Shown piece by piece: positions 1-64,000 of a DNA stretch of 64,000 bases; the stretch's first letter is position 1; each line of letters opens with the position of its first letter. The DNA comes from an uncultured Chloroflexia bacterium (GTDB lineage: Bacteria; Chloroflexota; Limnocylindria; Limnocylindrales; CSP1-4), in assembly GCA_963734995.1 (NCBI GenBank), contig CAVTJD010000012.1, positions 13,754 to 77,753 of the forward strand, written 5' to 3'. The position numbers and the translations under genes were made by a program. The notes under the pieces are model-generated. The model was given only the letters and a program-made list of their open reading frames with translations. It was not told where the DNA came from and searched no databases.

Positions 1-559
1 CGCCGGCAAGGATTTTCTCCCCACCTCGATGGGGGGCTTCAATATGGAGGTCAAAAAGGGCGTCCTGCACAAGTTTCAGTTTCTCTCGAAGGTCTTTTCC
101 CTTCTCAACGTATCGCAGATCCTCACCTTCAAACTTCCCGATATGTCGCTGGAGGGCATGCCCTTTACCCGGCTGAAGGGTTCCTTCACCCTGCGCCGGG
201 GCGTTCTGTCCACCAACGATCTGTTCGTCGACAGCAACGCCATGAACCTCTCCCTCGTTGGGCAGATGAATCTTCAGGACCAGAAAGTGGACCTGATCCT
301 CGGGGTCAAGCCGCTGAAAACCGTTGACAAGATCATCACCCATATTCCACTTGCCGGCTGGATTTTGACCGGGAAGCAAAAGGCGCTGATCACCGCGTAC
401 TTCAAAATCAGGGGAAAGAGCGACGACCCGGGGGTCACCGCCATCCCCATCACGTCGATTTCCGATCAGGTTTTCGGGATCTTCAAGAGGATTTTCGGCC
501 TGCCGGGAAAGGTCATTACCGATATGGGGGAGCTGCTGAAACAGGAGAACGGGAAGTAG
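1..559 (+). CDS. AsmA-like C-terminal domain protein (YhdP/AsmA family), 5' part outside window
   Basis: GMPFTRLKGSFTLRRGVLSTNDLFVDS...VKPLKTVDKIITHIPLAGWILTG is typical of AsmA_2 C-termini; the gene appears to continue past the window's 5' edge. Confidence 0.75.
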   Translation, partial: AGKDFLPTSMGGFNMEVKKGVLHKFQFLSKVFSLLNVSQILTFKLPDMSLEGMPFTRLKGSFTLRRGVLSTNDLFVDSNAMNLSLVGQMNLQDQKVDLILGVKPLKTVDKIITHIPLAGWILTGKQKALITAYFKIRGKSDDPGVTAIPITSISDQVFGIFKRIFGLPGKVITDMGELLKQENGK

Positions 560-572
560 GGAAAGGGAAGGA

Positions 573-1286
573 TCAGCCGGGGCGGTCGCCCACATAGACG
601 GTGGCAATGCCGAAGGTCAGGTCGAAATGGCGCACTTCGCTAAATCCCGCTTCCGCCATCATTTTCTTGAAAACTTCCCGATCGGGAAATTCCAGCACCG
701 AATCGGGAAGATACTGGTAGGCGCTGCGCTGGGAGAAAAGCCCGCCGATGGCGGGCAGGATGCGGCGAAAGTAAAAATAGTAAAGGGCCTTGAAGAGGCG
801 GCTGGGAGGGTTGGAAAATTCCAGAATGACGGCCCGCCCCCCCGGTTTCAGGACCCGGCACATCTCCCTGAGGCCCGCCGGGCGGTCGACGACGTTGCGG
901 ATGCCGAAAGCGATGGTGACTCCGTCAAAGGTGGATGAGGGGTGGGGCATCGCCTCGCAGGGCGCATTCACCAGATGGATTCGATGCCGGTAGGGGGACT
1001 TGTGGATCTTTTCCCGACCATGTACCAGCATCCCCTGGGTAAAGTCTTCGCCGACGATGCGAACTGAATCGGGGGTGCGCGAGGCAATTTCCAGGGCCAC
1101 ATCACCGGTACCGGTGGCCACGTCGAGCACCTTCCCCCCGGCGGGGACCTGGAGCTGCCCCACCGCAAAGGTTCGCCAGCGGCGATCGATCCCCAGGGAA
1201 AGCAACCGGTTGAGCAGATCGTAGCGGGGCGCGATGGCATCGAACATATCCCGAATGCCCCGCCCCTTTTCCGAAAGTTTGAACAT
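573..1286 (-). CDS. ubiE: Demethylmenaquinone / ubiquinone C-methyltransferase UbiE/MenG
   Basis: MFDAIAPRYDLLNRLLSLGIDRRWR, SAM motif VLDVATGTGD, AFGIRNV, RVLKPGG, AYQYLPDSV. Confidence 0.95.
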   Translation of the reverse strand: MFKLSEKGRGIRDMFDAIAPRYDLLNRLLSLGIDRRWRTFAVGQLQVPAGGKVLDVATGTGDVALEIASRTPDSVRIVGEDFTQGMLVHGREKIHKSPYRHRIHLVNAPCEAMPHPSSTFDGVTIAFGIRNVVDRPAGLREMCRVLKPGGRAVILEFSNPPSRLFKALYYFYFRRILPAIGGLFSQRSAYQYLPDSVLEFPDREVFKKMMAEAGFSEVRHFDLTFGIATVYVGDRPG

Positions 1287-1452
1287 GGCAACGTCTCCCC
1301 GAACCCCGAGGAAGTACGAACAGGGCTCAGCGGGTGACCTTTTAGCACACCGGCCACGCCCCTGTCAGCAAAAAAGAACTTTTCTTCCGAATCGGACCCG
1401 CGATACAGTGGCCGATATCCGTCCGACCGACTCCCCTCACATGGAGGTCTCC

Positions 1453-1846
1453 ATGCTTCCCCTGCTCGTCACCGCCGCCATTCTCCGAGATGCCGGTAAA
1501 GTGCTCATCACCCGCCGCCCGGAGGGTCGGCCATATGCGGGGATGTGGGAGTTTCCCGGCGGCAAGATGGATGGCGGCGAAACCCCGCAGGACTGTCTGC
1601 GGCGTGAAATCGTCGAAGAACTCGACCTGCGGATCGAGGTCGGCTCCATTTTCGAAGCGGTCTACTACCGGTACGAAGTGGGGCCCGGTCCTGATCCTGG
1701 CCTATGAGTGCCGACCGCTGTCGGAATGCATCCGGAACGTCGAAGTCGCCGAACACCGCTGGGTATTCCCCTCCGACCTGGAGGAGTATACCCTGCTGCC
1801 CGCCGACCGCCCGATCATCGATAAGCTTCTCCTGGGCAACGGCTGA
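1453..1846 (+). CDS. NUDIX (d)NTP pyrophosphohydrolase, MutT/NudG-like; one frameshift near 1680
   Basis: Nudix box WEFPGGKMDGGETPQDCLRREIVEEL in one frame; C-terminus ...LLPADRPII in another; GGAGG RBS at 1443. Confidence 0.85.
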
Positions 1847-2068
1847 TTCACCTTTCCCCCGTACCTACCGGTAGCCCCATAGTCAAACCACCGTTCCGAA
1901 AAAGTCTTTTATCCTATCTCAAAGAGGCGTTAAAAACGTTCCGAATTGCATTATTAATCGATAAAAACAAACATTTCCCAAAACGACCCAGCCGGCCGTC
2001 AAGGCTATTCTTTCCGGAATTTCCATTCGTCATACTTCTTATACAGGGTTTCGCTCAAAACAATCGTA

Positions 2069-2097
2069 TTGACAAAAATAGAACATCGTATTAATTT
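2069..2097 (+). promoter_or_regulatory. Putative sigma70 promoter of the IclR gene
   Basis: TTGACA (2069-2074), 17 nt spacer, TAATTT; ATCGTATT direct repeat at 2063 and 2085. Confidence 0.5.
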
Positions 2098-2181
2098 ATC
2101 GTTGACGCCAACAAGCCATTTCCCCCTATATCGACGGGAGAAAGTCCATCCCGGAGCCGGCAATCCGAAAGCTTGCCGCAG

Positions 2182-2985
2182 ATGCCAAGGAGTCGCCCAT
2201 TGCCCGGCCGAGAGAAGGATTCTTACTCCATCCAGTCTGTCGAAAACGCCCTTGACGTTCTGGAAGCTCTCTGCGAAGAAGGGGACGAGGTCCGCATCTC
2301 CCGCCTGAGCGAAAAACTCGGAATGAATAAAACCAGCGTCTTTCGTCTTCTCGCGACCTTTGAAAACCGGGGTTACGTGGAGCGGGAAAGTGGGTCGGGC
2401 AAATACCGCCTGGGGACTTCGGCCTACGAGATGGGCCAGAAGATCCTCTCGCGCATGGGGTTGTTGCGAAAGGCCCGGCCGGTCATGGAGAGGCTGGTGC
2501 GCGAGTGCAACGAAGCGATCTATATCGCCATTCGGCGAGGCGAAGATGTCCTTTTCCTCGACATGGTGGACACCAGCCACCAGGTCAAAATTATCTCCCT
2601 GGTGGGAAAACACTACCCGCTGGGAGCCACCGCGGCCGGAAAGATCCTCTTGGCCGGCGGCATCGGGCCCGGTATGAAGCCAGGCGATCCTCCCCCCGAC
2701 AATCAGGCACCCTCCTTTTCCCCCCAAAAAGAAATTTCAACCATCCGGCAAGCCGGAGCCTGCACCGACTTCGAGTGTCTGGGCGAGGGAATCGCCAGCG
2801 TTGCCGTACCGCTGTTCAGCGCCGGCGGCGATTTACCCGGCTGCCTCTGCATGGTCGGTCCCGATTTCCGCATGACTCCGGAGCGAATAGAAACCGAATT
2901 TCTCCCCCGACTCAAGGAGGCCGGCATCACGATCTCATCCAAACTGGGGTATTTCGGACACTACCTCGGCGGGGAATTTTTGTAG
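2182..2985 (+). CDS. IclR family transcriptional regulator
   Basis: IQSVENALDVLEAL...LGMNKTSVFRLLATFENRGYV HTH; ATAAGKILLA and GIASVAVPLF effector domain. Confidence 0.93.
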   Translation: MPRSRPLPGREKDSYSIQSVENALDVLEALCEEGDEVRISRLSEKLGMNKTSVFRLLATFENRGYVERESGSGKYRLGTSAYEMGQKILSRMGLLRKARPVMERLVRECNEAIYIAIRRGEDVLFLDMVDTSHQVKIISLVGKHYPLGATAAGKILLAGGIGPGMKPGDPPPDNQAPSFSPQKEISTIRQAGACTDFECLGEGIASVAVPLFSAGGDLPGCLCMVGPDFRMTPERIETEFLPRLKEAGITISSKLGYFGHYLGGEFL

Positions 2986-3032
2986 ATTGGAAAAGGGGCC
3001 GTTTCACCATCCCAATTGCTAAGGAGGAAGAG

Positions 3033-4295
3033 TCACCTCCCCTCCTTAACCCGAAGCACGTGCACCGAGCAGGAGATACAGGGGTCATAGGCGCGGATGA
3101 GGCGCTGGGCACGAATGACCATGTCGGCCTCTGAGCCGGCGTCGGCCAGATCGGCCAGCAGCTGTCCCTCCATCGTCGCCTGATTGATTGCAGTCGGTGT
3201 AACGATGTCGGCGGCGACGACCCGACCACGATCGTCGAGAGCGTAGTGATGGATCAGCAAGCCGCGGGGGGCCTCGATGACCTCCGTTCCGATCCCCGCT
3301 CCGGGACGCACCTCCGCCAGCAGCGGCTCTCCTCCTTCGCATTCCAGAAGATCTTCCCCCAAACGGCGCATCCTCTGTAACACCCAGAACAGCTCCCTCC
3401 CTTGGGCGGCGTTGTTGCCGTGGATACCGAAAGACGCCGGAGGAAAAGCGAGACCGCATCCGGATCGCCCAGCGTTTTCCAACCGCGCCAAGGCGCCGGC
3501 CAGAAAGGGGGCGCTTTCCTCTCCGGACTCTTTGGCGTTGGAGTGAGAAACGGGCCTTTCCGCCAGCAGCCCCCGGTATTTTTCTCCGGCGACCACCCGT
3601 CCGTCGGAAAGGGACAGGGTTTCCCCGAAGAGGGAAAATCCCCCTCCCCCGGAGACAGAAATCCGGGTCCCGAGGGCCGGCTTGGCTGGCGGGTAGTTCT
3701 CTGCGCGGTCAAAGGGAGCGACCAGTTCCGGCAGGCGCTTCTCCCAGGTGTCGATTTCAGTCAAAAGCGAGTGAAGCTCCCTTCGATCCGGAAGTCGCAG
3801 AACGCCCCCCACCTCAACATTGACCGGATGGATCACCCGCCCTCCGGCCAGCTCCTGGAGCCGGTTGCCCAGTTTTTTTAAGGCCAGGCCCTCCCGGGCG
3901 ATCTCGTTGCCGGCGCGCAGCAGATCGATGATGCTCGCGGCCTGGAACAGATCGGGGAGCACCAGGCAGAAAAGGTGCAGGGCATGGCTTTCGATGTGCC
4001 CCCCCAGCAACAGCAGCTCCCTGACCTTTCGCGCCGCGGCCGGGATCTTGAGCCCCAGGGCCTTTTCCAGGGCCCCGGCCGCCGCCACCCGATGGACCGC
4101 CGAGCAGATGGCACAGACCCGGCAGACCAAGGCCGGGACCTCGGCGAAAGAGCGCCCCACCACCAGCCCTTCGAAAAGCCGTGGGGATTCGAGCAGCGAG
4201 ACCCGGGCTTGCACCAGCCGGCCCTTCTGAAGGACGAGGTCCACCCGGCCGTGGCCCTCCACTCGGGTCAGGGGATGCAGACTAACGGTCCTCAT
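3033..4295 (-). CDS. NiFe hydrogenase large (alpha) subunit, group 3b / sulfhydrogenase-like
   Basis: TRVEGHG, L1 motif RVCAIC, EAPRGLLIHHY, L2 motif DPCISCSVH plus short C-terminal extension. Confidence 0.93.
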   Translation of the reverse strand: MRTVSLHPLTRVEGHGRVDLVLQKGRLVQARVSLLESPRLFEGLVVGRSFAEVPALVCRVCAICSAVHRVAAAGALEKALGLKIPAAARKVRELLLLGGHIESHALHLFCLVLPDLFQAASIIDLLRAGNEIAREGLALKKLGNRLQELAGGRVIHPVNVEVGGVLRLPDRRELHSLLTEIDTWEKRLPELVAPFDRAENYPPAKPALGTRISVSGGGGFSLFGETLSLSDGRVVAGEKYRGLLAERPVSHSNAKESGEESAPFLAGALARLENAGRSGCGLAFPPASFGIHGNNAAQGRELFWVLQRMRRLGEDLLECEGGEPLLAEVRPGAGIGTEVIEAPRGLLIHHYALDDRGRVVAADIVTPTAINQATMEGQLLADLADAGSEADMVIRAQRLIRAYDPCISCSVHVLRVKEGR

Positions 4296-5026
4296 GGGAT
4301 CTCCCGGTAAAGCGTTCCATGCGGCTGCGGATTTCTGCCTCCGACAGACCCTGGTCGAGCAGCAGGCGAAATTCCTCCTCCCGGTTGGCCTCGGCCGCCA
4401 GCCCCCGGCAGCCTTCGCACACCACGCCGAAGGACGGGCACAGGGCTCCGCATCCGGCCCGGGTCACAGGCCCCAGGCAGGGCTGCTTCCCCTCGATCAG
4501 CAGGCAGCGGTTTTCCCGTTGTCGGCACTCCATGCAGACGGCATACTCGGGCAGAGCCGGAAGCACCCCCCGGGCCAGCGCCCCCAAGGTCAGCAGATGC
4601 TCGCTGCGCTCAGGGGGCAGCCGGCAACCTCCAGATCGACCTTGACGAAGCGCGCCAGGGGCTGGGGCGGGAAGGTGGTCTTCTCCCGGGCCGTTTCGCC
4701 GTACACCTGGTCGCACAGGGCCGCCCGGTCGGCTCCGCCGAGGGTGTTCACCCCCCCGGTCAGGGCGCAGGCGCCGACGGCGACGAGCACCCGGGCGCGG
4801 CGGCGCAGCTCCAGCAACTGGCTGAGTTCCTCGGGGCGGGAGATCGACCCCTCCACCAGCACCGCATCGAGTTCCCCGCGATCATCCGGCCGGGAAGAGG
4901 CCATGTCGAAGGCCACGATATCGGCCTCGCGGCGAGAGCGGACAGTTCCTCTTCGCAGTTGAGAAGGGTCAACTGGCAACCGCAGCAGGAGGTGAAGCGC
5001 ACGTAGGCCAGGCGCAACTTTTTCAT
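4282..5026 (-). CDS. NiFe hydrogenase small (delta) subunit; two frameshifts (~4930, ~4610)
   Basis: TSCCGCQL, LVEGSIS, LVAVGACALTGG, GCP, VCMEC..CLGPVTRAGCGALCP..CEGCRG spread over three frames. Confidence 0.88.
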
Positions 5027-5052
5027 ATTTTACCTTTTACCTGCGTTTTTCT

Positions 5053-5078
5053 GTAGGGGCGGCCCCCCGTGGCCGCCC
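5053..5078 (+). repeat. GTAG-type REP-like palindrome inside the hydrogenase operon
   Basis: GTAG followed by the perfect stem GGGCGGCC-N6-GGCCGCCC. Confidence 0.55.
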
Positions 5079-5137
5079 TTGGACAGGCAGACAGTCCCCC
5101 ATCTGAACATCTATCCTGCTGCCGCCCGGGGTCGCCG

Positions 5138-5965
5138 TCAAATCGCATTTTCTATCGTTCGCACCTGCTCGAGGGTGAAAACCGGCCCTTCCCGGCAGAC
5201 GAACACGCCGCCGGTCACGCAGTGGCAGCACTGCCCGACGCCGCACTTCATCCGCCGCTCGAGGGTCAGGTAGATCGCTGCCGGATCGACCCCGAGGGAC
5301 GCCAGTTCTTCGGGAACACAGGTATAGAGCGCCGGCGGGCCGCACACGGCGGCGACGGTTCGATCCGGGGTGAATTCCAGCCCCTCGAGCAGTTCGGTCA
5401 CCAGGCCGACCTTGCACAAAAACCGCCCCGCCGACCAGGGCAATTCAGTGGTAAAATCGACGGAAAAGCGTGCCGTGAGCGTGCCCGAATCAGCCAGCGC
5501 TTCCAGTTCCGGCCGGAACAGGAGGAGTTCGGGCTCGCGGGAACCGTAGAGCAGGATGAGCCGCTCTAAACGCTCCCGTTGGCTCAGGAGGGCCTGGAGC
5601 AGCCCCCGCAACGGGGCCATACCCAGCCCTCCCGCCACCAGCAGAACGTCCCTGCCCTCGAAAGCCGAGAGCGGAAAGCCGTTGCCGAAGGGGCCGCGAA
5701 ACCCGACGGTCGCCCCTTCGCTGAGTCCGTACAGGGCCGCCGTCACCCGGCCCGCCTTGCGAATGCAGGCCTCGAAGGTGCCGCCTGAGGGATAGGCGGC
5801 GCTCGACACCGGGAAGGCCCCGGCCCCGGGAATCGAGAACTCCAGGAACTGTCCGGGGGCGACGGTGAGCGGAGAGGAAAGTCGAAAGGAAAAAACGTGG
5901 TGGTCGCGGACCCGGCGATCGATCCTTTCGATAACTGCGGGAATCGGGAGAAAATCGACCGTCAT
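5138..5965 (-). CDS. Hydrogenase gamma subunit (FAD/NAD(P)-binding, 2Fe-2S)
   Basis: PGQF, RGPFGNGF, VAGGLGMAPLR, CGPP, ERRMKCGVGQCCHC...CREGPVF; ATGA overlap with the beta gene. Confidence 0.92.
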   Translation of the reverse strand: MTVDFLPIPAVIERIDRRVRDHHVFSFRLSSPLTVAPGQFLEFSIPGAGAFPVSSAAYPSGGTFEACIRKAGRVTAALYGLSEGATVGFRGPFGNGFPLSAFEGRDVLLVAGGLGMAPLRGLLQALLSQRERLERLILLYGSREPELLLFRPELEALADSGTLTARFSVDFTTELPWSAGRFLCKVGLVTELLEGLEFTPDRTVAAVCGPPALYTCVPEELASLGVDPAAIYLTLERRMKCGVGQCCHCVTGGVFVCREGPVFTLEQVRTIENAI

Positions 5966-6924
5966 CGGGCCCCTCCTTCGGTCAGCGTCGTCAGCACCTC
6001 CGCGATGTCGATATCCACAGGGCAGGCGTGGCCGCAGCGTCCGCAGCCGACGCAGGAGGAGGTTCCGCGCAGCTCGCCGAAGCCGAGCAGCTTGTGCTCG
6101 AACCGGAAGCGCAGCCGCGCCTCCCGGCCGGGGCGAAAATTGTGCCCACCCGCCACCAGGGCATGCGTGCGAAAAAAGCAGTTGTCCCACTCCCGATGGC
6201 GGATGACGGGTCCGCCGGGGAGTGCCTCGTCCACCACGTCGTAGCAGTAGCAGGTGGGACAGACCGCCGCGCAGGCGCCGCAGGAAAGGCAGCGACCTCC
6301 AACCCGGCGCCAGAGAGGGGCGTCGGCCCTGTCCAAAAAGAGCTCTTCGAGGTTTTCCGGCGAAAGACTTCCCTGCCCCTGAAACATCTCTTCCGGAAGC
6401 CGGGCTTCCGGCTCATCGGACAGATCCGATCCCAACCCGTCCAGCAGGGCCTCCCCTCCCGGAGAGCCCACCCAGATCCGCTTGGAAGCCAGAAAGAGAT
6501 CGAAGGGGGGAGCCTCTTTCCGGGGCGGGCAGAAACAGGACTCACTGGGGGCGCAGGCGGTCCCGATGACCAGAAGATTTTGACGGCGCCGCCGGTAATG
6601 GGGATCGTCGACGAACACCCGGTCGAGATAAGACAGGCCGTACAGATCGCAGGGGGAAATCCCCACCAGCGCCAGGGGCGCTGACGCAGCGGGAGGCCGA
6701 TAGCCCGAGGTCTCCATCCGCCAGAGTTCGTCCCGGGGAGGAAGAAGGAATTTTTTCAGGGGAATGAGCGGCAGGGCTTCAAGGCTCAGCTCCGCCCAGT
6801 GAGCCACGGGCTGCAAACGACAGATGCCGTCCCCTGCCTTCACCGGGCCGAATCGACTGAATTCCGGAGGAATGGCCTGAAACAACCGCTCCTCGAAGCC
6901 ATCCGTGAAACGAAACGACCGCAT
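5962..6924 (-). CDS. Hydrogenase beta subunit (4Fe-4S dicluster, AsrA-like)
   Basis: CLSCGACAAVCPTCYC, REWDNC, CVGCGRCGHACPVDI; GGAGG RBS. Confidence 0.92.
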   Translation of the reverse strand: MRSFRFTDGFEERLFQAIPPEFSRFGPVKAGDGICRLQPVAHWAELSLEALPLIPLKKFLLPPRDELWRMETSGYRPPAASAPLALVGISPCDLYGLSYLDRVFVDDPHYRRRRQNLLVIGTACAPSESCFCPPRKEAPPFDLFLASKRIWVGSPGGEALLDGLGSDLSDEPEARLPEEMFQGQGSLSPENLEELFLDRADAPLWRRVGGRCLSCGACAAVCPTCYCYDVVDEALPGGPVIRHREWDNCFFRTHALVAGGHNFRPGREARLRFRFEHKLLGFGELRGTSSCVGCGRCGHACPVDIDIAEVLTTLTEGGAR

Positions 6925-7001
6925 CGGCGCCTCCTGCGAGTGTCTTCCAGTCTATCACCGGGAAGAACGACGACAAGGACTGTTCGCCGGACGCACTTCT
7001 C

Positions 7002-8111
7002 TCAATAGAGGCGGTGCCGGAACAACCGTCCGGCGAGCGCCATGGTCGCCAGACCGATGGCGGCCATGGGCCAGTACTGGGGCCAGAGGGCCGCCAGAGA
7101 ATTCCCCTGCAGGAAGACCCCCCGCAGGATAACCATGAAGTAGCGCATCGGGTTGAGCAGTGTCAGTTTCTGGACGATCTCGGGCATGTTGGCGATGGGC
7201 GTGGCAAAGCCCGAAAGGATGATGGCGGGCACCAGGAAGAGGAAGGCACCGAGCAGTCCCTGCTGTTGGGTGACGGAGATGGAGGAGATCATCAGGCCGA
7301 CACCGATGGAGGAGAGGAGAAAGAGGAAGAGGCCGAGGTAGAGAGCCGCAAGGCTGCCGCGCAGGGGGACGTGGAACCAGGCGACGGCCACCACGATGAT
7401 CAGGGTCGCCTCGACGAAGCCGATGAGGAAACCCGGTAGCGCCTTGCCGAGCAGGATCTCCACCGGCCGCAGGGGGGTGACGAGCAGCTGGTCGAAGGTT
7501 CCCGCCTCCCGCTCCCGGGCCACCGACAGGGCGGTTACCAGCATGGTCACCACCAGGGTCAGCAGACCGACGATCCCCGGCACGATGAACCAGCGGCTCT
7601 CCAGATTGCTGTTGAACCAGGCCCGCACCCGCAGCCGGGCAGGCGCCGGGGGGCGCCCCCGGGCGGCGGCCCAGGCGCTCGAAAAGCGGGTGACGATCTC
7701 CCGGGCATACCCGGCGACGATGGCGGCGGTGTTGGAGTTGCGCCCGTCGACGATGAGCTGCACCGCGCCCGGGCGACCCTGCAGCAGGTCGCGGGTAAAG
7801 CGCGGCCCGATGTGCAGCACCATCAGCGCCCGTTTGTCGTCGATCAGGGGAGCAATCTGGCCCTCGCGCTCCAGGGTGCCGACCAGGTGGAAATTTTTCG
7901 AGCCCTCGAAGCGGGCGAGCAGCTCGCGAGAGGCCTGCCCCGCGTCCTCGTTGTAGACCGCCAGGGGCACCCGGTTTACGTCGAAGGTGGCCGCGTAGCC
8001 GAAGACCAGCAGCTGGATCAGCGGCGGGACGATGAGCACGGTGCGGCTCTTGGGGTCCTTGAGCAGGGCCAGAAATTCCTTGTGGATCAGGGCGAGGATG
8101 CGTCGCCACAT
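7002..8111 (-). CDS. ABC-2 exporter permease, YbhR-like
   Basis: KEFLALLKDP, DGRNSNTA, SVAREREAGTFDQLLVTP, LSGFATPIANMP. Confidence 0.92.
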   Translation of the reverse strand: MWRRILALIHKEFLALLKDPKSRTVLIVPPLIQLLVFGYAATFDVNRVPLAVYNEDAGQASRELLARFEGSKNFHLVGTLEREGQIAPLIDDKRALMVLHIGPRFTRDLLQGRPGAVQLIVDGRNSNTAAIVAGYAREIVTRFSSAWAAARGRPPAPARLRVRAWFNSNLESRWFIVPGIVGLLTLVVTMLVTALSVAREREAGTFDQLLVTPLRPVEILLGKALPGFLIGFVEATLIIVVAVAWFHVPLRGSLAALYLGLFLFLLSSIGVGLMISSISVTQQQGLLGAFLFLVPAIILSGFATPIANMPEIVQKLTLLNPMRYFMVILRGVFLQGNSLAALWPQYWPMAAIGLATMALAGRLFRHRLY

Positions 8112-8196
8112 AGGAAAGACTCCTTGAGTTTGTTACCTGTGCAATTGAAAGGCTAATGCCACTTTTCTAAGAGATAAACGAAATTCTCGAACCAAA

Positions 8197-8275
8197 GCCG
8201 GCGGGTCGCGCCCCGCCAGGCGCCTTACTTTTGTCCAGGCGGCAACAAAAGTAAGCAAAAATGCCTTTCCCTGCC
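8197..8275. repeat. Palindromic intergenic repeat (TTACTTTT...AAAAGTAA type) within a 385-bp gap in the ABC operon
   Basis: Hairpin GGCGGG-N6-CCCGCC, then a perfect 11-bp inverted repeat CTTACTTTTGT-N10-ACAAAAGTAAG followed by CAAAA. Confidence 0.6.
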
Positions 8276-8496
8276 GGGAGCCTTTCTTTCGCCGGGATTC
8301 CAAGCTCTTTACAACGTCTGGGTACAAAACACGTAGGACACTTCGTGGCGCCTCCACGTGATTGGAACAGTGCTTGAGCGCGCCAACCGGTCGGGTAAGT
8401 TGTAAGGGCACTCCTTCAGCGGGTTTTTAAAATCCAACCTCCGGATGGAACGGGTTTAGGTTTCCGCATCCCGCATCCCGCGTCCCGACCTGCCCC

Positions 8497-9648
8497 CTAC
8501 TCCAACCTCTTTCTCGTTCTGCGGCGAACCATCAACAGGAAAAAGGCGGCCATGGCGATCAGGGCGAGGGAATTGGCGATGACCACCTTCCAGACGTTGC
8601 CGGCGAGAAAGACCGTCTGCAGGATCGCCACGTAATAGCGGGCGGCGAGCACATGGGTGAGAAGCCGGATCGGTGCGGGCATACTTCCGATGTCGAAGAT
8701 GAAACCCGAGAGAATGAAGGCCGGCAGAAAGGTCGCGATGATCGCCGCCTGGGAGGCGATAAACTGGTTGCGGGCCACTGTCGAGATCAGCAGACCCATC
8801 CCCAGCGCTGCGAGCAAAAAGAGCGCCGAGGTGCCGAGCAGCACCCAGAGCGAACCTCGCAGCGGCACGTGGAAGAGCCAGACCGCCATCCCCACCGAAA
8901 AGACCAACCCTCCCATGCCGAGGATGAAATAGGGGATCAACTTGCCAAGCAGGATCTCGGGAACCCGCACCGGGGTGACCAGCAACGCCTCCAGGGTGCC
9001 GCGCTCCCACTCTCTGGCCACCACCAGGGAGGTGAGCAGGGCGCCGATCAGGGTCATGATGATGGCGATCAATCCCGGCACCAGAAAATCGCGGCTGCGC
9101 AATCCCGGGTTGAACCAGATCCGCTGCTGCAGCTCGATCACCGGCCGCAGCGGCTTCCCCCTAGCGGCGGCGCGCTGGGCCAGCCAGGTGCTCCAGACCC
9201 CCTGCACGTACCCCTCGACGAGGCGGGCGGTGTTGGCGTCGACGCCGTTGACGAAGACCCCGATATCCGCCGGGTCGGCGGCAAGGACCCGGGAGCCGAA
9301 ATTCCCCCGCAACCAGACGATCCCCTGCACCCGCCCTGCGGCCAGGGCGCCCTCCGCCGCCCGGATGTCGTCGAAATGCCGGGGGGCGAAGTACTCCGAG
9401 TGGGAGAAAGCGCCGGTAAAGCTTGCGGTGAGGGGGGTCGGGTGCTCCACCACCAGGGCGATGGGGGTGTGCCGGGCATCGAGAGAGACGCCGTAGCCGA
9501 ACAGCAGAAGCAGCACCAGGGGCATGATGAAGGCGATGGCGATGCTGGAGGGATCGCGGACGATCTGCCACATCTCCTTGCGCAGCAACCCCCGCAGGCG
9601 CAGCAGGGCGGGGCGGCGGATTTCGCTCTCGTCCCCTTTCGGACTCAC
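8497..9648 (-). CDS. ABC-2 exporter permease, YbhS-like
   Basis: KEMWQIVRDPSS, LFGYGVSLD, VAREWERGTLEALLVTP, LSGFIFDIGSMP. Confidence 0.92.
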   Translation of the reverse strand: MSPKGDESEIRRPALLRLRGLLRKEMWQIVRDPSSIAIAFIMPLVLLLLFGYGVSLDARHTPIALVVEHPTPLTASFTGAFSHSEYFAPRHFDDIRAAEGALAAGRVQGIVWLRGNFGSRVLAADPADIGVFVNGVDANTARLVEGYVQGVWSTWLAQRAAARGKPLRPVIELQQRIWFNPGLRSRDFLVPGLIAIIMTLIGALLTSLVVAREWERGTLEALLVTPVRVPEILLGKLIPYFILGMGGLVFSVGMAVWLFHVPLRGSLWVLLGTSALFLLAALGMGLLISTVARNQFIASQAAIIATFLPAFILSGFIFDIGSMPAPIRLLTHVLAARYYVAILQTVFLAGNVWKVVIANSLALIAMAAFFLLMVRRRTRKRLE

Positions 9649-11414
9649 GGTACGCCCTCCCCTTCCCGGCGCCCTTCGATGAGGGCGATGAAGGCATCCT
9701 CCATCGTCGGCTCGGGCCGACCGGCACTGCGGAAACGCCCCTTGAGGGATTCGGGGGTTCCTTCGGCGAGAATCTCCCCTTGGGCCATGATCACCAGGCG
9801 GTCGCAGTACTCGGCTTCCTCCATGAAATGGGTGGTCACCAGCACCGTCACCCCCCGCTCGGCCAGCACGCCGATACGCTGCCAGAACTCGCGCCGGGCC
9901 AGGGGATCGACCCCCGAGGTCGGTTCGTCGAGAAAGAGGATCTCCGGCCCATGCATCAGGGCGGCGGCGAGGGCGAGGCGCTGCTTGAAGCCGAGCGGTA
10001 AAGTGCCGCTGGCGGTGCCGGCGAGGTTGGCCAGTTCGAATTCCTCCAGCGCCCAGTCGATCCTCTGCCGCTGGGCGCGGCCGGAAAGCCCGTAGGCGCT
10101 GCTGAAAAAGCGCAGGTTCTCGAGAACGCTCAGGTCGGGGTAGAGGGAGAACTTCTGGGCCATGTAACCGATGCGGCCGCGCGCCTGGGCGGCGGCGCGG
10201 CGCAGGTCCCGTCCGGCTACCTGCAGGCTTCCCGCCGAGGCCGGAAGCAGGCCGCAGAGCATGCGGAAGGTGGTGGACTTGCCGGCGCCGTTGGCCCCGA
10301 GAAGGCCGAAGACCTCCCCGGCGCGCACGGAAAAGGAGATCCCCCGCACGGCGTAGAACTCCCCGAAGCGCCGCTGCACATCACGCACCACGATCACCGC
10401 CTCGCCGCCGGCGCTTTCAGTGGCGAGGGGAATCGCCATCGTCGGCGGGGAGGGAAGTCCCACCTGCTCGCGCAGCAGGGTGACGAAACTGTCCTCGAAA
10501 CGCGGCGCGACCGCCTCCAGCGTCACCCCGGTGCGACCAGGAAGAAGAGCCTGCACCTCGGGCGGGTTCCCCGGGGCCATCACCAGGCGAACGCCGTCCT
10601 TCTGCACGGTGGCGTCGACGACCCCCTCGGCCCCCGTCAGCTCCTTCTGCAGGAGGCGCTTGTTCACCCCCGGGGCGCGCACATGGAAGCAGCGCCCCTC
10701 CATCCGGTGGCTGAAGCCGGCCGGTTCCCCGTGGCCGATCAGCCGTCCCTCGTGCAGCAGGAACACCTCCTGGCAGCGCTCGGCCTCGTCGAGGTAGGCG
10801 GTGCTCAGCAGCACCGCCATCTCCTGCTGCTCCACCAGACGGTAGACGATGGCCCACAGCTCGCGGCGCGAAACCGGATCGACGCCGACGGTCGGCTCGT
10901 CGAGCAGCAGTAGACGCGGAGGCTGGAGCAGGGTGCAGGCGAGCCCCAGCTTCTGTTTCATGCCGCCGGAGAGGTTGCCCGCCAACCGGGCGGTAAAGGG
11001 GCCGAGACCGGTCAGGTGCGTCAGCTCCTCATAGCGCCCTTTCCGTCGGGAAGGCGGCACCCCCTTGAGGTCGGCGTACAACGCGAGATTTTCCCCGACG
11101 GTCAGGTCCTCGTAGAGGCCGAAGCGCTGGGGCATGTAGCCGACGGCCCCCTGCACTTCCTCGGGCCGGCGGCGCACGTCGATTCCGAGCACCTGCAGCT
11201 CTCCCGCCTCGGGCAGCAGCAGTCCGCAGGCCAGGCGCATGAAGGTGGTTTTGCCGGCGCCGTCGGGGCCGATGAGGCCGGAGACGATGCCCGGCCGCAC
11301 CTGCAGGCTCACCCCGTCCAGGGCCCGGATGCTCTGCTGCCCTTGGCGAAAACTCTTGACCACCCCGTCGAAGGCCAGAGCGGCGGTTTCCTCTCGCTTA
11401 TCCCCCGCCGCCAC
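9645..11414 (-). CDS. ABC transporter with two ATPase domains, YbhF-like (start approximate, GTG)
   Basis: GPDGAGKTT / LSGGMKQKL / LLLDEPTVGVDP and GANGAGKST / LPLGFKQRL / FLDEPTSGVDP. Confidence 0.92.
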   Translation of the reverse strand: MAAGDKREETAALAFDGVVKSFRQGQQSIRALDGVSLQVRPGIVSGLIGPDGAGKTTFMRLACGLLLPEAGELQVLGIDVRRRPEEVQGAVGYMPQRFGLYEDLTVGENLALYADLKGVPPSRRKGRYEELTHLTGLGPFTARLAGNLSGGMKQKLGLACTLLQPPRLLLLDEPTVGVDPVSRRELWAIVYRLVEQQEMAVLLSTAYLDEAERCQEVFLLHEGRLIGHGEPAGFSHRMEGRCFHVRAPGVNKRLLQKELTGAEGVVDATVQKDGVRLVMAPGNPPEVQALLPGRTGVTLEAVAPRFEDSFVTLLREQVGLPSPPTMAIPLATESAGGEAVIVVRDVQRRFGEFYAVRGISFSVRAGEVFGLLGANGAGKSTTFRMLCGLLPASAGSLQVAGRDLRRAAAQARGRIGYMAQKFSLYPDLSVLENLRFFSSAYGLSGRAQRQRIDWALEEFELANLAGTASGTLPLGFKQRLALAAALMHGPEILFLDEPTSGVDPLARREFWQRIGVLAERGVTVLVTTHFMEEAEYCDRLVIMAQGEILAEGTPESLKGRFRSAGRPEPTMEDAFIALIEGRREGEGVP

Positions 11415-12474
11415 GTGACGCCTCCGCGCAGGGGTCCGCCCGATCGAGACGTGTCCCGTCCCGCTCCTCTTTCCGATCCTGGTTAAGGGGGACGTTGACG
11501 GTGACCGGCATCCCCAGGCGCAGCTCGTTCTGCGGGTTGCAGACATAGATCCGCACCTGATAAACCAGCTTGCTGCGCAGCTCGGCGGTCTCCACCTGCT
11601 TGGGGGTGAATTCAGCCGTGGGGGAGATGTACCCCACCCAGCCGCGATACTTTTTGCCGGGAAAGCTGTCAGTGGCGACCTCGGCCCTGATTCCCGGGGC
11701 GATCTTGCCCAGATCCGGCTCCTCCACGTAGGCCCGCACCCAGAGGGGGTTGGTGAGGGCCAGGGTGAGGACCGGGGTCTGGGGAAAGGCCATGTCCCCA
11801 GGTTCGAGGAGGCGGTCCTGAACAACCCCGGTGGCGGGGGCATACAGACGGGTGTCGGCCAGCTCCTGCGCAGCAAGCTTCAGGGCCGCCCGACTGGAGG
11901 CGAGCCGCGCCCGGGCGGCGGCGATCTCCTCCTTGCGTGGGCCCTTCACCGCCAGGGCGAGCTGCTGGCGGGCGACATCCAGCCGGGCGCGGGCTGCCTT
12001 CAGGGCCGCCTCGGCGTCGTCGCGCTTCTGCTTGGGAACATATTCGGTCTTGGCCAGGATGTTAGCCCGCCGGTAGGTCTTTTCGGCATCCCGCAGAGCC
12101 GCCAGGCTCTCATCGACCCGGGCCCGGGCGGCGGCGATCTCCTCCGGACGACTTCCGGCCAGAAGGCGCGCCAGGACCTGCCGGCGGTCGGCGACCTGGG
12201 CCCGGGCGCGGTCGGCCGCCGCTTCGTAGCGCACCGGGTCGATCCGCGCCACCAGCTGGCCGGGGGCAACGGCGGCCCCCTCCTGCACGTCGATGCGGGA
12301 GATGCGCCCGGTACTCTGAAAGGCGAGCCGGACCTGCCGCAGATCGACGTTGCCGTACAGACGCAGGGTGTCCGGCGGCATCTGTTTGCCCCCGGAGAAA
12401 ACAAACCAGACGGCGAGGGCAATCCCTCCCAGGACCAGAATCCCCACCGGCAGCAGCATCCGCTTCTTGCTCAT
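11398..12474 (-). CDS. HlyD-family membrane fusion protein, YbhG-like
   Basis: N-terminal TM, LYGNVDLRQV, GSRPEEIAAA repeats, YISPTAEFTPKQVET. Confidence 0.92.
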   Translation of the reverse strand: MSKKRMLLPVGILVLGGIALAVWFVFSGGKQMPPDTLRLYGNVDLRQVRLAFQSTGRISRIDVQEGAAVAPGQLVARIDPVRYEAAADRARAQVADRRQVLARLLAGSRPEEIAAARARVDESLAALRDAEKTYRRANILAKTEYVPKQKRDDAEAALKAARARLDVARQQLALAVKGPRKEEIAAARARLASSRAALKLAAQELADTRLYAPATGVVQDRLLEPGDMAFPQTPVLTLALTNPLWVRAYVEEPDLGKIAPGIRAEVATDSFPGKKYRGWVGYISPTAEFTPKQVETAELRSKLVYQVRIYVCNPQNELRLGMPVTVNVPLNQDRKEERDGTRLDRADPCAEASRGGGG

Positions 12475-13841
12475 GGTGACATCTCCTTCCGCGCGCGGCT
12501 TCCCCCCTCGCGCGTGAGCAGCAGCGCGTTGACGGCCCGCAGATCCTTTTCGCTGAGGACCCCCGCAGCCCGCTTGAGCCGGAGGCGGGCGAGCACGTGC
12601 CGATAGCGCGCCAGGTAGTCGTTGCGCTGAGCGACGGCGTAATCCTGAACCACGGTGAGCAGATCGACGATAGAGCGGGTCCCGACCCGGTATCCCTGGC
12701 GGGTCGCCGCCAGGGCAGTGCCGGCCGAGGCGAAGGCCTGGGTGGCCGCCTTCAGCTCCGTGACACTGCTCTCCAGGGCGAGAAAGGCATTATCGGCCTC
12801 GAGCTTCACCCGGTCCTCCACCCCCTCCAGTCGGTGACGGCTCGCCTCGGCCGTCGCCAGAGCCTGACTGGCGCGGGCACCGATGGCACCTCCCTGAAAA
12901 AGGGGAATTTCCAGGCGCAGTCCCACCAGCGCCTCCTCACGATGGATGTCCGGGAGAAAATCTCCCCGGCTCTTGCGGTAGCTGGCGTCCAGGTCGAGCC
13001 GCGGCCAGCGGGCCCGGCGGGCAACGTCGATCTGCCGCCGGGAAACCTGCAGCTCCTCCCGCGCCCGAGCGAGCAGCGACCGGTTTTTCAGCGCCACCTC
13101 GGTCCAGGCCGACATCCGGTCCGGATGAGGCCCTTGAGGCTGCAGGGGGCCGAGGTCGCGCAGAGCCCCCACCGGTGCGTGGGTGAGACGTTCGAGCTCG
13201 CGCCGGGCGATGCGCAGAGCATTTTCCGCCCGGATTCGATCCGCCTCGGTCGCATCCCGGCGAGCCCTCGCCTCGTCGACCGACACGATATCGCCGCTGC
13301 CAACCTGGCGGAAGGTTTCGGCTTGGTCGAGGATACGCTGCAGCAGCTCGCGCTGTCCCTGGGCAACGCGCCGCTCGGCGGCGGCCCGCAGAACGGCGAA
13401 ATAGGCCTGACTCACCTCCAGGGCGAGCTGCTGCTCGGCACCGTGCAAGGCCGCCTCCTCCGCTCGAACCCCGGCCTTGGCGGCACTCATGGCAGAATAG
13501 GAGGGACCGTTGAAGAGGGGCTGCGTCAGGGTGACGCTGTAGGAGGAAGCCGTGTAGCCTTCGTCAACCGTGAAGGCGGGAAACCCGGTAATGTCGGCAT
13601 GATTGCGACTGATCCCGGCCGCCGCTGACAGATGCGGCAACAGGCCGGCCCGGGCGAGGGGGCGGTTGGCCTCCTCTGCCTGCAGGCGGGAGCGAGCCTG
13701 GGCAAGAGCCGGACTGGTGGCGACAGCCTGGCGGTAGACGGCGAGCAGGTCGGCTCCCCGCGCGACACCAGCGCCGGCGAACAGGGTACTTGCGAAGAGG
13801 AGCGCCGGAACGAACCTCCTGGCCATGAGAAAAAAGGTCAT
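12471..13841 (-). CDS. TolC family outer membrane channel
   Basis: Signal peptide, ADLLAVYRQA, LTQPLFNG, PLFQGG, YRVGTRSIVDLL. Confidence 0.9.
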   Translation of the reverse strand: MTFFLMARRFVPALLFASTLFAGAGVARGADLLAVYRQAVATSPALAQARSRLQAEEANRPLARAGLLPHLSAAAGISRNHADITGFPAFTVDEGYTASSYSVTLTQPLFNGPSYSAMSAAKAGVRAEEAALHGAEQQLALEVSQAYFAVLRAAAERRVAQGQRELLQRILDQAETFRQVGSGDIVSVDEARARRDATEADRIRAENALRIARRELERLTHAPVGALRDLGPLQPQGPHPDRMSAWTEVALKNRSLLARAREELQVSRRQIDVARRARWPRLDLDASYRKSRGDFLPDIHREEALVGLRLEIPLFQGGAIGARASQALATAEASRHRLEGVEDRVKLEADNAFLALESSVTELKAATQAFASAGTALAATRQGYRVGTRSIVDLLTVVQDYAVAQRNDYLARYRHVLARLRLKRAAGVLSEKDLRAVNALLLTREGGSRARKEMSP

Positions 13842-14140
13842 GGGAATCCCACCTGAAAGAATGACCGGTCACCGCTTAAGGCCCGGCCAATAGCACGAAG
13901 TCAACATCACACGGCAAAGCAGGCTAACATCCTTGAAACATTATACCTTGATGAAGGTCAATTTTCAGGATCTACCGGTGGCTATGTTTCAGAAAGGCAA
14001 AGAGAAGGACGCCGGAGACCTCCCCGGCAAGATTGCCGAGCCGCTCCAGCGCTCAGCTACCCCCTTGCCGGGGAGGTGAGATTTCTGGGGAAATGAATGA
14101 GAATGGGGGGAAGGAAAGGCTTCAGGTCCGGATGGGGCCT

Positions 14141-14641
14141 TTATAAAAATCGTTCCTCCAAAAAAGCGGCAACCTCCTCGGGCCGATTCAGGTCCAGAAC
14201 CGGGACGTCGAGTTCGAGCGGCTCGTCGCTGGCCACCGCGATCAAGGTCGGGTCGTTCACCGCGCCCCGGCACAACAGCTCCGGCGCATGAGAGCACCGG
14301 TGCACCTCGATCTTCGGCAACCCACCCTGTTTGAACCCTTCGGTCAGCACGATGTCCACGTCGGCAAAATAGGTGGAAATCAACTCCTCGATAGGCGGCG
14401 AGGCGGCGTGCTTCTTCACCAGAGCGAGCTTCTCCGCGGAGGAAATCAGCATGGTGTCCGCTCCGGCGGCGGTCAACCGGTGGCTGTCCTTTCCGGGGTG
14501 GTCGATAGCGAAGCGATGGGCGTCATGTTTGACGACGCCGACCTTATGCCCGCGCCGCTTCAACTCGGCGATGACCTTCTCCAGAAGAGTTGTTTTCCCG
14601 GTTCCCGACCGGGCTACGAACGAGACCGCTTGAATCGTCAT
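14141..14641 (-). CDS. mobB: Molybdopterin-guanine dinucleotide biosynthesis protein B
   Basis: SGTGKTTLLEK, VKHDAH, DHPGKDS, DIVLTEGFK, PKIEV. Confidence 0.93.
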   Translation of the reverse strand: MTIQAVSFVARSGTGKTTLLEKVIAELKRRGHKVGVVKHDAHRFAIDHPGKDSHRLTAAGADTMLISSAEKLALVKKHAASPPIEELISTYFADVDIVLTEGFKQGGLPKIEVHRCSHAPELLCRGAVNDPTLIAVASDEPLELDVPVLDLNRPEEVAAFLEERFL

Positions 14642-14677
14642 GAAATGGCTCCTTGAAAGTAGGGGGCAAATTATCGA

Positions 14678-16038
14678 TCACGAAAAATCCGCTCCCTTTT
14701 CCGGCAGTTCAATCTCTACCTGCAAGCCCCCGTCCGGAGCATTGACCGCAGTAACGCTGCCCCCGTGCAGATGCACCGCCCGCTCGGTGATGGCGAGGCC
14801 GATGCCCGTGCCGCCGCTCTCCCGGGTCCCGGGCCTCCTCCACCCGGTAAAAGGGCTGGAAGATTTTCGGCAGCTCCCCCGCCGGAACCCCGGGCGCCGT
14901 GGTCTCGCACCCGGATCAGGGCCCCCTGGGCGACGGCGCTCGAGCGACCTCGACCGCGGTGCCCGCCGCGGTATGCCGAAGGGCATTGCGTACAACATTT
15001 TCCATCGCCTGCCTCAGAGCTCCCGGGAGCCCGAAAGGGCGAAGGGGCCGCTTTTCTGCAGCACCACTGAGCGGTTGCGGTTTCGGGCCTCGAAGTCCGC
15101 ATCGGCGACGACCTCCCTGACCAGGGGCTCCAGTTCGACGGGAACCGGCCGGACCAGGCCTCCGCCGCTCTCAGAAAGGTTCAGGCTGAGGAGCTGCCCG
15201 ATCAGCTCGTTCAGCCGTCCCGTTTCGCGCTCGATGCGGTCGAGGGCCTCCAGGGCCCCTCCCCCGAGCGCCGGCGGGCAAGCTCCAGGGCGACGTTGAG
15301 CCGGGCGAGGGGCGAGCGCAACTCATGGGAGATGTCCCGCAGCAGGCGCCTCTGGGAGCCGACCAGTTCCTCGATGCGCTCCGCCATCTGATCGAAATCC
15401 CCGGCCAGATCCGCGATTTCGTCCTGCCCCCGGATGCCGTCGCCCACCCGGGTGGAGAGGTCGCCTCCGGCGAACTGCTGGGTGGCCTGGCGAAGCTTTC
15501 GGATCGGCGCGCTCAGCGAGCGTGCCAGCAGATAGGCGATCAGGCCGGTGACGAGAAAGGTCACGATCAGGCGGGAGGTCAGGCGATGGGGATTGAGGAT
15601 GCGCTCCAAACGACTGGGCCGCTTCAGTTCGGTGACAAAGACATAGTGGTCGGTTAGCCGGAAGCGCCACCCAGAGGCCCCGGGGACTGGGGACGAACTG
15701 GATCGTGCCGCTGCGTTCGACCTGATGGGCCAGTCTCGCGACATCGGGGGAAGCGGGGCTGGCCGCCGGAGGGAGACCCTGCATTTTCCAGAAAGAGAAG
15801 GCACATGATGACCGGATTGTCCGCTCCAAGGCAAGCGATTTTGCGTGCAAGGCCTCCGCGACCGCCCTGCTCGTAGGCGCCGATCAGACTCCTGCTTTGA
15901 CGGGTCAGATTCCGCCGGTGGCGCTCCAGACTCCCCTCGGCCGTGATCGGTGGTCAGGGCGAGCACGATGCCGATGGTGGCAATCAGCGTCATGGCCACC
16001 CAGAACCAGAGAAATATTTTGACGAAAAGGCTGCGCAT
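14678..16038 (-). CDS. CpxA-like HAMP sensor histidine kinase; several frameshifts
   Basis: MRSLFVKIFLWFW TM, HAMP (GDLSTRV..DEIADLAGDFDQMAERI), H-box DISHELRSPLARL, G-box GGTGIGLAI..HGG. Confidence 0.85.
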
Positions 16039-16039
16039 G

Positions 16040-16761
16040 CTAGCCCGACTGCTCCCCGGTTTCCGCCGACAGGGCATATTGGTAGCCGATACCGCGCACG
16101 GTTTTGATCCGCTCCATTTCTCCACCTGATGACCCAGCTTCTTGCGCAGGCTGCTGATATGCACGTCGAGGCTTCGGTCGTAAGGGGAAAGCCGGCGTCC
16201 CAGCACCGAGCGGACCAGATCCTCACGGCTCCACGATCTGCCCCGCCCGGCGCAGCAAATTTCCAGCAGAGAAAACTCGACGGAGGTCAAATCCACCTCC
16301 CTCCCCTGTTGCTTGACGGGCGCGAACCGACGTTCAGTTCGATGTCGCCCAGACCCAGGGGTTCGCCGGGGCTATGGCGGGGCCTTCCTTTGCCGCCGGG
16401 GCTTCGGCGCGACGCTGAATGGCCCGGATGCGCGCCACCAGTTCCCGGGGGTTGAAGGGCTTGGGAAGATAGTCGTCGGCACCCATCTCCAGCCCGACGA
16501 TGCGGTCCACATCGTCGCCGCGGGCGGTGAGCATGATGACCGGAATCTTGGAATGCTCGCGGATGCGGCGCAGCACCTCGAAACCATTCATCTCCGGCAG
16601 CATAACATCCAGAACCACCAGCGAATGGTCGCCCGACAGCGCCACTTCGACCCCCGCCTGCCGTCGTTGACGGTCTCCAGCTCGAAACCCTCCGGAGTCA
16701 GGTATTCGCCCAACAGTTCGCACAGTTCAATATCGTCGTCAATGACCAGAACGCGGCTCAT
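16040..16761 (-). CDS. CpxR/OmpR-family response regulator; several frameshifts
   Basis: [75 protein letters not shown] across frames. Confidence 0.88.
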
Positions 16762-16819
16762 CCGTCCCTCCCCTCGCTCAAGGTTTGCCCCATTGTAAAC
16801 CAAAATCCGGTCGGGCGCG

Positions 16820-16834
16820 GTAAAGAATTGTAAA
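16820..16834 (+). promoter_or_regulatory. CpxR-box-like direct repeat
   Basis: GTAAA-GAATT-GTAAA matches the GTAAA-N5-GTAAA consensus, in the divergent promoter region. Confidence 0.6.
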
Positions 16835-16946
16835 GACTCTCTTTTCCGGCCTAAAAAAACTTTACCGGAAACAGCTCACTCTTAATACCGGCTTTAAATT
16901 GAATCCGGTAGGCTGGAATCAAACGCAGGTGAAAGGAGGAGACGCC

Positions 16947-17765
16947 ATGACACATCGGATGAAAAGAATGAGAACCTGGGCCACCCGATTTCTGGCAATC
17001 GCCATGGTGGCAGCCGGGCTGCTTCTGAGCACAACCGCCCCTTCCCGGGCGGATGGCACCGACAAGAACCGGAAGGAGATTCGGCATCACCAGACGATTC
17101 GGCATCACCAGACGATTCGGCATCACCAGACGATTCGGCATCGCCAGACGGTTCAGCATCGCCGGACGGTTCAGCATCGCCGGACGGTTCAGCATCGCCG
17201 GACGGTTCAGCATCGCCGGACGGTTCAGCGTCGCCGGACGGTCCAGCATCGCAGGGTGGTCCAGCATCGCAGGGTGGTTCGGCATCGCAGGGTAACGATG
17301 CCGGAGCGTCGGCTCCGACTCCATCGCAGCATCCGGGTCGGCCGCTTTACCTACTATTTTCACCAGGGCCACTTTTACCGCAGGGGACCCCGCGGTTATC
17401 TTTCGGTTCGCGCCCCTTTCGGCGCCATGGTGATGAGCCTGCCCCTCGGAAGCGTCCGTGTTACGGTGGGCGGCCTCGACTACTGGATGGCTGACGGGAT
17501 CTATTTTCGCCCGGAGCTCCAGGGGTACCGGGTGGTGACGGCGCCGCTCCTGCCGGCCTCCGGACAGGGAGCGATCGCCGTGGAAGTTCCCTCCCTGAAC
17601 GTCCGTTCGGGCCCGGGGTTGGATTTTCCGGTCGTGGCCCAGGCCGTACAGCCTGAAGTTCTAGCCGTGATTGGCAACGCGCCCGGTTGGTATTACGTCC
17701 AATTGCCGGATCGGGAGGTCGGCTGGGTCATGGCCCGATTCACTCGGCCGCTTCCGCAGGGGTGA
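16947..17765 (+). CDS. Secreted protein: signal peptide, 12x His/Arg-rich hexapeptide, Tyr-rich DUF6515-like region, C-terminal bacterial SH3 domain
   Basis: AAGGAGG RBS; SRA-D signal cleavage; YYFHQGHFYRRGPRGY..VRAPFGA; LNVRSGPGLDFPVV..GWYYVQL...GWV. Confidence 0.8.
   Translation: MTHRMKRMRTWATRFLAIAMVAAGLLLSTTAPSRADGTDKNRKEIRHHQTIRHHQTIRHHQTIRHRQTVQHRRTVQHRRTVQHRRTVQHRRTVQRRRTVQHRRVVQHRRVVRHRRVTMPERRLRLHRSIRVGRFTYYFHQGHFYRRGPRGYLSVRAPFGAMVMSLPLGSVRVTVGGLDYWMADGIYFRPELQGYRVVTAPLLPASGQGAIAVEVPSLNVRSGPGLDFPVVAQAVQPEVLAVIGNAPGWYYVQLPDREVGWVMARFTRPLPQG
17079..17294 (+). repeat. In-frame 18-bp tandem repeat, 12 units
   Basis: ATTCGGCATCACCAGACG x3 drifting to GTTCAGCATCGCCGGACG x4 and then to GTCCAGCATCGCAGGGTG. 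Confidence 0.95.
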
Positions 17766-18020
17766 GAGCTTCGGTCCGAAAATAGGCCGGTGAGTCGGTC
17801 CGCTTTCCGTCCGGACGGAGCTCTTGGTTTTTCTGGACCCTTTCCGTGGAACGTGTTTGAATGGCTGTTTTTCAGGGGGTTGATGCGGCGCAACCGGCAC
17901 GTCGTTGCCGGCCGAGGCGGCAGGGGTGCAATGGCCTGGGGCGCGGTCGCCTCGCGCTGTTCTGTGCCGCCGAAATCAAACCCGCAGAAACGCTCGTCCA
18001 TCGATCGTGGAGTCAAAGGA

Positions 18021-19231
18021 ATGAACGGAAAAAGGATCGGAACTGTCGTAAAAATCGCTCTGACGGTCGCCGGGGTTCTGCTGGTGGCGAAGCTGGGCCT
18101 GAGCCTGGTCAAGCCTGATGGGGACGCGGCCGTGAAGCCTCCCTTCCAGGTCGCAGAGGTGCACCGGGGAACGCTGGAGACGCTGGTTTCCAGCACCGGC
18201 ACCCTGGCAGCGGTGGAGACCGTGGATGTCGGCACCCAGGTCTCGGGAACCATCTCCCGCCTGGCTGTCGACTTCAATGATCGGGTAAAAAAAGGGCAGG
18301 TGCTGGCGGTCCTCGACCAGCCCTGTTTCAGGCCGCCGTCGGGGAGGCCGAGGCAACGGTATAAAAAGCCCGGGCGCAGCTCGCCCAGGCCGAGGACGAA
18401 TTCAGGCGCAATAAACCCCTGCTCGAGCAGGGGTTTATCTCCGAACAGGAATTTCTTCCCATACCAGACCGGGGTCGCGACCGCCAAAGCCGATCTGGCT
18501 TCGGCGCAAGCCGGTCTGAAACGGGCGCGGACCAATCTCGCCTACGCCGTCATTCGCTCTCCGATCGACGGGCATCATCATCGCCCGCAACGTCGATGCC
18601 GGGCAGACCGTCGCCGCGAGCTTCAACACCCCCACCCTGTTCGTCATCGCCAAGGACCTCGCGAACATGCAGATCGAGGCCACGGTGGATGAGAGCGACA
18701 TCGGACAGATCCGCCAGGGACAGGCGGTGCGGTTCACCGTGCAGGCCTACCCGGACAGGACCTTTACCGGCAAGGTCACTCAGATTCGCCTGCAACCCCA
18801 GACCATCTCCAACGTTGTCAACTACACGGTAATCATTCAGGCAGAAAACGCCCGGGGACTGCTGCTTCCGGGGATGACGGCGACGGTTGATTTCGTGGTA
18901 GCCCAGGTGAAAAACGCTCTGCTGGTCCCGAACGCTGCCCTGCGCTTCCAACCGAAGACAAATAATCAGGCGCACCAAACCCGCCCCAAAGCGATGACAG
19001 CGAACGCCGCCGAAAGAGACAACGGGCTATCTCTACACTCTCGGCGAGGGAGAACGCCCGCAGCGGCTCCGGGTTAAAACGGGACCGAGCGACGGAATAT
19101 CGACAGCCGTTACCGGCAACGACATCCAACAGGGAATGGAAGTGATCACCGGACTCAGGCAACAGGAGCAAACGGCCCGCAGCGGCAAAGGGTTCTTCAG
19201 CATCTTTCGCCCACCGCACCACGGCCGATGA
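18021..19231 (+). CDS. MacA-like efflux periplasmic adaptor; frameshifted
   Basis: [60 protein letters not shown]. Confidence 0.88.
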
Positions 19232-19242
19232 GCGGAGGCGAC

Positions 19243-20007
19243 ATGGAGACCATTGTCCTGAAAAACATTCGCAAGGTGTTCACCATGGGCGACACCCGGG
19301 TCGAGGCCCTGCGGGGGGTTTCGCTGACCGTCGCCAACGGTGAGTTCGTGGCGATCATGGGGGCCTCGGGATCGGGAAAGTCGACCCTGATGAACATCCT
19401 GGGGTGTCTCGACCTGCCGAGCGAGGGGGAACTACTTCCTGGAGGGCGTGCGGGTCAACGGCCTCAACAAACGGCAGCTGGCCGACATCCGCAACCAGAA
19501 GATCGGCTTCGTCTTCCAGGGCTTCAACCTGCTGCCGCGCACCACGGCGCTGGACAACGTCGAGCTCCCGCTGCTCTACGGCCGCAGCGGACACGTCCAA
19601 GATCCCCGGGCCCAGGCGGTGGCGGCGCTGGAGCAGGTCGGCCTCAGGGACCGGCTGCGCCATGAGCCGACCCAGCTCTCCGGCGGCCAGCAGCAGCGGG
19701 TGGCCATCGCCCGCGCCCTGGTCAACCGGCCGGCGATCCTGCTCGCCGACGAGCCGACGGGCAACCTCGACAGCCGCACCACCGTCGAGGTGCTGGCCGT
19801 CTTCCAGTCCCTCAACGAGCAGGGGATCACCGTCATTCTCGTCACCCACGAAGCGGAGGTGGCCCACTACGCCAAACGGGTCGTCGAGGTGCGGGACGGG
19901 CTGATCCTGCGCGACGAGCCGGTGACCCGCGCCGCCGGGCGGCAGAGGATCTGGAGCAGTGGAGCGCCACGGGGAACTGGTCCGGATTGGGACATAAGGC
20001 ATGTTAA
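19243..20007 (+). CDS. MacB/LolD-type ABC ATPase; frameshift near 19430, 3' end approximate
   Basis: [45 protein letters not shown]. Confidence 0.9.
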
Positions 20008-20081
20008 CGCAGAGCCGCCGAGACGCAGAGGAGCCCTTTAATCTTCACTTTTCTTTAGGCCTTGTCCTCGGCGTCTTTGCG
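20006..20081. repeat. CGCAGAG-type imperfect inverted repeat between the ATPase and permease genes
   Basis: ACGCAGAGCCGCCGAGACGCAGAGGA ... TCCTCGGCGTCTTTGCG. Confidence 0.5.
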
Positions 20082-20173
20082 ACGTGAGAGAGCGACGCGA
20101 ACGGGCGTTAAAAATAGGTTTGCTTTGGTTTTTCCATCAGAAAATCGGACTCTTAAAGGAAATCGAATTGACC

Positions 20174-21396
20174 ATGAAATGGCAGAAGCTGATCAAAGTC
20201 GCCCTGCAGAGCATCGCCAAGAACAAGATGCGCAGCCTGCTCACCATGCTCGGCATCATCATCGGCGTCGGCTCGGTGATCGCTCTGGTCGCCCTCGGGC
20301 AGGGCTCCCAGAAGGACATCCAGGGGCAGATCGCTTCGCTGGGGACCAACCTGATCATCATTCACTCGGGAAGCAGCCGGACCGCCGGGGTGCGGGGAGG
20401 GGCAGATAGCCTGCAGACCCTCACCATGGACGACGCCGACGCGCCTTCGCTGAGAAAGGCGACCCAACTCCAGGGAGTCTCGCCCGTCATTACCGTGCAC
20501 GAGCAGGTCATTGCCGGGCGCAACAACTGGAACACCTCGATCACCGGAGTGGCGCCGGAGTATCCGCAGCATCCGTAACTTCAGTATGGCGCAGGGGCAC
20601 GTTTTTCAGCGCACGGGATGTCAAGACCCGCAAAAAGGTGGCCGTGCTCGGCAAGACGGTCGCCGATCAACTCTTCCCCGGCGAGGACCCCCTCGGGGCG
20701 CGCATCCGCGTCCGCAACGTCCCCTTCAAGGTCATCGGGGTCTTGGCGCCCAAGGGACAGACCGCCATGGGCCGAGACCAGGACGACGTGATCCTGGCCC
20801 CCTCCACCACCGTTCTTTACCGGTTGAGCGACGGCAAAACAGTGCAGGCCATCATGGCCAGCGCTGTCTCGGCCGACCGGATGGCGGCGGCCAAGAGCGA
20901 GATCACCACTCTGCTGCGCGAGACGCACCGCCTGCAGCAGGGGGAGGACGACGATTTTCATATCCGCGACCAGACGGAGATCAACCAGATGGCAACCCGC
21001 ATCACCGGCACGATGACGTTGCTGCTCAGCTCCATCGCCGGGGTCTCCCTGCTCGTGGGAGGGATCGGCATCATGAACATCATGCTGGTTTCGGTGACCG
21101 AACGCACCCGTGAGATCGGCATCCGCATGGCCATCGGCGCCCGCCCCGGCGACGTCCTCATCCAGTTCCTCATCGAGGCGGTCATCCTCAGCGTCCTGGG
21201 CGGGGTGGTCGGCATCCTCGGCGGTGTCGGCACCGCGACGCTGCTCGGTTCACTCATGGGCACGAGCGCCGTCATCAGCCCGGCGGTCATTCTCGGTTCG
21301 GTGGCTTTCACCGGGGCGGTAGGGATTTTTTTCGGCTTCTACCCCGCACGCAAGGCGGCCAACCTCAATCCCATCGAGGCGCTGCGGTATGAGTAG
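20174..21396 (+). CDS. MacB-like ABC permease; frameshift near 20575
   Basis: NKMRSLLTMLGIIIGV, SLLVGGIGIMNIMLVSVTERTREIGIRMAIGA, PARKAANLNPIEALRYE. Confidence 0.92.
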
Positions 21397-21601
21397 GGGA
21401 CGTAAAAAAACCTTAAGCCCGCCTTTTTATTTCATTGACAAAATTTTAGGAGGCTTGGCGAACTCTTAACGGCCGGTTTACCTCGTTCCGGGTATGATGA
21501 AAACAATCCAAACGCCGTTAAACCTATCTGGCCCGAGCCCCGTACGGTTCGGGCGAGATCGCAGCGGCACAACGCGAGGTGCACCAGAAAGGAGAACAGG
21601 T

Positions 21602-22078
21602 ATGAACAGAAAAAAACTTCTTATCGTATCGGCCGTTTTACTGGCTATGCTGGGCGGGCTTGCCGCACAGGGGATGGCATTTTCCGGCCCCGGTGGCGGG
21701 CCACACTGGAAAGGGCACGGCCCGAGAGCCATGCAGGGCAACCGGCTTCAGATCATGGCGATCGTTCTCGACCTCTCCCAGGCCCAACAGGCGAAGGTCA
21801 AGGAGATTGCCGCAGCCGAGCGAACCGCGATGAAGCCCTGGACCAAGCAGTTGTGGGAGAACCGACGGGATCTGCGGTCGGCCACGGCCAATGGCGCCTT
21901 CGATGAAGCACAGGTCAGGAAACTGGCCACCAAAATCGCCCAGGCCAGAACCGAACTGATCGTTTCCCGGCATCGGATGCGCAGCAAGATCTTCGCCGTC
22001 TTGACGCCCAAACAAAAGGCACTGGCTGAAAAGCTCGAACCGCTGCTGAAACACCGCAGGGGCCATCGCCGGTACTAA
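21602..22078 (+). CDS. Spy/CpxP family periplasmic chaperone
   Basis: Signal peptide, LDLSQAQQ and VLTPKQK LTxxQ motifs, FDEAQVR. Confidence 0.88.
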   Translation: MNRKKLLIVSAVLLAMLGGLAAQGMAFSGPGGGPHWKGHGPRAMQGNRLQIMAIVLDLSQAQQAKVKEIAAAERTAMKPWTKQLWENRRDLRSATANGAFDEAQVRKLATKIAQARTELIVSRHRMRSKIFAVLTPKQKALAEKLEPLLKHRRGHRRY

Positions 22079-22105
22079 ACCGAAACAACAGCGAAATAAG
22101 CAAGC

Positions 22106-22152
22106 AAAAAAAGGACACGCCCCCGTCGTCGGACGGGGGCGTGTCCTTTTTT
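22106..22152. terminator. Intrinsic terminator, bidirectional type
   Basis: A7-GGACACGCCCCCGTC-gtcg-GACGGGGGCGTGTCC-T6. Confidence 0.9.
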
Positions 22153-22342
22153 CGGCCCAGAGAGGGCCGATTGGGCTCTTGAGCCCCTCCCGGAACTCTT
22201 TCCATTGACATCTCAATCCGAGAAATGATGAAAACATGACATTTGCAAGGTTTATGGTAGTCTTTTACCAAACTTGCCGTTTCAATGAGAAATCCAACGA
22301 CCCCTGGCAGGATTTATACGGCAGGCGAGAGGAAGAGATGCG

Positions 22343-22675
22343 ATGGAAACGTATTACGATCCGAAGGACCTTGGTAAATTTGCCGAAATCGGCCGCGATG
22401 CGCCCGAACTGGCTGATAAATTTTTCGACTACTACGGCGCCGTTTTTGCCGAGGGGGCCCTTAGCTCCCGGGAAAAAGCCCTGATCGCGCTGGCCGTCGC
22501 CCATGCGGTCCAATGCCCGTATTGCATCGAGGCCTACACCCGCGCCTGCCTGGAAAAGGGGGCCGATATCGAGGAGATGACCGAAGCTCTGCACGTCGTT
22601 ACCGCTATCCGCGGCGGCGCGTCCCTGGTACACGGGGTGCAGATGCGTAAACTGGTGGAGAAACTTACCCTATAG
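22343..22675 (+). CDS. AhpD/CMD-family peroxidase-like protein of the type found beside ArsS radical SAM genes
   Basis: YYDPKDLGKF, EGALSSREKALIALAVAHAVQCPYCI, AIRGGASLVHGVQM. Confidence 0.88.
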   Translation: METYYDPKDLGKFAEIGRDAPELADKFFDYYGAVFAEGALSSREKALIALAVAHAVQCPYCIEAYTRACLEKGADIEEMTEALHVVTAIRGGASLVHGVQMRKLVEKLTL

Positions 22676-22698
22676 AGACGAGGGCAGAAAAACGCAAA

Positions 22699-23676
22699 AT
22701 GAACGCCATCCCTTCTTTCAGGTTACCTTCCTTTGAAGAGAGCCTGCAGGCCAACAATCGCACTCTCGCGCGGGAAAAGACGCAAACCCTGCAGATTAAC
22801 GTAGGGCGGCTATGTGATCTGTCCTGCCGCCACTGTCACCTGGAAGCCGGTCCGGGACGGAGCGAGACCATGACTCCGCAGACCATGCAGGCGGTTATCG
22901 ATTACGCCCATCGCGCCTCGTTCCAGATGATCGACATCACCGGAGGGGCCCCCGAACTCCTCCCCGACCTGCCGTCTCTGCTCAAAGGGCTCGCTGCGGC
23001 AACGCCCCGGCTGATGCTGCGCTCCAACCTGACCGCCTTGAGCGAAGAGGGGCGACAACCGCTGTTCGATCTCTGCCGGGACCTCAACGTCACCCTTATC
23101 GCCTCCCTGCCGGCCGTCAGCCTTCGCCAGACAGAAGCGCTGCGGGGGGAAGGGGTCTGGGAAAAGAGCCTCACTGCGCTGCGTCGCCTCAACGATCTGG
23201 GCTATGGTCGAAAGGAAAGCTGTCTGGAACTGGATCTGGTGGCCAACCCCGCGGGAGCCTTTCTGCCGCCGGACCAGGAGGAAACCGAGCGGCGGTTTCG
23301 CCGCGCCTTGACCGAGCGCCTCGGCATCGAATTCAATCATCTCTATCTTTTCGCCAATGCGCCCCTGGGCCGGTATCGCCGTTGGCTCGAAACTTCAGGC
23401 AACTATACCGACTACATGGCCAGACTGTTTCACGCCTTCAATCCCTGTGCGACCGATGGGCTCATGTGCCGCACCCTGGTATCGGTCGCCTGGGACGGCA
23501 CGCTCTACGATTGCGATTTCAACCTGGCGGCTGAGCTTCCCATGACCGGCCGCAGAGTACAGGTGACGGAGATGGACGGTTTGCCTGCCCTCGGCACTCC
23601 CATCGCTACCGGCGAGCACTGTTACGCCTGCGCGGCCGGCTCCGGCTTCACATGAGGGGGGAAGATCGCGACCTAG
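22699..23676 (+). CDS. arsS: ArsS-family (arsenosugar-type) radical SAM protein, probable selenoprotein (TGA 23653-23655 read as Sec)
   Basis: LQINVGRLCDLSCRHCH, DITGGAPEL, LMCRTLVSVAWDG.LYDCDFN, HCYACAAGSGFT-[TGA]-GGKIAT-TAG. Confidence 0.85.
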
Positions 23677-23686
23677 TTGAGGTCGC
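23668..23686 (+). promoter_or_regulatory. Putative bacterial SECIS hairpin
   Basis: GCGACCT-AGTTG-AGGTCGC perfect 7-bp stem starting 12 nt after the TGA; G then T in the loop. Confidence 0.7.
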
Positions 23687-23833
23687 CGAAAGGACATGCC
23701 AATGCAGACTCTAGCGTATACGGGAGGGGGCTGAAGGGACGCCCCCGGGGGGAACAACTCAATTGAGCGGTTCACGCTCCGTGCGTACAAACGAGCTTGA
23801 CCAACGAGCTCATCCGGGAAGGAGGTGAAAAAG

Positions 23834-23989
23834 ATGAGGAAACTGGTATCGCTGCTGACGGCGATGGTTCTGGCAATCTCCCTTTCCGCGTGTGCGGGTA
23901 TGCACCACGAGAAGGAAAAGACCATGCATGTCAAATGCCCTGCCTGCGGGTATGAATTCAACGTGCCTGTTCCGCATGGTGGGCCCTAG
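23834..23989 (+). CDS. 51-aa lipoprotein with a CPAC motif (not in the ORF track)
   Basis: AAGGAGGTG RBS; MRKLVSLLTAMVLAISLSA-C lipobox; AGMHHEKEKTMHVKCPACGYEFNVPVPHGGP. Confidence 0.8.
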   Translation: MRKLVSLLTAMVLAISLSACAGMHHEKEKTMHVKCPACGYEFNVPVPHGGP

Positions 23990-24291
23990 GGAGAATCTAG
24001 CAGTCAACCTGTAAGGGAATGGAAAGGGTCCCGATTCGGGAAAAGAGCCTTCGCCCATGATGACCCGAGGTTGAGGGAAGGCAACAGTGCAAAAAGGACC
24101 TTTTCCGGACTGAATCAAGGCAAAATTCCAGCCCGGGCTTAGGTAAAGGGCCCGGGCTGGAATGTCCTCTCCGGAATTGACCGACTTTTTGACAAAGGAG
24201 CCAAACCGGAGAGGCTTTTCTCCGGGCCCGCATTCCATGAGAAGAAATTGGAGGGCCCATAAAAAGCCCGCTTGCAAAGGTTCTTATCCTT

Positions 24292-24963
24292 TTGCGGATC
24301 AGCGGCCTGACTGCCGCCTTCTTTGCCTCCGACCTGCAACACGACGTCACCTTCGCCTATCTCAAATCGAGCCGGCACGCCTTTTCCCGATTCTACGCCG
24401 CCCACAGATTACCGCCCAACATGGGGATCGATCAAGTGCCGTACCTCACCTCGGACAATATCTGGGAACTGCGGCGGCGACTCGAACGCCTGGTCGTTCT
24501 TGGTGGCGACCCGATCGGCTGCGAGCCGGCCCAGACCTTCGCCCGCTTCGGCAGTAACGTGACCCAGATGGAGATGGCGGATCGCCCGCCGGGACGGAAG
24601 GACGAGGAGGTTTCGACATTGGTGCAGGGGCAGTCCTGCGAAGTGACACGATTTCCCTTCCGGAAACTCGACCGGACCATCGCCGATGAAGAAGAGCACG
24701 GTTTCGCCAAGGTGCTGACCAAACCGGGAAGCGACAGAATTCTCGGCGTCACCATTGTCGGCTCCCATGCCGGCGACCTCATCACCGAGTACATCGGGGC
24801 GATGAAAAACGGCATCGGCCTGAATAAAATTCTCAGCACCATCCACATCTACCCGACCCTGGCCGAAGCCAACAAGGCGGTAGCCGGCGAATGGAAAAAG
24901 GGCCACGTGCCCGCGGGACTCCTGCGCTTGATCGAGAAGTACCATGCCTGGCGGCGAGGCTGA
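24292..24963 (+). pseudogene. Internally deleted relic of a (TVP38-fused) pyridine nucleotide-disulfide oxidoreductase, mercuric reductase/LPD-like
   Basis: Degraded GGDPIGCEPAQTF (from GGGPIGCELAQ); intact C-terminus RILGVTIVGSHAGDLI..HIYPTLAEANK; no FAD-binding or redox-Cys region. Confidence 0.75.
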
Positions 24964-24998
24964 AGTCGAACCGTCGTTCCGATTTTAAAGGGGGAATC

Positions 24999-26234
24999 AT
25001 GCGCCAGAAAAAAATCACCTTCACCAACGCCGAGGGGGTAGAGCTCGCAGCCCTGCTCGACCTGCCGGAGGACGAGCAACCCGTCGCCTGCGCCCTCTTC
25101 GCCCACTGCTTCACCTGCACCAAGAATCTCGCCGCCGCGGTCAACATCTCCCGTGCACTCACCCGGCGGCGCATCGCCGTTTTCCGCTTCGACTTCACCG
25201 GCCTCGGGGAGAGTCAGGGGGAATTTGCCGAATCCACCTTCTCCTCCGACGTGGGCGACCTGATCGCAGCGGCCCGATACCTCGAAGAGCACTATCAGGG
25301 ACCGAGCATTCTCGTCGGCCACTCCCTCGGGGGGGCCGCCGTGTTGCAGGCCGCCGGCGAGATCCCCACGGCACTCGCCGTGGCGACCATCGGCGCCCCG
25401 GGCCACCCCAGCCATGTCGCGAGCTTGCTCGCCGATTCCCGCGAGCGGATCGAACGCACGGGGGCAGCAACCGTTCAGCTCGCCGGCCGCAGCTTCACCA
25501 TCAAAAAAACCTTTCTCGATGATCTGGAACGCCAGGACTCCTGGGAAATGATCGGCCGCCTCAAGACCGCGCTGCTGGTGATGCACTCGCCCCGGGACAC
25601 GGTCGTGGGCATCGACAACGCGGCGAAAATATACCAGGCGGCCAAGCATCCGAAGAGCTTCATCTCCCTCGATCCGGCCGATCATCTGCTCAGCCGGCGG
25701 GAGGACGCCCTCTATGCCGGCGACATGATCGCCACCTGGGCCGGCCGCTACCTGGCAACGGGCGATGAGAAAAAGGCCTTCCCCGAGGTGATCGACAACC
25801 GGGTGACCGCCCGCACCGGCCCGGAGGGATTCTTTACCGATCTCTTCGTCAACGGCCGCGCCCTGACGGCCGACGAACCCGAAACCTACGGGGGAAGCGG
25901 CCTCGGACCTTCTCCCTACGATTACCTGCTCGCCGCCCTCGGCGCCTGCACCACGATGACGGTGCAGATGTACGCCCGCCGCAAGAAGTGGCCGATGGAT
26001 GCGGCGGTCGTCCGCCTGCGCCATGAAAAGATCCACGCCGAAGACTGCGCAACCTGCGATCAGAATGGGAGCAAGATCGACCGCTTCGAGCGCGAGCTGG
26101 AGCTTCAGGGGGACCTCAGTACCGAACAGCGTCGACGGCTTCTGGAAATTGCCGAGAAGTGCCCGGTTCATCGCACGCTGCATTCGGAGGTAAAGATCGA
26201 ATCCTGGCTGAAAGAGGACGGCAGGGAGGTATGA
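24999..26234 (+). CDS. Bifunctional alpha/beta hydrolase - OsmC family protein
   Basis: AHCFTC, RFDFTGLGES, GHSLGG, ADHLL, ADEP...GPSPYDYLLAALGACT, KCPVHRTL. Confidence 0.93.
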   Translation: MRQKKITFTNAEGVELAALLDLPEDEQPVACALFAHCFTCTKNLAAAVNISRALTRRRIAVFRFDFTGLGESQGEFAESTFSSDVGDLIAAARYLEEHYQGPSILVGHSLGGAAVLQAAGEIPTALAVATIGAPGHPSHVASLLADSRERIERTGAATVQLAGRSFTIKKTFLDDLERQDSWEMIGRLKTALLVMHSPRDTVVGIDNAAKIYQAAKHPKSFISLDPADHLLSRREDALYAGDMIATWAGRYLATGDEKKAFPEVIDNRVTARTGPEGFFTDLFVNGRALTADEPETYGGSGLGPSPYDYLLAALGACTTMTVQMYARRKKWPMDAAVVRLRHEKIHAEDCATCDQNGSKIDRFERELELQGDLSTEQRRRLLEIAEKCPVHRTLHSEVKIESWLKEDGREV

Positions 26235-26409
26235 ATCGTTTCGGAATCGCGCCGATTGGATCCCTCCAACAGATCGCACTGCGGAGGATCTGTCTAGGGA
26301 ATTGGCTGATAATGTGCTAGGATGCGGTGACCTGCAATCTTGAATCCTCTCCTCCATTTCCCCTGCGACATGGAGGAGAATCCGTCATTCCCCGCCAAGG
26401 AGCCTGCCG

Positions 26410-26994
26410 ATGGAACCAGAGATCTCCCGCTTTATCCTCGATAAGGATCGCGCCGTCCTGCTCGTTGTGGACGTGCAGGAAAAACTGATTCCGACCCTGC
26501 CCGAAAAGGCCTACCGGCGCACCCTGAAGAGCCTCCGATTTCTACTCAAGGGGGCTCGTCTGCTCGACATCCCGGTTGTCGCGACGGAACAATACCCCAA
26601 AGGGCTGGGACACACCACACCGGAGCTGGCTGCCACCGAGGCGGACAAGACAATCGAAAAGGTCAGCTTCAGCTGCTGCGGCGAGCCGGCTTTCCTGGAG
26701 TTTCTCGAAGAGCGGGGACGCTCCCAGGTCATCTTGACCGGAATGGAAGCCCACGTCTGCGTTTACCAGACAGCTCTGGGCCTGCTGGAAAGGGGCTTCG
26801 GGGTGCACGTGGTGCGCGACGCGGTCATCTCCCAGAACAAACGTAACGCCCGCAACGCTCTGCAGCTGGCGGCGCAGGCGGGGGCGATTGTCACCACCGC
26901 GGAAACGGCGCTTTTCCAGATGGTCAGAACCTCTGCGGCAGGGGAGTTTAAAGGCCTCTCCCAGCTGGTAAAAGAGTTCAGGGATAACCCGTGA
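26410..26994 (+). CDS. Isochorismatase-family hydrolase
   Basis: VVDVQEKL, TEQYPKGLGHT, EKVSFSC, GMEAHVCVYQT. Confidence 0.92.
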   Translation: MEPEISRFILDKDRAVLLVVDVQEKLIPTLPEKAYRRTLKSLRFLLKGARLLDIPVVATEQYPKGLGHTTPELAATEADKTIEKVSFSCCGEPAFLEFLEERGRSQVILTGMEAHVCVYQTALGLLERGFGVHVVRDAVISQNKRNARNALQLAAQAGAIVTTAETALFQMVRTSAAGEFKGLSQLVKEFRDNP

Positions 26995-27848
26995 TGAAGG
27001 AGCCGATCGCCGACCTGCTCGATCATCTCCTGCTGGAGCGTCTGGAGGAGAATCTCTTCCGTGGGGACAGCCGCAGTATCGGCTACCGGAGTGTTTTCGG
27101 CGGCCAGGTCCTCGGCCAGGCTCTGACAGCCGCCGCCCGCACCGTGGAAGGACGTCTGGCCCATTCGTTTCACGCCTATTTCCTGCTGCCCGGCGACACG
27201 CAAGCCCCGATCATCTACGATGTCGAGCGGATTCGGGACGGACGCAGTTTCACCACCAGACGGGTAGTGGCGATTCAGCACGGCCAGGCGATTTTCAACA
27301 TGGCCGCCTCCTTCCAGATACGGGATGAGGGAATCGAGCATCAGGCCGAAATGCCCCGCGTCCCGGAGCCGGAAGAGCTGCGGAGCAAAGCGGAATTGAA
27401 CCAGCAGGCAGCCCAAAACGCCCCGGAAAAGGTACGCAGTTTTCTCCTGCGGCAGCTGCCGATCGAATTTCGGCCCGTCCGCCCCACCGATCCACTCCAT
27501 CCGCAACCACAGCCCCCCCGGCAGCAGATGTGGTTGCGGGCCGTCGGTCCCTTGCCCGACGACCCGCAAATTCACCAGGCAATCCTGGCCTATGCCTCGG
27601 ACTTTCCCCTTTTGGGGACCGCCCTTTTACCCCACGGCCTTTCCTTTCTCCAGAAAGGGACCCGGGCTGCGAGCCTCGATCACGCCATGTGGTTCCACCG
27701 TGATTTTCGGGTGGACGAGTGGCTTCTCTACGCGATGGAGAGTCCGAGCGCCTCCAATGCCCGCGGATTGAGCTGGGGCCGATTTTTTTCCCGCGACGGC
27801 GAGCTCGTTGCCTCGACGGCCCAGGAAGGGATGATCCGGCGGCCCTGA
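26994..27848 (+). CDS. tesB: Acyl-CoA thioesterase II
   Basis: VFGGQVLGQAL, HSFHAYFL, RIRDGRSFTTRRV, ASLDHAMWFHR, STAQEG. Confidence 0.93.
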   Translation: MKEPIADLLDHLLLERLEENLFRGDSRSIGYRSVFGGQVLGQALTAAARTVEGRLAHSFHAYFLLPGDTQAPIIYDVERIRDGRSFTTRRVVAIQHGQAIFNMAASFQIRDEGIEHQAEMPRVPEPEELRSKAELNQQAAQNAPEKVRSFLLRQLPIEFRPVRPTDPLHPQPQPPRQQMWLRAVGPLPDDPQIHQAILAYASDFPLLGTALLPHGLSFLQKGTRAASLDHAMWFHRDFRVDEWLLYAMESPSASNARGLSWGRFFSRDGELVASTAQEGMIRRP

Positions 27849-27855
27849 GCGGGAC

Positions 27856-28479
27856 CTACGCACCGGCTAATTTCTTCGCGATTTCGGCAACATGCCGCCC
27901 CTGAAAACGGGCGATGGCCAGCTCGTTCTCGCTCGGCTGGCGACTGCCGTCGGCACCGGCCAGCGTGGTGGCACCATAGGGCGCGCCCCCCGTCACCTCG
28001 TCCATCACCATCAGCCGCTGCTCGGTGTACGGAACGCCGACAATGATAAATCCCAAGTGAAGCAACGTGCTGTGAAAACTGGTAATCGTCGTCTCCTGGC
28101 CGCCGTGCTGGGTGCCGGTGGAAGCGAACACGCTGCCGAGCTTGCCGACCAGGGCCCCTTTCAGCCACAGCCCGCCGGTCTGGTCGAGAAAATTGCGCAT
28201 CTGGGCGCACATGTTGCCGAAACGGGTGGGCGTGCCGAAGATCACGGCGTCGGCTTCGGCCAGTTGCTCCGGACGAGCGACCGGAACGTGGGCAAAGGCT
28301 GCCCGGGCGGCTTTCGCACCGGATTTCTCGAGGACGGCATCGGGAACGAGTTCCGGCACCTGCATGAGAACGGCTTCCGCGCCATCGACCTCGCCGACGC
28401 CGGCGGTCACGGCCTCTGCCATCCGGTAAATATGGCCGTACATGCTGTAAAAGACGATCTGCACTTTAATACTTTTCAT
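27856..28479 (-). CDS. wrbA: NAD(P)H:quinone oxidoreductase WrbA
   Basis: [37 protein letters not shown]. Confidence 0.95.
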
Positions 28480-28888
28480 AAACCCTCCCGGAAACGATAA
28501 CGGTCGCCGCCAGCATCCTTATGACGGCCTCCTGGTTGATATCTGGAATAATATCACCAGCTTTCGTCGGTGCAACCGAACCGGAAGAGGCAGAGACGGA
28601 GTTTCGGGCGACAGGCCGCGACGGAGGAAGGCTCGCTGTCGCGACTTGCCGGCCCGTTGGCTTGTGATCTATTGAAATTCAGCTATTATTTGGCCTATGA
28701 TTTCCAGATTAAAATTCCACTTTTCTCCATGGCGACGCGATGGTGCTCGCCAAACAGGTGAAGAACTCTGCACCCGGGCCTCCGGCGGTTCAGGCCCCTC
28801 GCGAACAGGATGGCCCACGCCACCCCATCTCTGCAGCTTTCCCCCCCGCCGCTGTCTCTCTTTACTCAGCCGCTAAACCGATGGTGCG

Positions 28889-30478
28889 ATGACCATGAAC
28901 GAATCGGGCGCCGCCAACCAGTCCGCCCGGGATTGGCAACCCAGTGTCAATCCCTGGCTCATCGCCGCTGCGGTGATGATTCCCACCTTCATGGAGGTGC
29001 TCGACACCACCATCGCTTCGGTGGCGCTGCCCCATATCGCCGGCAGCCTCTCGGCAACCACCGACGAGGCCACCTGGGTACTGACCAGCTACCTGGTCGC
29101 CAACGCCATCATTCTACCGGCCAGCGGCTGGTTCTCCCGTTACTTCGGCCGCAAGCGCTTTCTGATCGCCTGCATCATCATCTTCACCATCTCCTCCTTC
29201 CTCAGCGGCGGGGCCCTCTCCCTGGGCATGCTGATCGTCGCCCGCGTCCTGCAGGGGGCGGGCGGCGGAGCCTTGCAACCCCTCTCCCAGGCCATTCTCC
29301 TGGAGAGCTTTCCGCCCGAAAAGCGGGGGCAGGCGATGGCAGTCTTCGGACTGGGGGTAGTCTGCGCACCGATTCTCGGGCCGACCCTCGGCGGCTGGCT
29401 CACCGACAACGCCTCGTGGCGCTGGGCCTTTTACATCAATATCCCGGTGGGGGTCATCGCCGTTCTGATGATCCTCGCCCTGATCGAAGACCCCCCGTAC
29501 ATCCGCCATGCGCCCCGGCCGGGGCGCATCGACAGCCTCGGCTTCGGACTCATGGCCCTGTCCCTGGGGACCCTGCAGGTCATTCTCGACAAGGGCCAGC
29601 AGGAGGACTGGTTCTCGACGGCCTGGATCCGCTGGCTCGCCATCATCAGCGCCCTTTCCCTGATCCTGTTCCTGATCCGGGAACTGCGTACCAGGGATCC
29701 GATCGTCCATCTGCGCGTATTTCTCGACCGCAATTTCGCCGCCGGCACCCTGCTTATCACCCTCGTGGGCGTGGTCCTCTACAGCGCCATCACCATGATC
29801 CCTCTCTATCTGCAGACCCTTATGGACTATACCGCCCTGCAGAGCGGTATCGCCGTGGCCAGCCGGGGGGTCGGGGCCCTGATGACCATGCCGGTGGTCG
29901 GGTATCTCACCAGCAAGATCGATTTCCGCAAACTGGTCGGTTTGGGATTCTTCCTGGTCGCCCTCTCCCTGTGGATCATCGGCGGACTCAACCTCGACAT
30001 CACCATGTGGGAAATCGCCTGGCCCTCCATCGTCACCGGGGTGGGCCTGGCCATGGTCTTCGTCCCCCTCGCAGCGGTCACCATGGGCAATCTGCCCCAG
30101 AGCGAGATGGGCAACGCCAGCGGCATCTTCAATCTGATGCGCAACATCGGCGGCAGCGCCGGCATTTCCCTCTTCACCACCTATCTCGCCCGCCAGGCGC
30201 AGGCCAACCAGACCGTTCTGGTCTCTCACGTTACCCCCTTCAACCCGATCTATCACCACCGCTTGCAGACCATGACGCAGCTGCTGCAAACCCGTGTGGG
30301 TCCCTTCGATGCCTCGCATAAAGCGCTGGGACTCCTCTACGGAACCGTCAAGCAGCAGGCCGACCTGCTGGCCTACATGAGCGGTTTTCGCACCATGGCC
30401 CTCATCGCCCTCGGCTGCATTCTCCTGACCCTTCTCCTGCAGCGGGTGAAGCGGGGAGGCCCGCCCTCTGCTCACTGA
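28889..30478 (+). CDS. DHA2 (EmrB/QacA) MFS efflux permease
   Basis: FMEVLDTTIASVALP, WVLTSYLVANA, APILGPTLGGWLTD..SWRWAFYINIP, LDKGQQEDWF. Confidence 0.93.
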   Translation: MTMNESGAANQSARDWQPSVNPWLIAAAVMIPTFMEVLDTTIASVALPHIAGSLSATTDEATWVLTSYLVANAIILPASGWFSRYFGRKRFLIACIIIFTISSFLSGGALSLGMLIVARVLQGAGGGALQPLSQAILLESFPPEKRGQAMAVFGLGVVCAPILGPTLGGWLTDNASWRWAFYINIPVGVIAVLMILALIEDPPYIRHAPRPGRIDSLGFGLMALSLGTLQVILDKGQQEDWFSTAWIRWLAIISALSLILFLIRELRTRDPIVHLRVFLDRNFAAGTLLITLVGVVLYSAITMIPLYLQTLMDYTALQSGIAVASRGVGALMTMPVVGYLTSKIDFRKLVGLGFFLVALSLWIIGGLNLDITMWEIAWPSIVTGVGLAMVFVPLAAVTMGNLPQSEMGNASGIFNLMRNIGGSAGISLFTTYLARQAQANQTVLVSHVTPFNPIYHHRLQTMTQLLQTRVGPFDASHKALGLLYGTVKQQADLLAYMSGFRTMALIALGCILLTLLLQRVKRGGPPSAH

Positions 30479-30681
30479 GCCATCCCCCCCCAAGGGCTGT
30501 TGCCCTATCGTTTTCCAGGAATATTCATTTTCCTGACGGACCCGTTATCCCCAAGGAGAGATCGCACCGGTTCGAACAATGCTGCGTACGTTAGGGCGCT
30601 CGGTGCGTCCCTGCATTTTCGTATTTTCCGGCTGCGGTATCCTGCGGGGCCGGACACGCCTGAGACCAAGGAGGCCGCCTC

Positions 30682-31040
30682 ATGAAAAAGCCCCTCACCC
30701 ATGAAGAGCTGGATAAAATGAACGCCTACTGGATCAGCTGTTGCGGGGGTACGGCTACCGCTCCCACTTCGTCGCGGGGAGCGACCCCGAGGAGGTCCAC
30801 CATCCTCTGGCGCCGTCCCATCGCCCCCCTCAACTACCTGCTCACCTCCCACGTCTGGCGCCATGACCACTACGGCTTCCGTCAACAGGATCCGGGGTTC
30901 ATCGACCACATAGTGAACTAGAAAGCCGACATCATCCGCGTCTACCTCCCCCCCCCCGACGCCAACACCCTGCAATCGGTGGCCCTGCCTGCGCAGCCGT
31001 CACTACGTCAACGTCATCGTTGCCGGAAAACAGCCCGAAT
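30682..31040 (+). pseudogene. Heavily deleted phosphoketolase (Xfp) relic
   Basis: [11 protein letters not shown]-terminus joined to [31 protein letters not shown], in-frame TAG, then IIRVY..PDANTL and RHYVNVIVAGKQP. Confidence 0.85.
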
Positions 31041-31173
31041 CCGCAACAAATTTGACAATCTTTCTTCGCCCTATATCATTAGCTGTGTTTCATGGCGGAT
31101 CGCTACCTGACCGGTGCAGGGCAAAGACACCCTTCAGGATTTTGTGACCTTTATTCCCCAAAGGAGGTATTTC

Positions 31174-32464
31174 ATGGTATTGAAATTCCCCGCCGTAATT
31201 TCGATGCTTTTTCTGATGGTGTTCGGCATTTCGTCCCTCTCACTCGCAACGCCATCTCTAGCGGCCTCCGCCCCTACCGCCGAAGAACTCAATTCCAGGA
31301 TCGAATCGTTGGAAAAGAGCCTTGCCGATACCAAAAAAGAGGTCGGCGAGCTGCGTGCGGCGCAAAAACAGGCCCCGAAAAAGGAGGAAAAGGGCATCCA
31401 CATCGGCGGCGCCCTGCGGGTCAATTACAGCTATCTCGACTGGGATCCGGGCAGCCATGAGCGCGGCGGAGACTTCGCCTTCGATACCTTCCGCCTGAAC
31501 CTAGACGGCGAACTCGGCAAGATCCTGCTCTCCGCCGAGTACCGCTTCTATCCAGAGTACGGCTTCAACACCATTCACCATGGCTGGATCGGATACAATT
31601 TCACCGAAAACCTCCAGGGGCAGATCGGCGTAAGCAAGGTCCCCTTCGGAATCCTGCCCTTCGCTTCCCACAGCTTCTGGTTCAGCGGCGCCTATTATGT
31701 GGGTCTGGAGGACGACTACGACCTCGGCATTAAGAGCATCTACAAGCGGGGCCCCTGGAATCTCCAGCTGGCCTTCTACAAAAATGGCGAACTGGGCGAT
31801 GCCGGCAATGCCGGCCGCTACTCGGTCGATGTCATCAACAACGCCGACGGCGGCTACGCCGGGGCCTTTGCCGACGGCAACGAGGAAACCAACCAGTTCA
31901 ACGCGCGCCTCGCCTATACCTTCGAGCACGGGGATTTCGGCAGCACCGAGGTGGGAATCAGCGGCATGTGGGGGCAGCTCTACAATACCCAAACCAAGGA
32001 CAGCGGCGATCACTGGGCCGGATGCGTGCACCTGAACGGCAACTACGGGCGGTGGAATCTGCAGCTCGAAGGGATCGGCTACGGCTACAACCCCGAAGAC
32101 CCGCGCACGGCCGTCCGACAGCGACATCATCACCATGGGCGCCTACAGCTTCTCCTGGGGCGTCCCCGCCAAGGCCCTGATCGGCACCGCCAACCTCGCC
32201 TACGGTCTGCCCGTCAGCTGGGGGCCGATCAGCAAGCTGACTTTCTACTCGGACAACACGGTGATCGAGCCGGACAGGGTCCGCTTTCCCACCATCTGGC
32301 AGAACGTGGTCGGCATGCTGGTCACCGCCGGTCCGGTCTACACCTATGTCGATCTCATCTCCGGCCGGAACATGATCTTCATGGGCGGCAACATGGTGGG
32401 CGGCCCCGCCGCCAGTTCCGGTCGCAACACCCGGCTGAACATCAATTTCGGCTATTATTTCTGA
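31174..32464 (+). CDS. Outer-membrane beta-barrel/porin-like protein; frameshift near 32110
   Basis: Signal peptide, short coiled coil, alternating aromatic strands, C-terminal NINFGYYF; TTGACA-N16-TATCAT promoter at 31052. Confidence 0.75.
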
Positions 32465-32552
32465 TTAGATCCTTCTCCCCGCCTGCCGTCTCGGGGATCG
32501 GAGGTTAAACGAATGGAAAAACCCGGCAGACAGCCATAGCGACAGGACAAAC

Positions 32553-32582
32553 GAAAAAGGCGGCCCCCGGACCGCCTTTTTC
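32553..32582. terminator. Bidirectional intrinsic terminator between convergent genes
   Basis: GAAAAAGGCGG-N8-CCGCCTTTTTC. Confidence 0.75.
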
Positions 32583-32601
32583 GTTTCCCATTGAAAACCG
32601 A

Positions 32602-33033
32602 TCAATGCAGCCCCTTGCGGGTCTCCTCCCCAGCCTTCGCGCCGACGCCCCCCTGGACGCTGCGGACATGGGCGCTGATCTGCTTGACCTCGTTGCTGAA
32701 CTGCTCATAGTCGAGCTGCAGGCCGTTGACGTAGGCGCTCCACCCGGCGGTGAACTTGGCAAAATGGTTCGCGGCCTCGATTTCTTCGGCGGTCGCACCG
32801 AAAAGGCGTGCCACTTCCGTATGATAGGTCGCGCAATAGCGGCATTTCGTCACACCGGAGATCGCAATGCCGATCAATTCCCGATACTTCTGGGGGATCG
32901 GCCCGTCCTCGAGCTCAATTTGCCGGAACAGTCTCCATTCGTTTTCAAGCATCGATTCGGGAACCTTCTTGAACATCATAGGAACAACGCCCAAGGTCTG
33001 CTCTATCTCCCGATAGACTTCCTGTTTTGTCAT
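32602..33033 (-). CDS. Carboxymuconolactone decarboxylase / AhpD family protein
   Basis: KYRELIGIAISGVTKCRYC..YH..ARLFGATAEEI. Confidence 0.85.
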   Translation of the reverse strand: MTKQEVYREIEQTLGVVPMMFKKVPESMLENEWRLFRQIELEDGPIPQKYRELIGIAISGVTKCRYCATYHTEVARLFGATAEEIEAANHFAKFTAGWSAYVNGLQLDYEQFSNEVKQISAHVRSVQGGVGAKAGEETRKGLH

Positions 33034-33263
33034 TTCGACCTTCCTTTCTCCTTCTCTTTCGAAGGCCCCTTCCCTTCATCCCCGGTGGGGTTGGGGTTTT
33101 ACGTGATAAATTGGTTTTTGCAGTTTTTCCCCCTCAATTTCCCTTTATCACCATTTCCCGGCACGTCAATGGCATAACCATTTAATTTTGCGAACAAACT
33201 TCGCCACAGCGATCTCCCCGCCTCAAGATGAACGCAGTGTGACCGGAGGCCGCCCTCCTTTCG

Positions 33264-34200
33264 CTAGAGCGAGGCAAAATAGGCGGCCATCTTCTCTCTC
33301 ATGGTGGGGTCGGGCAGCCGGCCAAACCCGGCCGCCATGTTGTCCCGCATGTGACGGACCTTGGCAGTGGCGGGAATCGCGCAGGTGACCGCTGGGTGGG
33401 AGACGATGTACTTGAGAAAGAACTGCCCCCAGCTGGTGCAGTCGAACTCGGCCGCCCAGCCGGGAAGCGCCTCGCCGCGGGCTTTGCGGAACAGCTCGCC
33501 GCGCTGGAAAGGGCGGTTGACGAGGACCGCCATCCCGCGCTCGGCCGCCAGCGGCAGCAGGCGCTCTTCGGCGACGCGGTTGACGATGTTGTAGCTGAAC
33601 TGGACGAAGTCGAGCGGTTCGCTGCGCATGAGCGCCTCCAGCTCCCGGTGAAAGCGGCCGTGGGAGGTGGTGATGCCGAGGTAGCGGATTTTCCCTTCGG
33701 CTTTCCAGTCCTTGAGGGTCTTCAGCTGGGTCCGCCAGTCGCGCAGGTTGTGGATCTGCATCAGGTCGAAGCGGCGGATGCCCCACTTGCGAAGCGAATC
33801 CTCCATCTGCCGGATGCCGGCCTCCCGGCCGTCGGTCCAGACCTTGGTGGCAGCGAAGAGCTTTTCCGCGGTGAGCGACCCGCTTCGAAGGGCACCCCAA
33901 TGACCTGCTCGGCCGAGCCGTACATGGGCGAGGAATCGATCAGCTCGCCGCCGTTGTCGAAAAACTCCCTCAGAACTTCGGCGAGGCCCGCCAGGGCGGT
34001 CTCGTCGTCGTCCACATCGAGGGTCAGCGACGTGCCCAGCCCGATGACCGGCAGAGTTTCCCCCGTGGCCGGAATCGCCTTGCGGATCAGGTCCTTTTCG
34101 CCGCCGACAGCGCCGGCGAATCGACCCACACGGCAGCAAGGCGGCGGCCAGGGAGCCGACGAAGGTCCTTCGGGACATCCGATACCGTGTTTGCGTTCAT
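33264..34200 (-). CDS. Aldo/keto reductase with a Tat-like signal; frameshifted
   Basis: SRRTF twin-Arg; LPVIGLGT, IDSSPMYGSAE, ATKVWT, DLMQIHNL, GKIRYLGIT, AIPAT. Confidence 0.88.
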
Positions 34201-35540
34201 GGCGACACCTCCCCTGATTTGGCTCGTGCTTCCTGCCCTTCCCGAGCTGGTAACAGATCCACGCCCACAGCCCGGACAGCGGAGGGCGATGAAGGCGATG
34301 GCCGAAAGGCCGAGACCGAGGGCCTGCAGCCCGGTATAGGCCCAGGCGCTGAGCACATCGCCGCTGCGATAGATGATCGTGTCGATCACGTTCTTCGCCT
34401 TGTATTTTTCCTCCTCGGTCGAGGACGACGAAGAGCATTTCCCGGGACGGCTTCATGATGGCATAATTGCCGGCCCGTCGCACCACCTGCACGGCAATCA
34501 GCACCCCCAGCAGGGGCGCCACGCCGAGCAGCAGAAAGCCGCCGCCCAGCAGCAGGGGGATCAGCGCCAGAGTCCAGCTCATGCCGAAGGCCCTGACGAT
34601 GCGGCTGGTGAGAAATATCTGGATGAGCGAGGGTCAGGGCATTGGCGGCAAAATCCATGGCCGCAAAGACCGTGGTGCGCTGCGCCGGGTCGCTGAAACT
34701 GTCGCGGACGATGCGGGCCTGCTGAAAATAGAGAAAGGTCGACAGCGTCGTGTAGAGCAGAATCAACAGGCAGATCCCCAGCAGGTAGGGCGATCCGGCG
34801 ATCAGCCGCAGCCCTTCCCAGGCCCCGCCGCCCAGACCCCGCTCTTGCGCGGCGGCCGGGGCCTCGGCCGGAATTCGCGGTTGACAGTGGCCGGCGCAGG
34901 TCGCCGCCCTCGCGCCAGGCAATCAGCCGCTGGATGCAGAGCATCGCCCACCCCAGACCTGCGGCGGAGATCAGCAGCAGGTTGGTCGGCCCCAGGGGGA
35001 TGGCCAGGGTGGCGGTCAGGGCGGGGCCGGCCAGCGCTCCGGCGGTGCCTCCGGCCGCGATAAATCCGAAGAGGCGCTTGGCCTGGGCATTGCTGAACAG
35101 GTCGGCCATGAAACTCCAGAAGACCGAGACGATGAACAGGTTGAACACGCTGGTCCAGATAAAAAAGGCCCGCGCCACCCAGGCGTGGGTCAGCCCCGAG
35201 CGAAACAGACGCGAAGAAGAGGAGCAGGTTGGCGATGAAGAAGAGGTAGGTCAGGGGGAGAAACTTTTTGCGGGGGATAGCGCGAGGTCACCCACCCGAA
35301 GAGGTGAACGGCGACCAGCATCGCCAGAAAGGTGCCGGTAAAGAGCCACTGCAGATTTTTCACGCCCCCGGCGATGCCCATCGTGTCGCGCATCGGTCGC
35401 ACGATGTAGTAGGCGCACAGCAGGGCGAAAAAGTAACTGAACGACCAGAAGAGCGCCGGGATCTCCTCCGGTTCGACATTGGCCAACCGTTTAAGCCACT
35501 CGTGAACCCGTGAGGTACCGGATTTCGGGAATCTCTCCAT
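34197..35540 (-). CDS. NTP/NDP-exchange-like (AAA/Npt-related) MFS transporter; frameshifted
   Basis: YYIVRPMRD, WLFTGTF, SVFWSFMADLF..QAKRLFGFIAAGG, YAIMKPSREMLF, IDTIIYRSGD. Confidence 0.85.
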
Positions 35541-35702
35541 CGCCTCTTTCCCCCGGATGCGAACGGAGATTACTTCTCTATTATACCGGAAAACCGGGAG
35601 ATTCGCAGGGCCTCGACGGGACTCAGGGCAAAACCGTAAGGGGGCAGCTTGAAGAAAGGAGCGAGCCGGGAACCATGCAGCGAGTGCGGAGGGGAAAATA
35701 AA

Positions 35703-35745
35703 AAAAGGGATTTCCGCTTTCCTTACGATCAGCGGAAATCCCTTT
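35703..35745 (-). terminator. Terminator downstream of the tRNA
   Basis: AAAGGGATTTCCGCT...AGCGGAAATCCCTTT with an A-tract on the + strand. Confidence 0.75.
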
Positions 35746-35754
35746 CAAATTTTT

Positions 35755-35831
<77 letters not shown>

Positions 35832-36021
35832 ACGAGCTGTGTTTTATAACGCATTCGTCGGGGAAATGCAACGGCAAACTTACCGATCCATCCGAGGGGA
35901 TCTCCATGGGCCCTTGCCTACCTCCCCGACGGCCGGCAATCGGCAGGTTGCAAATGTTCCCGAACGATTATAAATTGTAGGCGGTTTGCATTCCCTCTCA
36001 ATAGCGAACGGCCAAAAATCC

Positions 36022-36978
36022 ATGACCTCCTTGATTTCCGTCTTCATCATCGATCCGCCCGAGCGCCTCGATCCGCCCACCGACACCTCGCTGGCGCTGA
36101 TGCGCGAGAGCCTTCGCCGCGGGCACCAGGTCTTTTTCTGCACTCTCGGCGATCTGCGTCTGGAGAAGGGCGCCCTTCGGGGCAGACTGCGTCCCGTGGC
36201 CTTTCCGCCGGGAGAGGAGATGTTTCAGGCCGGCGTCGCCGTAGACATGGACCTGGGCTCGATCGATGTTCTCCACATGCGCAAAGATCCGCCTGTCGAC
36301 GCAGCCTACCTGCATGCGACCTACCTGCTGGACCGGCTTCCCGAAAGTGTTCTTCAGATCAATCCGGCCCGGGCCCTGCGGGATTTCTGCGAAAAGCTGA
36401 TCCCCCTGCGGTTTCCGGACCTGATGCCGACGACGGTGGTCACCGGCTCGGTGGAGGATCTGGGGGCCTTTCTCGACCGCCAGCGGCATATCGTCATCAA
36501 ACCGCTGGGAGATTGCAGCGGCCGGGACATCATCGCCCTGACGCGCGATGCCTCTGGGCGGCAGGCCCTGCTCGAGCGGGCCACGGCCGGCGAAACCAGA
36601 TTCGTTCAGGGGCAGCGTTTTTTGCCTGAAATCCACGAGGGGGACAAACGCATCCTGCTTTTGGACGGCGAGATCCTTGGGTGGGTTCGGCGTGTACCGA
36701 AAGAAGGGGAATTTCGCTCCAACATCAACGCCGGGGGCCGCTGCGTCCCCTGTGAACTGAATGCTTCGGACCAGGCCATCTGCAAGCGCATCGGGCCTTG
36801 GCTGAGGCGGGAAGGGATCCTGTTCGCCGGGGTGGACATCGTCGGCGCGCACGTGCTGGAAGTCAACATCACCAGCCCCTCATGCCTACGGGAGATGAAC
36901 CACCTGACCGGCCAGGAGCTGGAACGACAGATTATCGACGCGGTGGAAACCTATTGTCGAAGGCTTGCGCAGCGATAG
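36022..36978 (+). CDS. gshB: Glutathione synthetase (prokaryotic ATP-grasp type)
   Basis: DTSLALMRE..RRGH, MRKDPPVD..YL.ATYLL, EKL, IKPL, GDKRILLLDGE, FRSN, EVNITSP. Confidence 0.85.
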   Translation: MTSLISVFIIDPPERLDPPTDTSLALMRESLRRGHQVFFCTLGDLRLEKGALRGRLRPVAFPPGEEMFQAGVAVDMDLGSIDVLHMRKDPPVDAAYLHATYLLDRLPESVLQINPARALRDFCEKLIPLRFPDLMPTTVVTGSVEDLGAFLDRQRHIVIKPLGDCSGRDIIALTRDASGRQALLERATAGETRFVQGQRFLPEIHEGDKRILLLDGEILGWVRRVPKEGEFRSNINAGGRCVPCELNASDQAICKRIGPWLRREGILFAGVDIVGAHVLEVNITSPSCLREMNHLTGQELERQIIDAVETYCRRLAQR

Positions 36979-36988
36979 GCCGGAAGTG

Positions 36989-37693
36989 TCATTTCGCAGC
37001 GGCCGGCCCGGCCACATAGCCGAAAATCGGAATCCGCAGATCGGGCCGATGGGTGCCGCTGACCTTCAGCAGGACATAACCGCTGAACTGGCTCGGATCA
37101 TTTCCGGCGGCGAGCCGGACGTGCAGGCGGGCCGATTGGCCGGGGGCGAGATCGGTGGCTGAGAGACGGGCCGTCAGACCGGGGGCCGTGGTCTGCAGGG
37201 CGGAGAAGGCCACCTTCTTGCCACCCCGATTCGAAAGCCGGATAACCGCATTGCGGACTTGCCCGGGCCTCAGGGCGCCGAAATCGATCCGGGAGGGGGC
37301 AAGAGCGATTTCCCGCACGACCCGCCCGCGCAGGGTAAACCGGGCCACCCGCTGGGGAGAGGCGTTGGAATAGAGATAAACGGTCTTGACCACCGGACCC
37401 TGAAAGCGGCTCGAATCGAAGATGGCTTTCAGCTCAGCCGAGCCGCCGGGCGGCACGACCGTTGAGGAGACCAGGGCGGCGGTGCAGCCGCAGGTGCTGC
37501 GCAGGCGCTCGACCACCAGCGGGGCATCGCCGGTATTGCGAAAATGAAAGGCGTGTGTTACTTTCTGCCCCTGAAATACCTCACCGAAGGAGAATTCCCT
37601 CCCCTTCGCGGCCAGGGCAGGACCCGCCGCCCGGGCCAGAGTCGCCCAGCCGAACACTACGACAAAAAAGAGAACCCAGCGGTATCGCTTCAT
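36989..37693 (-). CDS. DUF1573 Ig-like secreted protein
   Basis: Signal peptide; FSFGEV..F.FRNTGDAPL....STCGCT. Confidence 0.85.
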   Translation of the reverse strand: MKRYRWVLFFVVVFGWATLARAAGPALAAKGREFSFGEVFQGQKVTHAFHFRNTGDAPLVVERLRSTCGCTAALVSSTVVPPGGSAELKAIFDSSRFQGPVVKTVYLYSNASPQRVARFTLRGRVVREIALAPSRIDFGALRPGQVRNAVIRLSNRGGKKVAFSALQTTAPGLTARLSATDLAPGQSARLHVRLAAGNDPSQFSGYVLLKVSGTHRPDLRIPIFGYVAGPAAAK

Positions 37694-37801
37694 CTCACCG
37701 TTTTCCTTTCCGGCCGGTGATTGGTCATTTTCGCACCCCAACGGAGCGAACATACCACAACCTCCTCCCCGGAGCCAGGGTTTCGAAACGGTGCGAATAA
37801 A

Positions 37802-37832
37802 TTGACATCAAGAGCCCATCTTGCTATAGAAT
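37802..37832 (+). promoter_or_regulatory. Putative sigma70 promoter of hpt
   Basis: TTGACA-N17-TATAGA(AT) with extended TG. Confidence 0.5.
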
Positions 37833-37872
37833 AAAGCCGCATTAAGCCTTCATTCAGAGAACGGAATATCCG

Positions 37873-38409
37873 ATGTCCCACCCCCCCATGAAGCTTTTAT
37901 TTTCCCGTGAGTACATCGCCTCCCAAGTGCAACGGCTGGCCGAGGAAATCAGCCGTGACTACCCCGATAGGGAGATTCTGCTGGTGGGAGTGCTCAAAGG
38001 CTCCTTCCTCTTTTTCGCCGACCTCGTGCGCGCCATCACCTCTCCGTCCCTGGTCGACTTCATCCGCCTGGCCAGTTACGGCTCCGATACCCAGTCTTCC
38101 GGCATCGTCGAACTGCGCAAGGACATGGAGTTGCCGATCAAGGGGCGCGACGTCATTATCATCGAAGATATCGTCGACAGCGGCTACACCCTCGAATTCC
38201 TCTATCATCGGCTGCTGCAGCGGGAGCCCCGCTCCCTGAAAATCTGCACCCTGATCGACAAACGGGCGCGCCGGGAGGTAGATATCACCCCCGATTATGT
38301 CGGCATCTCCATGGACGACGGCTTTATCATCGGCTACGGCCTCGACTTCGACGAACGGTACCGAAACCTGGCGGACATCTATCTGGTGGGGGAAGCCGAA
38401 CCCGCCTGA
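37873..38409 (+). CDS. hpt: Hypoxanthine phosphoribosyltransferase
   Basis: VLKGS, IIEDIVDSGYTL, FIIGYGLDFDERYRNL. Confidence 0.95.
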   Translation: MSHPPMKLLFSREYIASQVQRLAEEISRDYPDREILLVGVLKGSFLFFADLVRAITSPSLVDFIRLASYGSDTQSSGIVELRKDMELPIKGRDVIIIEDIVDSGYTLEFLYHRLLQREPRSLKICTLIDKRARREVDITPDYVGISMDDGFIIGYGLDFDERYRNLADIYLVGEAEPA

Positions 38410-38422
38410 AGGAGATACGGAC

Positions 38423-39715
38423 ATGGTCATCCTCTGCCCCCAATGCCGAACCCGTTTCAAGCTGGCGGATGAAAAGATCAAGCCGGGCGGAATCAAGGTT
38501 CGCTGCTCCAAATGCCGGAAGGTCTTTTCGGTCGTTCCCCCCGAACCGCCGGAAGCTCCCATAGCAGCCCCGCCGCCGCCAAGTCCGGAACCGTCGGCCG
38601 ACCTGGCCGGTTCGGACATCTTTGCTGAAGAAGCCTTCGGCGATGCCCCCGAAACGTCTTCCGTAGGCGAGGAGCCGCACACCACCGATGCGGTCAACGA
38701 ACCGCCGGCCGGCGATACGCCCGCGCCGGAGGAAAACCGGATCTTTTTTCAGGACGACGCTCCCGCCTACGACGAAGAAATGCGTCCCTTCGAGGAAGAG
38801 CGTCCGACAGAGCAGCCCGCCGAATCCCCGTTCGAGAGTTGGAATGAAGAAAAATCGTCGACCTTTTCCCTGGACGAGTCCGATCACTTTTCCGATGAGG
38901 ACGGTGAATTTTCCTGGGATGGCGAGGAAGCGGATGCCTTCGATTTCAGTGAACCTGCCTCACCGCCATTCACCGACCAGGATAGCGATTTCGGCGAGAT
39001 CACTTTCGCCGAGGAACCGCCCCTCTCAAGTCCCGCAGAGACTGCAGCGGACCTCGAGGCCGGCCCGGAGCGAACAGAGGCGGAACCTCAGCTGCTGCAG
39101 AACCGCGAAGAGCTGGTCGTCCCCGAGGGGGAAAGGCCTCCGCCACCACCACCACGGCTGGCGGCCCGCCGTTCCAACCCTTTTCGCACCCTGTTGCTGT
39201 GTATTTTTCTGCTGCTGCTGATTTTGAGCGGGACCGCCGCCTATTTCTACTGGAATAGCGGCCTCACCGGCATCGAGCGATTGGTCTCCCGGTGGAGCAG
39301 CCCCAGGGGCCGCACTTCGGCAACGAGCGGAATCCATCTGCAGAAGCTGACCGGTTTCTTCATTACCAATCGGGATGCCGGTCAGCTGTTTGTCGTTAAC
39401 GGCGAAGCGATCAACGACTCTTCCGAAGCCCGCTCGGCGATCCTCGTCAAAGGAGTTCTTTACGATAAGAGCGGCCACGTCCAGTTGCAGAAAACGGTTT
39501 ATTGCGGAAACCCGCTGACCGAAAAAGACCTGAGATCTTTGCCTTTCAGCAAAATCGAGAGCGCCATGAGCAACCAGTTCGGCGATTCCCTCTCGAACCT
39601 CAATGTGGCCAAGGGGGAGATGCTCCCCTTTACCATCGTCTTCAGGAATCTGCCGCCGGACCTCGCCGAATACACCGTTGAAGTCGTTGACTCTCAGCCA
39701 GGCTCACGGCAGTAA
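38423..39715 (+). CDS. Zinc-ribbon (MJ0042-type) / acidic linker / TM / DUF3426 protein
   Basis: CPQCRTRF..KVRCSKC..F; acidic low-complexity middle; TM; C-terminal PFTIVF. Confidence 0.85.
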   Translation: MVILCPQCRTRFKLADEKIKPGGIKVRCSKCRKVFSVVPPEPPEAPIAAPPPPSPEPSADLAGSDIFAEEAFGDAPETSSVGEEPHTTDAVNEPPAGDTPAPEENRIFFQDDAPAYDEEMRPFEEERPTEQPAESPFESWNEEKSSTFSLDESDHFSDEDGEFSWDGEEADAFDFSEPASPPFTDQDSDFGEITFAEEPPLSSPAETAADLEAGPERTEAEPQLLQNREELVVPEGERPPPPPPRLAARRSNPFRTLLLCIFLLLLILSGTAAYFYWNSGLTGIERLVSRWSSPRGRTSATSGIHLQKLTGFFITNRDAGQLFVVNGEAINDSSEARSAILVKGVLYDKSGHVQLQKTVYCGNPLTEKDLRSLPFSKIESAMSNQFGDSLSNLNVAKGEMLPFTIVFRNLPPDLAEYTVEVVDSQPGSRQ

Positions 39716-39737
39716 CCATCCCCTTCACCGCTACGGT

Positions 39738-39779
39738 TCCACGCAAAAAAGCCGCAGAAATGCGGCTTTTTTGCGTGGA
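39738..39779. terminator. Bidirectional terminator
   Basis: TCCACGCAAAAAAGCCGCA-gaaa-TGCGGCTTTTTTGCGTGGA. Confidence 0.85.
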
Positions 39780-39828
39780 GGCCGAAGGCCACCGCCCCGT
39801 GCCGGGAACCTCTCAAGGCGCTTCCAAG

Positions 39829-40053
39829 TTAATCCTTTTTCTTTTCCTCGTCCTTTTCCGCGCCCTTTTCCCCGCCCTCCTCATTTTCATTTTTCGGAGT
39901 GACGTCGATTTCGTCAGGCTCGTCGAACCCCTTCTTGAAGCTCCGAATGCCCTTGCCCAGAGAGTTGCCGATCTCGGGCAGCTTCCCCGCCCCGAAAACG
40001 ATAAGAACCAATACCAGGATGAGGATCAGTTCCGTGGTCCCAAGTCCGAACAT
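39829..40053 (-). CDS. tatA: Twin-arginine translocase TatA/E
   Basis: [33 protein letters not shown]. Confidence 0.93.
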
Positions 40054-40144
40054 GAATGACCTCCTCTTCCCGCCGGAGGGGCCGGTGGGGTCGATTTATG
40101 GAGAAAGATTCGGAGGACGGCCGGATAGCCGCCCTCCGAACGGT

Positions 40145-40315
40145 TCAGGGAGCCAGGATGGCGTCAACGGGGCAGGTATCGGCACAGGCACCGCAATCGG
40201 TACAGGTATCCGCATCTATGACGCGGACATCCCCCTGCTCACTGATAGCCTCTACCGGACAGACGGGCTCACAGGCCCCGCAATTAATACACTCTTCGGT
40301 AATGGTATAAGCCAT
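40145..40315 (-). CDS. 2[4Fe-4S] ferredoxin, 56 aa (not in the ORF track)
   Basis: [24 protein letters not shown]...[19 protein letters not shown]; GAGGAGGTG RBS. Confidence 0.95.
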
Positions 40316-40611
40316 TGGAATCACCTCCTCTTTAGCAAGTTATCTAGCGAATTCAACCATGCTACAACAAGTTCCGACCCAGTGTCTACCCCCAAAAACT
40401 CCTCGCCGTGCACAAAAATTCTTGCATTTTCCCATCGCTTTTTATAGTCTTTTATAACATGTTTCGCATCTGGATGCCCCTTCATAAGGGCTATTGCGGA
40501 ATTTTTTTCTCTTACGGGGCGGGTCGCGCATTAAACGCAAAACACTATTTTGACTTTTTTGGGGAGCGACCGGCAGCCCCGCACCAAAACTCTGGAGGAG
40601 GTTGTTTTCGT

Positions 40612-41883
40612 ATGGGCATGGAAATTCTTGCACTAAACTGTGGCAGTTCATCGGTCAAATACCAGCTCTTCGACTGGGAGAAAAAAGAGGTCGTCGCCAA
40701 AGGCATGGTGGAGCGGGTAACGGTCGGCGGCTCTTTCATCATTCACGAAGTGGCGGGTCGGGAAACCCATAAAGAGAGCCTGGATTGTCCCGATCACCGG
40801 ACCGCCATCCACTACATCATCAAAGCCTTGACCGATCCGGTCCACGGGGTGGTCACCGACATGAGTCAGATTTCGGCGGTCGGCCACCGAGTCGTGCATG
40901 GAGGGGAGAAGTTCACCCGGTCTGTTCTTATCGACGAGAAGGTCCTGGAGGCAATTCGCGAAGTACAGCACCTGGCCCCGCTGCACAACCCCCCCAATAT
41001 CGCCGGCATCGAGGCCGCGCGTGCGGTGCTGCCCAACGTGCCTCATGTGGCCATTTTCGATACCGCATTCCATCAGACCATGCCGCGGCACGCCTATACC
41101 TATCCGCTGCCCTACGAATGGTACGAAAAGTACGGCGTTCGCCGCTATGGCTTTCATGGCACCAGCCACCTGTACGTTTCCAAACGGGCCGCGGTCCTGC
41201 TGGGCAAGGACCCCAAGGAGTGCAACCTCGTCACCATGCATATCGGTAACGGGGTCTCCCACTCCGCCATCAAAAATGGCGTCTCCGTGGACACCTCGAT
41301 GGGCCTGACCCCTCTGGAGGGAGCGATGATGGGAACCCGCTGCGGCGACATCGACCCGGCGATCCCGGCCTTCATCATGGAACTCGAAGGCTGCACCCCG
41401 AAGGAAATCGACGCGGTGCTCAACAAGAAATCAGGCGTCCTGGGAATCACCGGCCAGTATACCGATCGCCGGGACGTAATCGAGGGGGCGCAGGGTGGTT
41501 GCGAGCGGTGTGCCCTTTCTCTGGACATTGAATCCTATCGCCTCAAAAAGTACATCGGCACCTACGCCGCCGCCATCGGAGGGCTCGACGCCGTGGTTTT
41601 CACCGGCGGGGTCGGCGAACTGGGCTGGTCGATTCGTGAAAAGGCCCTCGAAGGGCTGGAGTTCATGGGAATCCTCCTTGACAAGGAAAAGAACCGCAAC
41701 ACCATGACCCGCACCCATGAAAGCGTCATCACCACCCCCGATTCGCCGGTCAAGGTCTTCGTCATCCCCACGGACGAGGAGCGGGTCTTTACCGAGGACG
41801 TGGTCGGCATTCTCGAGGGAACCTACCAGGATCACATGAAGTTTTCGTACACCTTCTCCGACACATCCTATACAACCCAATAA
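40612..41883 (+). CDS. ackA: Acetate kinase
   Basis: NCGSSSVKYQL, GHRVVHGGE, LAPLHNP, FDTAFHQT, RRYGFHGTSH, DTSMGLTPLEG. Confidence 0.97.
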   Translation: MGMEILALNCGSSSVKYQLFDWEKKEVVAKGMVERVTVGGSFIIHEVAGRETHKESLDCPDHRTAIHYIIKALTDPVHGVVTDMSQISAVGHRVVHGGEKFTRSVLIDEKVLEAIREVQHLAPLHNPPNIAGIEAARAVLPNVPHVAIFDTAFHQTMPRHAYTYPLPYEWYEKYGVRRYGFHGTSHLYVSKRAAVLLGKDPKECNLVTMHIGNGVSHSAIKNGVSVDTSMGLTPLEGAMMGTRCGDIDPAIPAFIMELEGCTPKEIDAVLNKKSGVLGITGQYTDRRDVIEGAQGGCERCALSLDIESYRLKKYIGTYAAAIGGLDAVVFTGGVGELGWSIREKALEGLEFMGILLDKEKNRNTMTRTHESVITTPDSPVKVFVIPTDEERVFTEDVVGILEGTYQDHMKFSYTFSDTSYTTQ

Positions 41884-41920
41884 AACACTGTTGAATTTTT
41901 CGCGTCATGCATGGTATAAG

Positions 41921-41953
41921 GAAGGGCCGGTGGATAAACCACCGGCCCTTTTT
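41921..41953 (+). terminator. Terminator after ackA
   Basis: AAGGGCCGGTGG-ataaa-CCACCGGCCC-TTTTT. Confidence 0.8.
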
Positions 41954-41990
41954 CGCTTTTGTATCAACCCCTTTCCCAACGGAAGAGCGC

Positions 41991-42914
41991 ATGCTTGGTA
42001 TCGAAAATATAGGGTCCTACATCCCCCCCGGACGCATCTCGAATTACGACCGTCAGGAACAATTCGGCATTGACGCAAATTTCATCGAAGAAAAAATCGG
42101 GGTGAAAGGTGTGTCCCGCAAAGGCGCCGATGAGGAAACGTCGGACCTGTGCATCAGGGCTTTTGCCGACCTTAAAGCCCGCTCCGGCCTCGATCCGAGC
42201 ACCCTGGAGGCCCTGGTGGTCGTCACCCAGAATCCCGACTTTTCCATCCCCCACACCTCCGCATTGGTCCATGGCCGCCTCGGACTGCCGGAAGACTGCG
42301 CCTGTTTCGATATCTCTCTGGGCTGTTCGGGATTTGTCTACGGCCTCTCGGCCATCACCTCCTTCATGGCCGCAAACGGAATGAAAAAAGGTGTCCTGAT
42401 CACCGCCGACCCGTATTCCAAGGTCGTCAGCCCGGAGGACAAGAACACGACCCTTCTGTTCGGCGATGCGGCGGGCGCCGCTCTGATCTCGGACCGCCCG
42501 GTGCTGGTTCCAGGAAAGTTCACCTTCGGCACCCTCGGCAGCGAATACGACAAGCTCATCGCCCGCAACGGCACCCTTTTCATGAACGGACGGGCGGTGT
42601 TCAACTTCGCGGCCAAAACCGTTCCCCCCGATATCGAGAAGATGGCGGCCCGCAACGGGGTCGCCCTCGGCGATATCGACCGCTTCCTGTTCCATCAGGG
42701 CAGCAAGATCATCGTCGAGACGATCGCCAAGAAACTGGGGGTCCCTCTCGACAAGGTCCCCTTTGCCATCTGCGATTACGGCAACAGCTGCGCCTCGACC
42801 ATCCCCCTGCTGCTGATCGACGAGCTGGACAATCCTGAGGTAAAAACCATCGCCATCAGCGGCTTCGGGGTCGGTCTCTCCTGGGCCAGCGGTCTGCTCA
42901 AACGGGTTGCCTGA
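41991..42914 (+). CDS. FabH-like 3-oxoacyl-ACP synthase III family protein
   Basis: DISLGCSG (Cys), LFGDAA, MNGRAVF, FHQGS (His), YGN (Asn), GFGVGLSW. Confidence 0.9.
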   Translation: MLGIENIGSYIPPGRISNYDRQEQFGIDANFIEEKIGVKGVSRKGADEETSDLCIRAFADLKARSGLDPSTLEALVVVTQNPDFSIPHTSALVHGRLGLPEDCACFDISLGCSGFVYGLSAITSFMAANGMKKGVLITADPYSKVVSPEDKNTTLLFGDAAGAALISDRPVLVPGKFTFGTLGSEYDKLIARNGTLFMNGRAVFNFAAKTVPPDIEKMAARNGVALGDIDRFLFHQGSKIIVETIAKKLGVPLDKVPFAICDYGNSCASTIPLLLIDELDNPEVKTIAISGFGVGLSWASGLLKRVA

Positions 42915-42941
42915 GACGAAGGGCCGAGGGGGCGACAGATT

Positions 42942-42986
42942 GTACGCAAAGAGGCCGGCGAAAAAATCGCCGGCCTCTTTGCGTAC
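42942..42986. terminator. Long hairpin between the convergent FabH-like gene and pta
   Basis: GTACGCAAAGAGGCCGGCGA-aaaaa-TCGCCGGCCTCTTTGCGTAC. Confidence 0.75.
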
Positions 42987-43016
42987 GAAGAAAAATTGCC
43001 TGAGGTTGTACTTTAT

Positions 43017-44021
43017 TCAGGCTCGCTGTGCCTGAACGGCGGTAATGGCGGCCACATTGACGATATCCGCCACCGAACAGCCGCGGGAGAGGTCGTTGAC
43101 CGGCTTGGCCAGCCCCTGGATGATGGGACCGACGGCCTCTGCACCGGCCACCCGCTCCACCAGCTTGTAGCCGATGTTCCCGGCATCCAGATCGGGAAAG
43201 ATGAGGGTATTGGCCCGGCCCGCCACGGCTGAACCGGGAGCCTTTTTGGCCCCGACCTTCGGCACCAGGGCCGCATCGGCCTGCAGTTCGCCATCGATTT
43301 GCAGCTGCGGGTCGATCCCTTTGGCGATCTCCATCGCTTTCAGCACCTTGTCCACATCGGCATGGCCGGCACTGCCCTTGGTTGAGAAAGAGAGCATGGC
43401 GACGCGGCCATCTACCCCCAGAAAACTTCGGCAACTTTGCGCGGTGGCCACCGCGATCTCGGCCAGGGCTTGCGCATCCGGGTTGGGATTGACGGCGCAA
43501 TCGGCAAAAAGCAGGGTCCCGTTTTCGCCGAATTCGGGATTTTTGGTGACCATCAGAAAAACCGAAGAAACCGTTTTCATCCCCGGCGCGGTGCCGATGA
43601 CTTGAAAGGCAGCGCGCAGCACATCGCCGGTAGTATTGGCGGCCCCGGCCACGGCGCCGCCGGCATCGCCTTGACGGACCATCATGGCGGCGAAAAAAAG
43701 GTGATCTTCGGCGATCAGCAGGCTCCTCGCCTCCTCCCGGGTGAGTCCTTTACTCTTGCGGATTTCCACCAGCTCGTCAACGTAGGCATCGAGCCTGGCA
43801 TCGGTTCCCGGATCGAGCAGAGTCACCCCCTCAAGAGAAGCCCCAAGTTCCCCGGCCTTGCGATTGAGAGTAACGGGGTTTCCAAGCAGCACGACCCTTG
43901 CCAGGCCCTCCGCTGCAATCTTTCCGGCGGCCTCGACCATCCGCTCGTCGTACCCTTCGGGCAGGACGACGGTTTGCCGATCCTGCCGTGCCTGGGCTTT
44001 AATCTGTTCCACTAACTCCAT
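43017..44021 (-). CDS. pta: Phosphate acetyltransferase
   Basis: [54 protein letters not shown]. Confidence 0.96.
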
Positions 44022-44216
44022 AACAAAACCTCCTCCAAAACAGGGTTTAATTACCGCGCCCTTTATAGCCGATGCCCCCTTGCGGGTCAACAATTTTCCC
44101 CCATCATCCGGGATCTGAAAGGACAGGATCGGGGTTTTTCGACCAGAAACAGTTTGCCTTCGATAAAACTCTCGGCTATAGTTGCCGAGAGTCGGAATAT
44201 TTTTTTGAGGATCGAT

Positions 44217-44855
44217 ATGCAAATTGCGCACATCGCAACCAACGACCGACGCTCCTATGCCGATGTCACCGGAGTGATCCTGGCCGGCGGCCGCAGCCGG
44301 CGCATGGGACAGGACAAGGCGACTCTGGAATGGGACGGGACGTCATTGTTCGGACGCATTCTGAAGCTGATGCAGAAGTTTTTCGACACGGTCCTGATCG
44401 CCGGCGATCGCCCCGATCTGGCACAGCCGGGAGTGCCGTATTTTGCCGACCCCTACCCAGGAAGCGCCCTGGGAGGGCTGTATACCGGCCTGCTCCGCTC
44501 GCCGACCCCGTGGATTTTTTCGACCCCCTGCGACATGCCCTGCGCTTCAGCAGAACTGGTACGCCTGCTCTTGGCGAGACGGGACGGGGCCGATATCGTC
44601 GTGCCGCGTACACCGGCCGGACTCGAAGCCGTTTTCGCCCTCTACCACCGCTCCTGCCTGGAGCCGGTCCGACAGATGCTGGAGGAGGGTCGGTTCCGAA
44701 TCGTCGATCTCTATCCCCGCATGCGCGTCACTACTCTCGAGTGTCAGGAGCTGCCCCTCGATTGGCAAAAGGCCCTGTGCAACGTCAACACCCCGGAGGA
44801 TTTCTGCCGGTTGCAGACCTCCGGCGATGACGGTAAACACGCATCAGCATCCTGA
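44217..44855 (+). CDS. mobA: Molybdenum cofactor guanylyltransferase
   Basis: [36 protein letters not shown]. Confidence 0.93.
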
Positions 44856-44967
44856 CCGCAGCGGACGCCTCCGTATCTCGAAACAACGAAGCGAAAGGGC
44901 TGCGAGCGTTGTTCTATTCGGACCCCAACGGGTTAACCTGAAAGTTTCTGAGCAGGAGATTGGTCCC

Positions 44968-45333
44968 ATGGAAAAACTTGAAGTGCGCTCCAAAATCTGG
45001 ATCGAAGTGGCCGGAGAACCGATTCTGGGCGAGGGACGTGAACAGCTTTTGCGCCTGATCCAGGAGTACGGCTCCATCAGCGCCGCGGCACGGCAGATGG
45101 GGCTTTCCTACCGCAAGGCCTGGAGCCTGGTACGCACCATGGAAACCAACCTCGGCTTCTCTCTGGTCCTGCGTCAAAAAGGCGGCGCCGGCGGCGGCGA
45201 ATCGGCCTTGACGCCCCACGCCCTTCAACTTCTTGAAAAATTCGACCGGCTGCAAGCCGGCATTCGAAGCTACGTCAACGGTCGGTTCCAGGAGATTTTT
45301 TCGCTCCCGGAGAGCGAAGCGACTCGAGGTTGA
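44968..45333 (+). CDS. ModE-like N-terminal wHTH regulator (no molybdate-binding mop domain)
   Basis: SKIWIE..ILGEGR.QLL..I.EYGSISAAARQMGLSYRKAW..LV.RQKGGAGGG. Confidence 0.88.
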   Translation: MEKLEVRSKIWIEVAGEPILGEGREQLLRLIQEYGSISAAARQMGLSYRKAWSLVRTMETNLGFSLVLRQKGGAGGGESALTPHALQLLEKFDRLQAGIRSYVNGRFQEIFSLPESEATRG

Positions 45334-45453
45334 TAGTAAAGCGGCAACTGTCCAGCCTGTGCTTGTGGCGCCCATGGAGCAGGCGGCACGGGAGCCGTCA
45401 CCTGGCGACAGAGCAGAGTATGCTGAATTATTCTGAACAGGGAAGGGAGCACC

Positions 45454-46668
45454 ATGCTGAGCTACGATGAAGCGTTGGAGGCAATTGTACGAACCGTCCG
45501 CCCCCTGACCCCGGTCGAGGCTTCACTGGAAGAGGCCTTTGGCCGGGTGCTGGCCGAACCGGTGGCGTCCCGCTGGGACCTGCCCCCCGCGGACAACTCC
45601 GCCATGGACGGATACGCCTTTGCCTGGCAGGGTCAGAAGGCCGGCGGCCGCCTGGCCGTGACCGGCTTTGTGCCGGCAGGAGCCGCCCCGAGCGGGATGA
45701 TCCCCGCCGGCACGGCGACCAAAATCATGACCGGAGCGCCCCTGCCACCGGGCTGCGATACGGTCGTTCCGCTGGAGGAGGTGGTCGAGGAGGAAGGCTG
45801 TATTCGCCTGGCTGCCGATTCCGCCGCCGGCCGACACATCCGCCGCCGGGGGGAAGAACTCCGCAAAGGCGAAACGCTGCTTTCGGCGGGAAGCGTCATC
45901 CGGGCCGGGGAAACGGGTCTGCTTGCCGCCGGCGGCATCGATCGCCTGACGGTCTATCCGAAACCCCGAGTGGCGCTGCTGGCGACGGGAGATGAGTTGG
46001 TGGAACTCGGGACCCCGCCGGGGCCGGGACAAATCGTTAATTCCAACATCCACCTCCTGGCGGCCCGCCTGCGAGAGGAGGGGCATCCCGTCATCCCCCT
46101 CGGAATCGCGGCCGACGATCCGGACGCTCTGGCGGCCAAAATCCAACAGGGGCTGGAGGCGGATCTGCTGATCACCACGGGGGGCGTTTCCGTCGGCGAC
46201 CGCGATTACGTCCAAGAGGTGCTGGCCCGCTTCGGCTTCTCCCGAACCTTCTGGAAGGTCGCCATCAAACCCGGCAAACCGCTGCTCTTCGGCATGATCG
46301 GCGCCCTTCCGGTCTTCGGCCTGCCGGGCAACCCGGCCGCATCGGCGGCGACCTTCGATCTGTTCGTCCGGCCGGCCCTCCGCCTTCTGGCCGGGCGGAG
46401 GCAGATCCTGCATCCCCGCCTGAGGGTAGTGCTGGCCGACGCCGTCAAGGGCGGAGGCCGCCGCCAGAACTTTCTCTGGGGCACGCTGCAGCGCCAAAGT
46501 GACGGCACCTACCGGTTCACCCCCTCCTCCCGGCAGGGCTCGGGACAGAACCGAAGCCTGGTCGAAGCCCACGGACTGCTGCCGGTGCCGATCGGTGCCG
46601 CCGAGTTGCCTGCGGGGGCCGAGGTCGAGGTGCTGGTCCTGGGGCTGCCCGACGAACCGGCCAGCTGA
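45454..46668 (+). CDS. moeA: Molybdopterin molybdotransferase MoeA
   Basis: GRVLAE, NSAMDGYA, IMTGAPLP, TGDEL, TTGGVSVGDRDYV, KPGKP, GLPGNP. Confidence 0.95.
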   Translation: MLSYDEALEAIVRTVRPLTPVEASLEEAFGRVLAEPVASRWDLPPADNSAMDGYAFAWQGQKAGGRLAVTGFVPAGAAPSGMIPAGTATKIMTGAPLPPGCDTVVPLEEVVEEEGCIRLAADSAAGRHIRRRGEELRKGETLLSAGSVIRAGETGLLAAGGIDRLTVYPKPRVALLATGDELVELGTPPGPGQIVNSNIHLLAARLREEGHPVIPLGIAADDPDALAAKIQQGLEADLLITTGGVSVGDRDYVQEVLARFGFSRTFWKVAIKPGKPLLFGMIGALPVFGLPGNPAASAATFDLFVRPALRLLAGRRQILHPRLRVVLADAVKGGGRRQNFLWGTLQRQSDGTYRFTPSSRQGSGQNRSLVEAHGLLPVPIGAAELPAGAEVEVLVLGLPDEPAS

Positions 46669-46688
46669 GCCGGAGGGAGACTTCTGCC

Positions 46689-47666
46689 ATGGAAGATAAA
46701 CACGGCCGGAAAATCAACTACCTGCGCCTCTCGGTAACCGACCGCTGCAACCTGCGGTGCCGCTACTGCATGCCTGCCGCGGGAGTGCCCAAAGAGACTC
46801 ACAGCGGCATCCTTCGTTTCGAGGAGCTGCTGCGAATTGCCCGGGTTGCGGTGGCGATGGGGGTGGAGAAGATCCGGGTTACCGGCGGAGAACCGCTGGT
46901 TCGAAAGGGGATTCTCCCTTTTCTTCGGGATCTTGGCCAATTGCCGGGGCTCAAACGACTGGTGCTGACCAGCAACGGCTATCGCCTGGCCGAAACAGCC
47001 GAGGAACTGCGGGCGGTCGGGGTGGAAAGTCTCAATATCAGCCTCGACTCCCTGCGCCCCGAAGTCTTTGCCGAAATCACCCGGGGCGGCGATCTGCGTC
47101 GCGTGCTGGCAGGACTGGCCGCCGCCGAGAGAGCCGGCTTTCCCTTCGTCAAACTCAACGTGGTGGTCATGCGCGGCATCAACGATGACGAGGTGGCCGA
47201 TTTCGCCGCCATGACCCTCGACAAACCGTACCGGGTACGCTTCATCGAATACATGCCCTCTCTCAAAGAAGAGAACTGGCGCGACCTTTCGGTCCCCGGC
47301 GAAGAGCTGCTGGCTAAGCTGGCCCGGCGCTACCGCCTGCACCCGGAGAAGAAAAAGGAAGAGCTGGCCGGCCCTGCCTCCTATTATCGGATCGACGGGG
47401 CCGCTGGAAAGATCGGCGTCATCACCCCCGTTTCCTGCCACTTTTGCCGGGACTGCAACCGCATCCGCATCACAGCCACCGGGCTCGGCAAAAGCTGCTT
47501 GTTCGATGACCGGGCCCTCGACCTGAAGCCGGTCCTGCGCAGCGGGGATGAAACAGCCTTGCGTGAGGCCCTCGGTCATCTCGTCGCCGCCAAACCGGAC
47601 CGCCACGCCCTTGACTCCCCGGGGGAAGGGCACAAGCCGTTCACCATGGCCGACGTGGGGGGGTAA
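46689..47666 (+). CDS. moaA: GTP 3',8-cyclase MoaA
   Basis: YLRLSVTDRCNLRCRYCMP, TGGEPL, RFIEYMP, FCRDCNRIR..CL, terminal GG. Confidence 0.96.
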   Translation: MEDKHGRKINYLRLSVTDRCNLRCRYCMPAAGVPKETHSGILRFEELLRIARVAVAMGVEKIRVTGGEPLVRKGILPFLRDLGQLPGLKRLVLTSNGYRLAETAEELRAVGVESLNISLDSLRPEVFAEITRGGDLRRVLAGLAAAERAGFPFVKLNVVVMRGINDDEVADFAAMTLDKPYRVRFIEYMPSLKEENWRDLSVPGEELLAKLARRYRLHPEKKKEELAGPASYYRIDGAAGKIGVITPVSCHFCRDCNRIRITATGLGKSCLFDDRALDLKPVLRSGDETALREALGHLVAAKPDRHALDSPGEGHKPFTMADVGG

Positions 47667-47734
47667 AACGAGTGAGGGGGTGAGGAGAAAAAAATATCCC
47701 AATCGAAACCTGAAGAAAAAGGAGTAATTGCGCC

Positions 47735-48178
47735 ATGTCGGGAGAAGTGATTGCAGTCTGTATCAGCCAAAAGAAGGGGGAGCGCAAAACCCCCGTTGAG
47801 AGGGTCGAATTGCAGGAGAACCACGGCCTCCTTGGGGATGCCCATGCCGGGGACTGGCACCGCCAGGTGAGTCTGCTGGCCCTGGAGAGTATCGAAAAAA
47901 TGCAGGCCCTCGGCCTAGCGGTCACCACCGGGGATTTCGCCGAGAATATCACCACCCGAGGGCTGGATCTGCCCTCCCTGCCCATCGGCACCCTCTTGGA
48001 GGTCGGTCCGGCCCTGCTGGAGGTCACCCAGATCGGCAAGGAGTGTCATACCCGGTGCGCCATCTACCATCAGGCCGGCGACTGCGTCATGCCCAAGGAA
48101 GGAATTTTTGCCAAAGTTTTGCGCGGCGGCATGGTTCGGCCCGGCGCCCCGGTGAGTGTCGCCTCCCTGCCGGAATAA
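47735..48178 (+). CDS. MOSC domain protein
   Basis: VCISQKKGERK, GDAHAGDWHRQVSLL, GDFAENITT, TQIGKECH, CVMPKEGIF. Confidence 0.9.
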   Translation: MSGEVIAVCISQKKGERKTPVERVELQENHGLLGDAHAGDWHRQVSLLALESIEKMQALGLAVTTGDFAENITTRGLDLPSLPIGTLLEVGPALLEVTQIGKECHTRCAIYHQAGDCVMPKEGIFAKVLRGGMVRPGAPVSVASLPE

Positions 48179-48326
48179 CCGTCGCCGATTCATTGCTGGC
48201 GTCCGTCCCCCTCCTTCGTGTATAATGGCGGCTGTTTTTTCGCTTCTCCGACCGGGTTTCCAACCGGGAACGCCAGCTGAGCGCCGCGCCCTATTTTGAG
48301 CGTGAGCTTTATGACTTCAAGGACTT

Positions 48327-49235
48327 ATGGACCTTAATCGCCGGCAAAGCACTCTTCTGGCGGGGTTTATCGCTCTCTCCCTGCTGCTGCATCTGCTCCT
48401 GCTCTATCTGCTTCCCCAGAACCATCTTTCTCTCAGCCGAAACCCAAAAAACCGGTGGTGGTAGAACTTCAGCCAAGCCCTCCCCCACCCAAACCGCGCG
48501 AACGGGAGCTCGATCTGCCGAACCGGCCTGATGAGAAACGGAAAACGCCGGCGAAACGCCTCGGCCCCTCGGACCATGTGGCGAAGAAGGAAACGGCGCC
48601 CAAAGGCAAAGACACCGAGGACCGCACTCCTCGGACCATCCTTCATCCGCAAGTCCGGCCGAAACCACAGCCCAAGCCCCGACCGCAGCCGAAGAGCCAT
48701 CCGAGCAAAGCTCTTCCGGAACGCCCGAAGCCCGCCACCGCCTTGCCGAAAAACCACGGGGAAGAACCGGAAGCGGGTCACCGGAAAAAAACGCTCCCCG
48801 ACCTGCGCACCCTGACGCAGCTGGCGCCTCAGACCCTCGCCCGCCTGCAGACCCAGGAACAGCAGTGGCGCCGCAAATACCGAAAGGACGTGGCCGAAGG
48901 AGACGCCGTGTGGCTCGATACGGAAAAGGATATCCTCATCTCCTTCTTCCAACGGTTTCGCAACAATATTTACCGTGTCTGGAATTACCCCTCCGAGGCG
49001 GCCGCCCGGCGGGAGGAAGGGACCTGTCTGTTGAAAATAAGCATCAGCCGCGAAGGGACGGTCGAAGCGGTCAAGCTGCTGGAAAGCTCCCATTACCCGG
49101 TTCTCGACCGTGAGGCGATGGCCGCCGTGCGAAAGGGGGAGCCCTACGGACCCCTCCCCTCAAGCTTACAAGAAAAAAGAGCTCAATATTCTGGCTTTTT
49201 TCAAATACAACATGACCGGGCAACGCATCAACTAA
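48327..49235 (+). CDS. TonB family energy transducer; frameshifts near 48420 and 49160
   Basis: SLLLHLLL TM, Pro/Lys-rich linker, WNYPSEAA.RREEG..I.REG.V..V.L..SS....LD..A. Confidence 0.85.
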
Positions 49236-49336
49236 CCGATGACCGGAAGCGGGTCGAAATCTTCCGCCGTCGACAGCCAAAGATCCTGACACAATTGGGC
49301 GTTGCCACCAACGGGCGCATCAGCGACCCCAGCGGA

Positions 49337-49441
49337 TTACTTGCGATGTTTGCGCCGGACCAGGCGCCGCAGGCTGAAAAAGCCGCCGACGGCCGTCAGC
49401 GCCCAGATGGTCCAGATCACGATTCGTTCGCTCAGAAGCAT
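49337..49441 (-). CDS. Candidate 34-aa single-TM small protein
   Basis: MLLSERIVIWTIWALTAVGGFFSLRRLVRRKHRK; weak RBS AAGGCGG; hydrophobic stretch followed by a basic tail. Confidence 0.4.
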   Translation of the reverse strand: MLLSERIVIWTIWALTAVGGFFSLRRLVRRKHRK

Positions 49442-49665
49442 GGATTCCGCCTTCAGAATTTTGAAAGAGTTGGTTTTCTTGAACCGATCAAACGTCATTG
49501 AAGCAGAAACAGGGCCCTCTTTCCTTGACCTTCGTCAAGGGCCGGGGTTCGCCGCCGACGAGCTTCCGGGCTGAATTCATGGCGCATTGAGAGCGAGCCG
49601 GACAAGCCCGTCGTCATATCTTCTGAACAGTTGCATCCCCTTCCATGGGGAGAATAACTTTTGTC

Positions 49666-49693
49666 TAAAGTTTTGCCGCCAGACGGCCGATAT
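49666..49693 (+). promoter_or_regulatory. Sigma28 (FliA)-type promoter
   Basis: TAAAGTTT-N12-GCCGATAT versus consensus TAAAGTTT-N11-GCCGATAA, 35 nt upstream of flbD. Confidence 0.75.
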
Positions 49694-49728
49694 TGGAAAT
49701 AGGGGAAACCGTGACCAGGGAGGAGTTC

Positions 49729-49992
49729 ATGGTAAAACTGACGAAGCGGGACGGCAGCGAGATATACATCAACGACGAAGCCATCGAGACCATAGAAGAG
49801 ACGCCTGATACCCACCTCACCCTCCTCAACGGCAATCGCCATCTGGTTTGTGAGTCTGCGGCGGAAATCATCGACAGGATCATTGATTTTAAGGCTTCCG
49901 TCCTGCAACGAAGCTCAGCGAAACCGCCTCCGGCCCCGCGAAGGGGGGGAACGCCGCGAAAGGGCTACCGCAACACGCAAAAAGGGAGCTGA
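49729..49992 (+). CDS. flbD: Flagellar FlbD (SwrD-like) family protein
   Basis: MVKLTKRDGSEIYIN..IETIEETPDT.LTL.NG...V.ES..EII..I..FK. Confidence 0.88.
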   Translation: MVKLTKRDGSEIYINDEAIETIEETPDTHLTLLNGNRHLVCESAAEIIDRIIDFKASVLQRSSAKPPPAPRRGGTPRKGYRNTQKGS

Positions 49993-50230
49993 CCCTGTCG
50001 CCTGCCGCTGTGCCGCGCTCACCCCTTCGATCGGATTTTCACCGCAAGGAGACCCGGGCTGACCGTCTGCAAGGACTTTGGGGGGGAAATCCGCCGGAGG
50101 GAATGGCGTTGGCGCAGAATCGAAACAGAGGCGGCTGAGGCCGTGCCGCGTGCTAAATAAATTTCAGCAAGGCAAGATGACCATTTTCATGACAAAGGAC
50201 CCCTAACACGGAACCGGGGCAACAGACTTT

Positions 50231-51004
50231 ATGGAAATCACGACCATTTTCGGCCTGATCATCGGCTTCGGCGCCGTTATCGGAGGGCAGACCCTTGAGG
50301 GCGGTCATATCAGCGCCATCCTCCAGCCGACCGCCGCCATCATCGTTCTGGGGGGGACTTTCGGGGCCACCTGCGTCAGCTTCCCCCTGAATGTCGTCAT
50401 CAAGGCGTTTAAAGATATCATCTATGTCTTCATGCCGCCGAACGCCGATCCGGAACAGGCCATTCAGGACATCGTCGGCTGGGCTGCCAAGGCCCGCAAA
50501 AACGGCCTCATCTCTCTCGAGCAGGAAGCCAAAAACGTTCGCGATCCCTTTACCCAGAAAGGCATCACTCTTCTGGTGGACGGAGCCGATCCCCAGCAGT
50601 TCCGAGAGACCATGGAGGTTGAAATGGACACCTTCGAGGAGCACGCCAAAACGAGCTCGGAGTTTTTCGAGGCCGCCGGCGGCTTCGCCCCGACCATCGG
50701 CATCATCGGCGCGGTTCTCGGCCTCATCCACGTCATGCAGAATCTCTCCGACGCGAGCAAGCTCGGCGAAGGCATCGCGGTGGCCTTCGTCGCTACCATC
50801 TACGGCCTGGTCACCGCCAACATCGTCTGCATCCCGATCAGCACCAAGCTCAAGCACCAGATCAAGGAGCAGATGCGGAAGAAGGAGATCATCCTCGAGG
50901 GGCTGTACGCCATGCAGAACGGCCAGAATCCCCGCGTCATCGAGGACAAGCTCAAAGCCTATCTGCACGAAGACAGCAACGGGAAAAAGGGACCGGAAAA
51001 ATGA
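50231..51004 (+). CDS. motA: Flagellar stator MotA (MotA/MotC type)
   Basis: LEGG, AAIIVLGGT, ARKNGLISLE, APTIGIIGAVLGLI, AFVATIYG, GQNPR. Confidence 0.92.
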   Translation: MEITTIFGLIIGFGAVIGGQTLEGGHISAILQPTAAIIVLGGTFGATCVSFPLNVVIKAFKDIIYVFMPPNADPEQAIQDIVGWAAKARKNGLISLEQEAKNVRDPFTQKGITLLVDGADPQQFRETMEVEMDTFEEHAKTSSEFFEAAGGFAPTIGIIGAVLGLIHVMQNLSDASKLGEGIAVAFVATIYGLVTANIVCIPISTKLKHQIKEQMRKKEIILEGLYAMQNGQNPRVIEDKLKAYLHEDSNGKKGPEK

Positions 51005-51771
51005 GCAAACGGAAAAAGGAGCCGGAAAAGGAGGCGAACCTGGAGCGATGGCTGGTTTCCTACGCCGACTTCATCACCCTGTTGTTTGCGGTTTTCGTTA
51101 CCCTTTACGCAATGGGGCAGGTAGATAAACAAAAGGCGGAGGAAGTCGTCCAGTCGCTGCGCCAGGCCTTCGGACTCAGCCAGACCCTTCCGGCGGTCGG
51201 CAGGCCGATGGCCAGCCAGGGGGAGTTGCAGGTCGTGCCGATGCTGAGCCCCGAAGGAACCACCCTGGTCGCCCGACACGACAAGCTCTGGGCGCAACCG
51301 AACGACCTGCTCCTGGTCAAGGGATTGCTGGAGAGGGAACTGCAGAAAAAGGGAGCCGGGGACAAGGTGCACGTGGATATGGACCAGCGCGGGTTGATCG
51401 TCAGCCTGCAAGCGGCAGATTTTTTCACCCCGGGGCAGGCTAAACTAAAAAAGGAAGCCTACCCGCTGCTGGATAAGATCGCCCGTTCCCTGGGCAAATA
51501 CAGCAATCCCCTCCGCATCGAAGGCTATACTGACGATACTCCGGTCCATTCGGACCAGTTTCCTTCCAACTGGGAACTCTCAGCCGATCGGGCCCTCACC
51601 GTGCTGCATTATCTCCTTGATCGGCATTATTTCGCCACGGACAAACTCTCCGCCACCGGCTACGGCAGTACCCACCCGATCGGCGATAACGCGACCAAAA
51701 CGGGGCGCGAACTGAATCGACGGGTGGACATCGTCATGCTGGCTCCCGGCAACGATTGGGCCGAGCCCTGA
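51001..51771 (+). CDS. motB: Flagellar stator MotB (OmpA-like C-terminal domain)
   Basis: ERWLVSYADFITLLFA.F..LYA, IEGYTD, SNWELSADRA, NRRVDI. Confidence 0.92.
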   Translation: MSKRKKEPEKEANLERWLVSYADFITLLFAVFVTLYAMGQVDKQKAEEVVQSLRQAFGLSQTLPAVGRPMASQGELQVVPMLSPEGTTLVARHDKLWAQPNDLLLVKGLLERELQKKGAGDKVHVDMDQRGLIVSLQAADFFTPGQAKLKKEAYPLLDKIARSLGKYSNPLRIEGYTDDTPVHSDQFPSNWELSADRALTVLHYLLDRHYFATDKLSATGYGSTHPIGDNATKTGRELNRRVDIVMLAPGNDWAEP

Positions 51772-51867
51772 AAAATTCCTTTCTCGGGAAGCTGATTCAG
51801 GCCGTTTTTGCCCACCTCCCGGGCACCCCCTCCCTTCTCTGCGGCATCGAGGCTTGTCGATCCTGCC

Positions 51868-52779
51868 TCAAGGCAGCCGTGGTGTCTCCTCCTTGAGACT
51901 CCGCGCGATCACCCTATCCTTTTCCCGCCACAATCCATCGATCCAGCCTTGAAAGCGCCGGCGAAAATCCTGGTCGTTGAGATAGTCTCCCCTCTGGAAC
52001 TCCTCAGGAACGTCAACCGACCGAAGTTGCACCGACAGCCGCCGAACGCGGCCACAGAGAAAACCCCAGAAGGTGGGCACCCCATCCGGATAGACGATCG
52101 TCAGATCGAGAAGGGTGCGGATCTTGCCTTCCATTCCGGCCAGAGCCAGCGCGGCCCCTCCCGCCCTCGGACGCAGCAGATGGCGGTATGGCGACTCCTG
52201 CCGAGAGTGTTTTTCGGCCGTGAACCTTGTTCCTTCCAGAAAATTGACAATCGTGACCGGAGCCTGGCGAAAACGGCCGCAGGCCCGGCGGGTCGCCTCC
52301 AGGTCCCGCCCACGCCACTCGGGGTGTTTTTTGAGAACTTCCGGCGCATAGCGGCGCATGATCGGAAACTCCAGCGCCCAGATGGCGGGACCGAGGAAGG
52401 GGACCCAGAGCATTTCGCGCTTGGAGAAGAACTTCGGAAAGGGGATGCGGTTTCGAAAGGTCTGCAAGAGGGCCATGATGTCGACCCAGGACTGATGGTT
52501 GGCAACGACCAGATACCACCGGTCACGACGAAGATCGGCGTTGCCATCGATATCCCAGTCGAGCCGATACAGGTGATCCGTCAAGAAATTGGTGCCCCGA
52601 ATCCAGCCTTCTGCCAGATGGATCGACCAGCGGATGCAGCGGTCCCGCCAAGCGGGGACGGGAACCAGAAGCCTGACCAGCACCAGGGCATAGATAGGCA
52701 GACACCAAAGGGCGGTATTGACCAGATAGAGAGTGAGGGCCAAGGGGCCCAGCACCAGAGGGGGCAGGCGGTTGAACAT
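51868..52779 (-). CDS. YihG-like PlsC-family acyltransferase
   Basis: WYLVVANHQSWVDI, WVPFLG.A.WALEFP.MRRY, DLEATRRAC, NFLEGTRF, LLDLTIVYP. Confidence 0.9.
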   Translation of the reverse strand: MFNRLPPLVLGPLALTLYLVNTALWCLPIYALVLVRLLVPVPAWRDRCIRWSIHLAEGWIRGTNFLTDHLYRLDWDIDGNADLRRDRWYLVVANHQSWVDIMALLQTFRNRIPFPKFFSKREMLWVPFLGPAIWALEFPIMRRYAPEVLKKHPEWRGRDLEATRRACGRFRQAPVTIVNFLEGTRFTAEKHSRQESPYRHLLRPRAGGAALALAGMEGKIRTLLDLTIVYPDGVPTFWGFLCGRVRRLSVQLRSVDVPEEFQRGDYLNDQDFRRRFQGWIDGLWREKDRVIARSLKEETPRLP

Positions 52780-52809
52780 GCTCAGGCGCTCCCGGAAAAA
52801 AAGGGATTG

Positions 52810-53791
52810 TTATCTATTGTCACCATTGAGCAGATCTCCGAGGGAGCCGAGCAGCGATCCCTCGCCCTTGCTCTCCCCGCCGTATTTGGGCGCGGCGGCC
52901 AGGATGCGGTCGGCCAGGCGGCTGAATGGCAGCGACTGGAGCCACACCTTTCCGGGCCCGGTCAGGGTGGCGAAAAAGAGTCCTTCGCCGCCGAACAGGG
53001 CGGTCTTGATGCCGCCGACGAATTGGATATCGTAAGCAACTCCCGCCTGCATCGCCACCAGACAGCCGGTGTCGAGGCGCAGGGTTTCGCCGGGGCCGAG
53101 GGTCTTTTCGATCAGGGTGCCGCCGGCGTGAACAAACAGTAGCCGTCGCCCTGCAGCCGCTCGAGGATGAAGCCCTCCCCGCCGAACAGACCGACCCCGA
53201 GCCGGCGCTGGAAGGCGACCCCGATGGAAACTCCCTTGGCGGCGCACAAAAACGAATCCTTCTGACAGAGCAGTTCGCCCCCGAGGGCGCCAAGGTCCAT
53301 GGGGAGGATTTTCCCGGGATAGGGGGCGCCGAAGGCAACCCGCTGCTTACCGCGCCCCACCGTTGGTGAAGGCGGTCATGAAGAGGCTCTCGCCGGTCAA
53401 AATGCGCTTGCCGGCGCCGAAAATTTTCCCCATGACGCCCTGCGAGCGGGCGCTGCCGTCGCCGAAGATCGTTTCCATACGGATGCCCCCCTCCATGAAC
53501 ATCATCGCCCCGGCCTCGGCCACCACCGTCTCGGCGGGATCGAGTTCGACTTCGACGAACTGCATGTCGTCGCCGAAGATCTCGAAGTCGATCTCATGGG
53601 CCTGGGCGAACCCTGTCCGGCCGGCGGGAGAGGTGAAAGCCCTTGCGCTTCAGAAAGACGAGAAAATCATCGAACTGCTCCGGCTCAATGCCGTAACGGG
53701 CACAGAGATCCGGCCGCGCCGCGCCGCCGTTGTAATCAGCGACGAAGCGGATGTATTTGTTCATCGGGGTGTCAACAGGTGTCATAGTCAT
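52810..53791 (-). CDS. AIM24 / TIGR00266 family protein with an extra N-terminal segment; frameshifted
   Basis: [68 protein letters not shown]. Confidence 0.85.
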
Positions 53792-54028
53792 TTTCTCCTC
53801 GAGGGTGTGGATGCCGGACTGGAGCTTTCCTCCCCGGCAGATTCACCTAAAAATGGCGGTACGAAGGGAGGTTTGTCAAGGATTAATCCACCTGGGTGAG
53901 GTTTCCCTCCGGCGGGAATGCTATAATTGAAAGAACTCAAAGGACGGGCGGATTTCAGGGGAAAATTCCCTGGCTGGCGGCTCCGCCCCGCAGGTTGTCC
54001 CGAGCGGTCACGGGGGAAGGGAGGCTCT

Positions 54029-54532
54029 ATGGATGAGAGAGCGAAGAAAAACTTCGTCTGGCAACAGGGGATCAGAGACGCGGACGCGGCCACGTGCTCA
54101 CGGCAGTATCACGCCCTGATGCTTCAGCCGCGACTGGTCGGCATCCTGGTGGTTTTGGGCCTGATCTTCCAGAACGGGCCGTTCTTCCTCGCCCTCTCGG
54201 CGGTCCTCTGGTGGAACGTCGCCGTGCCCGCCCGCAACCCCTTCGATGCCCTCTACAATCGAGTCGTCGCCTCGCCCAAGGGGCTCCCGCCGGTCGCGCC
54301 GGCCGCGGCGCCGCGGCGTTTCGCTCAGGGGATGGCCGCCACCTTCATGCTCGCCGTCGGCCTGTGCCTGCTTTTCGACTGGCGACTCGCTGCCTGGATT
54401 CTGGAAGGGCTTCTCACCGCGGCGCTTGTCGCCCTGATTTTCGGCAAATTCTGCCTCGGCTCTTACCTCTTTCACCTTCTCCGAGGCGACAGGGCTTTCG
54501 CCAATCGAACGCTCCCATGGGCCCGGGAATAG
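54029..54532 (+). CDS. DUF4395-like membrane protein
   Basis: NPFDALY, PRRFAQGM, FCLGSYLF; several TM segments. Confidence 0.75.
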   Translation: MDERAKKNFVWQQGIRDADAATCSRQYHALMLQPRLVGILVVLGLIFQNGPFFLALSAVLWWNVAVPARNPFDALYNRVVASPKGLPPVAPAAAPRRFAQGMAATFMLAVGLCLLFDWRLAAWILEGLLTAALVALIFGKFCLGSYLFHLLRGDRAFANRTLPWARE

Positions 54533-54596
54533 ACGGGAGGGGGGATAGGGTGTTATGCTGTCGCCTATCAACCTCTGGCCGCGTATTGAATTCCCC

Positions 54597-55358
54597 ATGT
54601 CCTTCCCACTAGACAGGAAGAAATTGAACCACCCCAAGGCGGTCCTCTTCGACCTCGACGGCACCCTGCTGCAGGCCGATATGGGTGCGTTCATCCCCGC
54701 TTACATCGAGGGGCTCTCCCGCCATTTCGTCGATGTCTCTTTGCGTACCGCCTTCAGATACGCCCTGCGCGAGGCGATCTCGGCGCTGTTGACCAGTAAA
54801 GACGGTTCCATGACCAACGAGGAGCTTGTTCATCGCGACCCTGAGGCGGCGGCTGGGCGTAGGGGCCGGGCTCTTCGCCGAACGCCTGACTCGTTACTGC
54901 GCCGACGGCCTGGCCGGCCTCAGCCTGTTCATCCAGCCTCTTGCCTCGGCGCCCAGGATTCTCGACTGCTGCCGGGCGGGCTGGCCTCACCGTCATCCTC
55001 GGCGACCAATCCCGTCTTCCCCCGCCCCTGGTCGACGCCCGCCTCGCCTGGGGCGCAATCGACGATTTCCCCTTCGACCTCGTAACCTCCCTCGAAAACA
55101 CCCGCTACTGCAAACCCGATCCCCGCTACTTCACCGACCTTCTCGAGCTCTTCGGCCTCGCGCTCCGGGGAGGCACTCATGGTCGGCAACGACACCGAGC
55201 ACGACTTGGCAGCTCGCGAAGTCGGCATCGCCACTTTTCTGGTCGATACCTGGCTCGTCGACCGACTTGACGGCAGGTTCGAGACGGACTTCCGGGGCGG
55301 GCACGCCGACCTGCTGCGATTTCTCGAAGAGAGGGCGGGCTCGTTTTCCCGGAGCTGA
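54597..55358 (+). CDS. HAD family hydrolase; frameshifted, start approximate
   Basis: LFDLDGTLL, ATNPVFP, ENTRYCKPDPRYF, MVGNDTEHD. Confidence 0.85.
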
Positions 55359-55433
55359 CCGCTTCGGCTCACCACCGCGGACGGCCGTTTTCCCCGCACC
55401 TCCCGGGATCGCCCCTGCTCACCTCTGCCGCGG

Positions 55434-55769
55434 CTAGGACCCCATACGGCCGGCTCTGCGTTTCCGGCTCCACTTCTCCCCCAATTCCTCCAAGCCGGCC
55501 GCCTCCAGGTCTTCTGGGCGCATCGCGATGCGGAATTTGCAGTCGGCCTCGAAGTTGAGGAAAAACGGCTCGGCAAATCTGGGAATCTCCGAGGGGTTGT
55601 CGAGGTTGACGACGAAGATGGCGCCACGCACCCCTTCCTGCTCGGTGAAATAGGCGGCTTCGGGTTTGATCTCATCCAGGATGCGGCGGATGACCTGCCC
55701 CACTTTGCCCTCGCGCACCAACGTGTTGAAGGGCTCGGGCGGAAATTCTACAGAGAGCAGAAGTCTCAT
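55434..55769 (-). CDS. Small conserved hypothetical protein (GYD/DUF3303-like)
   Basis: PEPFN.LV.EG..G..I..IL..IKPEAAYF.EQEG.RG...AEPFFL.F.A; GGAGG RBS. Confidence 0.7.
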   Translation of the reverse strand: MRLLLSVEFPPEPFNTLVREGKVGQVIRRILDEIKPEAAYFTEQEGVRGAIFVVNLDNPSEIPRFAEPFFLNFEADCKFRIAMRPEDLEAAGLEELGEKWSRKRRAGRMGS

Positions 55770-56055
55770 TTTGGTCCTCCTTTGCGCGGTCAGAGGGGTA
55801 ATACTCCCAACCTGGAACCTCTCGTGGTTTTCTGTTCCTAGTTTAGCAGGGAACAATGGGAGCGGTATCGTCAAGGCGCCAGAGAATTGTCTCGAGATCG
55901 GATTAAAAATTGACTTTAAATAGAATTTATTTTATTAGATGTTAAATGAAAAGGGTCTTTGGAGGTGTCACTTGAAAATCGTAGTTTGAGGACTTAGACC
56001 GCCAAACCGGCTTTCGATAAAGCTGGCTTGGCGGTTTTTGCATGAAGGGGGCGCT

Positions 56056-59000
56056 GTGGAAACCTCGTTCACCACACTCGCCGCGCAGGTTCCGGCAGAC
56101 AAATTCTACCCGACCAAATTCGATCCTTCCCGCCAGCTCCTGCGCCGACGATTGATCCAGAATCTCATAAAGGATCGCGGACGGTACAAAAAGGCCATTT
56201 TCATTGAAGCCAGAGCCGGCCAGGGTAAAACCACACTCGCCACTCAATTTCTTTCCCACCTCAAAGCGCCCTTTGCCTGGTACCAGGTCGGCCTCGAAGA
56301 CAACGACCCCATCTTTTTTCTCACCTCACTCTTGACCGCTCTCATGCGGACCCTCTCCGGGTTTCGCTCTCCTCTTCTGGAAAAGATGCTGGGCAAAGGC
56401 GAAGTTTCGCCGACGGAACTGCCCCGCGTCATCGATCATCTCCTGGCGACCTTATCCCCTCCATCCGAAAAAAGATATGTGGCTCGCTCTCGACGACCTG
56501 CATTTTTTAAAGGAGGGCACATCCAGTGACGCCCTGCTCAGGCACCTTCTTCAAAACGCGCCGCGTCGACTGCACTTTCTCCTTCTCTCCCGCAAACCTG
56601 TCTGGGGGGAGCCCCCCGTGCTCGCGGCGGGAGAAGATACACGCCACATCGGAAACCGGGAACTGGCCCTCTCCGCCATCGAAATCGACGAACTTTACAA
56701 CGACACTCTAAAGATCCCCGTTTCCGGCAAGCGAGTTCTCGAACTTGAAAAAAAACACCGAGGGATGGGCGATGGGACTGGTCCTCATCGCTCATGGTCA
56801 AGAGCGTGAAAAAGAAGGGTTTCTCCGCCACAACAATCAACCTGCACTTCCGGCCTATTTCAACAGGGAGGTCCTTCCAGCGCTGCCGGAAGATTTGCGA
56901 GAGGCGCTATTCCAACTATCCCTTCTGGAAATGGTCCCGGTCCCACTGGCACAAGAAATTACAGGTCTGGCGGACATCGGCGATCGCCTGAGTGCGCTCA
57001 ACCGAAAGAATTTCTTCGTCTATAGCCTGGACGAAGATGGCGCCATCTTCCGCCTCCATCACCTGTTCCGGGATTTCATGAAGGAGCAGGCCGAGAAGCA
57101 CCTCTCGCCGGATGAAATCATTCGAGTACGACGACAAGCCGCCGACTATTTTCTTCAGATGGGCGAACCGCGGCACGCCCTTCCGCAACTCCTGCGCCTG
57201 GGAGATTATGCGGACATCGAAGAATTCCTGGGAAGGGAGGGATTGCGCCTGGTCGAGCTCAATCGCATCGCCTCCCTCGACGCCCTGCTGGCGGCCCTCC
57301 CGGAGAAGATTATTCTCGACTATCCCTGGATGTCTTATTTTATGGGGATTTCCCTCATGGAAAAAGCCCCCCCGCGGGCCCTTACCTTCTTTGAAAAAGC
57401 CAGGCTCCTTTTTTCCCAACAGCGGGGCAGCAAAGGCGAGCTCTTGACGCTCGCTCAATTGATTCAGTTTCACTGCAACATCGACTGCCAGTTTCACCTT
57501 GGCAAAGAGCCTCTTTGCCGAGCAAATGAACTGTTTCCCGTGGCCCGCCCCTCCCTCGATTCTCAATCGGTAATTCTGGCCGCGATGTATTTATCCCTTG
57601 GATTTTGCATCATCCAGGTGAATCCGGGAAAAGCGAGAGGCTATTGCGACCTGGCGCTCTCCCTGGCACAGAAGGAAGAACTGGTCAATCTGGAAACGTT
57701 TGTCCGATTCAACAAGGGAATTCAACACGCCTTTTTCGGCAAACACCGAAAGATGTTGAGGGAGATCGAAAATTCCCTACATCTGCTGCAAGTTCCCCAG
57801 GTCAGCAATCTCAATCGTATGATGCTGAGGATTCTACATCTGAACGCACTTGCCCTTGTGGGAGATTTCGAAAATTTCTTCCATCAGGAAGAAGCGTTTC
57901 GAAACGACACAAGGGGCGACCTTGTCCTCGAGACGGTTGCCGGTCCGATCCTTCTGATAAACAAGATCGATGCCGCTGTCGCCGAAGGCCGTCTTGACAT
58001 TGCCCGTGAGAGGATCGAGCAGGGCCTATCCTGGGGAAGCGCTGCCGCCAATCCGCACTTGCGCAGCCAGTTTCTGCATTACCAGGCCTTGGTCCTGGCC
58101 CTGGCGGGGCAGCAGGAAGAGACCGTTGCCGTGGCAGAGAGATCTCGGCACCTGCGCCAGATGGCTGGCGGGGAAATCTGGAGCACCGTCAGCGATATGA
58201 TCCTGGGCGGTGCACTGATGCTGGCGGACCGACCTCAAAAGGCCGAAACGCTGCTGACCAGTGCCATCGAAAAATCCACCCGGTTCGGCGAAAATTTCCT
58301 GCGGGCCGGAGCTTATGCCTATCGGGCGTGTCTCTTTCTGAAACAAGGCCGACAGGCATCCGCTCTGGAGGATATCTCCCGATTTCTAAGCTCCATGCGG
58401 GAAAACGGCTACTCGCACTTTTTCACATGGACCCCGAAAGTCATGGGCTCACTTCTGGAGACAGCGGTCCGCCACGGCATCGAGGTCGACTATGCCCGCT
58501 ATTTGGCAGCCAGGCGGCTGCATGCCTCGATACTGGACAACGGCGAATCGATTCCGCTTTTGCGAATCAAAACCTTTGGAGAATTTACCATCAGCGTTGG
58601 GGACAGGCGGGTGCTCAGAGCCAGGATCTTACCCGCAGCCAGCGAGAGCTCCTTGCCATCCTCATAACGGTCCCAGGGCAAAAGCCCGACCAGGAAACTC
58701 TTCAGCATGATCTTTGGCCGGAAACCTCTCCTGAAAAGGCCCGCTCCAATCTGGATTCCCTCCTGCTGCGACTGCGAAAGACCCTGGGCAACGCGCTCGC
58801 CCCGACCCCGGTCCGACATTATCTTTCTCTCCAGAAAGGCTCGCCTGTCTGGAGAACTGCCGGGTCGATGCCGCCGAATTTACCCGAAAGGCGCTGAGAG
58901 GCCTCGAACATCATCAATTCGATGAATTGTGGCAGGCCGGCAATTACTTTCACTCGGCCCACAAACACTGGCACGGAACGTTTTTCCCTAGCGGTCCATC

Positions 59001-59397
59001 GGCCGATGGCGTGGGACACTACAGCAGTGAAATTGAACGCCTTTTTGTCGAAGCTTCCCTCGCCTGGGGGAAAATCCTGCGTAAATCCGGCCGACTGGAA
59101 GAAGCTTCAAGGGTCATCGAAAAAGCCCTCCTGTGCCACCGGATCAACGACGATCTGGTTCGTGTCCTCTATAGCCTGTATATCGAACTCGGAAGCACGG
59201 TAAAGGCCAGAAACGTCCTGAAAAACTACCGTGCGGCCCTGCTTAAAGAAGACTTTGCACCGCTCGAGATCGAAGAGATCGTACAGGCCGTGATCTTCTC
59301 CCCTTCGAGCCTAAATCTCCCCTCCAGGTTCCCGCAAAACAAGACACATCCTCCTGTCGCAATCCCATCGCTGCTTCTTCGAGAGTGGAAAAATTAA
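56056..59397 (+). CDS. MalT-like STAND NTPase with TPR region and C-terminal wHTH + BTAD activator domain; frameshifted
   Basis: Walker A ARAGQGKTT, WY.V..EDNDP..F, Walker B LDDLH, TEGWAMGL, FRLHHLFRDF, IKTFGEF, LWPE..ARSNL..LLRLRK.LG. Confidence 0.85.
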
Positions 59398-59534
59398 CTA
59401 TCTTACTCTCATCCTCCATTTGTGAGAAAAATTTGAGAGCCGGTCAGTAAAGTGAGAGCGGTCGTTTCGATCTTGGCTCCGCTATGGCTCGAAGTCATTC
59501 CGGACTCGCAGATTGTCATTGTCCACATTAACTC

Positions 59535-59591
59535 CTGCTGGTTGAGCGACCTCCGGGGAGGGGGCGGAGGTCGGCTCCCGCAGTCCTTTTT
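59535..59591 (+). terminator. Terminator-like hairpin in the leader of the lipoprotein gene
   Basis: GAGCGACCTCCG...CGGAGGTCGGCTC flanked by CTGC/GCAG, followed by TCCTTTTT. Confidence 0.5.
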
Positions 59592-59664
59592 CAATGGAAT
59601 TTACTTGGAGAGTCCAAGTAAAGGATGTGGCGTCAGAAAGCGTTTTCCAAAAGGAGGAAGAAGG

Positions 59665-62447
59665 ATGAAGGTAAGGAACTGGCTTGGATTGGGTGTATTG
59701 ATGCTTTCTATGGCTCTCACCGGTTGCGGTGGAGGAGGCGGTGCTGGAAATTCGGATAATCCCCCTCCTTCAGCGCCGCCGACAAGCATCAGCGGGGTCG
59801 TGGCCGACGGCTATCTGCGTCGGCGCTACGGTCTTTTCAGACCAGAACGGCAACATGAGATGGGACCAGGGAGAACCGAAGGCGACATCCGGCGAGGGCG
59901 GCCAATACACACTGGAAGGCAAAGACGTCGACAAATATCCCGTCGTCGTTTCCGTAGATACGACAACCACCGACGAGGATAATCCCAACACCGCCATTTC
60001 CAAAAGCTACGTCCTGACCGCCCCCGCCGGCAAGACGTCATTCATCAGCCCCATGACCACTCTTGTCCAACGGCAGATCGAGGCCAACCCGTCCCTTTCC
60101 GGCGACAGTACGCAGAGGACCTCGTCAAGCAACAGATCGGCGCATCGAACCAGGTAAGCCTGTTTGAGAATTATGTCGCCGCCGCCAAGGACGACACGCA
60201 ATACGCCACCCTGCACAAGGTCGCCCAGGTCGTTGCCGCGACCTTCGGTGAGATGCAGGACCAGGTGAATAAAGCCGCACAGGATGCCGGGTACACCAAC
60301 CCCGATGAGATCCTGAATGCCCTGGTAACTGACAGCGTCACCCAGAGGGTCATGGAGAAGCTCACGCCATCGCGGTCACGGTGGATCAATCGGGCGGCTC
60401 ATCATTCGATCCCCCTGCCGTCGCGAGCACCATCGTCAACGAAATCGACACCACGGCCCGATCTCCTCCGAGACCATCACGACCCAGGTCGTGCAGGACC
60501 CGGACCCCCCGTCCGCTGCCTCCAGTTCCAGAAGGTACTGGAGGGAGGCGGTGGTAACTACTGGTTCTGGTCGGAACAGTAGGGTGGAACGGTTCCAATA
60601 CCACTCAATACCCTTGAGTATGGCGTGGTACCCTCGGCACCGCGGCAAGACCCTGGCGGAAAATGACTTTCGAATGACGTTTCGCTGGCCAGCAGTGGAA
60701 TCCCTATTCGGACAAGCAGAATTACTATCTGTGGTGAACGGCGCTGGAAACAGGCAGCCGCCAGCGCCGGCGGCTTACCGTCACCTTCAATACAGACGGC
60801 ACCCTGACCGGCGTCAATCCGGAAACCGGTCAGCAAGAGACCGTAACGACGTCCGAATACGAGCTTTCCGGAAAACCGATGGCGGCCTATATCAACTCGG
60901 AATTCAGCCATTTCCTGCAGAACTCGTCCGCCACCTTTCCGGCGGGTGCCAAGGCGTACAAGGCGACCTTCAAGGAGGCTGCCGACACCTACGAGGTATG
61001 GAGCGACAAGGGAATTCCCTTCGACAGCCTGTTGACCGCCTACCCCAAGAGTTCCGGCAACTTCCTTGATTGGAACGGCATTGCCTTCCAATTCGGTGCC
61101 GATCACACGGTCGATGTTTTTGTCGACAATTCTGCCAATACGACGCCGAGGTGGACGGGCACCTGGGAGGAAAAGACGGTCCAGAACCAGATCCTCCTCG
61201 TCATCGATATTCCTCAGGTCGCGATCCTGTCAACGGACAATGAAGGGCTTCCGATATTCGTAAAATGGTCCGATGGCAACGCCTGGGAGGGGCAATACCT
61301 AGCCGCCGGCAGCATTTATACCAACAACGATTTCGACTTCAACAAGACCGCCTTCGATGCGGTTATGGGGAATCTGAGCCTTGCCGGCAGCAGCAACGGC
61401 GGCGGGGCCGCCTCCCCGTCCCAACCGTCAATTGCCGTCAGCTCCCTTGTAGGTACCTGGACGGACAACAATGACCCCACCCTCGGAACCGGGTATTGGC
61501 ACATCTATCGCGACGGAACCTATACGATGGAATTCCCGGCTACCCCGACGAGGCAACGGGCGCCACGATCAACACGCCGATCGTCATCACGGGGTCGGTT
61601 TCCGTCGAGGGGAACACCCTAACGCTGGCCCCCCAGTCAGCAACCACTCGCAGGGGAATGCCATAACCAATTATGATACCTGCTGGTTCTTCAGCCCCTA
61701 CTACTCATCGTTTTCCATCAGCAATGCAACCTGTCCGCCACCTCCCCGGTGGAGCTCCGCGCAGCACCGAACTGGACCATGCTATCAGCTCCCGCCCACC
61801 CGGGAACGTGCGGCAGTGACGGCGACAACATGAATACCAGCGCCGACATCCTTCTCGTCACGCAGGTTTCGACCGACCCGAATTTCGTAGCGCCCGTCAC
61901 GCCATTCACGCTGACGGAGATCCAGGGGAAAACCTACCAACTTACTGACGTAGATTATCCAACCTGTACGTTCGCCGGACCATCAACAACGACGGCACAA
62001 CCACGACACCGGATGGCCCACAGCCCTACTCCGTCGTCAACGGTGTAATCGAGGTCACCAGCAACAACGACGAGCTGACAACCTTTAGGTTCTTGCCCGA
62101 AATGGCACGACCACCACGACCCTGCTCACCAATTCTGGCGGAAGTTTTGTGGATGAACGGCGCAGTGGGGAGTGGACTTCAGCCCGCTGAATAACGATGC
62201 CAATGCCTTGGCTAACAGGTTTATGACCAATGGATTCTGGCCAGGTACGACCCTCACCGCTGATGGGCGAGTTGTGGTGGCGGGCAACCCGGTCGAAGGA
62301 AAGTGGCAAATCCAAAACAACATCCTTTATTTCAGTGAGCCTGAAGGCGGATGCGTCGACTACAAAGCCTACAAACTGGAGAACAACCACCTGATGTTTG
62401 CAACCGATGCCGACCATACCGCTACCTACACAATGGTGCCGCAATGA
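59665..62447 (+). CDS. Large (~900 aa) lipoprotein with a carboxypeptidase-regulatory-like N-domain; multiple frameshifts
   Basis: AAGGAGG RBS, LTG-C-GGGGG lipobox, SGVVADGYL.GATVF.D.NGN..WD.GEP, ISPMTTLV; Ser/Thr-rich beta-like regions. Confidence 0.7.
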
Positions 62448-62550
62448 TCTAAGGCCCTGACAGAGGGACATCCTTACCTATTTTTCATCCGACGGTTTTT
62501 GCAAATGATGAACTTATTTTGTTGCCATTCGAAGTAGCAAGGAGGACAAG

Positions 62551-63629
62551 ATGAGATATTTCATTGTGGCAATTTTATTTTCTTCCTTAATCACTGCATG
62601 TGCAATGGAACCCAAGAACCTGAACGGTTTGGCGTAGTCAAAACGGTGAAGGTTGAAACAAAAGATCGACAAAAAGACAGGACAGGTTCAACTTATAAAA
62701 AGGTGATAGAAGAAAAAGCTGAAAGAAGTGTTGTCGACAAGGATTCGGATGATTAATGACACCACAGAAAGTGGTATCCTTTAAGCAATTTTTCAGCAAT
62801 TACGCTATCGGTCCTAATGACGACATCCTGGCCAGCGTCTACAATCAAGGCAAAAGCAATGGTTCAGATCGTGGATATACAACAACAGCAAAATGCGATT
62901 GACAAATACCAACTACGATCATTGGGCCCGAGTTTCAGCGATGATGGGGATTCGTGTATTTTGTTTCGTACAAGGGGAAGAAAAGATTTGGCCAATTCAG
63001 CCAGGATTCTTACATCTGGAAGACATCGGCAACGGTAATGGAGGGATAACGCGGATCGGCTCGCGCGTTTGTGTACGACTCTCCCTCAGCCAACTCCCAC
63101 TGGCGACAAAATTCTGTTCGCTACCATCGACCTTTACGGGAACCCGCCACATTTGGTACATGAATAAAAACGGCTCCCTACCGACCCAGTTAAAAGCAAG
63201 GCATCCAACCCCAGTGGATCAGCAACGATAGAATCCTCTTTGCCGCCAAGGACGAAAGCACCGGCATGTATGCGATATGGAGCTGCAATACTGACGGATC
63301 GATGCTGACGGAGATAATTTCAGACAATAATTACAACTGTTTTGCCCCAAGCATTTCGAAAGATGGGCAATACGTTGCCTATGTCAAAGAGAAAATCAAA
63401 ACTAGATGGTGTACAAAAGGCGACCCAGATTTTTTCTTGATAATCAAGGAAACCAGAGATATTTATGTTTATAAGGTTGCGGATGGATTGTCTCAACAAG
63501 TAACCACAAACCAGTCAAGGGATGATCTGCCGAGATGGTCATCCGACGGCAAATATTTGTATTTCCGATCTTCCAGAGGGTCTTGGTGGAGATATCTGGC
63601 GATTGAATACCTCTTTCTTGAACCAATAA
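62551..63629 (+). CDS. Low-GC TolB/PD40-repeat lipoprotein; multiple frameshifts
   Basis: AAGGAGG RBS, ITA-C lipobox, PSFSDDG, APSISKDGQYVAY, DIYVY, QVTTN.SRDDLPRWSSDGKYLYFRSSRG. Confidence 0.7.
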
Positions 63630-63827
63630 ATCAAATTCTATCGATCATAATTTTTTGGGGGGGTCACCTTTCGGTGGCCCCCTGGTGTCAGTTCCGCTCA
63701 TCAATGCCTCGCACGCAACTCCCTTTCCTGCCCTTCCCCTTATCACCTCGCTTGCATGAACTCGCCAATGCGCTTGCCGGGTGCGCAAAAACATGCTAAA
63801 ACCCGACAGCCATCGAAGGAGGTTGCA

Positions 63828-64000
63828 ATGATCATCCAAGGAACTCTCGTCAACATCGCCGCCGTCACGGCGGGACCTGGTCGGCTACTTTCTCGGCAAC
63901 CGCCTCTCGGAGCGGATCCGCAACACCATGATGGCGGGTCTCGGCCTGGCCGTGCTCTGGTCGGGCTGCAGCTGGCCCTGCAGAGCCAGCAGCTGCTGGT
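63828..64000 (+). CDS. DUF554 (YqgA-like) membrane protein, partial and frameshifted
   Basis: AAGGAGG RBS; MIIQGTLVNIAAV..G...GNRLSERIRNTMMAGLGL. Confidence 0.7.
   Translation, partial: MIIQGTLVNIAAVTAGPGRLLSRQPPLGADPQHHDGGSRPGRALVGLQLALQSQQLL

Follow-up and report, generated by a model that had tools for sequence, protein, structure and literature searches.

ArsS is a radical SAM enzyme of organoarsenical synthesis, a pathway that has so far been studied mainly in phototrophs. The enzyme adenosylates dimethylarsenite to give DDMAA (PMC13598754), and the available portion of that article names ArsS enzymes without mention of whether they are of the Cys or the selenocysteine (Sec) form. In the available excerpts of two reviews, tables put the family among the predicted prokaryotic selenoproteins (PMC9312934) and enter it under the motif GxxU, with a reference to Zhang & Gladyshev 2005 (PMC13188914, its reference 13). 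The NCBIfam family TIGR04167 (rSAM_SeCys) likewise bears the product name "arsenosugar biosynthesis radical SAM (seleno)protein ArsS." In literature other than subscription journals, our search turned up no report of an experiment on the insertion of Sec into ArsS.

Where Sec is inserted in bacteria, the UGA is followed by a SECIS element, and the closest described counterparts of the stem-loop discussed below are such elements (e.g., that of E. coli fdhF), which form just 3′ of the UGA, keep a fixed distance between the UGA and the loop, and have a G in the first two loop bases. The bSECISearch consensus features that we use in this comparison are said to be those of Zhang & Gladyshev 2005.

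Here we analyze an arsS gene in a window (the whole 64-kb stretch of DNA under study) whose apparent stop codon is a TGA followed by further codons in frame. The preliminary description of this DNA had called the gene a hidden selenoprotein, and the word hidden does not hold, as the family name already contains "(seleno)protein" and both reviews, in the parts available, list the family as predicted. The locus is an ordinary member of a selenoprotein family that has been catalogued before, it has the partner gene usual in that family, and its kind is already known.

The arsS reading frame and its in-frame TGA

The features of the locus within the window are as follows.

22343–22675, + strand: AhpD-like partner of 110 aa with a CPYC motif, an arsenosugar biosynthesis-associated peroxidase-like protein (TIGR04169; Pfam CMD)
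22699–23676, + strand: arsS, full coding sequence with the TGA taken as Sec (U319), predicted product 325 aa, predicted true stop TAG (TIGR04167; Pfam Radical_SAM and DUF3641)
23653–23655, + strand: putative UGA Sec codon, U319, in the motif G-F-T-U (aligned codon TGA or Cys in 98 homologous loci; GxxU family motif in the available part of PMC13188914)
23656–23673, + strand: C-terminal tail GGKIAT, six codons that would be translated only after Sec insertion (Gly conservation in homologues)
23668–23686, + strand: candidate SECIS stem-loop of 7 bp with loop AGUUG, spanning the predicted true stop (family covariance model, homologous hairpins, covariation)
23674–23676, + strand: predicted true stop TAG, made up of the last base of the hairpin 5′ arm and the first two loop bases (sequence letters)

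Read directly from the sequence, the ATG at 22699 opens a frame of 318 codons with the C-terminus ...HCYACAAGSGFT, followed by TGA at 23653–23655; the truncated ORF (22699–23655) thus ends in ...CYACAAGSGFT. Past the TGA, the frame reads GGG GGG AAG ATC GCG ACC and closes at TAG 23674–23676, so that reading through the TGA gains 7 residues, U plus GGKIAT, and lengthens the protein from 318 to 325 aa. The window's ArsS in the public protein collection (P0002) is 318 aa long and is therefore the truncated form. The preliminary description had placed the ORF end at TGA 23653 with an onward GGKIAT frame to TAG and a perfect hairpin (GCGACCT/AGTTG/AGGTCGC) 12 nt past the TGA, and its letters and coordinates are exact throughout; its statement that standard gene callers lose 7 residues is borne out by the stored protein.

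On its sequence, the gene at 22699–23676 is identified as arsS. The protein truncated at the TGA matches TIGR04167 at 361.5 bits (curated equivalog cut-off, 300) over profile positions 2–297 of 303, and the read-through protein matches it at 371 bits over the whole profile (2–303 of 303). The Pfam domains are Radical_SAM (44 bits) and DUF3641 (156.8 bits), and coverage of DUF3641 extends from 1–129 to 1–133 of its 134 positions once the TGA is read through. The cluster motif CxxxCxxC is present as C39, C43, and C46 (CDLSCRHC), and in a 26-sequence alignment these three cysteines are invariant, as are the C-terminal C308 and C311. The Cys-rich end of DUF3641, CxxC...G-x-x-(C/U)-G-G, is matched by C308, C311, and U319 with the GG that follows it. 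Thus, the locus has in common with the ArsS family a full-length profile match, the CxxxCxxC motif, a Cys-rich C-terminal domain, the G-x-x-U/C-GG ending, and an adjacent TIGR04169 partner, with no structural difference, and the protein is a member of this family.

The aligned codon, the tail, and the Sec apparatus

In a class-level scan, none of the 200 other genomes sampled had ArsS, and the comparison was therefore extended to the phylum and to metagenomes. Among 400 other genomes sampled from the phylum, 20 contain ArsS (21 of 401 with the window's genome), 15 of these with one in-frame TGA and 5 with none. Altogether, 103 loci were examined, with 2 from reference genomes, 21 from the phylum scan (the window's own copy included), and 80 from metagenomes. 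The position of the codon was located in 98 of the 103; the other five (L035, L052, L076, L095, and L116) are outside all counts. At the aligned position, 68 of the located loci, among them the window's own copy (L022) and a 96.9%-identical relative (L016), have TGA, 22 have TGC, and 8 have TGT, so that a Cys codon occupies the position in all 30 located non-TGA homologues. Whether the TGA pairs with Cys in ArsS homologues was one check proposed in the preliminary description, and it does so, with a GG tail following in both forms. The same division is seen in protein databases, where 86 of the best 119 homologues (the window's own forms aside) stop at exactly ...GFT and 33 run on as C-GG, the Cys-form entries continuing C-GG(E/A/S)I....

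The codons beyond the TGA are conserved at the level of the peptide. Among 67 Sec loci (L022 excluded), the second codon after the TGA encodes Gly in 66 (GGA 13, GGC 28, GGG 18, GGT 7), the first encodes Gly in 50, and the tail is 5–8 codons long in 61. Tails of the Cys form are alike, the second codon encoding Gly in all 29 loci where it could be read. Codons that vary synonymously while the peptide stays conserved point to translation of the tail. L016, the relative with 96.9% identical DNA, comes from an independent assembly and shares the TGA, the frame, and the hairpin with the window, differing in the tail by one synonymous change.

The genome also encodes the apparatus needed to insert Sec, and selA, selB, selC, and selD, for which the preliminary description had suggested a search, are all present. 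The selA (433 bits) and selB (258.6 bits) genes are adjacent on contig C13, and selD occurs in two copies (411.7 and 335.6 bits), all of these above curated cut-offs; ARAGORN detects a tRNA-SeC (anticodon tca) on C13 as well. Beside one selD copy is an FdhA-like gene with a TGA within ...CNRT*HAPSVVGL..., which we take to be the canonical formate dehydrogenase Sec site. A compact selenium cluster thus lies at ~73.8–82.4 kb of contig C13, outside the window:

C13 73785–76049, minus strand: selB and selA
C13 77515–77613: tRNA-SeC (selC)
C13 79845–80774: selD, adjoined by the FdhA-like gene
C13 81245–82408: FdhA-like gene with in-frame TGA

The stem-loop 3′ of the TGA and the rival readings

The hairpin consists of two perfectly complementary arms, GCGACCT (23668–23674) and AGGTCGC (23680–23686), around the 5-nt loop AGTTG, and it starts 12 nt past the TGA, with its loop starting at 19 nt. 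The single-sequence fold of 23653–23700 has an energy of −12.7 kcal/mol (z = −0.71), which 47 of 200 shuffled sequences equal or better. By itself the hairpin is within chance, and only the comparison of homologous loci makes it significant. An Rfam scan of 23400–23900 at E up to 10 returned three chance-level matches only and no SECIS family, a null that speaks against membership of Rfam's own SECIS families and not against SECIS function.

For the comparison across homologues, we used the 92 loci (64 Sec and 28 Cys) whose sequence extends 70 nt or more past the codon; they are related and include some near-duplicates. By criteria chosen after seeing the data (−4 kcal/mol or better, with the loop starting 17–22 nt past the codon), 57 of the 64 Sec loci have a hairpin vs 1 of the 28 Cys loci. 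These 57 hairpins represent 48 different sequences, and 56 of the hairpins have a G within the first two loop bases, which is absent from the single Cys-locus hairpin. In L016 the hairpin is identical to that of the window, and indels between the two begin at 23695, just past it.

RNAalifold found no consensus structure in an ungapped 34-sequence alignment because loop lengths of 3–5 nt shift the 3′ arms out of register, and it was replaced by a subset of 14 sequences whose loops have the same length and by a covariance-model alignment. The covariance model, R1, was derived from 14 homologous loci whose loops are 4 nt long, with both the window and L016 excluded. On the 64-kb window, R1 matches 23653–23693 at 26.7 bits (E 6.4e-7; runner-up, 12 bits), a score that comes partly from the conserved coding letters UGA GGN GGN and is favored by them. 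Over 98 sources and with E limited to 0.01, R1 gives 42 matches, its 14 training sequences among them, all starting at the Sec-form UGA and none in a Cys form, including four closely related Cys loci (L067, L069, L079, and L082). The model is specific to its subfamily and leaves Sec forms of other ArsS branches unmatched. In the model-based alignment (A4), which was fitted to the model structure and in that respect favors the result, 88.8% of pair cells are standard pairs vs a shuffled mean of 74.2%, and compensatory two-sided changes occur in 5 of the 7 stem pairs (50 cells). None of 500 shuffles reached the observed covariation score, and shifting the partner by 1–3 columns lowered pairing to 26–53%. 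From these comparisons, we conclude that the stem-loop is conserved in position and covaries after the TGA of Sec forms and, by the counts of 57/64 vs 1/28, is absent from Cys forms, which was the SECIS check put forward at the outset.

Like the bacterial SECIS elements introduced above, this stem-loop lies just 3′ of the UGA, keeps its loop a fixed distance away (here 19 nt), and carries a G as one of the first two loop bases. Unlike them, it spans the true stop, with its 3′ arm in the untranslated region, and it has no match to an Rfam family. It spans the stop because Sec would sit 7 residues from the C-terminus.

Judged by comparison with its homologues, the apparent stop UGA at 23653–23655 is very probably a selenocysteine codon, and other explanations of the TGA and the hairpin have to be weighed against this. 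If the TGA were a real stop, the product would be a 318-residue ArsS without a Cys/Sec tail, and the downstream frame and hairpin would be leftovers. Standard gene calling does yield the 318-aa product (P0002), the fold of the hairpin alone is within chance, and some truncated product is likely anyway, since Sec insertion is, to our knowledge, never complete. However, in 66 of 67 Sec loci the amino acids of the tail are conserved while their codons vary synonymously, the hairpin covaries and keeps its position, the genome retains the full Sec apparatus, and the residue is Cys in 30 of 30 located non-TGA homologues, all of which leaves a real stop only a slim chance.

We consider it very improbable that the hairpin is a transcription terminator, an mRNA-stabilizing stem-loop, or a chance palindrome rather than a SECIS. 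Its location at the 3′ end of the gene, reaching past the true stop, would suit a terminator or stabilizer, as would the lack of an Rfam SECIS match in the region scanned, but no T-run follows it, and a terminator scan of 22300–24300 returned 0 sites. Furthermore, 27 of the 28 Cys-form loci have no hairpin here, though they would need a terminator too, and the fixed distance from the UGA to the loop, 17–22 nt in 57 of 64 Sec loci, stands against a terminator and against chance. There is scarcely any likelihood that the TGA arose from a Cys codon (TGC/TGT) through a sequencing error or a recent inactivating mutation: several neighboring genes of the window are split between frames, which indicates defects in the assembly or the genome, but the TGA is shared by L016, from a second assembly, and by 66 further loci of other organisms. 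Even jointly, a true stop, a terminator, and a sequencing error account for only a small part of the probability.

The reading that arsS is here a true recoded selenoprotein gene, cut 7 residues short by calling that stops at the TGA, is supported. The alignment with Cys, the conserved tail, the covarying stem-loop, and the presence of selA, selB, selC, and selD all favor the recoded selenoenzyme that the preliminary description had proposed. In practice this would be a correction of annotation, whereby the arsS product is 325 aa with Sec at 319, not 318 aa. The same truncation is seen in most of the closest database entries (86 of the best 119), and expressing such truncated records would drop the conserved C-terminal Cys/Sec. 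Nothing new is added to the biology, as lists of predicted selenoproteins have included the family for years.

The true stop is UAG in the window and is also UGA in 38 of the 67 Sec-form homologues (L017, L044, L049, and others). In 14 aligned loci, the 5′ arm of the SECIS contains this UGA stop, within the conserved CCUGAGUUCAGG, 6–7 codons past the Sec UGA, and two UGAs 21–24 nt apart would thus be decoded differently in those homologues. Farther downstream in the window, an intergenic GC-rich hairpin with GGGGC/GCCCC arms is found at 23727–23745, where Rfam gives a chance-level match to eiav_FSE (12.6 bits, E 2.6); this second hairpin is unconserved because L016 has indels there.

The proposed role of Sec319 and the gene neighborhood

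As a mechanism, we propose that the window copy is the selenoprotein form of ArsS, in which SelB and tRNA-Sec would decode UGA 23653–23655 as Sec under the direction of the stem-loop at 23668–23686, whose apical loop starts 19 nt past the UGA. After Sec, the residues GGKIAT would be added, and translation would stop at the TAG inside the hairpin. The predicted activity of the enzyme is to add the 5′-deoxyadenosyl group of SAM to dimethylarsenite, which would be the first committed step in the synthesis of arsenosugar-type organoarsenicals. Sec319 would replace the C-terminal Cys of Cys-form enzymes on a tail that is unordered in the structure model. We infer Sec insertion at U319 and a function for Sec319 from these comparisons, and our guess as to that function is that Sec319 binds the As(III) substrate or takes part in redox exchange with the CPYC of the AhpD-like partner.

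The AlphaFold2 model (26-row alignment) has a mean pLDDT of 89.6 and a pTM of 0.89, and residues 318–325, U319 included, have a pLDDT below 50. Sec is thus placed with low confidence in the model, and the tail may be flexible. The nearest solved folds found by Foldseek are the SPASM/twitch radical SAM enzymes SkfB, SuiB, BlsE, EpeE/YydG, anSME, and MoaA (E 5e-11 to 1e-6, TM ~0.5). Although these are the best structural matches to the predicted ArsS model, their identity to it is 12–18%, and the Sec/Cys tail of ArsS is without demonstrable counterpart in them; a sequence search of the PDB found no ArsS structure. The C-terminal tail of mammalian thioredoxin reductase is Gly-Cys-Sec-Gly. That enzyme also has Sec a few residues from the C-terminus in a flexible, Gly-flanked tail, but its fold and chemistry are unrelated, and the likeness is an analogy only.

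The partner gene directly upstream of arsS matches TIGR04169 at 195.4 bits (cut-off, 120) over profile positions 1–109 of 109. Within the flanks available, a homologue of the partner is found just upstream of arsS in 60 of the 98 loci (36 of 68 Sec and 24 of 30 Cys). The arsenite methyltransferase ArsM, which supplies the substrate of ArsS, is encoded in the same genome with a match above cut-off. It is encoded elsewhere, and in this the genome differs from the ArsS comparison system, since arsM and arsS are not adjacent. The arsS cassette is sporadic in the lineage and may have been acquired horizontally. The fuller proposal is that Sec319, on its unordered tail, is an As(III)-capturing ligand or a redox relay to the CPYC of the partner, and that a perhaps horizontally acquired cassette gave an anaerobe-type lineage an organoarsenical pathway; we put this forward tentatively and rate it as rather unlikely.

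Downstream of arsS, an alpha/beta-hydrolase fused to an OsmC-like domain (24891–26234) has a weak match to NF041052, "OsmC-related (seleno)protein" (61 bits vs a cut-off of 95), and no in-frame TGA was seen in this fusion gene. Upstream, an efflux-type operon at 17790–21396 (HlyD-like protein, ABC ATPase, and MacB/FtsX permease) is split between overlapping frames, and the fragments are either frameshifted pseudogenes or the product of assembly indel errors:

17790–18692 and 18667–19077: HlyD fragments
19228–19665 and 19448–20041: ABC_tran fragments
20084–20578 and 20638–21396: MacB_PCD fragments

Between arsS and the fusion gene, a short lipoprotein-like ORF of 52 aa is present at 23831–23986, followed at 24292–24963 by a decayed FAD-dependent pyridine nucleotide-disulfide oxidoreductase, of which profile parts ~141–218 and 402–508 of 509 survive. 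In this stretch, single-base indels at 24059, 24082, and 24279 distinguish L016 from the window.
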